A stretch of 64,000 nt of DNA from the NCBI GenBank assembly GCA_963825525.1, contig CAWGTN010000002.1, positions 1,600,001 to 1,664,000 of the forward strand, written 5' to 3'. This DNA comes from an uncultured Chloroflexia bacterium (GTDB lineage Bacteria > Chloroflexota > Limnocylindria > QHBO01). Position numbers and translations under genes: made by a program. This document shows, in pieces, positions 1-64,000 of the stretch. The notes beneath the pieces were generated by a model, which had not been told where the DNA came from, ran no database searches, and was given only the letters and a program-made list of their open reading frames with translations. Every line of letters starts with the position of its first letter. Position 1 is the stretch's first letter.

Positions 1-204
1 GACGATGCCGCGCACCAGGTCGTACATGGCCCCGTAGTCGGTCGTCGCAGCCACGTCGTCCCGGACGGCACCGGGTTCGAGGTCCGCGTGCAGGACGAGA
101 TCGACCTCGAACGGCTGGGCGGTCGTCCGCTCCCAGTCCAGGACACCGTGCCGCGCCTCGAAGCGCATGCCGATGAGGCTGAGGCGATCGTCGAAGGTCG
201 TCAT
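1..204 (-). CDS. folB: Dihydroneopterin aldolase (5' part; runs off the window edge)
   Basis: Hand translation from ATG at 204: MTTFDDRLSLIGMRFEARHGVLDWERTTAQPFEVDL...TTDYG matches the FolB HGV..E...Q.F.VD and DY pattern. ATGA overlap with the folP stop. Confidence 0.9.
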   Translation of the reverse strand, partial: MTTFDDRLSLIGMRFEARHGVLDWERTTAQPFEVDLVLHADLEPGAVRDDVAATTDYGAMYDLVRGIV

Positions 205-1052
205 CGGCGAATGATCGCGTCCGCGACCCGTCGCGTGCGGGCAATCTCGGCGACATCGTGGACCCGGACCACGTCCGCGCCGGCCGCGATGGCCAGCGCA
301 GCGCTGGCCGCGCTCCCCTCCAACCGGTCGTCCGGCCCGGCACCGCCGAGCAGCTCCCCCAGGAAGCGTTTGCGGCTGGTGCCGATCAGCAGCGGCAGTC
401 CGCCCAGGCGATCCTTCAGCTCCGCGAGCCGATGGAGGATCTCGAGGTTCTCCGGTGTGCCCTTTCCGAAGCCGATCCCCGGGTCCACCAGCAATCGCCG
501 GCGATCGACGCCGCGTGCCTCGGCATTGGCGACCGCCTCGGTCAGCCATGCGACAACCGACTCGAAGACCCCGTCGGGGTAGTCCGTTCCCTCGTGGTTG
601 TGCATGAGCACGAGGTGCGCCCCGGTCGCCGCCGCCGCGTCCGCCGTCCCCGGATCACGGAGCGCCGCCCAGACGTCGTTCACGATGGTCGCACCGGCAC
701 GGAGCGCCGCCGCGGCGACTGAACCTTTGCTCGTATCGATGCTCAGGTGGGCTCGATCGCCGACGGCCGCACTGAGTGCGCTGATCACGGGCACGGCCAG
801 TGCGGCCTCGGTTTCGGCTTCGATCTCCGGGTGGTCACCGTAGGCGTCCCGCGGACGGGTGGATTCCGCTCCGACATCCAGGATCTCGGCACCCGCGTCC
901 ACCATCGCTCGCCCCTGTGCGACCGCCGTTGCGACGATCTGCTCGAGATCCTGCCCGGCAACGGCGAGCCCATCGCCCGAGAACGAGTCGGGGGTGACGT
1001 TGATGATCCCCATGACATATGTCTTCGATCCCCAGGCCAGCGCCGGTCGCAT
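201..1052 (-). CDS. folP: Dihydropteroate synthase
   Basis: Motifs VMGIINVTPDSFSGDG, DVGAESTRP, DPGIGFGK, GTSRKRF and VRVHDV. Start placed at ATG 1052, which overlaps the folC stop (TGATG). Confidence 0.95.
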   Translation of the reverse strand: MRPALAWGSKTYVMGIINVTPDSFSGDGLAVAGQDLEQIVATAVAQGRAMVDAGAEILDVGAESTRPRDAYGDHPEIEAETEAALAVPVISALSAAVGDRAHLSIDTSKGSVAAAALRAGATIVNDVWAALRDPGTADAAAATGAHLVLMHNHEGTDYPDGVFESVVAWLTEAVANAEARGVDRRRLLVDPGIGFGKGTPENLEILHRLAELKDRLGGLPLLIGTSRKRFLGELLGGAGPDDRLEGSAASAALAIAAGADVVRVHDVAEIARTRRVADAIIRR

Positions 1053-2374
1053 CAGCTCTCCTCCGCCTCTCCGGTGATCATGCCGCGGACGGCGCCGACG
1101 AGGTACAGCGAGCCCGCCACCACCAGCGGGTCGCCATCGGCCTGGCGGACGGCCTCCTCGCGGTCGGCCACGATGGTTTCGCCAGAGCCGCCGATGCGCC
1201 GCCATGCTCGTGCCAGCTCACGTGGGTCGCGGCCACCCGCGTCGTCCGCGGTCGTGAACACGAAGCGCGGTTCGATGGGTGCCAGGGCGCGCAGGATGGC
1301 TGACACGCGCTTGCCGCGCATCGCCCCGAACACGATGGTCGGGCGCCTGAGCCCCAGGTCCGCCAGCGCGCGGGCAAGCGCCCGCCCACCGTCCGGGTTG
1401 TGGGCGCCATCGAGCAGCACTCGGCCGCGGCCCAGTCGACGGCCGTTGACCACCTCGAGCCTGCCGGGCCAGCGCGCCGCCGCCAGGCCATCCCGGATCG
1501 CCTTATCCGTGATCGTGAGCCGGTGCTTCTCGACGACTGCATCGAGCAGGGCGAGCACCACCGCGGCGTTCTCGGCCTGGTGGGCGCCGATCAGCCCGAG
1601 TCGCAGGTCGCGGATGGCACCGCGGGGCGTGGACGCGTCGACGACCGTGCCATCCCAATCGATGCTCCGCACCGTTGCGCGATACGGCCCGCCGCGTCGG
1701 GCCCGTCGCAGCGGGACGTTGAGCGACGCGCAGCGCTCGAGAATCGGCCGAGCCCCGCGACCGACGGCACCGGTGACCGCCAGGTTGCCGCGCTTGATGA
1801 TGGCGGCCTTCTCGCGGCCGATGGCGGCCAGCGTCGATCCAAGGTGGGCTTCGTGGTCGCGCTGCACGTTGGTGATCGCGGCAACTCCGAGATCCAGGAC
1901 GTTGGTGGCATCCAGCCGGCCGCCCATGCCGACCTCGACGAGCACCAGGTCAACCCGCTGCCGCGCCAGCTCGGTGATGGCCGCGGCGGTGAGGGCCTCG
2001 AACTCGGTGGGGGCGCCGATATCGGCGGCGACGCGGTCGATGGCCGGAAGGACGCGGTCGACTGCCGCCGCAAAGTCCGACGGGGAGATCGGCGTGCCGT
2101 CCACCGCGATGCGCTCGCGATAGGTCACCAGGTGCGGCTTCGGCATGGTTCCGATCCGAAGGCCGGACTCGCCCAGGACGCTCCGCGCCATGGCAACGAC
2201 CGACCCCTTGCCATTCGTCCCGCCGACAAGCACTCCACGCAGCACTCGATCGGGTCGACCGAGCTCAGCCATGAGTCGCTCGATGCGTTCGAGACCCAGG
2301 CTGATGCCGAACCGACCACGCTCGGTCAGCGCGGACACGGCCTCGCGGTAGGTGAGGTCCGGAACGCCGCTCAC
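1052..2374 (-). CDS. folC: Folylpolyglutamate synthase / dihydrofolate synthase
   Basis: Motifs GGTNGKGS, YRERI, EVGMGGRLDATNV, EKAAIIK, WPGRLE, LDGAHN and GSLYLVG. Confidence 0.95.
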   Translation of the reverse strand: MSGVPDLTYREAVSALTERGRFGISLGLERIERLMAELGRPDRVLRGVLVGGTNGKGSVVAMARSVLGESGLRIGTMPKPHLVTYRERIAVDGTPISPSDFAAAVDRVLPAIDRVAADIGAPTEFEALTAAAITELARQRVDLVLVEVGMGGRLDATNVLDLGVAAITNVQRDHEAHLGSTLAAIGREKAAIIKRGNLAVTGAVGRGARPILERCASLNVPLRRARRGGPYRATVRSIDWDGTVVDASTPRGAIRDLRLGLIGAHQAENAAVVLALLDAVVEKHRLTITDKAIRDGLAAARWPGRLEVVNGRRLGRGRVLLDGAHNPDGGRALARALADLGLRRPTIVFGAMRGKRVSAILRALAPIEPRFVFTTADDAGGRDPRELARAWRRIGGSGETIVADREEAVRQADGDPLVVAGSLYLVGAVRGMITGEAEES

Positions 2375-2381
2375 GGGACGA

Positions 2382-2939
2382 TCAGTCGGCCGCGTCCTCG
2401 AAGAAGACGCAGTCGTTGAACTGGCCGGTGAGACACAGGTCGTTGACGTAGCCGGAGTCCAGGTGGACGCCCCCGCGCAGCTCGCAGCGGCTGACCGTCC
2501 CCTCCTGCTTGGCGAGCGTGCGCATGAGCTGCGGGGCCTGGATCGGAACCCGGCCCTTCTGGCCCTGGGTCAGGTAGAAGTGCGGGCAATGGTGCCGGCG
2601 CGGCTTCGAGTAGCCGAGCGGCATGCCGCGGCGCCCGACATGGACGGCCAGTGGCTCGGCCGTCCCGGCGAAACGCTTCTCGGCAATGACGCATCGGCCC
2701 GGCTCGCACTCCTTGTCCTCGTGGCAGCACGCGCGTGCGGGACCGATGCCCTCGACAGCCCACAGCTCCCAGCACGGACGTCGAAGGATGAACGCCGGGC
2801 ATCGGTATCGGATGGTGAGGTCGCAGTTCTCGACCTCCCAGCACATGGTGCGTCGGTCGTCGCCACGTCGGTCGGGGGCGAAGGGGTCGTTCGCCTCGCG
2901 CCGGTCGCCGCCGGCGCGGCGTTCGGTCTTGATGATCAT
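2382..2939 (-). CDS. Cysteine-rich hypothetical protein (ERR/DRR repeats, CW-C-CP-CW motif)
   Basis: 185 aa ORF filling the trxA-folC gap, with GAGGAGG and a TACACT -10-like box upstream. Contains CWEVENC...CPAF...PCWE and further Cys clusters. Confidence 0.7.
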   Translation of the reverse strand: MIIKTERRAGGDRREANDPFAPDRRGDDRRTMCWEVENCDLTIRYRCPAFILRRPCWELWAVEGIGPARACCHEDKECEPGRCVIAEKRFAGTAEPLAVHVGRRGMPLGYSKPRRHHCPHFYLTQGQKGRVPIQAPQLMRTLAKQEGTVSRCELRGGVHLDSGYVNDLCLTGQFNDCVFFEDAAD

Positions 2940-3004
2940 GGGTGCTCGGGCAGCCTCCTCGGCGCGAGTGTAGCGGCTGCCCGAGTGCTCGTGGGCGGAA
3001 CGCC

Positions 3005-3337
3005 TCAGGCCAGGAATTGGCTGAGTCGCTCCTCCATGACCTCCTGGGGCATGTAGCCGACCAGGCGGGCCGCCTCGCGACCGTTCTGGAACACGATGAG
3101 GGTGGGAATGCTGAAGATGCTGTAGCGCATCGCAAGCTGCTGGTTCTCATCGGTGTTGACCTTGGCGATCGACATCTTCTCGCCGTGCTTGTCGCCCATG
3201 CTCTCGACCACCGGTGAGACGAGGCGGCAGGGGCCGCACCAGGGGGCCCAGAAGTCGACGAGGACGGGCTTGTCTGCGTTGAGTACCTCCGACTCAAAGG
3301 TCGATTCGTCGACCGAGATCGGGGCGGTGGTTGCCAT
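3005..3337 (-). CDS. trxA: Thioredoxin
   Basis: VLVDFWAPWCGPC active site and SIPTL cis-Pro. Start MATTAP with GGAGG upstream. Confidence 0.95.
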   Translation of the reverse strand: MATTAPISVDESTFESEVLNADKPVLVDFWAPWCGPCRLVSPVVESMGDKHGEKMSIAKVNTDENQQLAMRYSIFSIPTLIVFQNGREAARLVGYMPQEVMEERLSQFLA

Positions 3338-3424
3338 CTTGAACGAGGTGCCTCCCAAGCGTGGAAACGGGATCGCGGTCATCGTAGCACCGGCCTCGCA
3401 TCCTTGGGCATCGGCCGGGGACCG

Positions 3425-5068
3425 CTATGGGGTTGGCGTCGGTGTCGGAACCGGGGTGGGCGGCAGGGTGGGCACCGGCGTGGGTTCCGGCGTGGGTTCG
3501 GGCGTCGGCTCGGGCGTGGGAGACGGCGTGGGCGATGGAGTTGGTCCGCTGCTCACTACGAGATTGACCTGGGTGCCGGCGGGCACGGTGGTCCCGGCCG
3601 TCGGGTTGCTGCTGAGCACCGAGCCCTCCGGCTCCTGGCTCGGCTCGAAGTCGATCTCACCGACCGTCAATCCGAACTCCCTCAGCGTCGCCTCGGCCTG
3701 CGACTGCGTCTGGCCGCGAAGGCTCGGGACGCGGGCATCCTCCTCGCCGCTTGAGACGACCACGACAAGGGTGGAACCCTCGCTGATCGGCGCCCCGGTG
3801 GCCGGCTCGCAGCGGATCACGGTTCCGTTCGGGATGTCGGACGACGACTCGGACTGCTCCTCGACGACGAGGTCCAGGTCGCGGAGCTGCGTGCGCAACG
3901 TCGTCACTCTCACGCCCTCGCACTCGGGCACGGTCAGCACCGCCGCTGAGGGCGTGGGCGAGCTCGATGGGTCGCCGGATGCACCGAGCAGCTGCGCGGC
4001 AAGGAAGCCGATGGCACCCAGCAGGATCACGGCAAGGACGGCGAGCAGCCAGATCCACCATGGCTGGCCATCGTCCTCGTCTCGATCGTAGGGATCGACG
4101 CGGCGAGGCGGTTGGGCCACGGCGACGCGATCCGCCGGCCGCGTCACGCGCGGCGGGACGTACACGGTCGGCTCGCCTGCGGCGGGCGTCCCGGCCGGCG
4201 CGGCCATGACCCCGGGAAGTGGCGCGCCGGCGGCGTCGGGATCCCGGCGCCAGACACGCAGCGCTTCGGCGAATGCGCCGGCATCGGGGAAGCGGTCAGC
4301 CTGTTCGCGAGCCAGGCCGCGCATCAGGATCGCCTCCAGGCCGGGGGCCACGGGCCGTCCGATGGCGGTCGGTGTCGGCGGATCCTCGTTGAGGCGCTTG
4401 AGGGCCACCGCGGCCGCCGAATCACCCTCGAACGGGCGTCGGCCGGACAGCATCTCGTACAGCACGATGGCCAGGGCGTACACGTCCGAGGCACCGGTGA
4501 CCTCGTCACCGCGCGCCTGCTCGGGGCTGAAGTAGTGGACCGATCCCAGGGTCGTGCCGGTGACCGTCATCGAGGCCTCGGCCACGGCCCGGGCGATGCC
4601 AAAGTCGGTGACCTTCACGTCACCGGAGTCGGTGATGATGATGTTCCCGGGCTTCACGTCGCGATGGACGATCCCCTTGCGATGCGCGACCTCCAGGGCG
4701 CTGGCGACGCCGATCGCGATGCGCACGCTGTCGTCGACCGAGAGGGTGGCGCGTTCGCGCAGAACCGCCGCCAGGTCGCTGCCCTCGACGAGCTCCATGA
4801 CGATGTACTGGTCGCCATCGGCCCCGTCCGTGCCGTAGTCGTAGACGCCGACGATGTTCGGGTGCGAGAGGCCGCCTGCCGAGCGAGCTTCCTGCTTGAA
4901 TCGAGCCGCGAAGCCGGGGTCGGAGCTGAACTGGGGCCGGAGGAGCTTGACGGCGACCTCGCGATCGAGCTGCTCGTCGACGGCGCGCCAGATCGTGGCC
5001 ATGCCGCCCTCGCCCAGCGGGGCAATGAGCCGGTAGCGATCGCTGATGAGCCTGCCGATCATCTCCAC
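3425..5068 (-). CDS. pknB: PASTA-domain Ser/Thr protein kinase (PknB/Stk1 family)
   Basis: Hanks motifs LGEGGMA, VAVK, HRDVKPGN, DFG and SPE. One TM helix (WWIWLLAVLAVILLG), two PASTA-like repeats and a Pro/Thr tail. Confidence 0.93.
   Translation of the reverse strand: MEMIGRLISDRYRLIAPLGEGGMATIWRAVDEQLDREVAVKLLRPQFSSDPGFAARFKQEARSAGGLSHPNIVGVYDYGTDGADGDQYIVMELVEGSDLAAVLRERATLSVDDSVRIAIGVASALEVAHRKGIVHRDVKPGNIIITDSGDVKVTDFGIARAVAEASMTVTGTTLGSVHYFSPEQARGDEVTGASDVYALAIVLYEMLSGRRPFEGDSAAAVALKRLNEDPPTPTAIGRPVAPGLEAILMRGLAREQADRFPDAGAFAEALRVWRRDPDAAGAPLPGVMAAPAGTPAAGEPTVYVPPRVTRPADRVAVAQPPRRVDPYDRDEDDGQPWWIWLLAVLAVILLGAIGFLAAQLLGASGDPSSSPTPSAAVLTVPECEGVRVTTLRTQLRDLDLVVEEQSESSSDIPNGTVIRCEPATGAPISEGSTLVVVVSSGEEDARVPSLRGQTQSQAEATLREFGLTVGEIDFEPSQEPEGSVLSSNPTAGTTVPAGTQVNLVVSSGPTPSPTPSPTPEPTPEPTPEPTPVPTLPPTPVPTPTPTP
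3428..3546 (-). repeat. Degenerate 12-nt tandem repeat encoding the PTP(S/E/V) tail of PknB
   Basis: Repeated ggcgtgggNNNN units on the + strand, translating to PTPSPTPSPTPEPTPEPTPEPTPVP. Confidence 0.8.
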
Positions 5069-5075
5069 GTCGGCG

Positions 5076-5948
5076 TCAGTCTCGCAGGTCGAGGCCGCGA
5101 ATGTAGGAGCGGAACTCGTCCGCGTCGTCAGACTCGAGGCCCACCGCCACGTTCGCCTTCAGCCAGCCCAGCCGCGTGCCCGCGTCGTGGCGCGTGCCCT
5201 CGAACTGGTAGCCGAAGACCGGCTGCTCGTGGATGAGGCCGCGGATGGCGTCGGTCAGCTGGATCTCGCCACCCGCACCGCGCGTCGTCTGCTCCAGCAC
5301 GTCGAAGATCTTGGGGGTCAGGACGTAGCGGCCCAGCACCGCCAGGTCGGACGGCGCGTCGTCGACCGCCGGCTTCTCGATGAGGTCTCGGATCTCGACC
5401 AGCCGGCCCTCCTCGTGGAGCGGCTCGAGGATGCCGTAGCGGCTCACGTCCTCGCGTGGGACCCGCTGCACCGCCACGACGCTTCCGCGGTGGGCCATGT
5501 GCGCGTCGATGAGCTGCTTGGTGACGGGCTCGCCGGTCGGGTTGAGCATGACGTCATCCGACAGGAGCACCGCGAACGGCTCCTCGCCGACGAGGTCCTT
5601 GGCCATGAGGACGGCGTGCCCCAGGCCGAGCTGCTCACGCTGGTGCACGAACGCAACGGTGCCGAACTCGCTGATGCGCCGAATCGTGCGCAGCATCTCG
5701 ATGTCGCCGCGCTCCTCCAGCCAGCGTTCGAGGGAGGGGCTCGAGTCGAAGTGGTCCTCGATGGCGCTGCGCCCGGTGGCGATCACGATGATGATCTGCT
5801 CGATCCCGGATGCCACTGCCTCCTCGACCGCGTACTGGATGATCGGCCGATCGACGAGCGGCATGATCTCCTTCGGAATCGACTTGGTCGCCGGAAGGAA
5901 TCGGGTCCCGAAGCCCGCGGCGGGCAGGACGGCTTTTCGGACGCGCAC
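5076..5948 (-). CDS. galU: UTP-glucose-1-phosphate uridylyltransferase
   Basis: Motifs KAVLPAAGFGTRFLPATKSIPKE, QLGLGHAV, EKP and GEIQLTDA. GTG start at 5948 with GGAG upstream. Confidence 0.95.
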   Translation of the reverse strand: MRVRKAVLPAAGFGTRFLPATKSIPKEIMPLVDRPIIQYAVEEAVASGIEQIIIVIATGRSAIEDHFDSSPSLERWLEERGDIEMLRTIRRISEFGTVAFVHQREQLGLGHAVLMAKDLVGEEPFAVLLSDDVMLNPTGEPVTKQLIDAHMAHRGSVVAVQRVPREDVSRYGILEPLHEEGRLVEIRDLIEKPAVDDAPSDLAVLGRYVLTPKIFDVLEQTTRGAGGEIQLTDAIRGLIHEQPVFGYQFEGTRHDAGTRLGWLKANVAVGLESDDADEFRSYIRGLDLRD

Positions 5949-6171
5949 GATGATCTGGGGTACTCCTGGCTGCGGCTCACTGATGGCCGGCGCTGCAGCG
6001 TCGGGATCGTCACGAAGGACGCGCGCGGCGGCGGGATCGGTCTCGTGTAGGGGACGCCAGTATAGCAATCGGCGTTGCACGGACCCGATGGTGGCCGGGA
6101 ACGGTACAATCGCGCCGCCCATGATCAAGTCGCTCGTTCGAACGTTCCGCGGGCCCAGCCGCGACCCGCGC

Positions 6172-6567
6172 ATGACCTATGTCAGCCGGCCCATGCCCCG
6201 CGACCTGACCGACGAGGATGCGGTCGCCGCGCTCGAGATCGCGCTCGGCGTAGACCCGAACCCGGCGTACCTGGTCGAGACGCTGCCCGCCGCCTTGAAG
6301 CAGGTGACCGGACGCGACCTCCAGGTGCTCGACCGATCCGTCCGGGACGTTACCGGCGCCTTCAGCAAGATCCAGGTCATGATCCGCGACGGCGACGTGG
6401 GCAGCTGGCCGGGGTATGCCGCGATGTCCTATCCACTGCTGGATGCGTCCACAAAGGCGGAGGAGACCCGCGCCGCCATCGTCGCGGCCGATGCGCCCGG
6501 CGAGGAGGGCGCGGATCCGGCCGGGCCGAAGGTCGGCTGGGAGCCGCCGCCTCCGGTGCGCCGCTGA
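6172..6567 (+). CDS. Hypothetical protein (start 6121, 6172 or 6193)
   Basis: Coding-like frame divergent from galU, with TACAAT near 6105. Its stop overlaps the next ATG (TGATG). Confidence 0.6.
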   Translation: MTYVSRPMPRDLTDEDAVAALEIALGVDPNPAYLVETLPAALKQVTGRDLQVLDRSVRDVTGAFSKIQVMIRDGDVGSWPGYAAMSYPLLDASTKAEETRAAIVAADAPGEEGADPAGPKVGWEPPPPVRR

Positions 6568-6746
6568 TGGGGCGCCAGAACGTCCCGCGCGACCAGTGGC
6601 TCGAGCTGGGCCACGAATGCCCACGCTGCGGCGAGAGGATCAACGAGGAGGACGTCCATGCCTGGCGCCCGATGCCCGAGGATCCGAAGCTGCTCCTGCT
6701 CTACTGCCCGAACTGTGGCGACCGCGTCGAGATCAACCACATCTGA
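6567..6746 (+). CDS. Small zinc-ribbon protein (59 aa)
   Basis: MGRQNVPRDQWLELGHECPRCG...YCPNCGDRVEINHI has two CxxCG knuckles. Translationally coupled to the upstream ORF. Confidence 0.75.
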   Translation: MGRQNVPRDQWLELGHECPRCGERINEEDVHAWRPMPEDPKLLLLYCPNCGDRVEINHI

Positions 6747-6761
6747 GGTCCGCAGCAGAGC

Positions 6762-7205
6762 GTGATGGAGACGACGTTCGACACGGTCATCCGCGGGGAC
6801 GGCAACAACGCCGGCATTGAAGTCCCGCCCGAGAACCTGGCGCAACTGGGAAGCAGCAAGCGGCCCCCTGTCGTGGTCACCGTCGGGACCTACAGCTATC
6901 GGAGCACGGCCGGCGTAGTGGATGGCCGAACCATGATCTCGCTGCCCAAAGCTCATCGCGACGCGTCCGGTCTGAAGGCCGGTGACGAGGTGACCGTCAC
7001 GCTCACGCTCGACGCCGGGGCCCGCCCAGTGGACGTCCCTCCTGAACTGGCCGCCGCGCTTGAGGACGCGGGGCTCACCGCGAAGTTCGAGGGCCTCGCC
7101 TACTCAAAGCGCAAGGAGTACGCACGATTGGTAGGCGAAGCGAAGGCTGAGGCAACGCGTGCGCGGCGCGTCGATAAGGTTCTCACCCAGGTGGCTCAAG
7201 GCTAG
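6762..7205 (+). CDS. DUF1905 / YdeI-OmdA-associated family protein
   Basis: N-terminal KRPPVVVTV..YSYRST...GLKAGD beta domain. C-terminal VPPELAAAL...LAYSKRKEY...AKAEATRARRV. Confidence 0.85.
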   Translation: MMETTFDTVIRGDGNNAGIEVPPENLAQLGSSKRPPVVVTVGTYSYRSTAGVVDGRTMISLPKAHRDASGLKAGDEVTVTLTLDAGARPVDVPPELAAALEDAGLTAKFEGLAYSKRKEYARLVGEAKAEATRARRVDKVLTQVAQG

Positions 7206-7340
7206 GTGCCGGTAGTGGCCCGCGGCACACGGTGAGCGCACGAGACGGCGCCGGCGCGCGGAGGCACCTGGGTGCCGAATCCACCCACCCCTGACCGGTG
7301 AGGTGCGCGCGAGGGCCGGGAGTACCCGGCGGGGGAGGGT

Positions 7341-7417
7341 TGGTGCCCCCAAGGGGATTCGAACCCCTGATCTCCACCTTGAAAGGGTGGCGTCCTAGGC
7401 CTCTAGACGATGGGGGC
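7341..7417 (-). tRNA. tRNA-Glu (anticodon UUC), CCA encoded
   Basis: The reverse complement folds as a cloverleaf: acceptor GCCCCCA/TGGGGGC, anticodon arm CCACC-CTTTCAA-GGTGG, T arm AGGGG-TTCGAAT-CCCCT, 3' ACCA. TACGAT -10 box upstream. Confidence 0.97.
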
Positions 7418-7475
7418 ATCGGTCGGACCGGGGGCCAATCGTAGCAGCGAGACGGCCGCCGATGCTCGCCGCGGG

Positions 7476-7787
7476 TCAGCCCAGGAAGAAGAGCAGCACC
7501 AGGATCAGCAGGCCGGCGATGGCCACGGCGGCCACGAGCGCCATGAGCCCGCCGCCGATGGCGATGATCACTGCCTGGCCATGCTGGTGGCGCCGCGAGG
7601 CGCGGCTGGCCCAGATCCACCCCTGGCTGAACAGGAACAGCCCGATGAGCGCGCCGAGAACGGCAGCCGCCAGCAGCGCCAGGACCGACAGGTCCGAGTC
7701 GCGGCCCAGCAGGGCGAGGGCGGAGAGGGCGCCGGCGATGATCAGGCCCACGATTCCGATCACGGCGTTGCGCAGCAGAGGGTGCAT
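7476..7787 (-). CDS. Small membrane protein (about 3 TM helices)
   Basis: 103 aa hydrophobic ORF with TAGAAT 9 nt upstream of the ATG. Confidence 0.75.
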   Translation of the reverse strand: MHPLLRNAVIGIVGLIIAGALSALALLGRDSDLSVLALLAAAVLGALIGLFLFSQGWIWASRASRRHQHGQAVIIAIGGGLMALVAAVAIAGLLILVLLFFLG

Positions 7788-7880
7788 CGGCGCGCAATTC
7801 TAGCCGGTCACATTGGGTACGTAACTTGCTTAGCCAGTGAGCAAGAGACCGACCACCGACACCAGCGAAGGAGGCGCCAG

Positions 7881-8147
7881 ATGGCCGACGGCCGTGGCAC
7901 CGACCAGAACGGCACCACCGACGAAGGAAACATGAGCGTCCGGGAGGCCGGACGGAAGGGCGGCAAGACGACCCGCGCCCGGTATGGCGCCGAGTTCTTC
8001 CAGGAGATCGGCTCGAAGGGCGGCAAGGCCGTCAGCGAGCGTTACTCGAACGAGCACTTCCGCGAGATCGGGCGCAAGGGCGGCCGGAGAGTGGCGGAGC
8101 TCATCGCTCGCGCGAAGCGCATGGAGCCGGATCAGCCCGCGGAGTAA
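7881..8147 (+). CDS. KGG-repeat general stress protein (GsiB/YciG-like)
   Basis: Repeats EAGRKGG, EIGSKGG and EIGRKGG. AAGGAGG RBS before ATG 7881. Confidence 0.9.
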   Translation: MADGRGTDQNGTTDEGNMSVREAGRKGGKTTRARYGAEFFQEIGSKGGKAVSERYSNEHFREIGRKGGRRVAELIARAKRMEPDQPAE

Positions 8148-8737
8148 CGCTGCTCCTTCCAGGGATCGGCCTCGTTGTGGTAGCCGTTGCGCTCCCAGAA
8201 CCCGAGATGGTCCTCGGCACTGAACTCGACCCCGCGCAGCCACTTCGCGCTCTTCCAGAAGTAGGGACCCGGCACGATGGCGCGCATCGGGTAGCCGTGC
8301 TCGGGGCTGATCGGTTGTCCGTCGTAGTTCCATGCCAGCAGACAGCCGGGCTGCATCGCCGTGGCGATCGGCACATTCGAGGTGAAGCCGCCCTCGGCGT
8401 GGAAGATCACGAAACGCGCCTGGACGGTCGGGCCGGCCACCTCCGCGATATGCGTGAACGGGACGCCCTCCCAGCGCGTATCGAGCTTCGACCAGCGGGT
8501 GACGCAGTGGATGTCATGCGTCTCCTCGGCGGTCGGGAGGGCCCGGAACTCCGCCCAGCCGAGCGTGAACGGATGCTCGACCTCGCCCCACACCCGGAAG
8601 TCCCAGCCGGACAGGTCGGCGAAGTCCGGGACGCGACCGAAGTGCAGCACGGGGAACTTGTCGGTCAGGACCTGACCGGGCGGGACCCGTTCGGCGAGCT
8701 CGGGCGGAATGTTGCGCCTCTGCCAGGGGAAGGCCAT
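8132..8737 (-). CDS. Sulfite-oxidase-family molybdopterin oxidoreductase (YuiH-like, no export signal)
   Basis: Motifs PPGQ, DIHCVTRWS (Mo-ligating Cys), HGYPMR, YFWKSAKW and GFWERNGYH. Confidence 0.9.
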   Translation of the reverse strand: MAFPWQRRNIPPELAERVPPGQVLTDKFPVLHFGRVPDFADLSGWDFRVWGEVEHPFTLGWAEFRALPTAEETHDIHCVTRWSKLDTRWEGVPFTHIAEVAGPTVQARFVIFHAEGGFTSNVPIATAMQPGCLLAWNYDGQPISPEHGYPMRAIVPGPYFWKSAKWLRGVEFSAEDHLGFWERNGYHNEADPWKEQRYSAG

Positions 8738-8782
8738 TGGCGAAGCCTGCGCGGTCCGCGCGCCGCGGTCAAGGCCGAGAGA

Positions 8783-9214
8783 TCAGCCCTCGTCGCCGAT
8801 CCGCTCACGCCGCCGTTGTCGATGCCGCTCGTCGAGCCGCTCCCGGCGCTGTGCTTCCCACATGTCCCAGGCGCCGATCACGACGGCCAGCAGCAGCCCG
8901 CCCACCCACAGCATCGTGGCGACTCCGGGTGCGTATGCCTCCGTCGGGATCGTGCCGTCCTCGGGGAATGGAGGAACCACCGGGGTTCCCAGGAGCCCGT
9001 AGCCGAGCTGGGCGGTCAGGCCGATGGCGACCATCAGCACGCCGATCTCTATCCAGCGGTGGTGGATGATCAGGCTGATGGCGGCCACCACGATGACGAC
9101 GCCCGCGAAGGCGACGCCAAGGTCCACGGCCGCCAGCCACAGGATCCCGAGTGCGATGCCGGACCCGGCGATGGCGAGTGATACGCGGTCGAACTGTCCG
9201 ATGAATGCGCGCAT
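8783..9214 (-). CDS. Membrane protein (about 4 TM helices)
   Basis: Hydrophobic ORF with GGGAGG before ATG 9214. Confidence 0.65.
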   Translation of the reverse strand: MRAFIGQFDRVSLAIAGSGIALGILWLAAVDLGVAFAGVVIVVAAISLIIHHRWIEIGVLMVAIGLTAQLGYGLLGTPVVPPFPEDGTIPTEAYAPGVATMLWVGGLLLAVVIGAWDMWEAQRRERLDERHRQRRRERIGDEG

Positions 9215-9274
9215 GGCGTCCCTCCCTGCAATCACTCTACGACCTCCGCACGCCGACGCCTAGACTCCACTGCC

Positions 9275-11014
9275 GTGACCAATGCATCGAGCCCGTTCGC
9301 CGATCTGGCCGCCACGGCCGCCGCCGTCGGCGCAACGCGCAGCAAGAACGCGAAGCGCGATCTCCTCGCCGCGTACCTCCGCGATCTTGGTCCCGATGAC
9401 CTCGCGGCCGCCTCTGCCTTCTTCAGCGGACGGCCGCTGACTGACCCGACCGCGAAGCTCGGCATGGGCTGGGTCCAGCAGGGTGCGGCGCTCACGCGCG
9501 CCACCGGCGCCGATGACGAAAAGATCCGCGCGGCCTACCTCCGTCACTCGGACTTCGGCGATGCGGCCGGCGAGTTGCTGGCCAACGCGTCGCCGGCGGA
9601 TCCGCCGCTGACCGTGCAGGACGTGGCATCGACCTTCGCGGAGATCGCGTCCGCGTCGAATGGCGAGGCTCGGATCGCGCTGCTTGCCGACCTGTTTCAC
9701 CGTGCGGGACCCGATGGCGCCCGCTTCATCGGACGAATCTCCTCTCGCGAGACCCGCATCGGCCTGCGTGAGGGCCTGCTCGAGGAGGCCGTGGCTGCGG
9801 CGTTTGACGCGGAGCTCGCCGCCGTTCGCCGCGCGCACATGCTCACCGGCGACATCGGCGAGGCGGCGCTGTTGGCCCGCGATGGTCGCCTGGCTGACGC
9901 GGCGCTGCACATCGGCCGCCCGATCCGCTTCATGCTCGCTTCACCGCTTGCCGATGCCGACGAGGTGATGCGCCGGGTCGGCGGCGAGGCATGGATCGAG
10001 GACAAGTACGACGGCATCCGGGCGCAGCTCCACCTGCACGCCGGCGGACGGCTTCAGCTCTTCAGCCGTGACCTCAACGACGTGACGCGGTCGTTCCCCG
10101 AGATTGCCGACGTGGCCGGGGCACTGGCGTCGGCCGCGCCGCTGGTCATCGACGGCGAGCTGGTCCCGTGGCGGGAGGGATCGGTGCTCGATTTCGCATC
10201 GCTCCAGACGCGCCTGGGCCGGGTTCGCCCCTCGGCCGCGCTCCTTGCCGAGGTCCCGGTGGTGCTGGTGGCGTTCGACCTCCTCCATCACGCCGGTCGC
10301 GACATGCTCGAGGTCCCGCTCCGGGAGCGTCGCGCGGCGCTCGAGTCGCTGTCCCTGCCCGACCTCACGTCCGAGCGCATCCTGCTCGCCCACCTCGCGA
10401 CCGCCGCATCGGCCGTTGAGGTGGACCGTCACTTCGACGACGCGCGTGAGCGTCGGAACGAGGGGCTGATGATCAAGGATCCCGACTCGACGTATCAGCC
10501 GGGACGTCGGGGTCTCGGGTGGCTCAAGCTGAAGAAGGCGCTCGCCACGCTCGACTGCGTGGTGGTGGGTGTCGAGTGGGGCCACGGCAAGCGCAAGGAC
10601 GTCCTGTCCGACTACACGTTCGCGGTGCGCGACGGGGATGCCCCCGACGCCGCGCTGCTGACCATCGGCAAGGCGTACACGGGCCTGACCGATGCCGAGA
10701 TCGCCGAGATGACGCGACACTTTGCGTCGATCACGCTTCGCGACCATGGGCGCTACCGCACGGTAGTTCCGGAAGTCGTGGTGGAGATCGCGTTCGACCG
10801 GATCATGCGGTCGACTCGCCACCGGTCCGGCTTCGCCATGCGGTTCCCGCGCATCGTCCGCATCCGCGACGACAAGACGGCCGCCGAAATCGACACCCTC
10901 GCCACCGTCGAGGCTCTGTTCGGCGACCAGGCAACCGGACGGATTCTGCTGGCCACCGGTGCATCCGGCGAGACGGAGCGCATCACGGCCACGGGAGAAG
11001 CCGGCGACCTATGA
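9275..11014 (+). CDS. ATP-dependent DNA ligase (LigB/archaeal type: DBD, adenylation and OB domains)
   Basis: Motif I EDKYDG, III IDGEL, IIIa VAFDLL, IV EGLMIK, V WLKLK and VI RFPRIVRIRDDK are all intact. Confidence 0.95.
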   Translation: MTNASSPFADLAATAAAVGATRSKNAKRDLLAAYLRDLGPDDLAAASAFFSGRPLTDPTAKLGMGWVQQGAALTRATGADDEKIRAAYLRHSDFGDAAGELLANASPADPPLTVQDVASTFAEIASASNGEARIALLADLFHRAGPDGARFIGRISSRETRIGLREGLLEEAVAAAFDAELAAVRRAHMLTGDIGEAALLARDGRLADAALHIGRPIRFMLASPLADADEVMRRVGGEAWIEDKYDGIRAQLHLHAGGRLQLFSRDLNDVTRSFPEIADVAGALASAAPLVIDGELVPWREGSVLDFASLQTRLGRVRPSAALLAEVPVVLVAFDLLHHAGRDMLEVPLRERRAALESLSLPDLTSERILLAHLATAASAVEVDRHFDDARERRNEGLMIKDPDSTYQPGRRGLGWLKLKKALATLDCVVVGVEWGHGKRKDVLSDYTFAVRDGDAPDAALLTIGKAYTGLTDAEIAEMTRHFASITLRDHGRYRTVVPEVVVEIAFDRIMRSTRHRSGFAMRFPRIVRIRDDKTAAEIDTLATVEALFGDQATGRILLATGASGETERITATGEAGDL

Positions 11015-11021
11015 TTCGCCG

Positions 11022-11801
11022 ATGAGCGAGCTTCCCGAGCATGTCCGTCGCAACCGCGAGGCATGGGATGAGATGGCTGCGGGCTTCGTGGCCAACGGCG
11101 AGCGCAGCTGGGCGACCGACGAGTTCACCTGGGGCGTGTGGGGCGTCCCGGAGTCGGAGCTCCGGGCACTTCCGGCGGACGTCGAGGGCAAGGATGTGAT
11201 CGAGCTCGGCTGCGGGACCGCCTACGTCTCGGCGTGGCTCGCCCGACGAGGGGCTCGGCCGGTCGGGATCGACAACAGCCCCAAGCAGCTCGAGACGGCG
11301 CGCCGCCTCCAGGCCGAGCACGGGTTGGACTTCCCGCTGCTGCTCGGCAGCGCCGAGGAGGTCCCGTACCCGGACGAGAGCTTCGACATCGCCATCAGCG
11401 AATACGGCGCCTCGATCTGGGCCGATCCGGACCGCTGGATTCCGGAGGCAGCTCGGCTGCTGCGACCCGGTGGGGAGCTGGTGTTCCTGGTGAACGGCGT
11501 CTTCTTCATCCTCACGGTGCCGGATACGAATGACGAGGGCCCGGCCACCGAACGACTGCTGCGCCCCTACTTCGGGATGCGTCGGTTCGAATGGCCCGAC
11601 GACCCCGGGGTGGAGTTCCATCTCGGCTACGGCGACATGATCCGCGTGCTGCGCTCGAGCGGCTTCGAGGTCCTCGACCTCATCGAGGTCCGTGCGCCGG
11701 AGGGTGGCACCACCAACGACCATCTCCAGGATCCGGCCTGGGCACGTCGATGGCCGTCGGAGGAGATCTGGAAGGCTCGCAAGCTCGGCCGGGTCGGGTA
11801 G
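11022..11801 (+). CDS. Class I SAM-dependent methyltransferase
   Basis: Motif I VIELGCGTA, plus SFDIAIS and RLLRPGG. Confidence 0.88.
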   Translation: MSELPEHVRRNREAWDEMAAGFVANGERSWATDEFTWGVWGVPESELRALPADVEGKDVIELGCGTAYVSAWLARRGARPVGIDNSPKQLETARRLQAEHGLDFPLLLGSAEEVPYPDESFDIAISEYGASIWADPDRWIPEAARLLRPGGELVFLVNGVFFILTVPDTNDEGPATERLLRPYFGMRRFEWPDDPGVEFHLGYGDMIRVLRSSGFEVLDLIEVRAPEGGTTNDHLQDPAWARRWPSEEIWKARKLGRVG

Positions 11802-11810
11802 GATCGGCCC

Positions 11811-12407
11811 ATGGACTCGTTCGGCGGCTTCAGCGCGGCAACGGAGAAGAAGGTCGACCTGCTGACCGACTCGTATCGGATCTCGGGGGTGATCCTCACC
11901 CGGTTCACGCGGGTGACCGACATCCTCAACCAGGTGACCGGCAGCCACCTCACCGTCGGGCAGGCGACGATCAGCGAGCATGCCGACCCGAGCGCGACAC
12001 AGTCGGCCCCCACGGTCAACGTCGAGCTGTCGTCGATCCTCGTGCTCGTCGCGCCGGAGCTCGTGGGCTCGGCGAGCTCGGAGATGCGCGTGCCGAAGCG
12101 ACCCGTTCGTGCCCAGCTGGCCATCCCCCCGCTGCGGTGCACGGGGACGATCCACGTGGCCCAGGGCAGCCGGCCGCTCGACGGCCTTCTCAACCTGACC
12201 GATCGGTTCATCGCCATGACCGACGTGCAGGTTGAGTCGGGGCCGTATCCGCAGCTCGCGCGAAGCGCGGACGTCGTTGCCGTCGCCCGCGCGCGGGCGC
12301 AGCTGCTCCTGGTGGTCGATGACGAACGGCCCGATGAGCTCCTTGCGGACGTGCTCGACCAGCAGACCGCCCAGACATGGCTGCGCACGGACGACGGCGA
12401 CCGCTGA
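11811..12407 (+). CDS. Hypothetical protein with two tandem beta repeats (DUF6812-like)
   Basis: Two similar halves, YRISG...RVTDILN and CTGTIHV...RPLDGLLN...FIAMTD. Family assignment is from recollection. Confidence 0.65.
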   Translation: MDSFGGFSAATEKKVDLLTDSYRISGVILTRFTRVTDILNQVTGSHLTVGQATISEHADPSATQSAPTVNVELSSILVLVAPELVGSASSEMRVPKRPVRAQLAIPPLRCTGTIHVAQGSRPLDGLLNLTDRFIAMTDVQVESGPYPQLARSADVVAVARARAQLLLVVDDERPDELLADVLDQQTAQTWLRTDDGDR

Positions 12408-12416
12408 CAGCCCGCG

Positions 12417-13172
12417 TCAGGAAGAGTGTCGTACCTCACGGCCACGTGACAGCTCGATCCTGGTGGTCTCCGCCGCATCCAGCACGGCCGAAATGAGGGC
12501 CCGACCCGCGACCGGATCGAGGCGGCGGGCACGGCCGATCGCGTTGGCCCACCACGGTGCGTTGTCGGCGGTGACGATCTCGTCCTCCGGTTCCTCCAGG
12601 ACGATCTTGGAACCGCGCAGCGGGAAGACGGCGACGCCGCGGACCGGCACGTTCGCGATTCCGACCTGGCTCGCCCAGCGCGCCACCCCCTCGGCGAGAC
12701 CGCCCGCGTCGTGGCTGGGATTGGTCCGGCAGCGGATCCAACCCCGGTTGCCTCCCGCGTCGAACTCCCAGCGGCGTCCGCGGACGCGGTAGTTGCCATC
12801 CCAGTCCCGCACGGTGAGTGCGCGGACGCCGGCCGGCCCGATGAGCAGGCCGTCGAGGCGCGCGGCGTCCCGGATGGGCAGTCGGGGGCCGATGACCAGG
12901 GTGTACGTGTCATCGAAGGCCGGCGCGAGCAGGCGTTCGACCAGCGCTCCGGCGGACCGGGACCGGCCGGGCAGGACCAGCCTGGCGAGCCACACGGCTC
13001 CCACGCCAAGGCCGACGGCGGCCACCATTCCCATTGGGCCGATGAGGCCGGGCGTCCCCCTGCCCGCAACGAGCGCAATGATCGTGGCGAGCACACCGGT
13101 CAGGGTCATGGCCACGGCCACGAGGAGCGCGCGGGCACGGTGTGGTGAGGGCGCTGGCCGGATCACGCGCAT
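12417..13172 (-). CDS. Membrane-anchored NERD (nuclease-related) domain protein
   Basis: Two N-terminal TM helices, then a NERD-like core LDGLLIGPAGVRALTVRDWDG...NP. Several acidic/Lys positions look degenerate. Confidence 0.7.
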   Translation of the reverse strand: MRVIRPAPSPHRARALLVAVAMTLTGVLATIIALVAGRGTPGLIGPMGMVAAVGLGVGAVWLARLVLPGRSRSAGALVERLLAPAFDDTYTLVIGPRLPIRDAARLDGLLIGPAGVRALTVRDWDGNYRVRGRRWEFDAGGNRGWIRCRTNPSHDAGGLAEGVARWASQVGIANVPVRGVAVFPLRGSKIVLEEPEDEIVTADNAPWWANAIGRARRLDPVAGRALISAVLDAAETTRIELSRGREVRHSS

Positions 13173-13204
13173 GCTTCCATCCCACTCTCGTCTAGGCTGG
13201 TGAC

Positions 13205-13678
13205 ATGTCGATCACCATTCATGCGTCGGTTGATGCTGACGCGAACCGCGTCGAGGCCCGAATCTCGGAGACGGCCATGGTCACCATGGATTCGGATACT
13301 CGCGATGCGCCCGCGGGCGGCCCGAAGGGGGTGCTGCTCACCGCGCTGGCGGGCTGCACAGGCCTGGACGTGGTGAGCATTCTCCTCAAGAAGCGCCAGC
13401 GCATCGGGACGTACGAGATCTCGGTGCGCGGCGAGGTCGCCGCCGAGCATCCGCGGGTCTTCACGACCATCGAGGTCGAACACCAGGTCGTGGGTGAGGT
13501 GGCTCCCGAGGCGCTGCGCCGCTCGATCGAGCTGTCCGCCACGCGCTACTGCCCGGTCAACGCCATGCTCTCGGCCTCCGCGACGGTCGAGCACCATTAT
13601 CGGTTGACCGATGCCGCCGGCGCGGAGCACGCGGCGCTGGTCGCGGTCACCGGACCAGACGGCTCGCGGGTCCTGTAG
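13205..13678 (+). CDS. OsmC family protein
   Basis: Two-Cys motif LLTALAGCT...YCPV, plus HPRVFT. Confidence 0.9.
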   Translation: MSITIHASVDADANRVEARISETAMVTMDSDTRDAPAGGPKGVLLTALAGCTGLDVVSILLKKRQRIGTYEISVRGEVAAEHPRVFTTIEVEHQVVGEVAPEALRRSIELSATRYCPVNAMLSASATVEHHYRLTDAAGAEHAALVAVTGPDGSRVL

Positions 13679-13695
13679 GCCGGCTCCAGGGCGGG

Positions 13696-14088
13696 TCACG
13701 ACGCGCTGCGAAGCTCCCGGCCGCGCTCCAGCGCTTCCTCGACGGCGAGGCGGAAGGTGTCGAGATCGAAGGGCTTCGGCACGACCGGTCCCAGGGGTCC
13801 CAGCTCGGCCAGCCGTTCGCGGCTGGCTGCCGACACGATGATGGCCGGAATGCCGGGCCAGGCGCTGCGCAACAGCTCGGTGATGTCGCCTCCATCCCCG
13901 TCGGGGAGCATGACGTCGACCACGAGCAGGTGAGGAAGTGCCACGTCCATGAGGTCACCAAGCTCGACGATTCGCGTGCAGGTCACAACGCCGAAGCCCA
14001 TCTCCCGCAGGAGATCGGCCTCGAGCGCGGCGATGTCGGGATCGTCCTCGAGGACGTAGGCGCGCTGGGCACCGGTGAGTTCGTTCAT
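13696..14088 (-). CDS. Single-domain response regulator (receiver only)
   Basis: Motifs VLEDD, DVMLPDGDG (phospho-Asp), IIVSA and KPF. Confidence 0.88.
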   Translation of the reverse strand: MNELTGAQRAYVLEDDPDIAALEADLLREMGFGVVTCTRIVELGDLMDVALPHLLVVDVMLPDGDGGDITELLRSAWPGIPAIIVSAASRERLAELGPLGPVVPKPFDLDTFRLAVEEALERGRELRSAS

Positions 14089-14248
14089 TGCGCACAGTCT
14101 TATGGAGGTCATCGGCAAGGTCCAGTGGACCTTCCGGTTGGTACCCATGGGGTACCGGCCAATTTGCAGGCTCGGTGTACCATCACGGCCCGCGTTCGGG
14201 CACGCAGGGCACGGCGGGCCGCAGCGCAGCACAGGAGCACGAGACGGT

Positions 14249-15175
14249 ATGGCGCGATCCATGTGGCGGGGGGCGATCCAGTTCGGACTGGTGACGATCC
14301 CGGTCAAGCTCTACCTGGCCACCGAGCAGGGAAGCATCGGCTTCAACCTGCTTCATGCCAGCTGCCTCAATCGCATCCAGATGAAGGTGTACTGCCCGTA
14401 TCACGACGAGGTCATTCCACGTTCGGAGACCGTTCGTGGCTACGAGTGGAGCAAGGGCAAGTACGTGGTCGTGACCGAGGAGGACATCGACTCGGTGCCG
14501 CTCAAGACGATGCGGGCCATCGAGATCGAGATGTTCATCAACAGTTCCCGGGACGCCGCAGGCACCCAGTTCGTCAAGCAGGCGTACTACCTGGAGCCCG
14601 AGCAGATCGGCGCCAAGGCGTTCTACCTGCTGAAGTCGGTGCTTGCCGAGCAGAACAAGAGCGCAATCTGCAAGATCGTGCTCAAGGACCGCGAGCAGCT
14701 GGCCGCGCTGAACCCGTTCAGCAATTCCATGCTCCTGACCACCCTCCACTGGCCGGACGAGGTCCGGGCCATGGACGAGCTCAACCTCCCCGAGGATGAG
14801 ATCGAGATCAAGGCCAGCGAGAAGAAGATGGCCGAGCAGCTGGTGGCCAGCATGACCGGCGACTTCAGCGCCGATGACTACCAGGACGACTACCGCCAGG
14901 CGCTGATGGCCGTGATCGAGCGCAAGGTCGCCGGCGAGAAGCCCGAGCCTGCTCAGCGCACGGAGCCGACGAACATCACCGACCTCATGGCGGCTCTCGA
15001 GGCATCAGTTGCGGCCGCTCGCCACGACCGCACGACCGAGGCCGAGCCCAAGGCGGCGGCAGCCAAGCCCCGTCCCAAGGTGGCGGCCAAGGGCAAGGCA
15101 AAGGCGAAGGTCGCAGCGAAGGTTGCCGCCGCGGAGGAAGAGGCACCGCGGCAGCGACGGCGCAAGACAGCCTGA
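14249..15175 (+). CDS. ku: Ku protein (NHEJ end-binding) with a basic C-terminal tail
   Basis: Motifs MARSMWRGAIQFGLVTIPVKLY, RGYE, YYLEP and DLMAALEASV, then a Lys/Ala-rich tail. AGGAG upstream. Confidence 0.95.
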   Translation: MARSMWRGAIQFGLVTIPVKLYLATEQGSIGFNLLHASCLNRIQMKVYCPYHDEVIPRSETVRGYEWSKGKYVVVTEEDIDSVPLKTMRAIEIEMFINSSRDAAGTQFVKQAYYLEPEQIGAKAFYLLKSVLAEQNKSAICKIVLKDREQLAALNPFSNSMLLTTLHWPDEVRAMDELNLPEDEIEIKASEKKMAEQLVASMTGDFSADDYQDDYRQALMAVIERKVAGEKPEPAQRTEPTNITDLMAALEASVAAARHDRTTEAEPKAAAAKPRPKVAAKGKAKAKVAAKVAAAEEEAPRQRRRKTA

Positions 15176-15186
15176 CGCGGCGGGAC

Positions 15187-15885
15187 GTGCCCGGAGACCA
15201 GCTGGACCTCTCGATTGCGGCGGCCGCCGCCGACCGCCTGCCTCCGCGCGTGTCCCCCATGCAACCCACGGCCGGCGCCGGGCCGTTCGATGACCCCGAC
15301 TACCTGTTCGAGGCGTGGTGGCCGGGGATCCGTGCACAGGCCTGGGTGGAGGATGGAACGCTCGTGCGGCTCCGAGCCGAGGGCCTGGCCGATGCCCTGA
15401 CCACGTTCGCGGAGCTCACCGAGGAGCTGCCCGAGCGACTCCTGGACGATGGCGTGATCCTCGATGGCTGGCTGCTCGCCCTCGACGACGGGGGGTGGCT
15501 CGACACCGACCTTCTCCGCCGCCGGTTGTCCGGCGATCGGGCCGCCGGCCGCCCGGCTTTCGTTGCCTCCGATCTGCTCTGGTGCGGTGGTGTCGACTGG
15601 CAGCGTCGGGCGTTCTCGTCGCGCCGTGCAAGATTGGAGGGCGTTCTACAGGACGGCGACCGGTGCGTGGTGTCGCATGCCCTCCGCGGGGAGGGAACGC
15701 TACTGGCCGAGGCCCTGGCCCGGTTCGGCCTCGGCGCCATCAGCGCGCGCCGCCTCGATGCGCGCTACCGCACCGGTTCGGCCGGCGATGCGTGGCTCCG
15801 GCTGCCCCTGGCTCCGGAGCCGGTCACCGAGCGGCCGCGGCTGGCACTCATCCAGCGGCTCCCTTTCCCGGACGACGCTCCCTAG
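15187..15885 (+). CDS. LigD-type ATP-dependent ligase adenylation domain, catalytically degenerate, no OB domain
   Basis: Scaffold PMQP...PFDDPDYLFE, GIRA, VILDG, DLLW, RRARLE, YR.G...WL is recognisable, but motif I KxDG reads WWPG. Confidence 0.8.
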   Translation: MPGDQLDLSIAAAAADRLPPRVSPMQPTAGAGPFDDPDYLFEAWWPGIRAQAWVEDGTLVRLRAEGLADALTTFAELTEELPERLLDDGVILDGWLLALDDGGWLDTDLLRRRLSGDRAAGRPAFVASDLLWCGGVDWQRRAFSSRRARLEGVLQDGDRCVVSHALRGEGTLLAEALARFGLGAISARRLDARYRTGSAGDAWLRLPLAPEPVTERPRLALIQRLPFPDDAP

Positions 15886-18104
15886 GGAAGCACCCGTTCG
15901 AGGGTCCACGGGAATGGCGGGCGCGTGGCGAGCCGGAACGCCGCCGGCACGTACCCGTCCAGCGGATAGGCCCGGAAGCTCCCGATCTCGAGGACGGTGG
16001 ACGGCACCCCGACCTCGAGGTCGCGGCTGGGGAATGCGCGGCCGCGGACCGCGCTGGCAACGCGGATGGCATCCTCGGTCGGCTCACCCCACGCCGAGCG
16101 CAGGACGACGTTGATGTCGTGGGTGCGGACGTCCTCGGACCGCGCCTGGAGTGCCGTTGCGAGCCATTGATCGGCTTCCGCACGCTCGTCGAGCATGGCG
16201 TGGGCCAATGCGCGCACCGCCGGATCCTCGAACTCGGTGGGCTGGAACGGCTCGCCGCTGGCGTGGCGCGCCAGGAGCAGGTTCAGCTGCCAGGTCGCCT
16301 CCGCGATCTCCGGGATCGTCCCGTCACCGATCGTCACCGTCCGGGGCCAGTCGACCACGAACGACGTGGTGGGTTGGGTCAGCAGCGAGAGGCGGTACGC
16401 GGAGTCGGCTGCATCGGCCTGGCCAAGTCGGTCGAGGAGCAGTGCCGCGTTGAGGAGATCCGGGGCGAGGTAGCGGGCGGTGGCCGCGGCACGATGCCCC
16501 GCCTCGATGGCGCAGGTCGTCTCCTCGCGCTGCTCGCACAGGAGCCCGCGATTGATCCAGGCCGTGGAGTCACCGGGGTTGAGGACGGTCGCCTGCTCGG
16601 CAGCCTCAGCTGCCAGATCCGTCTGCCGATTCGCCGCCGCGGCGACGCTCAGGGCACGCGGCCCCGCAGGATGCCACGGGTCGATCTCCACGGCCCGAGC
16701 CAGCCAGGCGCTGGATGCGCTCCAGTCGCTGGACCCGGCGGCGTCAGTGCCCGCCCGATAGGCGATCGCACCGGCATCGGCGACGACCATGGCCCAGCCG
16801 AGGACGAGGCTCATGCCGGCGCCTCCGGCGATCAGCACGCCCCGGCGCGCCATCGTCCGGAACCTCAGCGGTCGCCATGCCACCGCCCCGGCATCGGTCA
16901 GCGCCACGGCCACCAGGAGTATCACGAGCAGGTCGAATCCCGGAAGGAATGTCAGATCCTCGAACAGCCCGCCGATCCCCAGGCCGATGAGGACCACCGC
17001 CGCCGCTCGGCCGGCCGTCGTGCGGCTGCGCCACGGACCGGCGACCGCCACCAGCGTCCCCACCACGACCAGTGCCGCGACCAGCCCCACGATCCCCGCG
17101 TCGCCCAGCACGCCGAGGAGCAGGTTGTGCGAGTGTGGCTGCCGGACCGGGAAGCTGAAGTCCGCCGCCGCGGCCTGTCGCGCGTAGGGCATGAATCCGG
17201 GCCCGATCCCGAAGACGGGGTCGCTGCCCCACGCGACGAGGGTGTCGCGCCACAGGGCGCCGCGATATAGCAGCGAGGTCACCGCCGTGACCCGGGGCAG
17301 GACGAAGACCAGGCCGATGCCGATGACGGCCAGGGCGGCCGCCGATGCAGCCAGGCCCGTGCCCGTCACCCGCCGCGGCCAATGGAGTCGACCGCGGCGC
17401 GACCAGGCCCATGGCACTCCGGCGATCACCGAGGCAACGGCGATGGCGAGCCAGGCGGACCGTGATCCGGACAGGACGACGAGCGGAGCGCCCACCGCCA
17501 CCAGGCCGATTCGGACCGTCCGTCGCAGGCCGTCGTGCTCGATGAGTCCGGCGAGTGCCCACGCCGGGATGAGGACGAACGGAGGCACCGCCACCGACCC
17601 GAAGGGCGTCCCCTCGGCGGGCAGCCGCAGTGGCGGGAGCCCCGGAGCCCCGACCAGCACCCACTCGATGCGACGGGCCACCAGGACGCCGAGGGTCGGA
17701 ATCGAGAGCGCGAGGATCGGCACGCTGGTGACGAGCCCAACCCACGTCGGGCGGTGCCGGATCGCGATGAGGGCAACCGGAAGCATGGCGGCGAACGCGG
17801 TGATGGTGGCCATCGCACGAAGGCTCATGCCAAGATTGAGCGCGCCAAGGGTGGCGAGCGCGAACGCCGCCAGCAGGCCGAGGAGCGGCAACTCGAGCGG
17901 GGTTCGCGGCATGACGTGGCCGCGCACGGCGAGCACCAGGACGCCACCCACCGCACCGATCGCCAGCAGGTGGAGCAGCAGCTGCAGGCGCGCGTCCCAC
18001 AGCGCGCCATCCCAGCCGACGTACGAGAATACGGCGATCGCCGCGGCAAGGGCCAGCCAGGCGCCGGGTCCGGCGCTGGGTCGGGTTGCGGACGGGTGGC
18101 TCAT
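15882..18104 (-). CDS. O-antigen ligase (Wzy_C/WaaL) family membrane protein with C-terminal TPR-like repeats
   Basis: Many TM helices with LSGSRSAWLA, R..LW, PVFGIGPG and HSHNLLL...GIVG, followed by a helical repeat region. Confidence 0.85.
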   Translation of the reverse strand: MSHPSATRPSAGPGAWLALAAAIAVFSYVGWDGALWDARLQLLLHLLAIGAVGGVLVLAVRGHVMPRTPLELPLLGLLAAFALATLGALNLGMSLRAMATITAFAAMLPVALIAIRHRPTWVGLVTSVPILALSIPTLGVLVARRIEWVLVGAPGLPPLRLPAEGTPFGSVAVPPFVLIPAWALAGLIEHDGLRRTVRIGLVAVGAPLVVLSGSRSAWLAIAVASVIAGVPWAWSRRGRLHWPRRVTGTGLAASAAALAVIGIGLVFVLPRVTAVTSLLYRGALWRDTLVAWGSDPVFGIGPGFMPYARQAAAADFSFPVRQPHSHNLLLGVLGDAGIVGLVAALVVVGTLVAVAGPWRSRTTAGRAAAVVLIGLGIGGLFEDLTFLPGFDLLVILLVAVALTDAGAVAWRPLRFRTMARRGVLIAGGAGMSLVLGWAMVVADAGAIAYRAGTDAAGSSDWSASSAWLARAVEIDPWHPAGPRALSVAAAANRQTDLAAEAAEQATVLNPGDSTAWINRGLLCEQREETTCAIEAGHRAAATARYLAPDLLNAALLLDRLGQADAADSAYRLSLLTQPTTSFVVDWPRTVTIGDGTIPEIAEATWQLNLLLARHASGEPFQPTEFEDPAVRALAHAMLDERAEADQWLATALQARSEDVRTHDINVVLRSAWGEPTEDAIRVASAVRGRAFPSRDLEVGVPSTVLEIGSFRAYPLDGYVPAAFRLATRPPFPWTLERVLP

Positions 18105-18751
18105 GAGTCCCGATCCGCCTGTGCCAGTCGCTCCAGCGCGTGCTCCAGCTTCGATCGCGGCTCGGGGCGCAGCCCCTCCACGTCCGCCAGCTCGGCGGCC
18201 AGCTCGTCGAGGATCGACTCGCCCCCGGTCACGCCGTCATCAAGCTCCACCTCGACGACGAACAGCTCGCCGAGATCGGCGCCGCCGGCCGACATGCGGA
18301 CGCGATCGAGGGTGAGCAGTCCGATGCCTTCACCGCCACGCAGGGCCGCGGATCGCTCGGTCCGCGCCTGGTCGAATCGCAGGACTTCATGAAGCACCTC
18401 ACCGGCGCGCAATTCGTTCAGCAGTTCAAGGGCCTCGCTGTCCGGCCACCGCGCGGGATCGATGACATCGGTGGCCGGCCCCTCCACCTCGGGCCGTCGA
18501 TGGTGCCAGCCGGCGGTCTCACCATCGGGCGGTCCCTTGAGGGAGATCCGGGTGGTTCCCTCACGCGACCGCAGCCTGCAGGCCCAGCGCGCCTTCGCCA
18601 GGTGTCCGGCATCGGTGTCGAGGTAGCGGTCCACCTCGCGCGTCATCCGAGCGGGACCCAGCATTGCCGACCCGAGTGCGGTCCGCGTCGCGAGCACGTG
18701 AAGGGGATGGTCGTCGTCGGCGCGAAACCGAGCCTCGACCTCAGTTCTCAT
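18101..18751 (-). CDS. CYTH domain protein (triphosphate tunnel metalloenzyme)
   Basis: EVEARF (ExExK-like), DRYLDT, CRLR, LTLD, VEVEL and SKLE. Confidence 0.85.
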   Translation of the reverse strand: MRTEVEARFRADDDHPLHVLATRTALGSAMLGPARMTREVDRYLDTDAGHLAKARWACRLRSREGTTRISLKGPPDGETAGWHHRRPEVEGPATDVIDPARWPDSEALELLNELRAGEVLHEVLRFDQARTERSAALRGGEGIGLLTLDRVRMSAGGADLGELFVVEVELDDGVTGGESILDELAAELADVEGLRPEPRSKLEHALERLAQADRDS

Positions 18752-19772
18752 AGCGGGCGGCGGCGCCTCGGACGGCCTGCGCCACCGCTTCTCGAAGTGC
18801 GGTTGGCTCGAGCACCTCGACGCCGTCCCCCCACGACATGATCCAGGGACGGATCTCGACGGTGCCCGCGACCGTGACGGTCAGCTCCACTCCGCCGTCC
18901 GCAAGCTCAACCAGCTCCTGTGATCGATGCCAGACCGCCTCGCGGACGCGGTGGGCCACATCGGCGGAGAAGCGGAGGCGCACCCGCTCCGTCGGCGTCG
19001 AGTCGGACGACCAGATGCCCCACGAGTTCGCCAGCCACGCGTCCGGATCGAAGTCGTCCGGGATCTCGTAGCGGTCCTGGGTGACGGTCGCCGAGCGGAT
19101 GCGCTCGACCTTGTACGTGCGCATCGCGGCGGCCGGCTCGTCCCACCCGATGAGATACACGCTGCGCAGAGCGGCATCCGGCTCCAGGAAGAAGGGGTGC
19201 ACGCGCGTTCGCTTCTCGGTCCCCGTGCCCGGATCGTAGACGAGCTCCACGACCCGGCCCTCCGCCCAACCGCGGGCGACGGCGGCGAAGCTGCGCGTGA
19301 ACGGCTCGTTCGACTCGTGCTCGCCGACCGCCAGCATCGTCGCCGCAACGTGGCGCGCGATCGGCTGAGGCAGCAGGTCGGCCAGCTTGGTGAAGGCACT
19401 GACCACGGCGGCGTCGTACTGATCGCTCCAGCGCGCGATGAGGCGCGCGGCCAGGAACAGGACGATCGCCTCGGGGACCGTGAGCCGCAGCGGCGGCAGA
19501 AAGAACTTGCGATCGATGCCATACCGGCCGCGTCCAGCCTGGAATACCGGGACGCCGAGCTCCTCGTCGAGCGCGTTGATGTCGCGGTACACGGTGCGGG
19601 TCGTCATGCCGGTGAGGCGGGCGATCTCGCTCACGGCCACGCCCGTCTCGCCGCTGCCCTTGCTGTACAGGATCGATGCGACGCTCAGCAGGCGTGCCAG
19701 CCGGTCCCGCTTTCGCCCGACGCGGTCATCGGCACCGTCCTCCCAGCCGTCCCAGGCGTCCGACTCGGTCAT
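18741..19772 (-). CDS. HTH-WYL-WCX transcriptional regulator (PafB/DriD-like)
   Basis: HTH with RTVYRDINAL, WYL domain with VYLIG and RTYKVERI, and WCX with WIMSWGDGVEVLEP..LR. Confidence 0.92.
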   Translation of the reverse strand: MTESDAWDGWEDGADDRVGRKRDRLARLLSVASILYSKGSGETGVAVSEIARLTGMTTRTVYRDINALDEELGVPVFQAGRGRYGIDRKFFLPPLRLTVPEAIVLFLAARLIARWSDQYDAAVVSAFTKLADLLPQPIARHVAATMLAVGEHESNEPFTRSFAAVARGWAEGRVVELVYDPGTGTEKRTRVHPFFLEPDAALRSVYLIGWDEPAAAMRTYKVERIRSATVTQDRYEIPDDFDPDAWLANSWGIWSSDSTPTERVRLRFSADVAHRVREAVWHRSQELVELADGGVELTVTVAGTVEIRPWIMSWGDGVEVLEPTALREAVAQAVRGAAARYEN

Positions 19773-20617
19773 GGCGTGTCACCGATGGCCGCGGGACGAG
19801 CGGGGTCGGACGACCAGTCACTCCAGGATCCCTCGTACAGCAACCCTCCGGTGATGCCGGCCAGCTCGAGCGCCAGCAGATCATGCGTTGCCGAGAGGCC
19901 AGAGCCGCAGTACGCGACCGTCGGCTGATCGCCGGCACCCAGCGCGCGGTAGCGCTCTCGCAGCGCGTCGGGGGACAGGAACCTGCCGTCCGGGCCGAGG
20001 TTGTCCGCCCACGGCGCACTCGTGGCGCCGGGAACATGGCCGGCCCTCGGGTCGATCGGTTCCGTATCACCCCGGTAGCGCTCGGGAGCGCGCGCGTCCA
20101 TCAGCACGGCCCGACCGTCGAGCATGGTGGCAACCTCCGTGGCGTCCACCGTGTCCTTCGCCGCTGCACGAGGCGTCCAGCTGGCCGGAGGGTATGCCGC
20201 CTCTTCCGTCGACAGGGGCAGCCCCGCACCGGTCCAGGCCTGGATGCCCCCGTCGAGCACCGCGCAGTCTCCGTCATGGCCGAAGTGTCGGTAGAGCCAC
20301 CACAGCCGGGCGGCGATGCTGCCGCCGGCATCGTCGTAGGCAACGACCGGGGACCCGTCGCCGATCCCGGAGCGGCCGAGGACCCCCGCCAACTTTGCGG
20401 GGCTCGGGATCGGGTGCCGTCCAGGCCCATCGCCTGGCGAGCTCAGCTCCCGGTCAGCATCCAGGAACACGGCATCGGGCACGTGCCCGTCCGTGTACCG
20501 GTCGCGGCCGGTTGGAGGACTGAGCGACCAGCGGACATCGGCGATCCGAAGATCGGCGTCGGTGAGGTGGTCCGCCAGCCAGTCGACACTGACGAGCGGG
20601 CCGGGCAGGCTCAGCAC
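19769..20617 (-). CDS. Two-domain sulfurtransferase (rhodanese / 3-mercaptopyruvate sulfurtransferase)
   Basis: Motifs GHVPDAVF, GRHPIP, ARLWW, GHVPGA, catalytic YCGSG and LYEGSWSDW. Confidence 0.93.
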   Translation of the reverse strand: MLSLPGPLVSVDWLADHLTDADLRIADVRWSLSPPTGRDRYTDGHVPDAVFLDADRELSSPGDGPGRHPIPSPAKLAGVLGRSGIGDGSPVVAYDDAGGSIAARLWWLYRHFGHDGDCAVLDGGIQAWTGAGLPLSTEEAAYPPASWTPRAAAKDTVDATEVATMLDGRAVLMDARAPERYRGDTEPIDPRAGHVPGATSAPWADNLGPDGRFLSPDALRERYRALGAGDQPTVAYCGSGLSATHDLLALELAGITGGLLYEGSWSDWSSDPARPAAIGDTP

Positions 20618-20646
20618 GCCGTCATGGTACCCGCGGGCCTCGAAAC

Positions 20647-21723
20647 CTACGTCAGGAAGAAGAAGGCGATGGCCAGGATCAGGTAGACGCTGATGAGCTG
20701 GAGACCCTCGACCCAGTTCGACTTGCCATCCAGCGCGATGTAGCCGGCGATGAACACGCCGAGCCCGACGGCGGCGACCTCCAGCGGGGTGAAGACCAGG
20801 GTCAGCGGGTTGCCGACGATGAGCCCGAAGAAGACGAGCACCGGGGCCGCGAACAGCGCGATCTGGGTGGCCGAGCCGATCGAGGTGATGAGACTGAAGT
20901 CCATCTTGTTCTTGTATGCCAGCGTCACGCCGACCACGTGCTCGGCGAGATTGCCGATGACCGGGATGACGATGATGCCGATGAAGAACTCGCTGACGCC
21001 GAGCGACTCGACGGCAGTGTCGAGGGTGTGGACCAGCACTTCGGAGGCGAAGGTCAGCGCCGCAGCCGAGCCCAGGAGCACGCCGAGCGCGACCTTCCAG
21101 CTCCACTCGGCCACCTCCTCCTCACCCTGGTTGGACGTTGGCGACTCGGGTGAGCGGAGGAAGAACCAGGTCTGGGCCGCGTAGGTCACGATCAGCAGGA
21201 TCGCCACCCCGATCGTCAGCGCCTCGATCCGGAAGAACTCCGGGTCGCCCGGCCCGGTGCCCTCGCCGCCGCCGATGAGAAACGCGAACATGGCGGGAAC
21301 GATCAGCCCGATGGTCGCCAGGATGAGCGATGCCGCATTCATGCCGGTCGCCTGCGCGTCGTAGGTCTGGATTCCGTTCTTGATGCCGCCGATCAGGAGG
21401 GACGCACCGAGAACGAGAAGGAGGTTGCCGACGATCGAGCCGGTGATCGACGCATGCACGATCTCGATCTTGCCGTCCATGATCAGGAACGCGGCGATGA
21501 TGATCTCGCCGACGTTGCCGACCGTCGCGTTCATGATGCCGCCGATGCGCGGGCCGGCCGCGATCCCGAGCTGCTCCGTGGCGTGGCCCAGCGTGTAGGC
21601 GAGCCCCAGGATCGTCAGCGCACTGACCGAGAATGTCAGCGTGTCATCGGCCCCGAGCAGTCGCAGTGCCAGGGTGGCGATCGTGCCGCCGATCGACAGG
21701 GTGTAGGCGATCTTGCCGAACAC
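20647..21723 (-). CDS. Ca2+/H+ exchanger (CAX/ChaA family)
   Basis: Alpha repeats NATVGNVGE and IGNLAEH, plus GSATQIALF and SNWVEG. GTG start with GGAGAG RBS. Confidence 0.92.
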   Translation of the reverse strand: MFGKIAYTLSIGGTIATLALRLLGADDTLTFSVSALTILGLAYTLGHATEQLGIAAGPRIGGIMNATVGNVGEIIIAAFLIMDGKIEIVHASITGSIVGNLLLVLGASLLIGGIKNGIQTYDAQATGMNAASLILATIGLIVPAMFAFLIGGGEGTGPGDPEFFRIEALTIGVAILLIVTYAAQTWFFLRSPESPTSNQGEEEVAEWSWKVALGVLLGSAAALTFASEVLVHTLDTAVESLGVSEFFIGIIVIPVIGNLAEHVVGVTLAYKNKMDFSLITSIGSATQIALFAAPVLVFFGLIVGNPLTLVFTPLEVAAVGLGVFIAGYIALDGKSNWVEGLQLISVYLILAIAFFFLT

Positions 21724-21737
21724 GTGCGTTCTCTCCG

Positions 21738-23024
21738 TTATCCGCGCATTTCCTGGAGGGCCCGGTCGACCGTGGCCATGACTCGCTGTCGATCGCTCTC
21801 GACGACGACTTCGGCCGCTGACTCCCGAATGAGATCGATCTGCTGGCGGAGCGCAGCATGGCGCTTCGCCGGGACTGCCGTCGCGATCGTCTGCAGGGTT
21901 GATGCCAGCGCAATCAGGACGTCGGGGCTGGCCGCTCCGTACTGGCACAGCTGATCGAACGCGAGCCGCACCAGGTCGTCCCAGTCGTCATGAGGCACCA
22001 CCAGCCGCACGGTTCCATCGTCGTCCGCGAAGACGCGTCGCGGATGGTGGCGCCGCCCGGATGCGACCAGGATCTGGCCCAGGCGCACGATGCAGTCGGT
22101 GGCAGATGTGGGGTCGTTGATCCCGGGCGAGATCGCCTTGAGTCCCACGTCGACGAGCTGCCGAATGCCGAACGCCGCGTCCTGCTCGATCGAGCGCTGT
22201 GCCCCGAGGGACACCTGGCGCAGCAGGCGGTCGCGCAGCGCGCCCTCTGCAGCGCTGGCGGGCCAGACCGCGAAGAGTGGAGCATCCTCCTGCACCCACG
22301 AACCGAGCATCACCTCGACCCGGATAACGATCAGATGCTCCGTGGCGACCTCGTGCAGCTGCCCGAAGTCCATCAGCTGGAGATAGCCGCTGCCGTTGGC
22401 CGTCACCTTGCCCGGCTCATCCTCGGGAAGTCCGGCGGGGCCGGCGTTCTCATCGACCTCCGTCCATTCCGAGCGGACCTGCTCCGTGGTCTCGTCGGCG
22501 ATCTTGCCCACGATCGAGGAGAGCTGGATCCGGCTCGCGATGTGATGGATGAAGTACACGAACATGCCGAGTGCCACCAGTGAGAATGCGATGCCCACGC
22601 TCACCGCCACCGACGGCACAAAGGCGGCGATGCCGTCCTGCTCCGAACGGATGGAGCGCAGGACCAGGATCGAGTAGGTGAACGCGCCGATGAACGCGCC
22701 GAGCACGACCTGGCTGCTGCGATCGCTCATGAAGTTGCGGAGGACGCGCGGCGAGAGCTGCGACGAGGCGAGCTGCAGGGCCACGATCGTGATCGAGAAC
22801 GTCACCCCGGCCACCGTGATCATCGATCCGGCGATCGACGAGAGGAGCCCGCGCGCACCCTCCGCCCCGCCGCCGAACACGAGGGGGAAGCTCGCCGCGA
22901 ACTCCGGGGTGCGGCGGTCGATCGTGATCATTCCGAAGGCGAGGATGGCGCTTGCGATCACCCACAGGGACGGGATGAACCACAGGCTGTCGCGGACGGT
23001 CGTCCAGTACTTGCGGAGCGGCAT
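21738..23024 (-). CDS. DUF2254 family membrane protein
   Basis: Motifs SLWFIP, LQLASSQLSPRVLRNF, YFIHHIA and KAISPGINDPT. Confidence 0.88.
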   Translation of the reverse strand: MPLRKYWTTVRDSLWFIPSLWVIASAILAFGMITIDRRTPEFAASFPLVFGGGAEGARGLLSSIAGSMITVAGVTFSITIVALQLASSQLSPRVLRNFMSDRSSQVVLGAFIGAFTYSILVLRSIRSEQDGIAAFVPSVAVSVGIAFSLVALGMFVYFIHHIASRIQLSSIVGKIADETTEQVRSEWTEVDENAGPAGLPEDEPGKVTANGSGYLQLMDFGQLHEVATEHLIVIRVEVMLGSWVQEDAPLFAVWPASAAEGALRDRLLRQVSLGAQRSIEQDAAFGIRQLVDVGLKAISPGINDPTSATDCIVRLGQILVASGRRHHPRRVFADDDGTVRLVVPHDDWDDLVRLAFDQLCQYGAASPDVLIALASTLQTIATAVPAKRHAALRQQIDLIRESAAEVVVESDRQRVMATVDRALQEMRG

Positions 23025-23077
23025 GCGTCACCATACGCACAAACCCGACCAGCCGCGTGTCCGTCGAGGCGCTTGCC

Positions 23078-23827
23078 TCAGCCGCCCGATGCACCCGGAC
23101 TGGAACTGGGTGCGTCCGAGCCAGACGACGCCGGCCCGCTAGGGGCCGGGGAGGGCGTCGGTGCGGGCTCGCCGGGCAGCTCCTGGATCAGGGCTCGGTT
23201 GACCGCGTCATCGACGCCGATCAGGAGGAAGACGATGTCGCCGCTTGACCACGTATAGATGTGGGTGCCCGCCGCAGTCGCATTGTCCTCGGGGCGGACC
23301 CACACCAGGTTTCCCGCAACCTCGCCCGGCTCCCATGGCTCCGGATCGAGGCCGGCGATCCCGACATAGCGGCCGGCCGTGGCAAGGTACGGTTCGAGCT
23401 CGTCGGTCGCGACCGGGTCGCCGTTGACCCGCATCGCGTAGAGCGTCAGGCGCGGCTGCTCGATGTAGGCCAGGGCGAGGGACGCGAAGCGGTTTCCGAG
23501 GTCGCCGTAGGCGAGCCCGATATCCCCCGGAGTGAGCGCGAACTCGTCGAACGGGGCGACCACCACCGGGAGGCCGGCCACCTCGGTCGGGATCAGTGCT
23601 GCGAGCGCAGCGTCAGGCTCATTCGTGAATCGTGGCGTCGGTGCCGGCGTGGGCGTCGGGCTGGGGGTGGGCTGCGGTGATGCCGAAATGGATGCGGTTG
23701 CCGGGAGCTGCGTCGCGCTGGCCGGCGGGATCGTCTCCGCCGTCGAGCATGCCGACACCAGGGCGGTTGCGAGCAGGCTGGCCACCGCCCCGCGCAGGCG
23801 CAGCGAAGCGAGGCGGGAGGACGTCAT
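23078..23827 (-). CDS. Putative lipoprotein
   Basis: Lipobox LVSAC, with Pro/Thr/Ser-rich linkers at both ends. Confidence 0.7.
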   Translation of the reverse strand: MTSSRLASLRLRGAVASLLATALVSACSTAETIPPASATQLPATASISASPQPTPSPTPTPAPTPRFTNEPDAALAALIPTEVAGLPVVVAPFDEFALTPGDIGLAYGDLGNRFASLALAYIEQPRLTLYAMRVNGDPVATDELEPYLATAGRYVGIAGLDPEPWEPGEVAGNLVWVRPEDNATAAGTHIYTWSSGDIVFLLIGVDDAVNRALIQELPGEPAPTPSPAPSGPASSGSDAPSSSPGASGG

Positions 23828-23859
23828 CGGGCCGGCATGATACCCGACGGCCGCCCGGC

Positions 23860-26800
23860 TCAGGCCGCTCCGCGCGCCTCGGCCTTGCGATCGACGGCTC
23901 GGCGACGCCGGCCGGCGTCCGGATGCTCATCGACCGTCGCTGCCAGGGCATTCAGCACGTCTGTGCGGAATGTGGCGGGATGACGGCGGAGCGCGGCCAT
24001 CGCGTCCGAGCGTCCCAGGCCGCCGGCCACCGAGAGCTCGTCGTAGACATTCGCGATCGCCACGACATGCAGTGAGGCCGGGCCGCGCGCACGCCCAGCT
24101 CGGCGGGTACGTCGAGCGCCATCGGCGATCAGCCCACGACATCCCGCCACGAGCTTGGCCGTGCCGTGCAGCGACGTTATGGCCGACAGCTCGGCGAGCG
24201 AGCGATCGTCGAGCGCGTGGAGGCGTCCGGCGAGCTCGGTCGCGTGCTGTTCTTCGACCGAGAGTCCGACCTGGGCCGCGATGCGTGCGGCAAGCCGCCC
24301 GACCCGGTCCGCGTGACCGTCGTCGGCGGGAGTCGTCACGCCGGACAGCGCCCGCGTCACGGCCAGGACCGCGTCACGGACCGCGTCGGGTTCCTCGTGG
24401 TAGGCGCCGGACAGCTGCGTGGCCCGCTCCATCAGGTGCTCGACGGCGAGTGGGTCCTCGCCGTCACGCAGGGCCGCACTGGCGAGGTCTTCCAGGGTTC
24501 CGCGCAGATCGACGACGTCACGTGGCAGCTGATCGCTTCGAACCACCCGGTCCTCGCCGGCACGCTTGCCGAAGTAGAGCGCCACGTCGGCGGCCTCGAT
24601 GAGACTTGCGCGATCCGTCGCGCTGTCCGGCATGCCGGCAACACCGATCGTGATGGTCACCGGGTTGGGTCCGTCGGCCGTGAGGGCGTCCACGGACGCG
24701 CGAATCCGCTCGGCCACTCGCTCGGCCTCCGAGACGGTGGCACCGGGCAGGATGAGAGCGAACTCGTCGCCGCCATAGCGAAAGACCCGGTCCTCGCTGC
24801 GCGCCGCCCCATAGATCGAGGTTGCGACCTCGTACAGCAGCGCGTCGCCGGCCGGGTGCCCGTGGCGGTCGTTGTAGGACTTGAAGGCGTCGAGGTCCAT
24901 CATGAGCACGGCGAGTCGTGCATCGGTCTCCGACGTCGGGCCGCCGGACACGAGCTCATCGATGAGACGCCCAAGCTCCAGCTGGAATGCCCCGTGGTTG
25001 CCGAGGCCGGTCAGCGCATCGGTCTCGGCTCGCTGGCTGATCGCCTGGTGACGGTCCGCGTTGCGCAGGGCGATCGAGGCCTGCGCGGAGAACAGCTGGA
25101 TCACCTCGAAGTCGCTCTCGGTGAAGTGCACCTCCGAGGAGCCGATGCGGGAGATGTTGAGGGCGCCCAGCACCTCGCCGTCCACGATGAGCGGTACGAC
25201 CACCACGGCCTCCGGTTCGTCCGGAGTGCCGGGGATCTGGAGGGCTCGCGGGTCGCTCAGCGCGTCGTTGGCCAGGATCGGCTGAGCGTGCTCGACCGCC
25301 CAGCCCATGAGGCCCCTGCCGAACGGGATCATGTAGCGGCTGACCTGCTCGGCATGGAGCTCGCGTGCCAGGACGGGGACCATGGCGCCCTGAGCGTTGT
25401 CGGTGCGGTAGATGGAGAGGTTGTCGTAGGCGACCACCTCCCGGAGAGCGTCGGCGATCGTCTCGAGCACGTCTGCCTGCTCGAGGCTGCCGAGCAGGCG
25501 AGCGTTGGTTTCGAGCAGGTGGCGCTGCGACTCTGACCGGCGCGCGAGCTCCATGGACTGCGTCACCAGCTTTCCATAGGTTGTCGCGTTTGCCATCGCC
25601 TGGGCCGCGTAGCCGGCGAAGATGCTCATCGTCTGCAGGTCGCCGGTCGTGAAGCGGTTGTACCCCAGCTGGCTCAGGACGATGACGCCGATGGTTCGAC
25701 CCTCGTACAGCATCGGGACCACGAGCATCGATTCCGGAACGTCCTCCGTACCGTCGATCGTCTTGCCGCGCTCGTCGTCCATGGCGTCGTTGATGAGCAG
25801 GGGCTCCCCGTGCTCCGCCACCCAGCCGGTGAACCCCTCGCCGATCTCCACCTTGAGCAGCTCCACGGCGTTCTCGGGATCCCCTTCGAGCATCTCGCGG
25901 GTGAACGCGATGGGATCGCACATGCTTCGATCCCAGTCGACCTGGTAGATCCGGATGTCGTGGTAGTCGGCCAGGGTGCTGGCCTCCGCGACGATCGCCT
26001 CGCCGATGGCCCGGACGTCGGTCAGGCGGTTGAGTCGTGCCGAGAGGTCCTGGATCGAGCGCATGCGAGCGGCCTGGTCGGCAACCGACCGATACAGCCG
26101 CGCGTTCTGGAGTGCCACCGCCGCCTGGTCCGCAAACGCCTGGAGCAGCGCGACCTCGTCCTCGGGCCACGGGCGATCGGCGCGGTGATAGAGGCCGATG
26201 ATGCCCACGGCGCGATCGCTGGCGACCAGCGGGACGAGGCATGCGGTTCGGATGCCCTCGGCCGCGTAGACCTCGCCCATCACACCAACAGCGGGATCGC
26301 TGTCCGCGTTTCGCACCCAGTTGGACTTGCGCTCGCGGATGGCTCGCGTCCCGACGGTATTCGCGTCGGTCGACAACGTCCTCACCTTGGCCAGGAACGC
26401 CTCGCTGAGGTTGTGGTGCGCGGCAACCTGGTACGGGTGCTCGGTGTCGTCCACGATCCAGAGTCCGGCCTTATCCGCCTCGAACAGCGTCCGGGTGAGC
26501 TCGACCACGCCTCCGAGCAGCGCGGCGAGGTCGAGGGTCCCGGTGAGCTCCTTGGTGACGGACCGGAGCGCGCGGGCTCGACGAACCTCGCGCCGCGCGT
26601 GGACGATGAGCCGAGAGCTTGCCAGCGAGGTTCCGGCCATGGTCGCGAGTGCCCTCGAGAAGGCATCGGACATCCGCTCGCTCGACGTCCGGTCGATCAC
26701 GAGCACGCCGACCATGCCCTTCCTCGTGCGCAGGCCGATGACGCGGTCATGGACGGAGTCGCCGGCGTCGTCGTCAGCCCAGGTGGACGGGGGCGGGTCG

Positions 26801-27204
26801 GTGAATCCGGCGTGCGCCACCAGCTCGTTCACGTTCTCGGTGCGGAGGTACACCGCGGCGCGATTCACCTGGATCTCGGTGCGCAGCGCCTCGACCAGGG
26901 CTCGCGCCACCGACCCGGGGGCCGGTGATGCGGCGAGTCCGCTGGCGACCCGTTCGATGACGGCAAGCTCGGGATCGCGCGCGGGTCGATCGATCCCCCG
27001 TGACTCGGGCTCGATCGCGGGCGCGTCCTCGACCAGGAGGCGCTCCACGTCATCGTGTCGGAAGCGCCGATCCCCTCGCGAGTTGATGCGGTACGCCGTC
27101 AGGCGCCCGGCATCAGTCCAGGCGCGAACCGTGTTGGGGTGCACGCCGAGCAGGGATGCCGCCTGGGCCACGCTGAGCAATGCGTGCCGTCCGTCTGCCG
27201 CCAT
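23860..27204 (-). CDS. Diguanylate cyclase: BldC/MerR-like HTH, multiple GAF domains, GGDEF and degenerate HD-GYP
   Basis: N-terminal LLSVAQAASLLGVHPNTVRAW...GDRRF and 3-4 GAF repeats. DALTGLGN, DLDAFKSYNDRHGHPAGD, I-site RSED and RYGGDEF. C-terminal GHADRV...GRLHAL. Confidence 0.9.
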   Translation of the reverse strand: MAADGRHALLSVAQAASLLGVHPNTVRAWTDAGRLTAYRINSRGDRRFRHDDVERLLVEDAPAIEPESRGIDRPARDPELAVIERVASGLAASPAPGSVARALVEALRTEIQVNRAAVYLRTENVNELVAHAGFTDPPPSTWADDDAGDSVHDRVIGLRTRKGMVGVLVIDRTSSERMSDAFSRALATMAGTSLASSRLIVHARREVRRARALRSVTKELTGTLDLAALLGGVVELTRTLFEADKAGLWIVDDTEHPYQVAAHHNLSEAFLAKVRTLSTDANTVGTRAIRERKSNWVRNADSDPAVGVMGEVYAAEGIRTACLVPLVASDRAVGIIGLYHRADRPWPEDEVALLQAFADQAAVALQNARLYRSVADQAARMRSIQDLSARLNRLTDVRAIGEAIVAEASTLADYHDIRIYQVDWDRSMCDPIAFTREMLEGDPENAVELLKVEIGEGFTGWVAEHGEPLLINDAMDDERGKTIDGTEDVPESMLVVPMLYEGRTIGVIVLSQLGYNRFTTGDLQTMSIFAGYAAQAMANATTYGKLVTQSMELARRSESQRHLLETNARLLGSLEQADVLETIADALREVVAYDNLSIYRTDNAQGAMVPVLARELHAEQVSRYMIPFGRGLMGWAVEHAQPILANDALSDPRALQIPGTPDEPEAVVVVPLIVDGEVLGALNISRIGSSEVHFTESDFEVIQLFSAQASIALRNADRHQAISQRAETDALTGLGNHGAFQLELGRLIDELVSGGPTSETDARLAVLMMDLDAFKSYNDRHGHPAGDALLYEVATSIYGAARSEDRVFRYGGDEFALILPGATVSEAERVAERIRASVDALTADGPNPVTITIGVAGMPDSATDRASLIEAADVALYFGKRAGEDRVVRSDQLPRDVVDLRGTLEDLASAALRDGEDPLAVEHLMERATQLSGAYHEEPDAVRDAVLAVTRALSGVTTPADDGHADRVGRLAARIAAQVGLSVEEQHATELAGRLHALDDRSLAELSAITSLHGTAKLVAGCRGLIADGARRTRRAGRARGPASLHVVAIANVYDELSVAGGLGRSDAMAALRRHPATFRTDVLNALAATVDEHPDAGRRRRAVDRKAEARGAA

Positions 27205-27347
27205 TCGCGCTCCCGATTTCGGTGACGCTGCCCATCTCCATTGGTCCGAATGGAGCTTTCGGTAGGTCCCGTGCATCGGATGCTAGAAACGGGAGGTGCG
27301 TCCTGCGATCCACCGTTCGTACCAACCGAGGCCGTACCGATTGATGG

Positions 27348-28097
27348 TCAGCCGGCCAACATTGCGCTCAGGAATGCCCCGATGCCCCCGATCGCCAACA
27401 GGGCGATGGACAGGCCGAGGCCGATGATCGAGGCCGATACGAGTCGGCGACGCGGTCCCCCGAGCAGGCGCATGGCGGCGTCGAGCTCGAGGTTCGTCAC
27501 GAGGTAGCCGCCATCGGGCGGGACGAGGTCCGGTCGACCGCGGTCGTCTCGCTCGACCCGCGCCAGCACCAGGAGGCGGTCGGTGACGTTGAGGGACCGG
27601 GTGATGGCGCGGGCCTCGGTCAGGTTGCCGTGCCGCTCGGCGATGCGAGCCGCCGCGGTCGCGTGCGGCTCCTCGAGGGCATCAGGCGAACCGCGCCACA
27701 CCTGCGGAATGACGATCAGCGGCTCGGCGGCGCTCGCCGGATCCAACGGGAGCGACCCGTCGTGGTCCCACAGCTCGAACGATCGAGTCTCGCGCAGCCG
27801 CTCGACGCTGCGCCACGATCCGCCGGCAAGGACTTCCACATCCCGATGAAAGGCGACCAGGCGCTCGCCACCGCCCATCTCGAGCGGTTCGCTGCACCGG
27901 ATGCGGCCGGCCACCCGAACCGGCCGATCGTGCACCTGGCCGTCGCCGAACAGCTGTCCGACCTTCACGCCGGCCGGCCCGGCCAACCTCCGCGCCAGGC
28001 CGCCCTGGGCGCCGGTCCCGCGCAGCAGGAGGATCGAGATCACGGCGAGCACGACGCCGGACGCGACCATGGCCGCAAATGCGGCGCCCAGGGGCAT
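27348..28097 (-). CDS. Membrane protein with a GIDE-like soluble domain between TM helices
   Basis: N- and C-terminal TM helices. VRVAGRIRC..PL and FELWDHDG...DP resemble the GIDE domain (tentative). Confidence 0.6.
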   Translation of the reverse strand: MPLGAAFAAMVASGVVLAVISILLLRGTGAQGGLARRLAGPAGVKVGQLFGDGQVHDRPVRVAGRIRCSEPLEMGGGERLVAFHRDVEVLAGGSWRSVERLRETRSFELWDHDGSLPLDPASAAEPLIVIPQVWRGSPDALEEPHATAAARIAERHGNLTEARAITRSLNVTDRLLVLARVERDDRGRPDLVPPDGGYLVTNLELDAAMRLLGGPRRRLVSASIIGLGLSIALLAIGGIGAFLSAMLAG

Positions 28098-28100
28098 TCG

Positions 28101-28580
28101 TCAGTGATCCGCCGCTTCGGCCAGGTCCGCGACGCGACCCCCCGAGACGCGGACCAGGTCATCGGGGAGGATCGGGAAGACGGCATCCGGAAGGCCGGCG
28201 GCAGCCCACGCCAGGTCGTGCCCGAGCAGGTCCTCGTCGACCAGCACGGTCACGGGTCGCTCGTGACCAAAGGGGGGCACGCCGCCGATCGCGTAGCCGG
28301 TCGCCTCACGCGCCTCATCGCCGCTCGCGCGCCGCGCGGAGGAGCCGTCACCCGCGGATGCCAGCTTCGCCATGTCGACCCGATTGGCACCGGACACCAG
28401 CGCGATGATCGGTTGATCGTCGAGCATGAAGACGAGCGACTTGACGATCTGCCCGACCGAGCAGCCGACGGCACGCGCCGCATCCTCCGCCGTGCGGGTT
28501 CCCTCCGGATAGCGCTGTACGTCGATGGCAAGGCCCGCATTGGCGGCCGCGCTCACCACGCGGCTGATGTTTGGGTGCAT
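28101..28580 (-). CDS. YbaK/EbsC family aminoacyl-tRNA deacylase
   Basis: Motifs TRTAEDAA, QIVKSLVF, TGYAIGGVPPFGH and WAAAG. Confidence 0.92.
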   Translation of the reverse strand: MHPNISRVVSAAANAGLAIDVQRYPEGTRTAEDAARAVGCSVGQIVKSLVFMLDDQPIIALVSGANRVDMAKLASAGDGSSARRASGDEAREATGYAIGGVPPFGHERPVTVLVDEDLLGHDLAWAAAGLPDAVFPILPDDLVRVSGGRVADLAEAADH

Positions 28581-28624
28581 CGACCGATGATAGGGCGCGT
28601 GCTAGGCTGACTGACAGTCAAGAG

Positions 28625-28718
28625 ACGACAGGGGAGCGCAACAGCGCTGAGAGTGTGAACGCAACGGGCGTTCGCAGACCCTCGAACCTGATCCGGGTCA
28701 TGCCGGCGAAGGAAGTCG
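28625..28718 (+). promoter_or_regulatory. TPP riboswitch aptamer
   Basis: The conserved core GGGGAGC...GCTGAGA...GACCCTCGAACCTGATCCGGGTCATGCCGGCGAAGGAAG lies upstream of thiamine genes, with TAGGCT -10 just before it. Confidence 0.95.
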
Positions 28719-28781
28719 ATGCCGCGCGACGCGTGCGCCTCCCGGTCGTTTCCGAACACGAGGACGACGAGGCGTGGTGCG

Positions 28782-29453
28782 GTGAGCGATGCGGGACACG
28801 TGGTGGTGGTGGCCTCCGGCGATGTCGATGAGGCCGATCTTGCATGGCTCGACGGCGCCCGGCTGGTGATCGCGGCCGATGGTGGTGCCGAGACACTCCA
28901 TCGGCATGGACGCCGGCCGGATGTGCTGGTGGGCGACCTGGATTCGACGAGCCCGGACCTCGTATCACGGCTGCGATCAGCCGGGACACGGATCGAGGCG
29001 CATCCCGTCGACAAGGAGGCGTCCGACACGGAGCTCGCGATCGCGGCGGCGTTCCGCGACCAGCCGGCGGAGACGTCGGTCCGCGTGCTGGGAGCCGTTG
29101 GCGGGCCTCGTCTCGACCACGAGCTGGCGAACATGCTCCTGCTGGCGGACCGTGCCTACGCGGGTCGCGACCTCCAGATCGTGCATCGCGGCACGACGGT
29201 CCGGGCCGTCCACGCGGGGACCGAGGCCACGCTGGATGGTCCGCCGGGATCGCTCGTCACGCTGCTGCCCGTGGTCGGTGACGCGACCGGCGTCGAGACT
29301 CGCGGGCTGCGCTGGGAGCTCCACGACGCCGTGCTCGCCACCGGCAGATCGCGCGGCCTGTCCAACCAGGTCATTCGCGCGCCGGCCTCGGTCGGCGTTG
29401 CCGGCGGCACGCTATTGATCATCGAGACACCAGACGAGGAGCACCCGAGATGA
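28782..29453 (+). CDS. thiN: Thiamine diphosphokinase
   Basis: Motifs IAADGGA, VGDLDS, KEASDTELA, GPRLDHELAN, GLRW and GLSN. Confidence 0.92.
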   Translation: MSDAGHVVVVASGDVDEADLAWLDGARLVIAADGGAETLHRHGRRPDVLVGDLDSTSPDLVSRLRSAGTRIEAHPVDKEASDTELAIAAAFRDQPAETSVRVLGAVGGPRLDHELANMLLLADRAYAGRDLQIVHRGTTVRAVHAGTEATLDGPPGSLVTLLPVVGDATGVETRGLRWELHDAVLATGRSRGLSNQVIRAPASVGVAGGTLLIIETPDEEHPR

Positions 29454-30034
29454 CAACCAGGCATGGAGAAGAGACCGGCTGGCGGATCGTGGACATCGTG
29501 GTGGCAGCCGTGGTCGCCGTCACCTTCGGCGTTGTGTTCCAGGCATGGAACGTCCTGTGGGAGACGACGACGTTCGTCGCGCCTCCCATCCGAGGGCTGG
29601 TGTATGGGGTCTGGATGATTCCCGCCGTGCTCGTCCCGCTCATCGTGCGGAGGCCAGGGGCCGCGCTCCTCGGCGAGACGGTGGCCGCCATCGCATCGAT
29701 GCTGTTCGGAGCGCAATGGGGACTGCTGACCGTGGTCTACGGCCTGGCGCAGGGGGCCGCAGCCGAGCTCGTCTTCGCCTTCGGCCTGTACCGGGTGTGG
29801 TCGCTGCCCGTTGCGCTCGGCGCGGGGGCTGCCGCCGGGCTCGCGGGCGCGCTTCTGGACCTCGCCTTCTTCTATGCCGACTGGTCGGGAGATTGGCAGC
29901 TGCTGTACGTGGGGCTCGTCACGGCGAGCGCCGCGGTCGTGGCCGGCCTCGGTTCGTGGGTGCTGGTGCGCGGCCTCGTGGCGACCGGCGTCCTCAGCGA
30001 GTTCGAGGTCGGGCGAGAGCAGGGCGAGATCTGA
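29450..30034 (+). CDS. ykoE: ECF transporter S component (thiamine/HMP precursor)
   Basis: Motifs WRIVDIVV, RRPGAALLGE and QGAAAELVFA, under TPP riboswitch control. Confidence 0.88.
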   Translation: MTTRHGEETGWRIVDIVVAAVVAVTFGVVFQAWNVLWETTTFVAPPIRGLVYGVWMIPAVLVPLIVRRPGAALLGETVAAIASMLFGAQWGLLTVVYGLAQGAAAELVFAFGLYRVWSLPVALGAGAAAGLAGALLDLAFFYADWSGDWQLLYVGLVTASAAVVAGLGSWVLVRGLVATGVLSEFEVGREQGEI

Positions 30035-30057
30035 CGCCGGCCGCCCACAATGCGCCG

Positions 30058-31521
30058 ATGACGGCGGAGCGCCGGCCGGCGCGAATCGAGGCCCGGGGAT
30101 GGGGCATGCGGCACGCCGGGCGTCGGGGCTGGGCGATCCGTGGCCTCGACCTGACCGTCGAGGCTGGCGAGCGCGTCCTTCTGCTCGGTGCGTCGGGAGC
30201 CGGCAAGTCGACCCTGTTGCGGGCGATTGCCGGCCTGGTGGACCCGCGCGGAGGGAGCGAGTCCGAGGGACATCTGGTCGTCGATGGGCAGGATCCGCGG
30301 ACCGCCCGGGACCGGAGCGGGCTCCTGTTCCAGGATCCGGAATCGCAGATCGTCCTGGGGCGCGCCGGTGATGACGTGGCGTTCGGACTCGAGAATCGGT
30401 GCGTTGCGGCCGAGCTCATCTGGCCACGCGTCGCGGCGGCGCTCGAGGCCGTCGACTTCCCGTATGGGCTCGACCGTGCGACCCACGCTCTCTCCGGCGG
30501 GGAGCAGCAACGCCTTGCGCTGGCGGGCACGCTGGCGCTCCAGCCCGGGCTGCTGCTCCTCGACGAGCCGACCGCCAGCATCGATCCGGCCGGCGCGGCG
30601 GACATGCGCAGCCTGCTCGCCGCCGTGCTGGACCGGACCGGCGCCACGCTCGTACTGGTCGAGCACCGCGTCGACGAGGTGCTGGACCTGGTCGACCGGG
30701 TGGTGGTGATCGAGGCCGGCGAAGGTGTGATTGCGGACGGCCGCCCGCGCGAGGTCTTCCGGGAGCAGGGATCGGCGTTGGCGGAAGCCGGCGTCTGGGT
30801 TCCCGACCGACCCCCGGCAGGACCGCCCCGGCGCGACCGACCGGGCGCCGAGACCCTCGTCATGGCCGAGCGAGCGACCTATCGCTACCGCGGCGCCACG
30901 GTCGACGCCCTCCCGCCGTCGGACGTTGCGCTTCGATCATCCGAGGCAGTGGCCATCACCGGTCGCAACGGCAGCGGCAAGTCGACGCTCGCCCTGCTGC
31001 TCGCCGGGCTCGCTCCAGCGCGCAGCGGCCGGGTGATCTCGGGCGAGGCGCTTGCGCCCGGCCGTGGCCACGAGGCGATCGCTCGATGGCGCTCTCGCGA
31101 GCTGGTGAAGAGCATCGGGACGGTCTTCCAGCACCCCGAGCACCAGTTCCTCACCGGGTCGGTGCGGGACGAGCTGCTCCTCGGACCGCGTCGCGCCGGC
31201 CTCGGATCCGCCGCGGCGAAGCGACGGGTGGATGAGCTGCTGGAACGCCTCGGGCTGACGCACCTGGCGGCAGCCAACCCGTTCACGCTCTCGGGCGGTG
31301 AGCAACGCCGGCTGTCGGTCGCCACCGCCCTGGCCACCGCTCCTCGCCTGCTGATCCTGGACGAACCGACCTTTGGGCAGGACCGACGAACATGGGGGGA
31401 GCTGCTCCACCTCCTGGCCGGCCTGCGTGACACCGGACGCGGAATCGCATTCGTCACCCACGATCAGCCGTTCATCCACGCCCTGGCCGACCGGACGCTG
31501 CGGCTCGGAGACACGTCGTGA
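30058..31521 (+). CDS. ykoD: ECF transporter duplicated ATPase
   Basis: Two ABC domains: GASGAGKST/LSGGEQQR/LDEP and GRNGSGKST/LSGGEQRR/LDEPTFGQD. Confidence 0.9.
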   Translation: MTAERRPARIEARGWGMRHAGRRGWAIRGLDLTVEAGERVLLLGASGAGKSTLLRAIAGLVDPRGGSESEGHLVVDGQDPRTARDRSGLLFQDPESQIVLGRAGDDVAFGLENRCVAAELIWPRVAAALEAVDFPYGLDRATHALSGGEQQRLALAGTLALQPGLLLLDEPTASIDPAGAADMRSLLAAVLDRTGATLVLVEHRVDEVLDLVDRVVVIEAGEGVIADGRPREVFREQGSALAEAGVWVPDRPPAGPPRRDRPGAETLVMAERATYRYRGATVDALPPSDVALRSSEAVAITGRNGSGKSTLALLLAGLAPARSGRVISGEALAPGRGHEAIARWRSRELVKSIGTVFQHPEHQFLTGSVRDELLLGPRRAGLGSAAAKRRVDELLERLGLTHLAAANPFTLSGGEQRRLSVATALATAPRLLILDEPTFGQDRRTWGELLHLLAGLRDTGRGIAFVTHDQPFIHALADRTLRLGDTS

Positions 31522-32291
31522 GGCCGATCCTGTGGACGGTCAACCCGGTCGCCAAGCTGGCCGCCGCCACCCTGCTGCTCGCGGCGCTGTTCGTGTCGCT
31601 GGACGGCGTGACCGCCGGCATCGTGCTCCTCGGGTTGCTGGCCATCCTGCCGATCTCGGGCCTGGCTCCGTCGTCCCTTGCCCGGCGCTTCTGGCTGGTC
31701 GGCATCGCCGCGCTGTCGATCGGCATCTTCAACGTCCTGTTCGCGGGGGAGCAGGTCGGCCCGGTGGTGCTGGAGATCGGACCGCTGCGGATCGGTGCCG
31801 CGACGCTGGCGAATGGCGCCGGGCTCGCACTACGGCTGCTCGCCATCGCGCTGGCCGGCGCCCTGGCGACGCTCACCAGCGAGCCGATCGACGTGGCCGA
31901 CGCCCTGATCCAGCAGGTTCGGGTCTCACCGCGTTTCGCGATCGGCGTCCTGGCCGCGCTGCGCCTGTTGCCGCTCCTCGATCGGGAGTGGCAGGTCATC
32001 GGGATGGCGCGGCGCGCCCGCGGTGTGGATGCCGGTGGATCGCCGATCGAGGCCGTCCGGCTCGCATTCGGCCGCCTGTTCGCGCTCATGGTGGCAGCCA
32101 TCCGCCGCGGTTCGCGGCTCGCGGTGGCCATGGAAGCACGTGGATTCGGCGCCCGCCCGTGCCGCAGCGTGGCGCGTCCGCAGCGCATGCGGACGCCGGA
32201 CTGGCTCTGGATTGCCGGCGCGGCCGCTCTTGCCGCGGTCGCCATCGGGGTCAGCCTGGCTGTCGGGACGTGGCGTCCGTTGTTCGGCTAG
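31518..32291 (+). CDS. ykoC: ECF transporter T component
   Basis: NPVAKL start, plus the EcfT motifs ARRARG and AMEARGF. Confidence 0.9.
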   Translation: MRPILWTVNPVAKLAAATLLLAALFVSLDGVTAGIVLLGLLAILPISGLAPSSLARRFWLVGIAALSIGIFNVLFAGEQVGPVVLEIGPLRIGAATLANGAGLALRLLAIALAGALATLTSEPIDVADALIQQVRVSPRFAIGVLAALRLLPLLDREWQVIGMARRARGVDAGGSPIEAVRLAFGRLFALMVAAIRRGSRLAVAMEARGFGARPCRSVARPQRMRTPDWLWIAGAAALAAVAIGVSLAVGTWRPLFG

Positions 32292-32336
32292 CGAGAGGCA
32301 TGGGCCACGACCCGCGGCCGAGCGTACCATCGGCCG

Positions 32337-33287
32337 ATGCCCCGAAGCGAGGACCTCGGATTTCGCGCCGGCGACGTGACGCTCGACGGCACGCTCCTCC
32401 TGCCCGATGGCGACGGCCCGCACCCTTGGGTGGTTCTCGTCCCGAGCTGGCTGCCGCGCGGCCGCGACGGCGATTGGGACCGGATAGGCCACCCCGCCTG
32501 GTTCGCGGCGCTCCCGACGCATGCGTCGGCCGGACTGTTCGACCGCCTGGCGCATGCGCTCGTGGAGCGGAACGTGGCGACGCTCCGCTTCGACCCGCGC
32601 GGCTGCGGGACCTCGGGCGGTGATTGGGCGGCCGCTGACCTGTTCGCCCGCATCGACGATGTCCGCGATGCCGTCGGCGCCATGCGCTCGCGCCCCGAGC
32701 TCGACCTCCGACGGTCCGCGCTGATAGGCCACGGAGAAGGATGCGGGATCGCGCTGAGCGTCGCCATCGGCGACCCGGCCATCGGCGCCGTGGGGCTCAT
32801 CGGCGCCAGCGCCCGTTCGTTCCGCGACGTCCTGCGGAGGGGCGTCGCCGAGCGGGCCCGTAGCGGCGAAGATCGGCAGCATCCCGTGGTCGCGACCCTC
32901 GACGCGAACGTGGAAGAGCTCATCGAGCGGGTCGAGCGTCGGGAGGCCACGATCGTGATGGAGGTGGGCGCGGAACGAGTCGAGCTGGCGTTGCGCGGCT
33001 GGGAGCAGGCATTTCACACGCCTCCCCTTGCCCTGGCCACGATGCTCCACCGCAACGTCGTCCTGGCCCATGGCGCATCGGACGCATGGTCGGACCAGGA
33101 CGAGTCGCGCATCCTGGCCGGCGTGCTCGCGGAGGCCGGGAACGAGCCCGTGCTGCAGGTTGTGCCGGACAGCGGGCACGACCTGGGACCGGACGATGCG
33201 GTGGCGAACTTCGTCGAGGCGCTCGCGGAGCGGATCGTTCCTCGTGACCTTCCGCCGGTCCTGCTGGCGATCGAGGAGATGCGCTGA
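32337..33287 (+). CDS. Alpha/beta-hydrolase fold protein lacking the nucleophilic Ser
   Basis: Motifs LDGTLLLP, TLRFDPRGCGTSGG, elbow LIGHGEG, HGASD and GHDL. Confidence 0.8.
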   Translation: MPRSEDLGFRAGDVTLDGTLLLPDGDGPHPWVVLVPSWLPRGRDGDWDRIGHPAWFAALPTHASAGLFDRLAHALVERNVATLRFDPRGCGTSGGDWAAADLFARIDDVRDAVGAMRSRPELDLRRSALIGHGEGCGIALSVAIGDPAIGAVGLIGASARSFRDVLRRGVAERARSGEDRQHPVVATLDANVEELIERVERREATIVMEVGAERVELALRGWEQAFHTPPLALATMLHRNVVLAHGASDAWSDQDESRILAGVLAEAGNEPVLQVVPDSGHDLGPDDAVANFVEALAERIVPRDLPPVLLAIEEMR

Positions 33288-33307
33288 CGAGTCGCTAGAC
33301 TCCGGTC

Positions 33308-33772
33308 ATGGCACGCCCCGATGTCGGTGACCTCGCACCCCGCTTCGAGCTGACGGCAGATGATGGAAGCGTCGTCTCGAGCGACGGACTGGACGGGTCG
33401 CGATTCGTCCTCTACTTCTACCCGGAGGACGACTCCCCGGGCTGCACGGCCCAGGCCTGCGGCCTCCGTGACGCATGGACCGAGCTGGCCGAGACGGGTG
33501 TGCCGATCTTCGGCGTGTCGCCCGACGGCGTCGACCGCCATGTCCGGTTCCGCGCGAAGTACGACCTCCCTTTTGCGCTGCTCTCGGACGACGGTCATCG
33601 AGTGGCCGACGCCTATGGGGTCTGGGTCGAGAAGACGGTCGCAGGACGCACGTTCCTCGGAACCGAGCGCACCACGTTCGTCATCGGCGCCGATGGTCGG
33701 ATCGAGCACGTTCTCGCCAGGGTCAAGCCCGATGAGCACGCTGGCCAGCTGATCGAGGCACTCGCGACGTGA
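33308..33772 (+). CDS. bcp: Thioredoxin-dependent peroxiredoxin (Bcp/PrxQ)
   Basis: Motifs YFYPEDDSPGCTAQAC and ERTTFVIG. Confidence 0.93.
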   Translation: MARPDVGDLAPRFELTADDGSVVSSDGLDGSRFVLYFYPEDDSPGCTAQACGLRDAWTELAETGVPIFGVSPDGVDRHVRFRAKYDLPFALLSDDGHRVADAYGVWVEKTVAGRTFLGTERTTFVIGADGRIEHVLARVKPDEHAGQLIEALAT

Positions 33773-33879
33773 GTGGCCAGCGAGCGGTGTGGCTCGCGAC
33801 GGTCGCGGTCGGCCTGCTCTCGGTGACCGTCGTCGTAGTCGTGCTGGCGATCTCCGCGGCGATCAGCCCGATTCGATAG
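33769..33879 (+). CDS. Single-TM microprotein (36 aa)
   Basis: MSGQRAVWLATVAVGLLSVTVVVVVLAISAAISPIR; GTGA overlap with the bcp stop. Confidence 0.5.
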   Translation: MSGQRAVWLATVAVGLLSVTVVVVVLAISAAISPIR

Positions 33880-33883
33880 CTCG

Positions 33884-34033
33884 ATGATCTGGATCGCGGT
33901 CGCTGCGGCACTCGTCCTGTGGCTGGTCGGTGTCGTCATGCAGATGGGGCAATGGGTGAATCTCTTCCTGCTGTTCGCGGCCGTGCTTCTCGTGTACCAG
34001 GTGGTCGAGGAACGTCGCTCGCGAGGCGAGTGA
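33884..34033 (+). CDS. Small two-TM protein, lmo0937-like (49 aa)
   Basis: MIWIAVAAALVLWLVGVVMQMGQWVNLFLLFAAVLLVYQVVEERRSRGE; same pattern as the next ORF. Confidence 0.65.
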   Translation: MIWIAVAAALVLWLVGVVMQMGQWVNLFLLFAAVLLVYQVVEERRSRGE

Positions 34034-34130
34034 GCCCACGCCAGGCGGGCTGGCACGCATCCTGCGATCACGGCGCATCGAGGTCGCCCCGCGGCGACCC
34101 GCGGGTACACCTAGGAGTGAGGAGAAATCG

Positions 34131-34277
34131 ATGCTCTGGACGATCATCGTCATCCTGCTGGTCCTCTGGCTTCTCGGCCTGATCGGCGGCATTGGCGGTA
34201 GCCTGATCTACCTCTTGCTGGTCATTGCAGGAATCGTTCTGCTGTTCCAGCTTCTCAGCGGCCGACGGTCCGTCTGA
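34131..34277 (+). CDS. lmo0937 family small membrane protein (48 aa)
   Basis: MLWTIIVILLVLWLLGLIGGIGGSLIYLLLVIAGIVLLFQLLSGRRSV; GAGGAG RBS. Confidence 0.85.
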   Translation: MLWTIIVILLVLWLLGLIGGIGGSLIYLLLVIAGIVLLFQLLSGRRSV

Positions 34278-34413
34278 GTCACCGCATTCCGGCACCGGCC
34301 GGCGCGGCCCAACGAGGGTCGCTCGGGGGGAGCGGCCGGATCGGCCGGGGACACACCCGGGCCCGCCCCGCGACCGATGAGCTGTCACGGCCATCGGCTA
34401 CGCTTGGCGGGCC

Positions 34414-35739
34414 GTGTCGTCCCCCGATTCTTTCCGGTTCCTGCACACCGGTGACCTCCATCTCGACAGCCCGCTCGAGGGCCTGAGCGCCGAGGCGCCG
34501 CCGGACGTCCTCGCCATCCTGCGGGCGGCGACGACCGACGCCTGGAACAACGTCGTCGAGCTGGGGCTTCGTGAGCGCGTCGATTTCGTGGTGGTGGCGG
34601 GCGATGTCTTCGAGGTCTCCAGTCCCACCCTCCTCGGCCAGACGCGATTCCGCGACGGACTGGCGCGCCTGGCCGCCGCCGGCATTCCCAGCTTCGTGGT
34701 CCATGGCAATCACGATCCCGCCGACGGTCGCAGCTGGGCTCCATCGCTCGCATTTCCATCGCTCGTCCATCGATTCGGGACGGAGGTGGGGGAGTCGGCC
34801 CCGGTGATGCGCGGGGACCGCGAGATCGCCCGGGTTCATGGTCGGTCGTATCCGCGCGCCGCGGTCACCGAGAATTTCGCCGCGAGCATGCGGGCCGATC
34901 CGGACGGCCCCTACTCGATCGGACTGCTGCACACGAACGTCGGGGATCGCCCCGGCCACGCCAACTACGCGCCCTGCTCGCTCGACGACCTGCGCACTTC
35001 CGGCATGCAGTACTGGGCCCTCGGCCACATCCACGCGCCGGCGCAGGTCATGGCGGATCCGCTCGCCATCTACTGCGGCATCCCGCAGGGACGCGATCCG
35101 GGCGAGCTCGGGGCGCGGGGCTGCTACCTCGTCGACGTCGACTCGGCCCGCCGCACGTCCGCGACCTTCGTGGCCACCGACGTGGTCCGCTGGCAGCCAA
35201 TCGAGGCATCCATCGGCGGACTCGAGAGTGACGAGGCGCTCATGGTCCTGGTGCGCAGCCTGATCGCATCGGCCCTGGAGCACGCCGACGACCGCTCGCT
35301 CGTGATTCGCCTGCGGCTCGTCGGTCGCGGCCCCCTCCACGCCGCCATTGCGCGGCCGGGCTATCTCGACCACATGGCGATCCTGCTCAACGAAGAGCTG
35401 ACCGGCAGCCGGCCGTTCGGATGGGTCGAGTCGGTCCGGGACGCGACCCGGCCGGAGATCGATCTCGATGCCCGCCGCCAGACGCCCGATTTCGTCGGCG
35501 ACTTCCTCCGCACCGTCGCCACGGCCCGGCGCAGCGCGCGGAGCACCGATCCCGACGAGCATGCCCATTGGCAGGGGCTCCTTCGATCATCGGTCTCCTC
35601 CCTGTTCGAGGAGTCCGCCCGCGGCCGGCGCCATCTCCGGGCGGGCGCACCCAGCGCTGATCAGCTTGTCGGCGAGATTCTCGACGAGGCCGAGGCAATG
35701 GGGATCGACCTGCTGCTGGCGGTCGAGGACGGGGGCTGA
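34414..35739 (+). CDS. DNA repair metallophosphoesterase (YhaO / SbcD-Mre11-like)
   Basis: Motifs GDLHLDSP, AGDVFE, GNHD, YAPC, YWALGHIH and QGRDPGE. Confidence 0.92.
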   Translation: MSSPDSFRFLHTGDLHLDSPLEGLSAEAPPDVLAILRAATTDAWNNVVELGLRERVDFVVVAGDVFEVSSPTLLGQTRFRDGLARLAAAGIPSFVVHGNHDPADGRSWAPSLAFPSLVHRFGTEVGESAPVMRGDREIARVHGRSYPRAAVTENFAASMRADPDGPYSIGLLHTNVGDRPGHANYAPCSLDDLRTSGMQYWALGHIHAPAQVMADPLAIYCGIPQGRDPGELGARGCYLVDVDSARRTSATFVATDVVRWQPIEASIGGLESDEALMVLVRSLIASALEHADDRSLVIRLRLVGRGPLHAAIARPGYLDHMAILLNEELTGSRPFGWVESVRDATRPEIDLDARRQTPDFVGDFLRTVATARRSARSTDPDEHAHWQGLLRSSVSSLFEESARGRRHLRAGAPSADQLVGEILDEAEAMGIDLLLAVEDGG

Positions 35740-38681
35740 TGCGGATCGAGCGGATCGAGCTCGACGGATTCGGTCGGTTCCACGATGCGAGCTGGACACT
35801 CAACCCCGGCATGACGGTCGTGCTCGGAGCCAACGAGGCCGGCAAGACCACCTTCCTCAACGCCATTCGCGCGTTGCTCTTCGGATTCGACGCCACGCGG
35901 GAAGGACGAACCTGGTATCCGGCGGTGGCGGGTGGTCGTCGCGGCGGGCGCCTGGTGCTGAGCACGGGCGACGATGAACGCTGGGTCGTCGAGCGGCACG
36001 GCGAGCGCGGCGGGGGCGGGGCGCTGACCGTCAGGGCGCCGAATGGCAACCAGGGCGGGCAGGAGACGCTGGATCGGCTGCTCCGCGGGGCGGACCGCGA
36101 CCTCTTCGCGAACGTCTTCGCCTTCGGACTCGGCGAGCTGCAGGACCTGCACACGCTCTCGACCACGGGCGTCCGGGGCCGCATCTACGGAGCGGGCGCC
36201 GGGCTGGGAGGAGCCAGCGCGGTGGACCTGGAACGCAGGCTCCACGCGGAGCTTCGGGACCGATTCGTGCCCACCGGGAGCAAGCCGCCACTCAACGCAC
36301 TGCTCGTGCGGATCGAGTCACTGCGAGCCGAGATTGCGGCGCTGGCCACGCAGCCGGAGGAGTACGAGGCAGCCCACCGAGAGTGCTCGGCGCTCGAAGC
36401 ACGAACGGAGGCGCTGCGGGCCACAGCCCGATCCATGCGCGAGCGGGTCGCGCGGCTGACGAACGTCAGGGCCGCCGCACCGTCCCTGGCAGAGCTGGCG
36501 GAGATCGATGCCGAGGTGTTGGCGGGCGATCCGTCGCTCGACGCTCTGCCCCCCGACCTGTCCGCGGCGACCGACCGCCGGACCATGCTGCACGAGGAGG
36601 CCGCGCGGGCGCTTGCGGTCCTCGACGAGGAGCTCGCCGCGGCGCGCCACGAACGCGCTGCGATCAGCGTCGACTGGGTCGTACTCGACGCCGCCGACGA
36701 TATCGGCTCGCTCCGCGATGCGGTGGTCGGTCACTCCGGGCGGGCAGACCGGCGGGCGGATCTGTCTCGCGGGATCGAACGCCAGGAGGCCACGGTCGCG
36801 GAGCAGCGAGCACGGGTCGGCGGCTGGGATGAGGCGCGCCTCCTGGCCCTCGACGACTCGATCCCGGCGATCCAGGCCACCCGCGACGCGGAGGAACGCC
36901 TTATCGCGACCGCCGCGGCCGCGGCGGCTGTCACCGGCCGATTGACGGCAGCCAGCGGGGAGCTGGAGAGTCGCGAACGCGAGGCGACGCTGGACGCCGT
37001 CCCGGCGGATCTCTCTGAACGGCGCGAAGCGCTGCGCGAGCTCCTCACCGCTGCGGGCGGTACAGCGCAGGACCGCGTCGACGGGATTCCGATCCACACG
37101 CTCGTACCCGGCGTTGTGATCGCGATTGCCGTTGCGGCGATCGGCAGCGCCGTTGGGCAGGCGCTGGTGGGTCTGATTCTGGGGCTCGCGGCTGGCGGGC
37201 TGGCTGTCGTACTCCGGGCACCGATCGGCGGCTCTCGGACTCCACCGGCCGCTCGCCATGGAAGGCGCGCGGAGTTGATCAAGCGCGTCGGGCTGCCACC
37301 GGACGCCACGGACCGTGATCTGGTGGTCCTCGGCGAGGAGCTCGCGGCGGCCGAGGCGAGAGCGTCCGTGGCCAGGGAGCGCGCCGCCTCCCTGGACCAG
37401 CGCCGCGACGAGCTGGCACGCCTTCGTCGCCAGGCTGACGACGCCGACCTCGCGCGGCGAGCGGCCGGGGAGGAGTGGGGCTCGTGGCTCCTGGCCCACG
37501 GTCTGCCTGCCGGAGTTTCGGCGTCGGCGGTACGCGAGATGCTGGCCGCAGCCGGGACGGCACGCTCGGCCGCCGCCGAACGCGACCGGCTGCGAGGCAT
37601 GCTCGCCGAACTGGACGCGGCCGATTCGGAGCTGTCGGTCCGTGTCAACGACCTGCTGCAGCGACTCGGCGGCGACGTGTCCGATGACCCCGAACGTCAG
37701 GCGATTGCGGTGGCCGCGCTGGCCGAGCGCCTGGTATCGGCCCGGGAGGCTGAACGTCGCATCGGTGAGCTCGATGCTGTCATCGAGCGCCTCGAGGGTC
37801 GTCGCGGACCGTTGTCGGAAGCCGGCCAGGTCCGTTCATCGGAGCTCGCCGACTTCCTGGCGGCTCATGGCGCAGCGACGGTCGATGCCCTCAGGTCGCG
37901 CGACGCCGCCGCTGCCGGCCGGCGTGCCCTGCTTGCCCGCGCGAGAGAACTTCGCTCACACCTGGCGGGCATCGCGGGCAGCCCGGCGGGGGTCGAGGGC
38001 CTTGCCGCCGACGCGCGAACCACGGACGCCGTGGGAATCGACGCCGAGCTCGCCGAGGCACAGGCGGAGCTCGAACGCATCGAGGCCGAGCTGGCTGACG
38101 GCCACGCCCGCATCGGAGCGCTGATGGCCAGCATCGAACGGCTGGAGGCCACCGAGGAGATCGGTGCGAAACGCCAGGAGCTTGCCATCGCCGAGGGTTC
38201 AGCGGCGGCCCTGGCCCGCGACTGGGCCGTGCGGGCGGTGACGCTGCGACTGCTCGAAGAGACTCGGCATCGATACGAGCGCGAGCGGCAGCCCGACGTC
38301 GTGCGCGCGGCCGAGTCGCACTTCTCGCGCATCACCGGTGGTCGCTACACGCGGATCATCGCCCCGCCAGGCGACTCGAGCGTCCGGGTGGAGACCGATG
38401 GCGGGGAGTCGCGCGTCACCGACGAGCTGTCACGCGGCACGGCCGAGCAGCTGTACCTCGCCCTGCGCTTCGGACTGATCGAGGAGTTCGCCCGCCACGC
38501 TGAGCCGTTGCCGGTGGTCATGGATGACATCCTCGTGAACTTCGACCCGGAGCGAGCGGCGCGAGCCGCCACGGGCATCCGCGGCCTGGCCGAGCGACAC
38601 CAGGTCCTGTACTTCACCTGCCACGCCTGGACGGCGGAGCTGCTCGACCCGGACGGGGGACGGACACTCTCGCTGGCCTGA
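35739..38681 (+). CDS. YhaN-like SMC/Rad50-type ATPase with a central TM hairpin
   Basis: Walker A GANEAGKTT, long coiled coils and two hydrophobic helices, then LSRGTAEQLYLALR, DDILVNFD and FTCH. Coupled to the upstream gene (TGATG). Confidence 0.92.
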   Translation: MRIERIELDGFGRFHDASWTLNPGMTVVLGANEAGKTTFLNAIRALLFGFDATREGRTWYPAVAGGRRGGRLVLSTGDDERWVVERHGERGGGGALTVRAPNGNQGGQETLDRLLRGADRDLFANVFAFGLGELQDLHTLSTTGVRGRIYGAGAGLGGASAVDLERRLHAELRDRFVPTGSKPPLNALLVRIESLRAEIAALATQPEEYEAAHRECSALEARTEALRATARSMRERVARLTNVRAAAPSLAELAEIDAEVLAGDPSLDALPPDLSAATDRRTMLHEEAARALAVLDEELAAARHERAAISVDWVVLDAADDIGSLRDAVVGHSGRADRRADLSRGIERQEATVAEQRARVGGWDEARLLALDDSIPAIQATRDAEERLIATAAAAAAVTGRLTAASGELESREREATLDAVPADLSERREALRELLTAAGGTAQDRVDGIPIHTLVPGVVIAIAVAAIGSAVGQALVGLILGLAAGGLAVVLRAPIGGSRTPPAARHGRRAELIKRVGLPPDATDRDLVVLGEELAAAEARASVARERAASLDQRRDELARLRRQADDADLARRAAGEEWGSWLLAHGLPAGVSASAVREMLAAAGTARSAAAERDRLRGMLAELDAADSELSVRVNDLLQRLGGDVSDDPERQAIAVAALAERLVSAREAERRIGELDAVIERLEGRRGPLSEAGQVRSSELADFLAAHGAATVDALRSRDAAAAGRRALLARARELRSHLAGIAGSPAGVEGLAADARTTDAVGIDAELAEAQAELERIEAELADGHARIGALMASIERLEATEEIGAKRQELAIAEGSAAALARDWAVRAVTLRLLEETRHRYERERQPDVVRAAESHFSRITGGRYTRIIAPPGDSSVRVETDGGESRVTDELSRGTAEQLYLALRFGLIEEFARHAEPLPVVMDDILVNFDPERAARAATGIRGLAERHQVLYFTCHAWTAELLDPDGGRTLSLA

Positions 38682-38704
38682 CTGATAGCATCAGCAGCCA
38701 CCAC

Positions 38705-39424
38705 ATGCCTGACGACAAGCTGCCCACACCTGAGCGCGTCCTCGTGGTCGCCGCACATCCCGATGACATCGAGTTCGGCGCCGCGGGCACCATCGCCAGG
38801 TGGGTCGCCGAGGGCGCCAGTGCGCGCTACCTCCTCGTCACCCGTGGGGACAAGGGGAGCGACGATCCGGACGCCGACGTGGCCGCGCTCGCTTCGCTTC
38901 GCGAGGACGAGCAACGAGCCGCCGCCGCCGTCATCGGGGTCGAGGGCGTCGACTTTCTCGACGAGCCCGACGGCCAGGTCGAACCCTCGCTCCAGCTGCG
39001 AGAACGCATCACGCGCGCCATCCGGTCGTACCGGCCGGAGATCGTCATGACGCACGATCCCACCGTGCTGTTCGTCAACAACGAGTGGGTCAACCACCCC
39101 GACCACCGGGCGGTGGGTCAGACCACGGTCGATGCGGTGTTCCCGACCGCCCGCGACCCACTGAACTTTCGCGAGCACCTCGACCTCGGGTTGGCAGCGT
39201 GGAAGGTCGCCGAGCTCTATCTGTGGAGCACGAACGAGGCGAACCAGCTCGTTGACATTGCCGGGACGCTCGACGCGAAGATCGAGGCGCTCGGGCGCCA
39301 CGCCAGCCAGTTCCGGTCGTTCGGCGAGATCGAGCGATGGGTCTCGCGGCGCAGCGAGGAGCTGGGTGAGCGGGCCGGGTATCGCGCCGCCGAGGGGTTC
39401 CGACGCGTGACCCTGGCGCGATGA
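38705..39424 (+). CDS. PIG-L family deacetylase (LmbE/BshB/Mca-like)
   Basis: Motifs AHPDDIE, TRGDKG, HPDH and HASQ. Confidence 0.92.
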   Translation: MPDDKLPTPERVLVVAAHPDDIEFGAAGTIARWVAEGASARYLLVTRGDKGSDDPDADVAALASLREDEQRAAAAVIGVEGVDFLDEPDGQVEPSLQLRERITRAIRSYRPEIVMTHDPTVLFVNNEWVNHPDHRAVGQTTVDAVFPTARDPLNFREHLDLGLAAWKVAELYLWSTNEANQLVDIAGTLDAKIEALGRHASQFRSFGEIERWVSRRSEELGERAGYRAAEGFRRVTLAR

Positions 39425-41427
39425 AGGTCCTCGCCCATTTCGCCGTGCTGGCCGTGTTGCTCGCGGGGTGTGCCAACAGCCCCGATCCCGACGCCACGCC
39501 GGCGCCGACCACGTTCCCGATGGCGTCCCCCGCACAGGCAACCTCGCTGGCAGCCGATTACCTGCGGGATTGGGCGGCCGGCGATTACGCGGCAATGCAC
39601 GCACGGCTCGATCCAACGGTCCAGGCTCGATACCCGCTGCCTGAGTTCACCGAGTTCCACGCGGGCTTTGCCGAGATGGTGCGGATCGCCGACCTGCGCG
39701 GCGAGCCGGGCGAGCCACGCATCGTTGGGCTTCCACCGGAGCCCAGGCCGGCGGCGTTCCCCGATCCGACACCCGCTCCCGCTGCCTCGACCGCTCCCTC
39801 CGCCTCGCCCGGAAGCTCGACCGCTCCCCTCCCCAGCTTCGATCCCACGGAGCCATTGCCCGGGCCGGTCCCGGCCCTCGAGGTGCCCATCTCACTCACG
39901 GTCGACTCGGATCGGTTCGGGTCACTGGCGGTGGATCGGGCGCTGACGCTGGTCCACGGCCAGGATGGGTGGCTCATGCGCTGGACGCCGGCGGTCGTCT
40001 TCCCGGAGCTCGGCTCCGATGGGGCGCTGCGCCTCGATCGGTCGCTCGGTCCGCGGGGGCAGATCGTGGGGGCCGGCGACACGGTCTGGGCCATGAATCG
40101 CGACGACGGGGTGAGGGTCTATCCGCAGGAGGCGCTGGCCGGACAGACCATCGGCTACGTGGCGGAAGTGACGGCCGAGGACCTCGAGACGCTGGCGCAG
40201 TCCGGGTACCGCGCCGGCGACGTGGTCGGCCGCAGCGGCCTCGAGGCGGGCGCCGAGGCGTTGCTGCGCGGCACGCCCGGCTGGCAGCTCATCGCCGTGA
40301 CCACGGACGCGCCCGAAGCGGTCCTGCTGGAGACCGAGCAGGTCCCGGGAGCGGATGTCACGATCACCCTGCGGCCGAACATCCAGGCCGCGGCACAGTC
40401 AGCCGTGAGTCCGTACGGGGCTGCGGCGACAGCCATCCTCGATCCGCAGAGCGGGGACGTGTGGGCGCTCGCCAGCCAGCCCGCGTTCAATCCGAACTCG
40501 ATGACCTCGGGCATGACGATGGCCGGTGAGCCGCTCGCTCCCGCGGGCGCGGGACAGATCTTCAACAAGGCGGTGCTAGCCGCCTACCCGGCGGGATCGT
40601 CATTCAAGCCGTTCACCCTTGCGGCCGCGCTCCGGACAGGCGTCGTCACGCCGGCCAGCCTAGTGGCCTGTCCCGCGACCTGGGACTACGGCGACTTCAC
40701 GTTCCGGAACTACGAGGAGCACTCGCTGCCGGGGCAGGTGACGCTTGCCCAGGCGATGGCGTTCAGCTGCAACACCACGTACATGCCGCTGGCGCTGTCC
40801 ATCTACGAGCGCGAGGAGACGGCGCTCACCGACCTCCTGTTCGAGTTCGGGTTTGGTGCAGCCACCGGCATCACGTACCTCATCGAGGAGACCGGCATCG
40901 TCCCCGACGATGCGTGGTTGGCCGCGAACGGACGGGGTGGGTACTCGGGCTTCGAGCAGATTCAGCTGGCCATCGGCCAGGGAGCATTCCTCGGCACGTC
41001 GCTTCAGCTCGCCAACGCCTACGCGGCCATCGGCAACGGCGGCACGCTGTGGACGCCCCGCATCGTGACCGCGGCTACCCTGCCCGATGGCGAGCCAATC
41101 CTCACGGTGGAGCCCACGGTGGCTCGTCAGGTCTCGGTCGACCCCGCGGACCTCGCGTACGTCACCGACACGCTCGTGGCCGTCACCTCGCTGCCCTACG
41201 GAACCGGGACCGCTGCATTCGCCGGTTTCGGCATCCCCGTTGCGGGGAAGTCCGGCACGGCGGAGACGGGAACCCCGGATCCGCATGCCTGGTTCCCGGC
41301 CTTCGCACCGGCCGGCGATCCCTCGATCAGCATCGCCACCGTGCTGCCGAACATTCCGCTCGGGACCGGCGGGTCAGATGCCGCGCCGCTCGTCCGTCGC
41401 GTCATGGCGGTGCACTTTGCCAACTGA
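39421..41427 (+). CDS. Lipoprotein class B penicillin-binding protein (NTF2-like N domain and transpeptidase)
   Basis: Lipobox LLAGC; GRSGLE; catalytic motifs SSFK, SCN and KSG; HAWF. Confidence 0.9.
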   Translation: MKVLAHFAVLAVLLAGCANSPDPDATPAPTTFPMASPAQATSLAADYLRDWAAGDYAAMHARLDPTVQARYPLPEFTEFHAGFAEMVRIADLRGEPGEPRIVGLPPEPRPAAFPDPTPAPAASTAPSASPGSSTAPLPSFDPTEPLPGPVPALEVPISLTVDSDRFGSLAVDRALTLVHGQDGWLMRWTPAVVFPELGSDGALRLDRSLGPRGQIVGAGDTVWAMNRDDGVRVYPQEALAGQTIGYVAEVTAEDLETLAQSGYRAGDVVGRSGLEAGAEALLRGTPGWQLIAVTTDAPEAVLLETEQVPGADVTITLRPNIQAAAQSAVSPYGAAATAILDPQSGDVWALASQPAFNPNSMTSGMTMAGEPLAPAGAGQIFNKAVLAAYPAGSSFKPFTLAAALRTGVVTPASLVACPATWDYGDFTFRNYEEHSLPGQVTLAQAMAFSCNTTYMPLALSIYEREETALTDLLFEFGFGAATGITYLIEETGIVPDDAWLAANGRGGYSGFEQIQLAIGQGAFLGTSLQLANAYAAIGNGGTLWTPRIVTAATLPDGEPILTVEPTVARQVSVDPADLAYVTDTLVAVTSLPYGTGTAAFAGFGIPVAGKSGTAETGTPDPHAWFPAFAPAGDPSISIATVLPNIPLGTGGSDAAPLVRRVMAVHFAN

Positions 41428-41532
41428 GACGACCCCCGACCTTGCGCCCCACGAGCCCGAGCGGGTAGCATCGGTCCTGCCGCTCCTTCTAGCCTCATGG
41501 TCTAACACTGCCCGGAGAGCGACCTCGACGCC

Positions 41533-43506
41533 GTGATCAGCGATACCGCGATTCCACTGAGGTTCCAGACCGCCGAGGTCGGCGTGGACTGGCTTCAGTG
41601 CAACATCGAGTGCCAGGAAGGCTGCCCGGTCAACACGAACTGCCGGGGCTACCTGATGCTGGCCGCCGAGGGCCGGTTCGAGGAGGGCTACATCCTGGCC
41701 CGCGACCCGAACCCGGTTGCGGCGATCTGCGGCTACGTATGCTCCGCCCCGTGCGAGAAGGCATGCCGCCGAGCCGATATCGACAAGCCCCTCGCCATTC
41801 GCGCCATGAAGCGCTTCCTGGTGGATTGGCACTACGGCAACAACATGCCTGACAACGTCGTGGTCCAGGCACCGACGGGGCGCAATGTCGCCGTCATCGG
41901 TGCGGGACCGGCCGGGCTGGCCGCGGCCAAGGAGCTGGGCAGCTGGGGCCACGAGGTTCACGTGTACGACGCGCTCCCGTCTGGTGGGGGCACGACCCTC
42001 ATCGGCGTTCCCGCCTTCCGGCTGCCGCGCGACGTGATCGAGCTCGACGTCAACTGGGTGGCGAAGCATGGCGTGCAGTTCCACTACAACGTGGAGATCG
42101 GCCGTGACATCACCCTCGAGCAGCTGAAGGAGCGCCACGACGCCGTCGTTGTCGCCACCGGCTGCATGTTCCCGGTGGCGATGAACACGCCGGGCGAGGA
42201 GCTGGACGGCGTCATCTACGGGGTCGACTTCCTGAAGCGTGCCAACCTCGGCCAGCCGCAGTGGGTCGGGGAGCACGTCGTCATCATCGGCGGCGGATAC
42301 ACCGCCATGGACTCGTCGCGGACGGCCCTGCGGCTGGGTGCCAAGACGAGCACCATCGTCTATCGGCGTGGCCCGGACGAGATGGTGGTCGACGAGGAGG
42401 AGCAGCACGAGACCCGTTTCGAGGGCGTGCAGTTCGAGTACTTCAGCTCACCGGTCGAAGTCTTGGCCGGTCCGGACGGCAAGGTCAACGGCATGAAGTT
42501 CGTCCGCACCCGGCTCGGGCCGCCGGATGCCACCGGTCGTCGCAGCGCCGAGCCGATCCCGGGCAGCGAGTTCACGATCGCGTGCGACATGGTCATCCCC
42601 TGCACCAGCCAGGCATCGGACAACAACGTGCTCGGCGAGTTCGGCGCCAAGCTCAACCGGCACGTGGGCGTGACCGATACGCGCACCGTGGTCGACGGCG
42701 GCTCGCTTTCATCCTGGCGCACCGCCCCGCTCAACGGCACCACGCCGAAGGATGCGAACGGCAACTCGCTCAACGACCTGGAATTCGAGTTCAACCGCGG
42801 CAACGTCGTGATCAACGCCGATACCTTCGGCACCAACGTCGACGGTGTCTTCGCGGTCGGCGACTTCGTCACCGGTCCGGCAACCATCATCGAGGCGGCT
42901 GGCCTCGGCCGACGAGCCGCGCGCTCCGTCGATCGCTGGCTGGCGGGCGTCCGTGGCGAGGAGCTCGAGGAGCTGCCGGTCATCAACCGCGCGGTGATCA
43001 CCCAGAGCCTCGAGCACGACATGCCGCGCTTCTACGAGGGCACGCCGCGCCAGGAGATCCCGATGGCACCGCCGGAGCTGCGCCGCGACTTCACGAGCCT
43101 GGTCGAGGTCGGCTACGACACCCGCAGTGCGATCGACGAGGGGACGCGTTGCCTGCAGTGCAACCACAACATCAACATCGACGGTCCGCGCTGTATCCTG
43201 TGCGGGCTCTGCGCCGATGTCTGCCCCGAGGGCGTGATCTACATGATCGACAAGGCGCAGGTCGGCGGCGACGATCCGGAGCAGGGCTTCTTCCAGTCGT
43301 GGCCGCGCGGCATCGCCATGATCATCGACGAGGAGCGCTGCATTCGATGCAACCTGTGCGTGGAGCGCTGCCCGACCAACTGCATCACCATGGACCGGCT
43401 CGAGCTCGAGCGGTTCACGCCTGACGGGAAGGTTCTGTTGGAGAGCTACAAGGACAACGTGCTCGGACAGGTCGGCCAGCAGGCCGGGATGCCGGTGGAC
43501 CGATGA
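41533..43506 (+). CDS. NAD(P)H:FAD/Fe-S oxidoreductase (GltD/NfnB/DsrL-like) with a C-terminal 2[4Fe-4S] ferredoxin domain
   Basis: Fe-S motifs CQEGCP and [13 protein letters not shown]; GAGPAG (FAD); GVPAFRLP; GGGYTAMD plus YRR (NADP preference); RCLQC; [12 protein letters not shown] and [12 protein letters not shown]. Confidence 0.92.
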
Positions 43507-44222
43507 ACGCCGTGATGCGCTTCATCAAGGAGTCCGCGCTGTGGCGCAGCCTCTTCCGTCAGCCGTATCCCAACACCAGCCGCACCCGCGCCCTGGCGGT
43601 GATGAACAACGTGTTCCTGCACCTCCACCCGGTGCGCGTGAAGCGCCATGCCGTCCGCTACACATACACGTTCTGCCTCGGCGGGATCAGCTTCTTCCTG
43701 TTCCTGGCGCTCACCGTGACCGGCCTGTACCTGATGTTCTTCTACGTGCCGTCGGTCAGCCGTGCCTACCAGGACATCCAGGCCATCGAGGCGTCGGTCG
43801 CGTTCGGCACCCTGGTTCGCAACATGCACCGCTGGGCGGCGCACCTCATGGTGCTCACCGTCTTCCTGCACATGATCCGCGTCTTCTACCACGGTGCCTA
43901 CAAGCCGCCGCGCGAGTTCAACTGGGTGGTCGGCGTGATCCTGCTCTTCCTGACCCTGATGCTCAGCTTCACCGGCTACCTGCTGCCGTGGGACCAGATC
44001 GCCTTCTGGGCCATCACCGTCGGCACCCAGATGGCGCTCTACGCGCCGCTCCTGGGACAGGAGTCGAGCTTCTTCCTGCTCGGCGGCATCCAGGTCGGCC
44101 AGGAGACGCTGCTCCGCTTCTACGTCCTTCACGTGATCGCATTCCCGCTGATCGCCGCCATCTTCATGATCGTCCACTTCTGGAGGATCCGGAAGGACGG
44201 CGGCATCTCGGGTCCGGTGTAG
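43503..44222 (+). CDS. Cytochrome b6-type N-terminal subunit of a Rieske/cyt b complex
   Basis: YTFCLGG (heme ci Cys); HRW...H and H-x14-H heme ligands; GYLLPWDQ; ends ISGPV. Confidence 0.95.
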
Positions 44223-44238
44223 GGTTAGGGATGAACCG

Positions 44239-44856
44239 ATGACGATCGAGAAACGGCCGAACGCGACGGCCGACAAGAACGCCCCGACGCAGGCGCCGGA
44301 GCGGGCGCCCATCGTCTCGCCGGGCAGCGGTCCGAAGCTGCCGGGGCCGCCCGGCGTGCCCGGGACGGAGCGATTCCGCCTGCTCGCCTACGTCAAGCAG
44401 GAGTCGATGGTCCGCGTCGACAAGCGTCCGGACGAGACGCTGCTGACCTGGCCGCACCTGCTGCGCGCCGAGTTCCTGATGTCGATGCTCATCAGCGGAC
44501 TGCTGGTGGTGACGTCGCTCTGGATCCAGGCGCCGCTCGAGGAGATGGCGAACCCGGCGGTCACGCCGCACGTCGCCAAGGCGCCGTGGTACTTCCTGGG
44601 CCTGCAGGAGATCCTGAGCTACTTCAACGCCACCGTCGCCGGCGTGATCGTGCCGACCTTCTATCTGCTGGGGTTGGCAGCCATCCCGTTCATCGACCGC
44701 ACACCGTTCAAGGCGGCCCGGGACCGCAAGCTGATGTGGGTCTTCTTCCTGTGCCTCATGCTCGGCGGGCTGCTCGTCACGTTCATCGGCTCATTCTTCC
44801 GTGGCCCGGGATGGAACTGGGTCTGGCCGTGGGAGGGGCTCTTCTTCAACCTATGA
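44239..44856 (+). CDS. Subunit IV-like C-terminal cytochrome b subunit
   Basis: TWPHLL, APLEEMANP.VTP, KAPWYFLGLQE (PEWY-equivalent) and PFIDR. Confidence 0.9.
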   Translation: MTIEKRPNATADKNAPTQAPERAPIVSPGSGPKLPGPPGVPGTERFRLLAYVKQESMVRVDKRPDETLLTWPHLLRAEFLMSMLISGLLVVTSLWIQAPLEEMANPAVTPHVAKAPWYFLGLQEILSYFNATVAGVIVPTFYLLGLAAIPFIDRTPFKAARDRKLMWVFFLCLMLGGLLVTFIGSFFRGPGWNWVWPWEGLFFNL

Positions 44857-45509
44857 CACAGCACGCTTCGTACGGCGAGGTCCACGGGCCTCGCGCGGGT
44901 GAGATCAGCCGTCGCGGATTCATGCGCCGCATGCTCGGCGTGGGCGTCGGGATCCTGTCCCTCGAGTTCCTGGGCGGGACCCTCGCCTTCCTGTGGCCGA
45001 ATCTGACCGAGGGCCTGGGCGCCAAGATCACGATCGGCGGCGTGGCAGAGATCAACAATGCCCAGCCCGAGTGGAAGAACGGCCTGCCGTACATCTACGG
45101 GCCGGCCAACCTCTTCATCGTGAACGTTCCGGCCGCCAAGGCACGGGTTGAGGGTGATGGCTCCGTCGCCTCCCCCGTCGAGGACCCCGGCACGGATCTC
45201 TCCGAGGACCTTCCCACAGCCGATCGCTCGGTCCTGGCCCTGTGGCGCAAGTGCCCGCACCTGGGTTGCCAGGTGCCGCAGCTGTGCGACCAGAGCGAGT
45301 GGTTCGAATGCCTGTGCCATGGATCGAAGTACACGGTGCTCGGCGAGAAGCGCGACGGACCCGCTCCGCGCGGGATGGATCGCTTCCCCGTGTCGGCTGC
45401 GGACGGCGCGTACGTGGTGGACACCAGCCAGGTCATCAGCGGGCCTCCGCCTGGAACGGTGACCTTCGATCAGCGCGGACCGACCGACATGCCGCACTGC
45501 ACGGGCTGA
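44853..45509 (+). CDS. Rieske [2Fe-2S] subunit
   Basis: Tat motif SRRGFM followed by a TM helix; boxes CPHLGC and CLCHGSKY; GPAPRGM. ATGA overlap with subunit IV. Confidence 0.93.
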   Translation: MTQHASYGEVHGPRAGEISRRGFMRRMLGVGVGILSLEFLGGTLAFLWPNLTEGLGAKITIGGVAEINNAQPEWKNGLPYIYGPANLFIVNVPAAKARVEGDGSVASPVEDPGTDLSEDLPTADRSVLALWRKCPHLGCQVPQLCDQSEWFECLCHGSKYTVLGEKRDGPAPRGMDRFPVSAADGAYVVDTSQVISGPPPGTVTFDQRGPTDMPHCTG

Positions 45510-45512
45510 CCG

Positions 45513-46319
45513 ATGCTGCTGAAGACGCTCGGCGTCATCCTGGTGACGGCCCTCTCCGCATTCACCCTCCTCTACTGGGTGACCGACAACCCCCGGCGCG
45601 ACGAGATCGCGACGGCTCATGACGACGAGCTCCTCGAATACGGCGAGATCATCTTCAGTGCCGATCCGGCCGAGCCGGCCGCTGCCGGATGCGCCAACTG
45701 CCACGGACCCGAGGGCTTCGGCGGGGAGGAGGGGGCGCCCGCAATCGGACCGAGCCTGCACACGCGGAGTCTCGCCGACAAGCTGAAGGTGAACGGCAAC
45801 TACGTCCACCTGGCGGTGAGCTACGGCGGCGTCGTAGTCTCCGGCAACGTCAACTCGGCGATGCCCGCGTGGAGCGCGGAGGTCGGCGGCCCGCTGAATG
45901 TGCAGCAGATCGACGCCGTCTCGGCGCTCGTCCAGTCATGGGCCGCCGAAGCCGACGAGCAGCCGATCGAGGACGTCCCGAACACGGAGGAGGCCGGCGC
46001 CGAGGTCTACACCGCCGCCGGCTGCGTCGCGTGCCACGGGGCCGATCTGGCGGGCGGGACGGCCGGGCCGAACATCCAGGGCATAGGCTCGGCGGTCATC
46101 ACCGAGTTCGAGAACTTCCCGACACCCTCGGGTGCCGACCAGATGGTTGCGGATTACGACGAGGACCCGAGGATGTTCCTCGAGAAGTGGATCAGGGACT
46201 CGTCGGCGAACTACAACGACGGCCAGGCGACCGGCATGCCTCCGCATTCCGAGGGCGCCGTCAGCGAGAGCGCGCTGCAGGCGCTCATCACCTTCCTCCT
46301 GGCCCAGACAGGTGGGTAG
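45513..46319 (+). CDS. Membrane-anchored diheme c-type cytochrome
   Basis: N-terminal TM helix; CANCH...MPAW and CVACH...MPP. Confidence 0.92.
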   Translation: MLLKTLGVILVTALSAFTLLYWVTDNPRRDEIATAHDDELLEYGEIIFSADPAEPAAAGCANCHGPEGFGGEEGAPAIGPSLHTRSLADKLKVNGNYVHLAVSYGGVVVSGNVNSAMPAWSAEVGGPLNVQQIDAVSALVQSWAAEADEQPIEDVPNTEEAGAEVYTAAGCVACHGADLAGGTAGPNIQGIGSAVITEFENFPTPSGADQMVADYDEDPRMFLEKWIRDSSANYNDGQATGMPPHSEGAVSESALQALITFLLAQTGG

Positions 46320-46328
46320 GAGGATCGC

Positions 46329-46910
46329 ATGACCACGACGACCGGCTACCGACCGCGGGGCGGCGTGAATCGCCTGCTTGGCTGGGCCGACGACTTCACC
46401 AGCTGGTTCCTCCATGGCCACGAGACATGGCTCGTGGCGGTGCTCAAGGGCGTTCCGCTCTTCCTGTTCGTCTACTTCCTGCTCACCTACGTGCCGAACT
46501 ACGTCTACTACCTGACGACCGTCGAGCTTCCGTTCCTGCGCTTCAGCGACGACGTGGGCTTCCTCATCGCAAATGGCGTGGCGGGCGGCAACTTCGCCCT
46601 GCTGATCCTGCTGGCGGTGGGCGTCCAGGCCTCTCGCGGCAGGCGCGGCTTCGGGTGGGCGTTCATTCGAATCTTCGTGTTCCTCAACTACCTGATGACC
46701 GTGCTCCTGCTCGTGCCGCTGCTGGCGTTCAACCTGGCCGGCGGCTCGTTCTGGCCGGTCACCATCACGCTCCAGTCGGTCGCCTTCGGCATGATGGTGG
46801 CGGGGCTCGGGGCGGCCTCGTGCGTCTACCTCCTCTTCGAGTACCGCCGCATCAACCGACGCGACGCCGAGCTGGCGACCCGGCACAGCGCGGAGCTCGC
46901 GCGGCGCTGA
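46329..46910 (+). CDS. Uncharacterised four-TM protein in the Rieske/cyt b operon
   Basis: AGGAGG RBS, starting 9 nt after the cyt c stop; 193 aa, hydrophobic. Confidence 0.75.
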   Translation: MTTTTGYRPRGGVNRLLGWADDFTSWFLHGHETWLVAVLKGVPLFLFVYFLLTYVPNYVYYLTTVELPFLRFSDDVGFLIANGVAGGNFALLILLAVGVQASRGRRGFGWAFIRIFVFLNYLMTVLLLVPLLAFNLAGGSFWPVTITLQSVAFGMMVAGLGAASCVYLLFEYRRINRRDAELATRHSAELARR

Positions 46911-46942
46911 CCCGAGGGTCGGTCTTCCACGTCGCCTGGTCG

Positions 46943-47245
46943 GTGGTCGTCATCGGCATGGCGGCGATCCCGATCGGCATCGAGCTGGCGAGTCCGTGTC
47001 CGCCGGGTGGCCCCCTGGCCTTCGGCGATTGCGACGAGGTGCGGCCCTTCGCCGTCGGCGTCATCGGCCTGGCGGCCGTCCTGTACGTGGCCGGGCTGTC
47101 GGCAGTCCGATGGTGGACTGGCGGGCTCCGGCGACGGAGGTTGGCGGACGCGACGGCAGCCAGGGATTGGTATCTCCTTGCCGGAGGGATGGGCCTGATC
47201 GTGGCGCCCCTCCTCGCCTTCACCCTGGTATCGGCCCTTCGCTAG
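46943..47245 (+). CDS. Small membrane protein (start uncertain)
   Basis: About 3 TM helices with a CPPGGPLAFGDC loop; fills the gap before fba. Confidence 0.5.
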   Translation: MVVIGMAAIPIGIELASPCPPGGPLAFGDCDEVRPFAVGVIGLAAVLYVAGLSAVRWWTGGLRRRRLADATAARDWYLLAGGMGLIVAPLLAFTLVSALR

Positions 47246-47255
47246 GATGGTCGGC

Positions 47256-48710
47256 ATGCAGATCTCAACAGCCGATGACCTCCGGGCGCGCCTCGACGGC
47301 GTTGCCACCATCACCCCCACCGGGCTGGAGGTCAGCGACGAACGACGACTTCGGGCAGAGCTGATCGACGAGCTGGTGTTCGAGGCCGTCTTCAACCCCG
47401 ATGCGGCCATGCGCGACGCCGTGCGCTGGGTCATCTGGAGCGCGTCTCAGGCGCTCGGATGCGGGTCCGCCTCGATCCACGAGCTGTATCGAGCGCGGGG
47501 TCGCGGCGAGATCGAGCCGACCGCCTTCACCGTCCCGGCCATCAACGTCCGTGCGGTGACCTACCTGACCGCGCGCCAGGCGTTCGCGGCCGCATCGGAG
47601 CGTGATGCGGCCACCGTCATCTTCGAGATTGCGAAGAGCGAGATGGCGTACACCGAGCAGCGCCCGGCCGAGTACACGGCGGTCATCCTGGCCGCGGCGA
47701 TCCGGGAGGGCTGGCGCACGCCGGTCTTCCTGCAGGGCGACCACTTCCAGTTCAACGCCACCAAGTGGGCCGCCGATCCCGAGGCCGAGCTCGACGGCCT
47801 GCGCGACCTGGTGCGTGAGGCCGTGGGCGCCGGGTTCCTGAACATCGACATCGACAGCTCGACCCTGGTGGATCTGTCGCTCCCGACCGTCCCCGAGCAG
47901 CAGCGTGTGAACGCGGAGAACACCGCAGAGCTGACCCGGCTGATTCGGAGCCTCGAGCCCGATGGCGTGACCATCAGCATCGGCGGCGAGATCGGTGAGG
48001 TCGGCAAATCGAACTCGACCGAAGAGGAGCTGCGCGCCTATCTCGACGGTTATCTCCGCGAGCTCGGTGACGGCGCGATCGAGCCGCTCAGCAAGGTCAG
48101 CATCCAGACGGGCACCAGTCACGGGGGTGTGCCGATGGCCGACGGGACGATCGCGGCGGTGAGCATTGACTTCGACACGCTCGGACGGCTGTCGACCGTG
48201 GCCCGTGACGAGTACGGGATGGCCGGCTGTGTCCAGCACGGCGCCTCGACACTGCCCGACGAGGCGTTCAACCACTTCCCCGAGCATGGCACCGCCGAGA
48301 TCCATCTCGCGACGGGCTTCCAGAATATCCTGTACGAGGGCGGCGGCCTTCCGCGGGAGGTCAAGGACGAGATGATGGCCTGGTGCATCGAGCATTGCGC
48401 CGCGGAGCGCAAGGACGGCGAGACTGACGAGCAGTTCCTGTACAAGACCCGCAAGAAGGCAATCGGTCCGTTCAAGCATGAGCTCTGGACCCTGCCGGAC
48501 GATGCGTCAGCCACGATCGCCGCGAATCTGCGCGCCAAGTTCGGGCTGCTCTTCGATGAGCTCGGGATTGCCGGCACCCGCGCGGTGGTGGAACGCCACA
48601 TCACCCCGGTTGCCATGGCTCTGCCGCTGCCCTCCGCGCTCGGGGGCGGGGATGCCGAAGTCATCACGGCCGGCGCCGCGGTCTTCGAGGACGACGGCTC
48701 CGGCGAGTAG
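47256..48710 (+). CDS. Class II fructose-bisphosphate aldolase family protein (long variant)
   Basis: Motifs VPAIN, LQGDH, GEIGEVG, GTSHGG, VQHGAS and IHLATGFQ. Start placed at ATG 47256, 7 nt after TAGGAT. Confidence 0.88.
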   Translation: MQISTADDLRARLDGVATITPTGLEVSDERRLRAELIDELVFEAVFNPDAAMRDAVRWVIWSASQALGCGSASIHELYRARGRGEIEPTAFTVPAINVRAVTYLTARQAFAAASERDAATVIFEIAKSEMAYTEQRPAEYTAVILAAAIREGWRTPVFLQGDHFQFNATKWAADPEAELDGLRDLVREAVGAGFLNIDIDSSTLVDLSLPTVPEQQRVNAENTAELTRLIRSLEPDGVTISIGGEIGEVGKSNSTEEELRAYLDGYLRELGDGAIEPLSKVSIQTGTSHGGVPMADGTIAAVSIDFDTLGRLSTVARDEYGMAGCVQHGASTLPDEAFNHFPEHGTAEIHLATGFQNILYEGGGLPREVKDEMMAWCIEHCAAERKDGETDEQFLYKTRKKAIGPFKHELWTLPDDASATIAANLRAKFGLLFDELGIAGTRAVVERHITPVAMALPLPSALGGGDAEVITAGAAVFEDDGSGE

Positions 48711-48716
48711 GCGAAC

Positions 48717-49451
48717 CTAGCGGACGCCCATCAGCTTCTGGAGCATCGGCTGGTCGGCGAGGCCGATGAGCCGCCGCGCGTGCTTGGGCGGAATCCGGGC
48801 GAGGGTCGCCAGGATGCGCTCGAGGTCGTCGGTCCCGAGCTCGGCGACCAATGCCCACAGTCGATCCACGATTTCGGGCTCGAGGCGCTCGATGGTCGTG
48901 AACAGGCTCTCGATCGAGCGAGCATCGCCGCGCACGAAGAGCTCCACGCCGCGATCGAAGCGCCGCACGAAGGCAAGGAGTGAGGTGAGCCGCTCTCCCA
49001 GCGCGACCATCTCTCCGTCCGTCGCGTCGCGCCCGGCCTCGCGCGCCAGCGCCTCACAGCGTTCGATGACCGGCAGGACCGGGTCGGTCTCCCGCTGCTT
49101 GCGGGCCGCGGCGACGCGCCGAAACCACTCCCAATGGTCGCCCACGACGGTCCAGGCGGTGGCCGCCGGCCCACGCTGGCCCGAGCGTCGAGGAGTCTCG
49201 GCGCGCTCGATGAGGCCCCACTCCTCGCATTGCGCCAGCGCCAGGCTCGTTGCGCGATGGCTCATGCCGAGCGCCCGTCGGACTTCCGGTTCGGACTGCG
49301 CACCATCCGAGACCAACAGGTAGCCCTGCACCGCGGCAGTCGAGGGGGCGACACCCCATGCGGCGCCGATGGCTCCCCAGGCGATCGCGAATGATCGGCG
49401 AAGCTCCTCCGCCGCCGAGATGGTCGGTGGCGTGATAAACGTGCTACTCAC
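48717..49451 (-). CDS. GbsR/MarR-family transcriptional regulator
   Basis: WGAIGAAWGV...VQGYLLVS, wHTH ending WGLI, and RKQRETDP. Confidence 0.82.
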   Translation of the reverse strand: MSSTFITPPTISAAEELRRSFAIAWGAIGAAWGVAPSTAAVQGYLLVSDGAQSEPEVRRALGMSHRATSLALAQCEEWGLIERAETPRRSGQRGPAATAWTVVGDHWEWFRRVAAARKQRETDPVLPVIERCEALAREAGRDATDGEMVALGERLTSLLAFVRRFDRGVELFVRGDARSIESLFTTIERLEPEIVDRLWALVAELGTDDLERILATLARIPPKHARRLIGLADQPMLQKLMGVR

Positions 49452-49481
49452 AAAAGCATGTTACAGCTCGGCCGGGCATGA

Positions 49482-49511
49482 CGAAGCCCCGGCGGTGGGG
49501 CCGGGGCTTCG
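49482..49511 (-). terminator. GC-rich hairpin after iscA (probable terminator, no U-tract)
   Basis: 12-bp perfect stem CGAAGCCCCGGC/GCCGGGGCTTCG with a 6-nt loop, 17 nt after the iscA stop. Confidence 0.65.
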
Positions 49512-49528
49512 GTCGCGGATCGTGCGGT

Positions 49529-49954
49529 CTAGTGAGCGCAGCCACCAGCCTTGGCGGGGGATCCATCGGTATTGAACGACGACCCGCAGGCGCAGCTGCT
49601 GACGGCGTTCGGGTTGTTGATCGCGAAGCCGGAGCCCATGAGCGAATCGACATAGTCGATCTCGGCGCCGGTCACGTGCTGCTGGCTGAACTGGTCGATG
49701 ACGACCGGCACGCCGCTGTGGTCCTCGACCTTGTCGCCCTCGTTGATCTTCTCGTCAAACGCCAAGCCGTAGGAGAAGCCTGAGCATCCGCCGCTCTTCA
49801 CGAACAGGCGGAGTCGCGCATCGGCTTTGCCTTCGCGCTGTCGAAGCTCGAGTACCTTGCGGCCGGCAGCCTCGGTGACCGACACGAGCAGCTCACCACT
49901 CGGTGCGCCGCCGGTCATCGAGATCGGCTCGCGTGGAGTCTCGGAAATCGTCAT
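49529..49954 (-). CDS. Fe-S cluster assembly A-type carrier (IscA/ErpA/HesB)
   Basis: Motifs GGCSGFSY, IDYVDSLMGSGF and NPNAVSSCACGSSF. AGGAG RBS and TATACT -10 upstream. Confidence 0.93.
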   Translation of the reverse strand: MTISETPREPISMTGGAPSGELLVSVTEAAGRKVLELRQREGKADARLRLFVKSGGCSGFSYGLAFDEKINEGDKVEDHSGVPVVIDQFSQQHVTGAEIDYVDSLMGSGFAINNPNAVSSCACGSSFNTDGSPAKAGGCAH

Positions 49955-50150
49955 TTCGTATCGGTCTCCTGATGGGCGCCCTGAGCGCCGTGGGATCGGA
50001 TTCGCTCTGGAAAGTATACCAAGCACGCAGCCCTGCCCTGCAAGAGGACGATCGGGCCGTTCGGGAGCGGTCGTCCCGCTCGACGGATCGGTACACTATG
50101 CGGGCCCCCGAGCCCATTGGCCAGCGCCCCGCAATGAGGACCGACCAGCC

Positions 50151-51350
50151 GTGAGACTTGCCAGCCGCATGGAGCGAATCGGGACCGAGACCGCCTTCGA
50201 GGCGGCGGCTCGCGCCCGGGCTCTCGAAGCGAGCGGCCGTGACGTCATCCATCTCGAGATCGGCGAACCCGACTTCGACACGCCCCGGCACGTCTCCGAG
50301 GCTGCGGCACGCGCGCTGCTCGAGGACGGCGAGACCCACTACACCGCGGCGACCGGCATCGCGCCCCTCCGCCAGGCAATCGTCGCCGACGTGAAACGCT
50401 GGAAGGGGATCGACACCGGACCGGACCAGGTGATCGTCACGCCGGGCGCCAAGCCGATCATGTTCTACGCCATGCTCGCCCTGGTCGATGACGGTGACGA
50501 GGTCATCTACCCGAATCCCGGCTTCCCCATCTACGAATCGATGGCGCGCTACGTCGGGGGCACCCCCGTGGCGGCACCGCTCCGCGAGTCGAACGACTTC
50601 CGCATGGATGTTGACGAGGTGGCGTCGCTCATCACGCCGCGGACGCGAATGCTCGTCTTCAACTCACCGCACAACCCGACCGGATCGATCCTCACCGACG
50701 CGGACATCCGGCGCCTGGCTGAGCTGGCCGTCGAGCATGACCTCGTTGTCCTGGCCGACGAGATCTACGGCCGGCTCCAGTACGAGGGCAGCCTGCTGTC
50801 CATCGCGACCCTGCCCGGCATGGCCGAGCGCACGATCACCCTGGACGGGTTCAGCAAGACGTTCGCGATGACCGGCTGGCGGCTGGGGTACGGCATCCTC
50901 CCCGAGTGGCTCGTGCCATCGTTCAGCCGCCTCGTCATCAACAGCGTGTCGTGCACCAACGCCTTCGCCCAGGCAGGCGCCGTCGAGGCGCTCACCGGTC
51001 CGCAGGACGACGCCGATGCGATGCGCGAGGAGTTCATCGCCCGCCGCCAGATCATGGTCGACGGCCTGAACGCCATCCCCGGCGTGTCATGCGTCATGCC
51101 TCACGGTGCGTTCTACACGTTCCCCAACGTTTCGTCCTTCGGGAGGACGAGCTCCGAGATCGCCGATCACCTGCTCTACGACGCCGGCGTCTGCGGCCTG
51201 GCGGGCACGGCCTTCGGCAAGCACGGCGAGGGTCATCTGCGTTTCAGCTACGCGAACTCGCGCGAGAACCTCGTCGCCGCCCTCGAACGGGTGTCCGAGT
51301 CGCTGGCCAAGCTCGAACGGACCGGTGAGCTGGTGAGCGCCGCCTCGTGA
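50151..51350 (+). CDS. Class I PLP aminotransferase (aspartate aminotransferase-like)
   Basis: Motifs [31 protein letters not shown] and GAFY. Confidence 0.93.
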
Positions 51351-52342
51351 GCGATCGTCCCCGCGTCCTCGTCACCCGCCTCATCCCCGAAGCCGGCCTC
51401 GATCCGGTCCGCGAGGCGTGCGAGGTCGATCTCTGGGAGGACGAGCTTCCTCCGCCGCGTGACGAGCTTCTTCGTCGGGTGGCCGGCGTGGACGGCCTCC
51501 TCTCGCTCCTGACCGACCGCGTGGATGACGAGCTTCTCGACGCGGCGGGTCCGCAGCTTCGCGTCGTGAGCAACTTCGCCGTTGGATTCGACAACATCGA
51601 TGTACCGGCGCTGACCCGCCGGGGGATTCCCGCCGGCAACACTCCCGGCGTCCTGACCGAGACCACCGCCGACCTCGCCTTCACCCTGCTCATGGCGGCG
51701 GCGCGGCGCATTCCCGAGTCGGTCGACTACGTCCGGGACGGCCACTGGAAGACCTGGGGGCCCATGCTCCTCATGGGCGTGGACATCCACGGCGCCACGC
51801 TCGGCATCGTTGGGTTCGGACGCATCGGCCGCGAGATGGCTCGACGTGGACGTGGATTCGGCATGCGCATCCTGTACCACGATGTCCACCCCGCCACCCC
51901 GGAGGAAGAGGCGGAACTCGGCGCCACGCGCGTCGACATGGACCGCCTGCTCGCCGAGTCTGACTTCATCAGCCTTCACGTGAACCTGACGGACGAGACG
52001 CATCACCTGATCGACGCCGATGCGCTGCGCGCCATGAAACGGACCGCGGTGCTCGTCAACACGTCTCGGGGCCCGGTCGTGGATCCGGCGGCGCTCGAGT
52101 CCGCCCTGCGCGATGGCGAGGTCTTCGCTGCCGGCCTGGACGTGACGGAGCCGGAGCCACTCCCCGCCGATCACCCGCTGGTGGCCCTGCCGAACTGCGT
52201 GGTCGTGCCGCACATCGCGTCGGCATCGCGAGTGACGCGGGACCGCATGGCACAGATGGCGGCGGCCAACCTGCTGGCCGGCGTTCGTGGCGATCGGCTG
52301 CCGACGCCGGTCAACCCCGAGGTGTACGACGCGCGTGCCTGA
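51347..52342 (+). CDS. D-2-hydroxyacid dehydrogenase (glyoxylate reductase / D-glycerate dehydrogenase)
   Basis: Motifs [33 protein letters not shown] and PHIAS. Confidence 0.93.
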
Positions 52343-52562
52343 TCGGTCGTTCAAGCTGCCCGACCTCTCGCAGCCTCATCCCTACGAGCACCAGCGACCG
52401 AAGCGCCCGTCGCATCTCCCGCGCCGGCTGACCCCACCGCCGACCCGCGACGACCCGCCCGACCTCTCGTTGTTCCTGTATGCGGGGATGGTGCTGCTGA
52501 TCATCCTGGCCATCCTGGCCATCCCCTACGTGATCGGCTACCTGTTCGAGGTCGTGTTCTAA
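52335..52562 (+). CDS. Small protein with a Pro-rich N-terminus and C-terminal TM helix
   Basis: GTG start overlaps the upstream gene end; hydrophobic [26 protein letters not shown]. Confidence 0.55.
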
Positions 52563-54448
52563 CCCGACCGCGTGCGGGCCAGGGATGACGCGGTCAGCAT
52601 GCTGATCGCAAAGGCAACGGCAACCGTCACCGGCGGCACCAGCCGCCACGGCTCGAGGGCCGAGCACCCCTCGAACGTCGGGATCAGCCACGTCCCGCAG
52701 CCCGCGGACGCGACCGCAAGCAGCGCTCCGCCCACGATGGCGACCAGGGCCACGCTCGGCAGCAACTCGGCCGCCAGCGGGTGGCGCCGGAGCATGCCCG
52801 CAGCAAGCGCCAGGACGAAGGCGGCACCAACGATGGCCAGCGCGACCCCGATCGGGGGTGCATCGCCGGACACCAGGCCGCCGAGTCCGGCGACCGCCAT
52901 CGCGACAGCCGCCGTGAGCAGGACCCCTGCCGTCAGCGGACGAACCCAGGCGCGCTCGACGAGCCGGGCCCGCGGCGGCCGGGCAGGGATCGAACCCGAC
53001 TGCGGAGGATCGATCGCCGGGTCGAGCTCGTGGAGCGTGCGACCGCGATCATCGGCGGATTCGAAGCTCAGGATGGCTCGCGTGCCCGGCCCGGTGAGGC
53101 GCAGCGCCGGACGGATGCCGGTGGTGGTGGCCACGCTGCCGGGCACAGCCCGAAGCCCTGCGCGCAGCGGCTCGAGCATGATGGCGAGGTTGCTCTCCAG
53201 GGCGAGGATGGCGAGGTGGGGCCTGTCGTCGTGCACCTCGGCAACGTCACGGTGCAGGTGCCAGGCCTGTCGGGTGAGCTCCGCGCTGGAGAGCCACCCC
53301 ACGCGTGCACCGGCCGCCGACGGCGCTCGCCCGCCGCGAAGGGACGCGAAGGTGCCGGTCAGCTCGGTGTCGATCAGCTCGCCCACGACCGGCCGGCTCG
53401 ACGGAGTCACCTGCGTTCGGCGCTCCTGTCGGAAGATCGGATAGCCGATGGCAGCGCTCAGGATCAGCAGCCCGGCCAGGCCACCGAGGACGGCCGGCAC
53501 GACGTAGCTCGCCGACGGCAGGATCGGGCCGACCCCGTCGGCGAGGACCGTGGCCGTCGGGTGCCGGAGGCCGGCAAGAGCGGCCCGCATCGGCTCGGCG
53601 GCAAGGACGGTGCGCATCTTGACGGCATCGGTGGTTGTGACGCCGGCGAGCGTGATCGGCAGGGCATCGGGCGCGTGCGGTGACTCGAGCCAGGCGACCG
53701 ACGCCGGACTCGCTGCGTCCGACACGCGATAGCGCCATGCCACGCCGTCGACGCAGGCGGATCCGCCGCTGCACTCGACCTCATCCGCATCGTGAAGCGT
53801 CGCGCGGATCGTCGTCGGCTGATCGTCCCTGACGTCATCCACGCCGGCCTCGGCGTCGGCCTGCGCGGCATCGCCGACCTCGATGAGGAGTGGGAGGCCG
53901 TCGACAGTCCCGGCGGACGTCACCCGGACGGACCGTGTTCGAATGGCCTCTGCGTTGCGGGCCGAGCGAACGACCAGCGCGTCGGCGGTCGAGTCCGGGT
54001 CCCGCAGCACGTAGAACCAGCGGGTGACGCCATCGCCGCGTGTCAGCGGGACGATCGTCTGTCGCCGCCAGCCGGGCTCGACGAGGACCTCTCCGTGGAT
54101 CACCTGGTGGTCGTGCGGCTCATCGAGGACTCGGAGGTAGCGCACGTCGTCGCTCGCGTAGATGCTGTTGTCCAGGTGCGGACCCGACAGGAGTCCGCTG
54201 ACCTCGACCCACGCGTTCCTCTCCTCGGCCACCAGGTCTGCCACCGATGTGCTCAACGGCCTGGGACGTGCGGCGATGGCCTCGTTCGTGGCGATCGCGC
54301 TCGACCAGGCCAGTGCGATCAGCAGGCTCGCAACGAGGACGGCGCCCGGGACCCTGAACGGCAGAAACCCCAGGAGCCGGCCGATGATCCGATCCACCCG
54401 GTGTCCGAGGTACCCGATCATGGCCGCGACACGGAGGAGGACCGTCAT
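52559..54448 (-). CDS. Large hypothetical membrane protein
   Basis: About 630 aa: N-terminal TM, large soluble region, TM, cytoplasmic region and about 4 C-terminal TM helices. No family recognised. Confidence 0.65.
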   Translation of the reverse strand: MTVLLRVAAMIGYLGHRVDRIIGRLLGFLPFRVPGAVLVASLLIALAWSSAIATNEAIAARPRPLSTSVADLVAEERNAWVEVSGLLSGPHLDNSIYASDDVRYLRVLDEPHDHQVIHGEVLVEPGWRRQTIVPLTRGDGVTRWFYVLRDPDSTADALVVRSARNAEAIRTRSVRVTSAGTVDGLPLLIEVGDAAQADAEAGVDDVRDDQPTTIRATLHDADEVECSGGSACVDGVAWRYRVSDAASPASVAWLESPHAPDALPITLAGVTTTDAVKMRTVLAAEPMRAALAGLRHPTATVLADGVGPILPSASYVVPAVLGGLAGLLILSAAIGYPIFRQERRTQVTPSSRPVVGELIDTELTGTFASLRGGRAPSAAGARVGWLSSAELTRQAWHLHRDVAEVHDDRPHLAILALESNLAIMLEPLRAGLRAVPGSVATTTGIRPALRLTGPGTRAILSFESADDRGRTLHELDPAIDPPQSGSIPARPPRARLVERAWVRPLTAGVLLTAAVAMAVAGLGGLVSGDAPPIGVALAIVGAAFVLALAAGMLRRHPLAAELLPSVALVAIVGGALLAVASAGCGTWLIPTFEGCSALEPWRLVPPVTVAVAFAISMLTASSLARTRSG

Positions 54449-54519
54449 GCGTGGACGTCGGGCGTGCGCACGCAACTGATACCCCGCAGAGACCCGGAAC
54501 GTTCAGTCGGATCCGGGAC

Positions 54520-55326
54520 TCAGGCCTGCGCGGTCCACACCAGGACGCGGTCTCCGTCGATCCTCACCCGCGGTCGAACGAGATCCGGCAGCTCGATCGG
54601 GTAGGCGCTGGCGTCGCCTCGGTACGGCGCATCCCGCCAGGTGCCTCGTCCGTTGGCCAGCCGTCCAGCGAGGTCGAAGCTGGCGCCGTGGCACGGACAG
54701 CGCAGATCGTGCCACTCGGGGCGGTACTGCAGGGTGCAGCCCATGTGGCTGCATACCGACGACAGGGCGCGGATGTCACCTTCGTCGTTCACGACGAAGC
54801 CATCAAAGGCGGCCGTCGAGAATCGCAGCGCGTTCCCCGGGGACAGCTCGGAGACGAGCGCGACCTCCTGCCAGAACCCGTCGCCGGCGACCAGGTCGTC
54901 ATCGCCACCGAGTGTGGGACGGCGGGTGGATCGAGGCGCCAGGGCCGATCCGATGGTGCCCGCGGCCAGCCCGGCGGCGACGCCGATGCCGGCCCGCAGC
55001 AGGTTCCGACGCGAGATGCGCCACGGGGCCCACCCGGCCGGCTCCGGTGGCAGCCGGGCCGACGACGCGCGGATGGGTGGAGGAACCTGGACCGCGGTCG
55101 CCCCTTCGTCGGCGGCGCGCATCCGCAGACGCAGCTGCTCGACGAACGCGGCGTTCGGCTCGATAAGGTCGGCCGGCCCGGAGGCGGCCGCCATCTCGGC
55201 CGCCAGCCTCGCCATCTCCGCCTCGGCGGCATCGGCCACGTGCCGTGGGGACGGACGCGCGTCCTGCAGCAGCGCATCCAGGTACTCCGCGAAGTCATCG
55301 CCGCGTGGGTCCCGCTCATCAGCCAT
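54520..55326 (-). CDS. Rieske [2Fe-2S] protein with an N-terminal anti-sigma-like domain and internal Tat motif
   Basis: Helical N-terminus (FAEYLDALL...PNAAFVEQLRLRM), SRRNLL plus TM helix, and boxes CSHMGC and CPCHGASF. Overlaps the ECF stop by 8 nt. Confidence 0.88.
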   Translation of the reverse strand: MADERDPRGDDFAEYLDALLQDARPSPRHVADAAEAEMARLAAEMAAASGPADLIEPNAAFVEQLRLRMRAADEGATAVQVPPPIRASSARLPPEPAGWAPWRISRRNLLRAGIGVAAGLAAGTIGSALAPRSTRRPTLGGDDDLVAGDGFWQEVALVSELSPGNALRFSTAAFDGFVVNDEGDIRALSSVCSHMGCTLQYRPEWHDLRCPCHGASFDLAGRLANGRGTWRDAPYRGDASAYPIELPDLVRPRVRIDGDRVLVWTAQA

Positions 55327-55831
55327 CGGACGCACCCCCGACGGCGGCCGCTCGGCGGAGGGCCCGGTATTGGAGAACCTTGGCGTTGCCGTTCGTGATG
55401 CCCATGGCCGCAGCCGTCTCGGCGACCGAGAGGCGCTCCAGGAACCGCAGCTCGAGCACTCGACGATATCGGACGGGAAGGCGACTGAGGGTCTCGCGCA
55501 CCCGTGCGTTCGCATGATCGTTGGGCACCACCGGGATCGGCGAGTCCTCGACCGGCTCCCATCCGACCGCGACGTGGTCGATGCCCACGATCGGCAGCCG
55601 ATAGAAGGCGCGCCAGTGATCGGCGATCGCGTTCTGGGCGACCCGGTACAGCCATGCGGCGATCTGGCGCGGGTCGCGCGACGTGTCGAGCTGCTCCACC
55701 GCCCGAATGAACACCTGCGCCGTCAGATCCTCCGCGTCCGGACGGTTGCCGACACGCGCGTAGACGAAGCGGTAGATCCCCACCACGTGCTTGGCGTAGA
55801 CCTGTTCGAAGGGACCCGGCGCGGCTGACAT
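55319..55831 (-). CDS. ECF RNA polymerase sigma factor
   Basis: Region 2 DAEDLTAQVF...AWLYRVAQNAIADHWR; region 4 LP.RYRRVLELRFLERLSVAETA..MG...NAKVLQYRAL. Confidence 0.93.
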   Translation of the reverse strand: MSAAPGPFEQVYAKHVVGIYRFVYARVGNRPDAEDLTAQVFIRAVEQLDTSRDPRQIAAWLYRVAQNAIADHWRAFYRLPIVGIDHVAVGWEPVEDSPIPVVPNDHANARVRETLSRLPVRYRRVLELRFLERLSVAETAAAMGITNGNAKVLQYRALRRAAAVGGASDG

Positions 55832-55855
55832 CTCACCGATGCCGTACGCCGTGGG

Positions 55856-56344
55856 TTACGCCCGCGGACGCAGGGGAGCGAGCAGCGCAGCCACCTCTTC
55901 GAGGAATCGGGCGTCGTTCTCGTCGAATGCATTCCGATCGGAGGCATCGATGTCGATCTCGCCGATCACCTGCTCGCCCTCGAAGATCGGCACCACGATC
56001 TCGCTGCGGGTGCTGGCGAAGCAGGACAGGTAGCGGGGATCGGCGTCGACGTCCGGGACGATCTCGGTCATGCCGGATGCGGCAGCGGCCCCGCAGACTC
56101 CGGTCCCGATCGGGATCCGCACGTGCTCGGTGGCTTCCGGACCGGTCCACGGGCCAAGCACGAGATCCGTGCCGTCGACCCAGTAGATGCCCACCCAGTC
56201 GTAGGCCGGAAAGCGATCGTGGAGAACGTCCACGACGCGCTGCGTCGCGGCTTCCGGGCCGGCGGCCTCGGCGATCGCGGATCGCACGAGATTCACCGCG
56301 TCCCCGTGAGCGGCGAGCCGCTCTTCGGCGACCGGGTGGCTCAC
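55856..56344 (-). CDS. GAF-domain free methionine-(R)-sulfoxide reductase-like protein
   Basis: Motifs WVGIY, LVLGPW.G, GVCGAAA, VPDV...YLSC...TRSEIVVP and IDID. GTGA overlap with the HxlR stop. Confidence 0.85.
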   Translation of the reverse strand: MSHPVAEERLAAHGDAVNLVRSAIAEAAGPEAATQRVVDVLHDRFPAYDWVGIYWVDGTDLVLGPWTGPEATEHVRIPIGTGVCGAAAASGMTEIVPDVDADPRYLSCFASTRSEIVVPIFEGEQVIGEIDIDASDRNAFDENDARFLEEVAALLAPLRPRA

Positions 56345-56718
56345 CCGTGTGCCGCCCAGCGTTCCGCCCACTGATCGATGGATCTGATGGCGCCTCGGAG
56401 CTCGATACCCTTGGACGTCAGCGAGTATTCGACCCATGGCGGAATCTCACGCACGGCTCGGCGCTGGACCATGCCCTCGTCCTCCAGCAGCTTGAGACGC
56501 TGCGACAGGGTCGCCGAGTTCGCACCGCCGAGCGCGTCCTGCAGCTCGCAGAAGCGCTGCGTCCGGTCTCCCAGGGAGCGGATGATGCGCAGGACCCATT
56601 TCTGGCCGATGACGTTGAGGGCCGCCGTCGCCGCGCACTCGGCCCGCAGGGCATCGGCACGGCGAAGCGCACGCGAGCGCGGCGTGGCGGGGGGCGATGC
56701 AGGGAGTGCGGCGTCCAT
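56341..56718 (-). CDS. HxlR-family winged-helix regulator
   Basis: C...ALNVIGQKW, RFCELQ, TLSQRLKLLE and PPWVEYSLT.KG; has an N-terminal Cys. Confidence 0.92.
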   Translation of the reverse strand: MDAALPASPPATPRSRALRRADALRAECAATAALNVIGQKWVLRIIRSLGDRTQRFCELQDALGGANSATLSQRLKLLEDEGMVQRRAVREIPPWVEYSLTSKGIELRGAIRSIDQWAERWAAHG

Positions 56719-56768
56719 CAGGACGCGAACCCTAGCACCGCCCCCCGTGGACGATCAACCGAGCGAGA

Positions 56769-57200
56769 TCACTCGACGATCACCGTCATGTTCATCGACG
56801 GGTGGAAGAGGCAGGTGATCGCGTACGTCCCGGGCTCGTCGAAGGTGAATCGGGCCGTGGCGTTCCGCTCGAGCTCCTCGTTGATGATCGGGCCCGCGGT
56901 GGCCGTCCCATCCGACCCCTCAGTCACGGTGTGGGTCGCGCCGTCGGCATTGACGAAGCGCACCGTCGTGCCGGCCGGGATGGTCAGCTCTTCGGTGTCG
57001 AATGCGAAGTCCTCGAGCCGGACCGTGACCGGTTCGGCCGATGGATCGGACGCGGCCGCACTGGCCGATGGCTCGGCCACCGCCGAGGATGGTGCGGCGG
57101 AGGCGGTCGGGCTCGGCTGGCTGGCGGGCGCGGCGCCGCACGCGACGAGCACCAGCGCGAGTGTTCCGACGAGTCCGGCGAGCGGCCTGGATCGGGTCAT
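56769..57200 (-). CDS. Cupredoxin (type-1 blue copper) lipoprotein
   Basis: Lipobox LVAC, Ser/Pro/Ala linker, and copper ligands HTVT...CLFHPSM. AGGAG RBS. Confidence 0.9.
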   Translation of the reverse strand: MTRSRPLAGLVGTLALVLVACGAAPASQPSPTASAAPSSAVAEPSASAAASDPSAEPVTVRLEDFAFDTEELTIPAGTTVRFVNADGATHTVTEGSDGTATAGPIINEELERNATARFTFDEPGTYAITCLFHPSMNMTVIVE

Positions 57201-57270
57201 GGGGCGGTGGCTCCTGTCGTGCGAGGTTGACGTCGACGATCCGTACGGAGCACGTTACGCCACGCCACAT

Positions 57271-57299
57271 TTGACGCCCATCGATGCGGACCGCATAGT
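57271..57299 (+). promoter_or_regulatory. Sigma70-type promoter candidate for the ccm operon
   Basis: TTGACG, a 17-nt spacer, then CATAGT ending 35 nt before the ccmA ATG. Confidence 0.55.
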
Positions 57300-57334
57300 G
57301 CGGTGGCCCACCCCTTTCGCCCCGCGCGTCGAGC

Positions 57335-58105
57335 ATGCCGCAGACCACGATTTACGTGTCGCCCCGCTCCCTCGGGGCACCCGACAGCCGTCCGCCGGCG
57401 GTCGCCACCACGGACCTCGCCCGCCTCTTTGCGGGCAGTCCCGCGCTGGCTGGCGTCTCGCTGCGCGTCGAGGGGGGTCGGACGATTGCCCTGCTCGGCC
57501 CGAACGGCGCGGGAAAGACGACGCTCCTGCGATTGCTCGCCACCGTTCTGCGCCCGTCGTACGGCAGGGTCGAGGTCGACGGACTCGACGTCGACCGGGA
57601 TCCGGCGGCCGTGCGCGAACGGATCGCCTACCTGTCACACGCCACCGGGCTCTATGACGGGCTCTCCGCGCGCGAGAACCTCCAGTTCGCGGCGACCATG
57701 CTCGGGACGCCCGATGCCGCCGCGCGAGTCGAGCGGTCGCTGGCCGACGTGGGTCTCGCGACCCGGGCCGCGAGCCGTGTGGGGGAGTTCTCCGCCGGGA
57801 TGCGGAAGCGCCTGGCGCTCGGTCGCATCCTGCTGGGATCCCCCTCGCTCGTGCTGCTGGATGAGCCCTACGCCGCCCTGGATGCCGATGGCATGGGACT
57901 CGTCGATCAGCTTCTGGCCGCCTGGCGCGAGGTCGGCGTGACGATCCTGGTCGCCTCGCACGATATCGGGCGCCTGGAGCCGTTCCTCGACGGACGGGTC
58001 ATGCTCGATCGCGGGCTGGTGTCGAGCGTGGACGGGCAGGGCGTCGAGCATCGATCGCCGGCTCCGCCGCCTCGCCGACCTGCCACGGCCGAGGTGACGC
58101 GATGA
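57335..58105 (+). CDS. ccmA: Heme ABC exporter ATPase
   Basis: Motifs GPNGAGKTT, FSAGMRKR and LLDEPY; first gene of the ccm cluster. Confidence 0.9.
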   Translation: MPQTTIYVSPRSLGAPDSRPPAVATTDLARLFAGSPALAGVSLRVEGGRTIALLGPNGAGKTTLLRLLATVLRPSYGRVEVDGLDVDRDPAAVRERIAYLSHATGLYDGLSARENLQFAATMLGTPDAAARVERSLADVGLATRAASRVGEFSAGMRKRLALGRILLGSPSLVLLDEPYAALDADGMGLVDQLLAAWREVGVTILVASHDIGRLEPFLDGRVMLDRGLVSSVDGQGVEHRSPAPPPRRPATAEVTR

Positions 58106-58791
58106 GCGCCTTGCGGGCGGGCACGCGCATCGCCCTTGCCATCGCTCGGAAGGATGCGCTCGCGGAGCTCCGCGGCCGTCACGCGACCGTGAGCACGCTG
58201 TTCTTTGCGGCGGTCGTGCTGCTTCTCTTCGGGTTCGCGCTCGGACCGGACGCGGCCAGGCTGGAGGAGGCAGCTCCCGGCCTGCTGTGGCTGGCGGTCG
58301 TGTTTTCGGGCGTGCTCGCCGTGAATCGGCTCCACCTGCTGGAGATCGAGGACGGCGCGCTGGAGCAGCTGGCCCTGTACCCGGTTCCGCGACCCGCGAT
58401 CTACGCCGGCAAGGCGCTCGGTGGATTCGCCGTCATGCTCCTGATCGCGGTGGTCGTGCTGGGTGCGGTCGCTGTCCTGTTCGCGGTGGACGTGGTCTCG
58501 GCCCTGCCGGCCCTGCTGGTCACGGCCGTCCTGGGGGCCGCCGGGGTGTCCGCGGTCGGAACGTTCTACGCTGGGCTCACCGTTCGGCTGCGCGCACGGG
58601 AGGTGATGCTGCCCCTGCTCATGCTGCCCATCCTCGCCCCGCTGCTGCTTGGGTCGGTGAAGGCGACCGCCGCGGCCGTTGCCGGCGACCCGTTCGGCGA
58701 GCTCGGGGCGTGGCTCCAGCTGCTCGTGGCATTCGACGTCATCATGGTCACCGCCGGTGCGGCGACGTATGGGTACCTGCTGGAGGATTGA
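58102..58791 (+). CDS. ccmB: Heme exporter permease
   Basis: Motifs KDALAELR, PGLLW, EDGALE and REVMLPLLMLP. Confidence 0.92.
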   Translation: MSALRAGTRIALAIARKDALAELRGRHATVSTLFFAAVVLLLFGFALGPDAARLEEAAPGLLWLAVVFSGVLAVNRLHLLEIEDGALEQLALYPVPRPAIYAGKALGGFAVMLLIAVVVLGAVAVLFAVDVVSALPALLVTAVLGAAGVSAVGTFYAGLTVRLRAREVMLPLLMLPILAPLLLGSVKATAAAVAGDPFGELGAWLQLLVAFDVIMVTAGAATYGYLLED

Positions 58792-59504
58792 TGAAGACAC
58801 GGTTGCTCGGCCTCGTGGCGCTGGTCGCCGTTGCCGCGGCCACGGCCGTCGCCCTGTTCGTGGTTCCGCCGGACCTCAACCAGGGCGATGCGCAGCGGAT
58901 CATGTACCCCCACGTGGCATCCGCCTGGCTGGCGTACCTGTCGTTCGGCGTCACGGCGCTCGCCGGCATCGGCTGGCTCTGGAAGCGTGACCTGCGGCTC
59001 GACGCCATTGCGCACAGCGCGGCGGAGATCGGCGTGATGTTCACGGCCTTCGCGATCTGGGGCGGGATGATGTGGGGCCGGCCGATCTGGGGCGTGTTCT
59101 GGCAGTGGGAGGACCCCCGGCTGACCACCACGGCACTACTGCTTGCCCTCTACGTGGGCTACCTCCTCCTGCGGCGCCTGACCGATGACCCGGAGCGGCG
59201 CGCGACCCGCGCGGCGATCGTGGGCGTCATCGCCGCGGTGGACATACCGATCGTCCACTTCAGCGTGGAGTGGTGGCGCGGCCTTCACCAGACCGCGACG
59301 ATCGGCTCACCCGACCGCGTGCTCAACCCGGCGGCGCCGATGGCCTTCGTCGGCACGCTGCTGGGCATGCTCGGGGCGTTCAGCCTGGTCTGGATCTACC
59401 TCATGATCAGGCGCTATCAGCTGGCACGCGCCGAGGCGACGCGCGAGGAGTCGCGCCGGCTCGACCGGCTCGCGAGTGTCCAGCAACCGGAGGTTGCCCG
59501 ATGA
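58791..59504 (+). CDS. ccmC: Heme exporter / heme-handling protein
   Basis: RIMYPHV, WWD-like WGRPIWGVFWQWEDPRLT, and HFSVEWWRGLHQ. Confidence 0.93.
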   Translation: MKTRLLGLVALVAVAAATAVALFVVPPDLNQGDAQRIMYPHVASAWLAYLSFGVTALAGIGWLWKRDLRLDAIAHSAAEIGVMFTAFAIWGGMMWGRPIWGVFWQWEDPRLTTTALLLALYVGYLLLRRLTDDPERRATRAAIVGVIAAVDIPIVHFSVEWWRGLHQTATIGSPDRVLNPAAPMAFVGTLLGMLGAFSLVWIYLMIRRYQLARAEATREESRRLDRLASVQQPEVAR

Positions 59505-59623
59505 GTGACGTCGGATTTGTGGTGGCGGGCTATGTCGTCATCGTCGGAGGCCTCGGCTTCTACACCGTGGCACTGTGGCGCCGCATCCGCGCGGCGAACG
59601 CACGGGACGACGAGGCCCGATGA
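59501..59623 (+). CDS. ccmD: Heme exporter small subunit
   Basis: 40 aa single TM with Tyr (FVVAGY) and a charged tail; coupled between ccmC and ccmE. Confidence 0.75.
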   Translation: MSDVGFVVAGYVVIVGGLGFYTVALWRRIRAANARDDEAR

Positions 59624-60096
59624 CGGTCTCGCACCCTCCCGAACCCACCCTGCCTCCGCGCCGCAGGCCGTGGGGGATCGTGATCCTGGTTCTCGTGGTC
59701 ATCGTGGTCGTTGGCTTCCTGGCCTTCAGCAGCATCGGGAACGCGCTCGTCTACTACCTGACCCCGACCGAGCTGCTTGACCGAGGCGACGCGGCGATCG
59801 GTCAGACGGTGCGCGTCGGCGGACTGGTGGAGAGCGGCTCGATCGAGCGCGAGCAGCCCGGCGAGGACTATCTGCTCACGTTCATCCTGGCCGACGATGC
59901 GTCGGAGATCCGCGTCATGACCTCGCACGCGCCCACGACGTCGTTCCGCGAAGGGACCGGTGCGGTCGTCGAGGGCAGGCTCGGTTCTGACGGTGTGTTC
60001 GACGCGGACCAGGTCATCGTCAAGCACGACGAGAACTATCAGGTACCGGGGTCCGGCGCCGCACCGAGCGACAACTCCTACATCCCGGGCGAATGA
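59620..60096 (+). CDS. ccmE: Heme chaperone
   Basis: VYYLTP, RVGGLV..GS, FREG.G.VVEG and the heme motif KHDENY. Confidence 0.93.
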   Translation: MTVSHPPEPTLPPRRRPWGIVILVLVVIVVVGFLAFSSIGNALVYYLTPTELLDRGDAAIGQTVRVGGLVESGSIEREQPGEDYLLTFILADDASEIRVMTSHAPTTSFREGTGAVVEGRLGSDGVFDADQVIVKHDENYQVPGSGAAPSDNSYIPGE

Positions 60097-62105
60097 TCCC
60101 GAGCATCGGCCACGCGGCAATCCTGGTGGGCCTGGGCCTGACCGCATACGCGATCGTGGCCTTCGTGCTCGCCGCCAGGGGCGGGGATCCACGCCTGGAG
60201 GCCAGCGCGCGTCGGGCGGTCATCGGGACGTTCGTGGCTGCCGCCGTCGGCTGCATGGCAATGATCGCCTCGCTCCTGGGCCACGACTTCAGCGTCCTCT
60301 ACGTGGCCAGGAACAACGCCACCACGACGCCGCCGTTCATCAGCGTGATCAGCCTGTGGGCCGCCCTCGAGGGTTCGATCCTGTTCTGGACACTGCTGGC
60401 GACAGGGTGGGCCTCGCTGGTGCTGGTTCGCCACCGGAATCGCCATCGGGCGCTGATGCCGTGGGTCGGCGCGGTGCTCGCGACTGTCAACCTGTTCTTC
60501 TTCGCCGTCATGACCTGGCCGGGGAATCCGTTCACCCTGACCTCACCGGTGGGCGTGGAGGGTTCGGGCCCGAACGCGCTGCTCCAGAACCATCCGTTCA
60601 TGGCGCTCCATCCGCCACTCCTGTACCTGGGCTACACGGGGCTGGCCGTGCCGTTTGCCTTCGGAATCGCGGCCCTCATCACGAAGCGCCTCGACGAGGA
60701 ATGGCTCCGCATCGTGCGCCGCTGGACGCTGATCCCGTGGATCTTTCTGACCCTCGGGATCGTGGCCGGTGCGTGGTGGAGCTACGAGGTCCTGGGCTGG
60801 GGTGGCTACTGGGCCTGGGATCCGGTCGAGAATGCGGCGCTCCTGCCCTGGCTGACCGCCACCGGATTCGTCCACTCCGCCATGGTCGCGGAGCGCCGGG
60901 GCGGCCTGAAGATCTGGACCGGCGCCCTCGTCATCGCGACGTTCACGTTGACGCTGGTGGGAACGTTCCTGACCCGTTCCGGAGTCGTGGCCAGCGTTCA
61001 TTCGTTCACCCAGTCGGCGATCGGCCCATGGTTCCTGGCGGCCATCGTGATCACGCTGGCCGCATCGCTCTCGGTGCTCGTCTGGCGTCTGCCCGATCTC
61101 GCCGGCGGCGGTCGCCCATCGGGCACCGTGAGCCGAGAGTCGGCGTTCCTGTTCAACAACGTCCTCTTCCTGGCCCTCACCTTCGCGGTCCTGTTCGGCA
61201 CGCTGCTGCCGCTCCTGGTGGCGAGCACGAGCGGAGCGACGATCAGCGTCGGAGCGCCGTGGTTCAACACCGTCACGGTGCCGATCTTCGTGGCGCTCCT
61301 CTTCCTGATGGGGGTCGGCCCCGCCCTGCCGTGGGGCACGGCGTCGTGGACGTCCGTCCGGGCCCGGTTCAGCCTGCCGCTCGCCGCGGCGGTGATCATC
61401 GGCCTCGGCGCACTGGCGCTCGGGCTTCGGGATCCGATGGCCATCGGAACCCTCGGGTTGGCCACGTTCGTGGGCGGGATCATGGTCGACGAGGTCGCGC
61501 GCGGCGCGCGAGCCCGGGCTCGAACGCGCGGAGAGGATCCCGCAACGGCAACGTGGCGCCTGGCGACGCGCAATCGCCGACGATACGGTGGCTACAGCGT
61601 CCATATCGGCGTGCTGGTGATGGCCGTGGCGGTCGCCATCTCATCGGGCCTGGCCACCGACCGGACCGTGACGCTGGCGCCGGGCGAGTCGGCGGAGATC
61701 GCCGGGTTCACCGTGCGGCACGATCGGCTGGTGGTCGAACCATTGGCGAGCGATGCCCGCGTGACCGAGACGCGAGCCGAGGTCACTTACTCCGGACCAC
61801 AGAGCGGGACTCTGGCGACGGCCCTGCGCGATTACCCCAACTCGCAGGCCGCCATCGCCACTCCCGCGGTCCGCACCTCGCTTGGGGAGGATCTCTACGT
61901 CACCCTGCTGGCGTCCGATGCCGGCAGTGGCTCGGTGACCCTGCACCTGTTCGTCAATCCGCTCGTGGTCTGGATCTGGATCGGCGGTGCGATCGTGGGC
62001 ATCGGCGCCGCATTCGCGATCTGGCCCGATGGCCGGACGCGAGCCGTGACGGTGTCCGATCAGCGGCCGGCGACCGTCGCGAGCGTGGAGGGAGCGGATG
62101 CGTAA
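60093..62105 (+). CDS. ccmF: Cytochrome c heme lyase
   Basis: Motifs EGSILFW, HPPLLYLGY, WSYEVLGWGGYWAWDPVEN, SVHSF and NPLV.WIW.G. Confidence 0.95.
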   Translation: MIPSIGHAAILVGLGLTAYAIVAFVLAARGGDPRLEASARRAVIGTFVAAAVGCMAMIASLLGHDFSVLYVARNNATTTPPFISVISLWAALEGSILFWTLLATGWASLVLVRHRNRHRALMPWVGAVLATVNLFFFAVMTWPGNPFTLTSPVGVEGSGPNALLQNHPFMALHPPLLYLGYTGLAVPFAFGIAALITKRLDEEWLRIVRRWTLIPWIFLTLGIVAGAWWSYEVLGWGGYWAWDPVENAALLPWLTATGFVHSAMVAERRGGLKIWTGALVIATFTLTLVGTFLTRSGVVASVHSFTQSAIGPWFLAAIVITLAASLSVLVWRLPDLAGGGRPSGTVSRESAFLFNNVLFLALTFAVLFGTLLPLLVASTSGATISVGAPWFNTVTVPIFVALLFLMGVGPALPWGTASWTSVRARFSLPLAAAVIIGLGALALGLRDPMAIGTLGLATFVGGIMVDEVARGARARARTRGEDPATATWRLATRNRRRYGGYSVHIGVLVMAVAVAISSGLATDRTVTLAPGESAEIAGFTVRHDRLVVEPLASDARVTETRAEVTYSGPQSGTLATALRDYPNSQAAIATPAVRTSLGEDLYVTLLASDAGSGSVTLHLFVNPLVVWIWIGGAIVGIGAAFAIWPDGRTRAVTVSDQRPATVASVEGADA

Positions 62106-62631
62106 CCTTCGCTGGCTGCTCGTCCCGCTCATCGTCGTGCCGATTGGCCTCCTTCTGCTGTCGGGCTTCGACCGTGACCCGCGCGCCGTGGCGTCGCCGC
62201 TCATCGGCCGACCCGCTCCTGAATGGTCGCTCGTCACGCTGGACGGTGAGACCGTGGACAGTGCCGACCTGGCCGGCAGGCCGTACGTGGTGAACTTCTG
62301 GGCGAGCTGGTGCATCCCCGCCTGCGTTGACGAGCATCCGGTCCTCGCCGAGGCGCGGAATCGATACGGTGACCGCGTCGCGTTCGTCGGCGTGCTCTAC
62401 AACGACGACGTGGCGTCCGCCCGGACGTTCCTGGCGCGGTACGGCGAGACGGGTTACCCGCATGTCGCCGATCCCGACGGACGGCTGGCGATTGACTTCG
62501 GCGTGACCGGCCCGCCGGAGAGCTACTTCGTCGACGGCGGGGGGATCGTTCGTGCGAAGCAGTTCGGCCCGCTGACCGACGCCCTGATCGAAGAGCGGAT
62601 GGCGGCCATCCTGCCGGCGGCGCGGCGATGA
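62098..62631 (+). CDS. ccmG: Thiol-disulfide oxidoreductase for cytochrome c maturation (atypical CxxxC site)
   Basis: N-terminal TM; NFWASWCIPAC..EHP; GVTGPPESYF. Confidence 0.88.
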   Translation: MRNLRWLLVPLIVVPIGLLLLSGFDRDPRAVASPLIGRPAPEWSLVTLDGETVDSADLAGRPYVVNFWASWCIPACVDEHPVLAEARNRYGDRVAFVGVLYNDDVASARTFLARYGETGYPHVADPDGRLAIDFGVTGPPESYFVDGGGIVRAKQFGPLTDALIEERMAAILPAARR

Positions 62632-63089
62632 CGCGCTGGGTCATGCCAGTTGCGCTCGGTGGGCTGGTCGCGCTGATCGCGCTGGTGGCCACGCTCGCGC
62701 TGCGCCCGACCGCGGATCTCACGCCGGGCGAGCGCGGCGACGCGCTTGCGCGGGAGCTCCGCTGCCCGGACTGCCAGGGGCTCTCGGTTGCCGATTCGCC
62801 AACGGGGGCCGCGCGCGAGATCCACCGGCAGGTGGACGAGCTCGTTGCCGGAGGCGCAACCGACGAGGAGGTCCGCGCGCACTTCGTCGATCGCTATGGC
62901 GAGTGGATCCTCCTGGCACCGACATCGCTCGTCACCTGGCTCGTGCCGCTCGGGGTCCTGGCCGGAGGGGTGGCGTTGTATGCGACCTGGCTGGCCGGTC
63001 GGCGGCGCGCGTCGCCGGCGCCGAGTGTCGTGCTGACCCCCGCCGAGCGGGGCCGGCTGCATGACGAGGTCGATGCGCTCGATGCCTGA
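62628..63089 (+). CDS. ccmH: Cytochrome c biogenesis protein
   Basis: Motifs LRCPDCQG.SVADS and FVDRYGEWILLAP. Confidence 0.92.
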   Translation: MTRWVMPVALGGLVALIALVATLALRPTADLTPGERGDALARELRCPDCQGLSVADSPTGAAREIHRQVDELVAGGATDEEVRAHFVDRYGEWILLAPTSLVTWLVPLGVLAGGVALYATWLAGRRRASPAPSVVLTPAERGRLHDEVDALDA

Positions 63090-63945
63090 CGTACTCCTGC
63101 TGCTGGTGGGCCTGGCGGTCGCCGGTGCGTTCGTCGTGCTCCCGCTCATCGGGCGCGATTCGGGGTCTGCGCCGGTGGACGACGATCGGGCGGCGGACGA
63201 GCTCCGTCATCGGGTGGCGCTCGAGGCGCTGCGCGACGTGGAGGCCGATCGCCGGGCTGGGTCACTCGACGATGCCGCGTATGCGAGCCAGCTCGCGGAG
63301 GCCGAGGCGCATGCGCACACCACCCGGTCGGCGCTCGAGCGATCGCCCGTGACGCCGATCGACCGCTCGGCGGGTCGGGGTGTCGTGGTGGCGGGATTCG
63401 TGGCCGCGACGCTGGCCGCCATCCTGGTCGTTGGCTCACTGTTCCCGGGCTCCGGCATTGCAAACCAGACCAGGGTCGACGAGAACCTCGCCGCGGCCCG
63501 CGATGCCGAGGCCGCGCGCCAGGACCGGATCGATGAGCTCCTCCAGGCGCTGGCGGCGGACGCGACCAACCCCCAGACGCTCTCCGACCTGGCCGATGCC
63601 TACCTGGCCGGGAGCACGCGCGAGGACCTGGTCAGGGCGGCCGTCAGCCTGCAGATCCTCATCGAGCTTGAGCCCGAGAGAGTCGACGCATACGAACGCA
63701 TCATGACCGCGTACCTCCGGGCCGGCGACGCCCCCAATGCCCGGGCGGCGCACGACTCGTATGCGGCGCTCGAGAATGCCGATCCGGCAGAGGTCGCGTT
63801 CTTCGACGGACTCATCGCACTGCGTGGCGAAGGCGATCCGCGCCGCGCGGTTGCCGCCTTCGACCAGTTCCTGGAGATCGCGCCCGATGATCCTCGGGCC
63901 GCCATGATCCGGGGATTGCGCGACGAGGCCGCGGCCGGGGGCTGA
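63082..63945 (+). CDS. ccmI: Cytochrome c biogenesis TPR protein
   Basis: TM helix, LRDVEAD..AG.LD...Y, a second TM helix, then TPR-like repeats. Confidence 0.8.
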   Translation: MPDVLLLLVGLAVAGAFVVLPLIGRDSGSAPVDDDRAADELRHRVALEALRDVEADRRAGSLDDAAYASQLAEAEAHAHTTRSALERSPVTPIDRSAGRGVVVAGFVAATLAAILVVGSLFPGSGIANQTRVDENLAAARDAEAARQDRIDELLQALAADATNPQTLSDLADAYLAGSTREDLVRAAVSLQILIELEPERVDAYERIMTAYLRAGDAPNARAAHDSYAALENADPAEVAFFDGLIALRGEGDPRRAVAAFDQFLEIAPDDPRAAMIRGLRDEAAAGG

Positions 63946-63948
63946 CCC

Positions 63949-64000
63949 TCAGTCAGCGAGTACGCCTTCGAAGATCCGCTCCATGTGGGCGAGATCGTCC
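63949..64000 (-). CDS. 3' end of a convergent gene (partial)
   Basis: Reads ...DDLAHMERIFEGVLAD-stop; too short to assign. Confidence 0.4.
   Translation of the reverse strand, partial: DDLAHMERIFEGVLAD

Follow-up and report, generated by a model that had tools for sequence, protein, structure and literature searches.

A BldN-like ECF sigma factor and its Rieske protein partner as a candidate Chloroflexota form of ECF127, with a compact promoter-like motif

Within a 64,000-nucleotide stretch of DNA from an uncultured Chloroflexia bacterium (hereafter the window), an ECF sigma factor gene overlaps the gene of a Rieske [2Fe-2S] protein, and with moderate confidence we take the pair to be a Chloroflexota form of ECF127: a BldN-like sigma factor that a class III anti-sigma factor with an outside Rieske cluster keeps at the membrane. 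More tentatively, at just under an even chance, ECF127 sigma factors would read a compact promoter with one sigma molecule, region 4 lying off the beta-flap, and the Tat-inserted Rieske anti-sigma factor would sense the surface and release them. ECF127 was reportedly first described by Huang et al. 2015. The pairing itself is not new: it has been catalogued bioinformatically as ECF127, listed as 100% Actinobacteria with a BldN-like sigma and with the Rieske protein at +1 as putative anti-sigma (PMC7826278 supplement), and this printed prediction precedes the sequence-only reading of the window that had offered the pair as a candidate redox-sensing anti-sigma system. The accessible part of PMC8999054 gives the ECF127 mechanism as unknown and no member as characterised, and no experimental study of a sigma-Rieske pair was found in the literature searched. 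Beyond what is on record for ECF127, the window pair adds a wider range, a predicted membrane topology, a class III-like head and, most notably, a candidate promoter with a short spacer.

The sigma gene (55319-55831, minus strand) encodes 170 amino acids with the Pfam domains Sigma70_r2 and r4_2, and the Rieske gene (54520-55326, minus strand; 268 amino acids) begins at an ATG that overlaps the sigma stop by 8 nt. The Rieske protein, our putative anti-sigma factor, opens with a helical head and continues through a Pro-rich linker, the SRRNLL motif (residues 105-110) and a Gly/Ala-rich hydrophobic stretch to the Rieske domain; AlphaFold2 is confident for the head and the Rieske domain and gives low confidence for the linker and anchor. 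An ECF sigma adjoined by an RR-motif Rieske protein with SRRNLL, a TM stretch, CSHMGC and CPCHGASF is what the sequence-only reading had described, and all of these elements are present. Its N-terminal domain is true coding sequence, being kept in 102 aligned proteins with its ATG at the sigma stop. A late start just before the twin arginines, which would abolish the cytoplasmic domain, is not borne out, since the window gene has no start codon between residue 70 and the RR.

The nearest homologues carry the source names Limnocylindria and Chloroflexota. A search of the window's class returned full-length matches in 44 of the 66 other genomes of its family and partial ones in 6 more, while other families of the class gave matches to the Rieske domain only. 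The conserved adjacency that the same reading had made a test of its proposal was found throughout: the sigma gene lies directly upstream in all 30 close loci fetched (own locus included), with an identical 8-nt overlap in 29 (in L028 the sigma frame extends further), and in all 60 distant loci, which are the fetched matches from the window's phylum outside its family (59 by script, L122 on re-check); the two genes overlap in 40 of 59 of the latter. One genome, G120, contributed one locus to each 30-locus set (L005, L259), and G084, G091, G106 and G151 were counted in tallies only. A head-only profile found shorter relatives with identical layout, leading to Catenulispora and Streptacidiphilus proteins. 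Among metagenome loci of the actinobacterial-type alignment, the sigma gene is upstream in 57 of 78; of the other 21, 15 sit at the end of a contig and 6 are copies that have been duplicated or rearranged or that lack a sigma, and Rieske copies without an intact sigma occur on some mycobacteria-like contigs. A single-protein pattern scan of genome contigs returned one locus only, unrelated. Judged from gene order and overlap, the two genes are translationally coupled and co-inherited.

In a midpoint-rooted tree of 64 sigma factors, the 50 Rieske-linked ones form one clade (support 100/99, stem 1.13) in which the actinobacterial-type sigmas are nested among those of Chloroflexota. As a proxy for ECF127 group placement we used a Mycobacteroides plasmid locus (L052, NC_021278) with the ECF127s1 context of sigma, Rieske protein, cupredoxin and metallophosphoesterase: its sigma forms one clade with the window-type sigmas (100/99) and is 41% identical to that of the window, and the Rieske proteins are 31% identical over 212 residues, head included. 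By this proxy tree the window pair belongs with ECF127, which it also resembles in its predicted working. ECF127 has been described as a sigma followed by a Rieske protein at +1, some with Tat signals, proposed as an anti-sigma resembling that of ECF121 (PMC7826278 supplement). Its -35 is given as GTAACCC, and the window reads CGTAACCC at 55860-55853 (minus strand) upstream of the sigma gene. There are also differences. The ECF127 proteins were described as "soluble", with Tat in 10-26%, whereas here an internal RR anchor is present in 101 of 102 proteins; the -10 was described as "non-conserved", whereas here a conserved second box lies 6-7 bp from YGTAAC; and the group was described as restricted to Actinobacteria, whereas in the window's phylum 83 of 301 genomes match the family profile (E<=1e-25), an occurrence that widens the range of ECF127 and does not exclude membership.

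The closest solved relative of the sigma is BldN of the Streptomyces BldN-RsbN pair (ECF121; PDB 6DXO/6C03): a sigma family profile matched 6dxo_A at E 2.8e-31, the next match being at 1.3e-18. The -35 hexamer is common to the BldN consensus and the window sigma. RsbN has a head of three helices, a single membrane helix that follows after some 100-117 residues, and an outside domain (accessible text of PMC6101532), and the window protein shows the same class III trait, since its head (residues 7-75; 55102-55308, minus strand) is modelled by AlphaFold2 as three helices (7-20, 33-49 and 59-75; pLDDT 84) followed by a single membrane helix (anchor at about 109-130). A model of the sigma in complex with this head, a check that the sequence-only reading had put forward, scored 0.82 versus 0.00 for the best of 3 controls, with contacts agreeing in at least 91% between runs and a partner pLDDT of at least 84. 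The mark that it passed is reached by 116 of 157 solved pairs and 2 of 215 mismatched ones and is roughly applicable here, where our own alignments were used; the pass may also reflect memory, because the BldN-RsbN structure has already been solved. In the model, head helix 3 (F61, L65, M69) contacts F8, Y12 and F41 of the sigma, which correspond to BldN F15, Y19 and F48, the residues that contact RsbN alpha3 (accessible text of PMC6101532), and helices 1-2 contact Y155, L158 and R159 of the sigma4 recognition helix.

Comparisons of the head on its own were less telling. Against RsbN there was no sequence match at E<10, and in VIA the RsbN chain (6dxo_D) aligned with Z 3.7 and an rmsd of 8.0 Å over 59 residues, at rank 10 among unrelated helical matches; fold searches with the head by itself produced no clear match in Foldseek and a Z of at most 4.3 in VIA. 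The head profile did match, at E 1.1e-5, a small membrane protein that has no Rieske domain and is the product of the +1 gene of another BldN-like sigma in the same genome, which lends independent support to an anti-sigma head. A class I zinc anti-sigma factor (ZAS) was rejected, as the head has three helices instead of a four-helix domain and the HxxxCxxC zinc motif occurs in 0 of 102 heads. Synteny in two phyla, the RsbN-like three-helix head and the complex model thus support the anti-sigma role first suggested from sequence, and the head is very probably a class III (RsbN-like) domain that would block the sigma. The system departs from BldN-RsbN in several respects: the sigma scores 119.7 bits against a cut-off of 206.45 for the BldN family model TIGR02952, has no N-terminal pro-sequence and appears to be self-regulated from a short-spacer promoter, and the anti-sigma has a Tat anchor instead of a plain one and a Rieske outside domain.

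The internal Tat anchor proposed earlier is supported by conservation, with R106 in 102 and R107 in 99 of 102 non-redundant Rieske proteins and the RR adjoining a hydrophobic stretch in 101. The motif S105-RRNLL and its moderately hydrophobic anchor occupy residues 105-130 (54937-55014, minus strand), with a best 19-residue Kyte-Doolittle mean of 1.57 in the stretch at about 109-130; internal Tat anchors of low hydrophobicity have precedent (accessible part of PMC5449189). The window's genome contains tatC, split in three frame pieces whose breaks are probably assembly errors. The Rieske domain (54529-54879, minus strand), identified by PF00355, column counts and a fold match, carries the cluster ligands C192/H194/C210/H213 and a C197-C212 disulfide pair, and C192, C197, C210 and C212 are invariant in 102 proteins. 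The disulfide pair favours an outside location of the domain.

The difference in box 2 that had been noted before also stands: the window protein reads HGASF where the bc-type Rieske from 44853 reads CLCHGSKY, so that Ala215 and Phe217 replace Ser and Tyr. The loss of these hydrogen-bond donors is family-wide (Ser in 1 and Tyr in 2 of 102 proteins) and argues for the lowered potential that had been predicted from it. A Rieske cluster would start from about +290 mV, and menaquinone lies at about -75 mV. Yeast mutants at the Ser and Tyr positions lose 130 and 65 mV, roughly additively, and the accessible part of the same source records an exception to the rule (PMC12954380). These values suggest a cluster potential near +100 mV, low for a bc1 protein yet above menaquinone. 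The best fold match of the domain is 8hn2, a Chlorobaculum Rieske, with AioB and PetC3 (5cxm) among the next matches listed. These low-potential Rieskes (Chlorobaculum 8HN2, arsenite oxidase AioB and Synechocystis PetC3 5CXM) share with it the fold, the disulfide and the lack of a Ser after box 2, but the window protein has a 100-residue cytoplasmic head and its partner gene encodes a sigma, not cytochrome b or AioA. A cytochrome bc/b6f Rieske subunit was rejected: there is no cytochrome b alongside, the Ser/Tyr donors are lost and all NCBIfam respiratory Rieske models score far under their cut-offs. The bc operon carries its own Rieske gene (44853-45509).

From these parts a mechanism can be outlined. 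Very probably, as the complex model has it, head helix 3 would occupy the sigma2 groove while helices 1-2 cover the sigma4 recognition helix and block -35 binding. The cluster would probably be loaded in the cytoplasm and the protein inserted by Tat via its uncleaved internal RR anchor, head in and Rieske domain out. For the signal we have a tentative proposal: the cluster, near +100 mV and normally reduced, may be oxidised or damaged at the cell surface by copper or oxidants, which would destabilise the domain, and proteolysis would free the sigma. Copper or oxidants appear the likeliest signal because the outputs are cupredoxin and DoxX; no protease or electron donor is conserved near the pair. 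Once free, the sigma would, with slightly better than even likelihood, transcribe its own gene and one to three surface genes, mostly cupredoxin, from YGTAAC-N6/7-CGTA.

The four alternatives that we weighed address different steps and are not mutually exclusive. The one that fares best, although we think it rather unlikely, concerns the signal: the anti-sigma would sense iron or Fe-S supply, the loaded form passing Tat quality control and the apo form being degraded with release of the sigma. Tat exports folded, cofactor-loaded proteins, copper damage to Fe-S clusters would act in the same way, cupredoxin is the main target and an electron donor is not linked to the pair, all of which suit this explanation. 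However, that Ser and Tyr are both lost throughout the family while the disulfide pair is invariant points to a tuned potential, and iron-uptake genes number 0 among 27 motif-led proteins scanned.

Before the sigma gene lies a compact promoter-like motif, CGTAAC-N6-CGTA (55845-55860, minus strand), with a predicted +1 at about 55835 and the ATG at 55831. A second copy (57244-57259, minus strand) precedes the gene of a cupredoxin lipoprotein (56769-57200, minus strand; PF13473/PF00127, His/Cys/His/Met site), a predicted sigma target, and the motif is found before cupredoxin genes in all three lineage groups. The sequence-only reading missed this motif, the most unusual feature of the locus. The sigma gene and its predicted targets (cupredoxin, DoxX, Lipoprotein_15) have YGTAAC-N6/7-CGTA in common, with NCTAT replacing CGTA in Actinobacteria. 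CGTAAC stands before the sigma gene in 30 of 30 close loci, with CGTA 6 nt on in 29, and GTAAC occurs within 400 nt of the sigma in 52 of 57 Chloroflexota and 27 of 45 metagenome sigma genes; some sigma genes sit downstream of a motif-led doxX gene. When all YGTAAC sites lying up to 300 nt from a sigma, cupredoxin, DoxX or Lipoprotein_15 gene are considered, with the second box unselected, TA occurs at offset 14/15 in 37/39, 59/68 and 66/67 sites of the three groups, while the remaining offsets have a mean of 0.2-2.3. Chloroflexota have CGTA as the second box, most actinobacterial-type sites have NCTAT and one clade has CGAC, and the spacer has changed length (6 or 7 bp) on at least 7 occasions.

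Motif sites in 100 loci numbered 137 versus 35 on the reversed sequence. The 27 motif-led proteins scanned, hand-picked from 71, comprise 13 cupredoxins, 7 Lipoprotein_15, 2 DoxX, 1 PAP2, 1 hydrolase and 3 unassigned proteins. Genome-wide counts cannot define a regulon, as the motif is as rare as its reversed control: the whole genome has only 3 exact copies versus 11 of the reversed pattern, with no enrichment, and the third copy (C2:993034) has no evident target. The sibling BldN-like sigma of the same genomes (C2:720430-721011, minus strand, in the window's genome) serves as a control: in all 30 loci its anti-sigma gene is preceded by NGTAAC-N16/17-TGTT, none of the 30 has TA at 14/15, and the nearest ATGs lie at Y+33 or later, not at Y+25/26.

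YGTAAC and CGTA resemble typical ECF -35 and -10 elements, about 9-10 bp closer than normal. The second box comes 6-7 bp after YGTAAC instead of after the canonical ECF gap of 15-18 bp, and relative to the sibling the shortfall is 9-10 bp by boxes and about 8 bp by start codons. We would place CGTA at -13 to -10 and YGTAAC at about -26 to -21, which would bring sigma4 nearly one helical turn closer than in a canonical ECF promoter. Start codons agree with this placement. Among 172 motif-bearing genes, many of them close kin, 48 in-frame ATGs fall at T+11..15 against 2 at T+2..10, and for out-of-frame ATGs the counts are 7 and 22 respectively; this is the pattern of leaderless starts whose second-box T would lie at -11. 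In the two distant groups, 63% and 86% of sites have a pyrimidine-purine step at T+10/11; the initiator step at T+11 is absent in the window's own family (0.27).

The sigma itself provides further clues. RpoE N84, K56 and N80 contact the -12/-11 bases (accessible text of PMC7776599), and in a residue-base covariation of 83 sigma-promoter pairs (of 101) their sigma2 equivalents come out 2nd, 3rd and 1st among 157 columns, for bases -12, -12 and -11 respectively. Asp at the N84 position goes with G(-12) in 57 of 57 cases and residues other than Asp or Glu in 6 of 21, a covariation that amounts to 1-2 independent pairs and is not significant after tree correction; the rule of an acidic K56 position for -11A did not hold. 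The sigma4 recognition helix is conserved and BldN-like (K151 in 93, V152 in 96, Q154 in 101 and R156 in 101 of 102), so YGTAAC is most simply read by the window-type sigma. The linker between sigma2 and sigma4 has a normal length (median 43.5 vs 45 and 42). The clade-specific residues G28, N29, W73 and A161 sit in the modelled anti-sigma interface and so do not explain the promoter geometry.

The published search that covered ECF127 set the gap between boxes to 15-18 bp, as other ECF promoter work does (accessible text of PMC7776599), which would be why the -10 was published as non-conserved. On the other hand, sigma2 and sigma4 each have a fixed seat on core polymerase (accessible part of PMC11156646), and a 6-7 bp spacer is therefore hard to fit; a displaced region 4 might perhaps move into the room that region 3 takes up in larger sigmas. 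SigB also has its upstream element nearer the start than a -35, with a spacer of about 14 bp, the shortest in the sigma70 family that we found described, but it is merely about 3 bp shorter than usual and uses sigma3, and sigma54 (-24/-12, 4 bp) shares the nearer upstream element but is unrelated (both from the accessible part of PMC11156646). A 6-7 bp ECF spacer was not found in the literature searched, whose coverage left subscription journals largely outside.

A canonical promoter would require no new polymerase geometry. YGTAAC would be its -35, a degenerate -10 would follow 16-17 bp on, CGTA/CTAT would be a spacer element of the kind known from reports on ECF118, and the anti-sigma would be the same. 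A candidate -10 exists, namely CGGTGA in the window (YGGYRA in mycobacteria-like sites), which recurs at N16 in the window's genus and several mycobacteria-like sigma promoters and resembles the BldN -10 CGTTGA. We nevertheless hold this arrangement to be improbable: offsets 22-27 are not conserved in the phylum (top base <=50%), the CGGTG element tracks the ATG and not YGTAAC, and a start near Y+35 would remove the ATGs at Y+25..29 of the sigma, cupredoxin and DoxX genes. To an equal degree we doubt that CGTA is the -10 of the sigma while another factor reads YGTAAC, whether a further sigma molecule, the BldN-like sibling or an activator encoded elsewhere. This would avoid the geometric problem, and the sibling does use an identical hexamer, but the conserved, BldN-like recognition helix speaks for the window-type sigma as reader, the proteins tested include no regulator whose gene stays nearby in different lineages, the 6/7 bp spacer slips in the manner of sigma spacers and the sibling's anti-sigma, from a single query, was matched in the window's family only.

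Other identities for the motif were rejected. GlnR-type direct repeats read GTNAC-N6-GTNAC, and the motif has a period of 12-13 and slips; a housekeeping TANNNT does not account for the second box, in which a sixth-place T is not conserved; and a canonical -35 upstream of that box is not borne out, since in the distant groups the positions 5-16 nt ahead of YGTAAC hold no conserved base.

Most improbable of all is that the Rieske protein is an effector under the sigma (a spare respiratory Rieske or the cupredoxin's electron carrier) with a head that inhibits nothing: its Tat anchor and disulfide are as in respiratory Rieske proteins, its closest folds are low-potential electron-transfer Rieskes and the motif also precedes a few Rieske copies that lack an intact sigma, but the head shares homology with that of a membrane protein which has no Rieske domain and follows another BldN-like sigma, it docks on the sigma in the complex model, and it is retained in all 102 proteins; the genome has separate bc-type Rieske genes, and this protein fits the respiratory models poorly.

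The compact promoter read by one sigma molecule would have consequences beyond this locus. The -35/-10 spacing of sigma70 promoters is regarded as fixed by the placement of regions 2 and 4 on core polymerase; a sigma reading boxes at a distance of 6-7 bp would call for another holoenzyme architecture and represent a new promoter geometry in the sigma70 family, one that searches would have missed because their gap was fixed at 15-18 bp. It would explain how two sigmas with an identical -35 hexamer are kept separate in one cell, and motif searches would be worth repeating for ECF groups reported with "no conserved -10". Class III anti-sigma domains would reach beyond Streptomyces, and the window's putative anti-sigma would be the first tested one with an outside Rieske cluster.

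The neighbouring genes invoked as context in the sequence-only reading divide in two: the cupredoxin recurs in all groups, while the ccm genes, the Msr-like GAF protein and the HxlR regulator are local only, fall outside the conserved system and do not serve as evidence for the redox reading. Counts were made at 20 family, 60 distant and 25 actinobacterial-type loci, those at distant loci covering only about 4 kb each side. The cupredoxin gene is present at 14/20, 12/60 and 15/25 of them, ccmB/E/F at 16-17/20, 0/60 and 0/25, the HxlR-type gene (56341-56718, minus strand) at 19/20, 0/60 and 1/25, and the GAF gene (55856-56344, minus strand) at 20/20, 0/60 and 0/25. The calcineurin-like phosphoesterase that belongs to the context of ECF127 subgroup s1 is found at 0/20, 4/60 and 17/25. 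The GAF protein carries GxCG and SCF..SEIVVP motifs, and we take it to be fRMsr/MsrC-like. The stop codon of its gene is the TAA of the sigma promoter motif, and CGTAAC-N6-CGTA is kept also where the motif is not part of a GAF stop codon.

The genome of the window (G000) encodes a second BldN-like ECF sigma factor followed by a 123-aa membrane protein, both on the minus strand (L251:2482-3512, equivalent to G000:C2:719981-721011). The small protein carries a homologous three-helix head, has hardly any outside domain and finds a match in 43 of 50 genomes of the window's family. It looks like a minimal class III (RsbN-like) anti-sigma outside Streptomyces. Upstream of this locus lies a canonical TGTAAC-N16-TGTTAG.

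Among the 102 aligned non-redundant Rieske proteins of the ECF127-type pair, three have Asp at the position of His213, a cluster ligand in the second box. This alteration belongs to a single Chloroflexota clade (L117, L125 and L126) and, at the level of sequence, suggests a changed ligand set in these proteins. In four mycobacteria-like contigs (L163, L167, L178 and L180) copies of the pair are duplicated or rearranged: either an extra Rieske gene stands behind the compact two-box motif and a sigma fragment, or the sigma gene lies on the opposite strand. The plasmid-borne ECF127-type locus of Mycobacteroides (L052:1426-7212, NC_021278) also encodes an MsrP-like molybdopterin oxidoreductase and a cupredoxin, together with a metallophosphoesterase whose N-terminus is twin-arginine-like.

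Directly 3' of the window's sigma-linked Rieske gene lies the gene of a 638-aa membrane protein (window 52559-54475, minus strand); it has no Pfam match, and just 1 of 20 related loci contains it. In all 20 family loci a small Pro-rich protein with a single hydrophobic helix at its C-terminus (window 52287-52562, plus strand), likewise without Pfam match, is encoded convergently to this Rieske gene. On the other side, a housekeeping-type promoter for ccmA (TTGACG-N17-CATAGT; window 57271-57299, plus strand) and the cupredoxin motif are back to back.

The operon at window 41533-46910 encodes a flavoprotein (GltD-like by inspection) that carries a ferredoxin tail, a split cytochrome b, subunit IV, a Rieske protein (CLCHGSKY), a dihaem cytochrome c and a membrane protein. 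The set amounts to a Rieske/cytochrome b complex coupled to a putative NAD(P)H module. A second bc-type Rieske gene is found at G000:C3:116922-117536. In this assembly tatC is split into three frame pieces (G000:C2:200580-201199), the breaks probably being sequencing errors.
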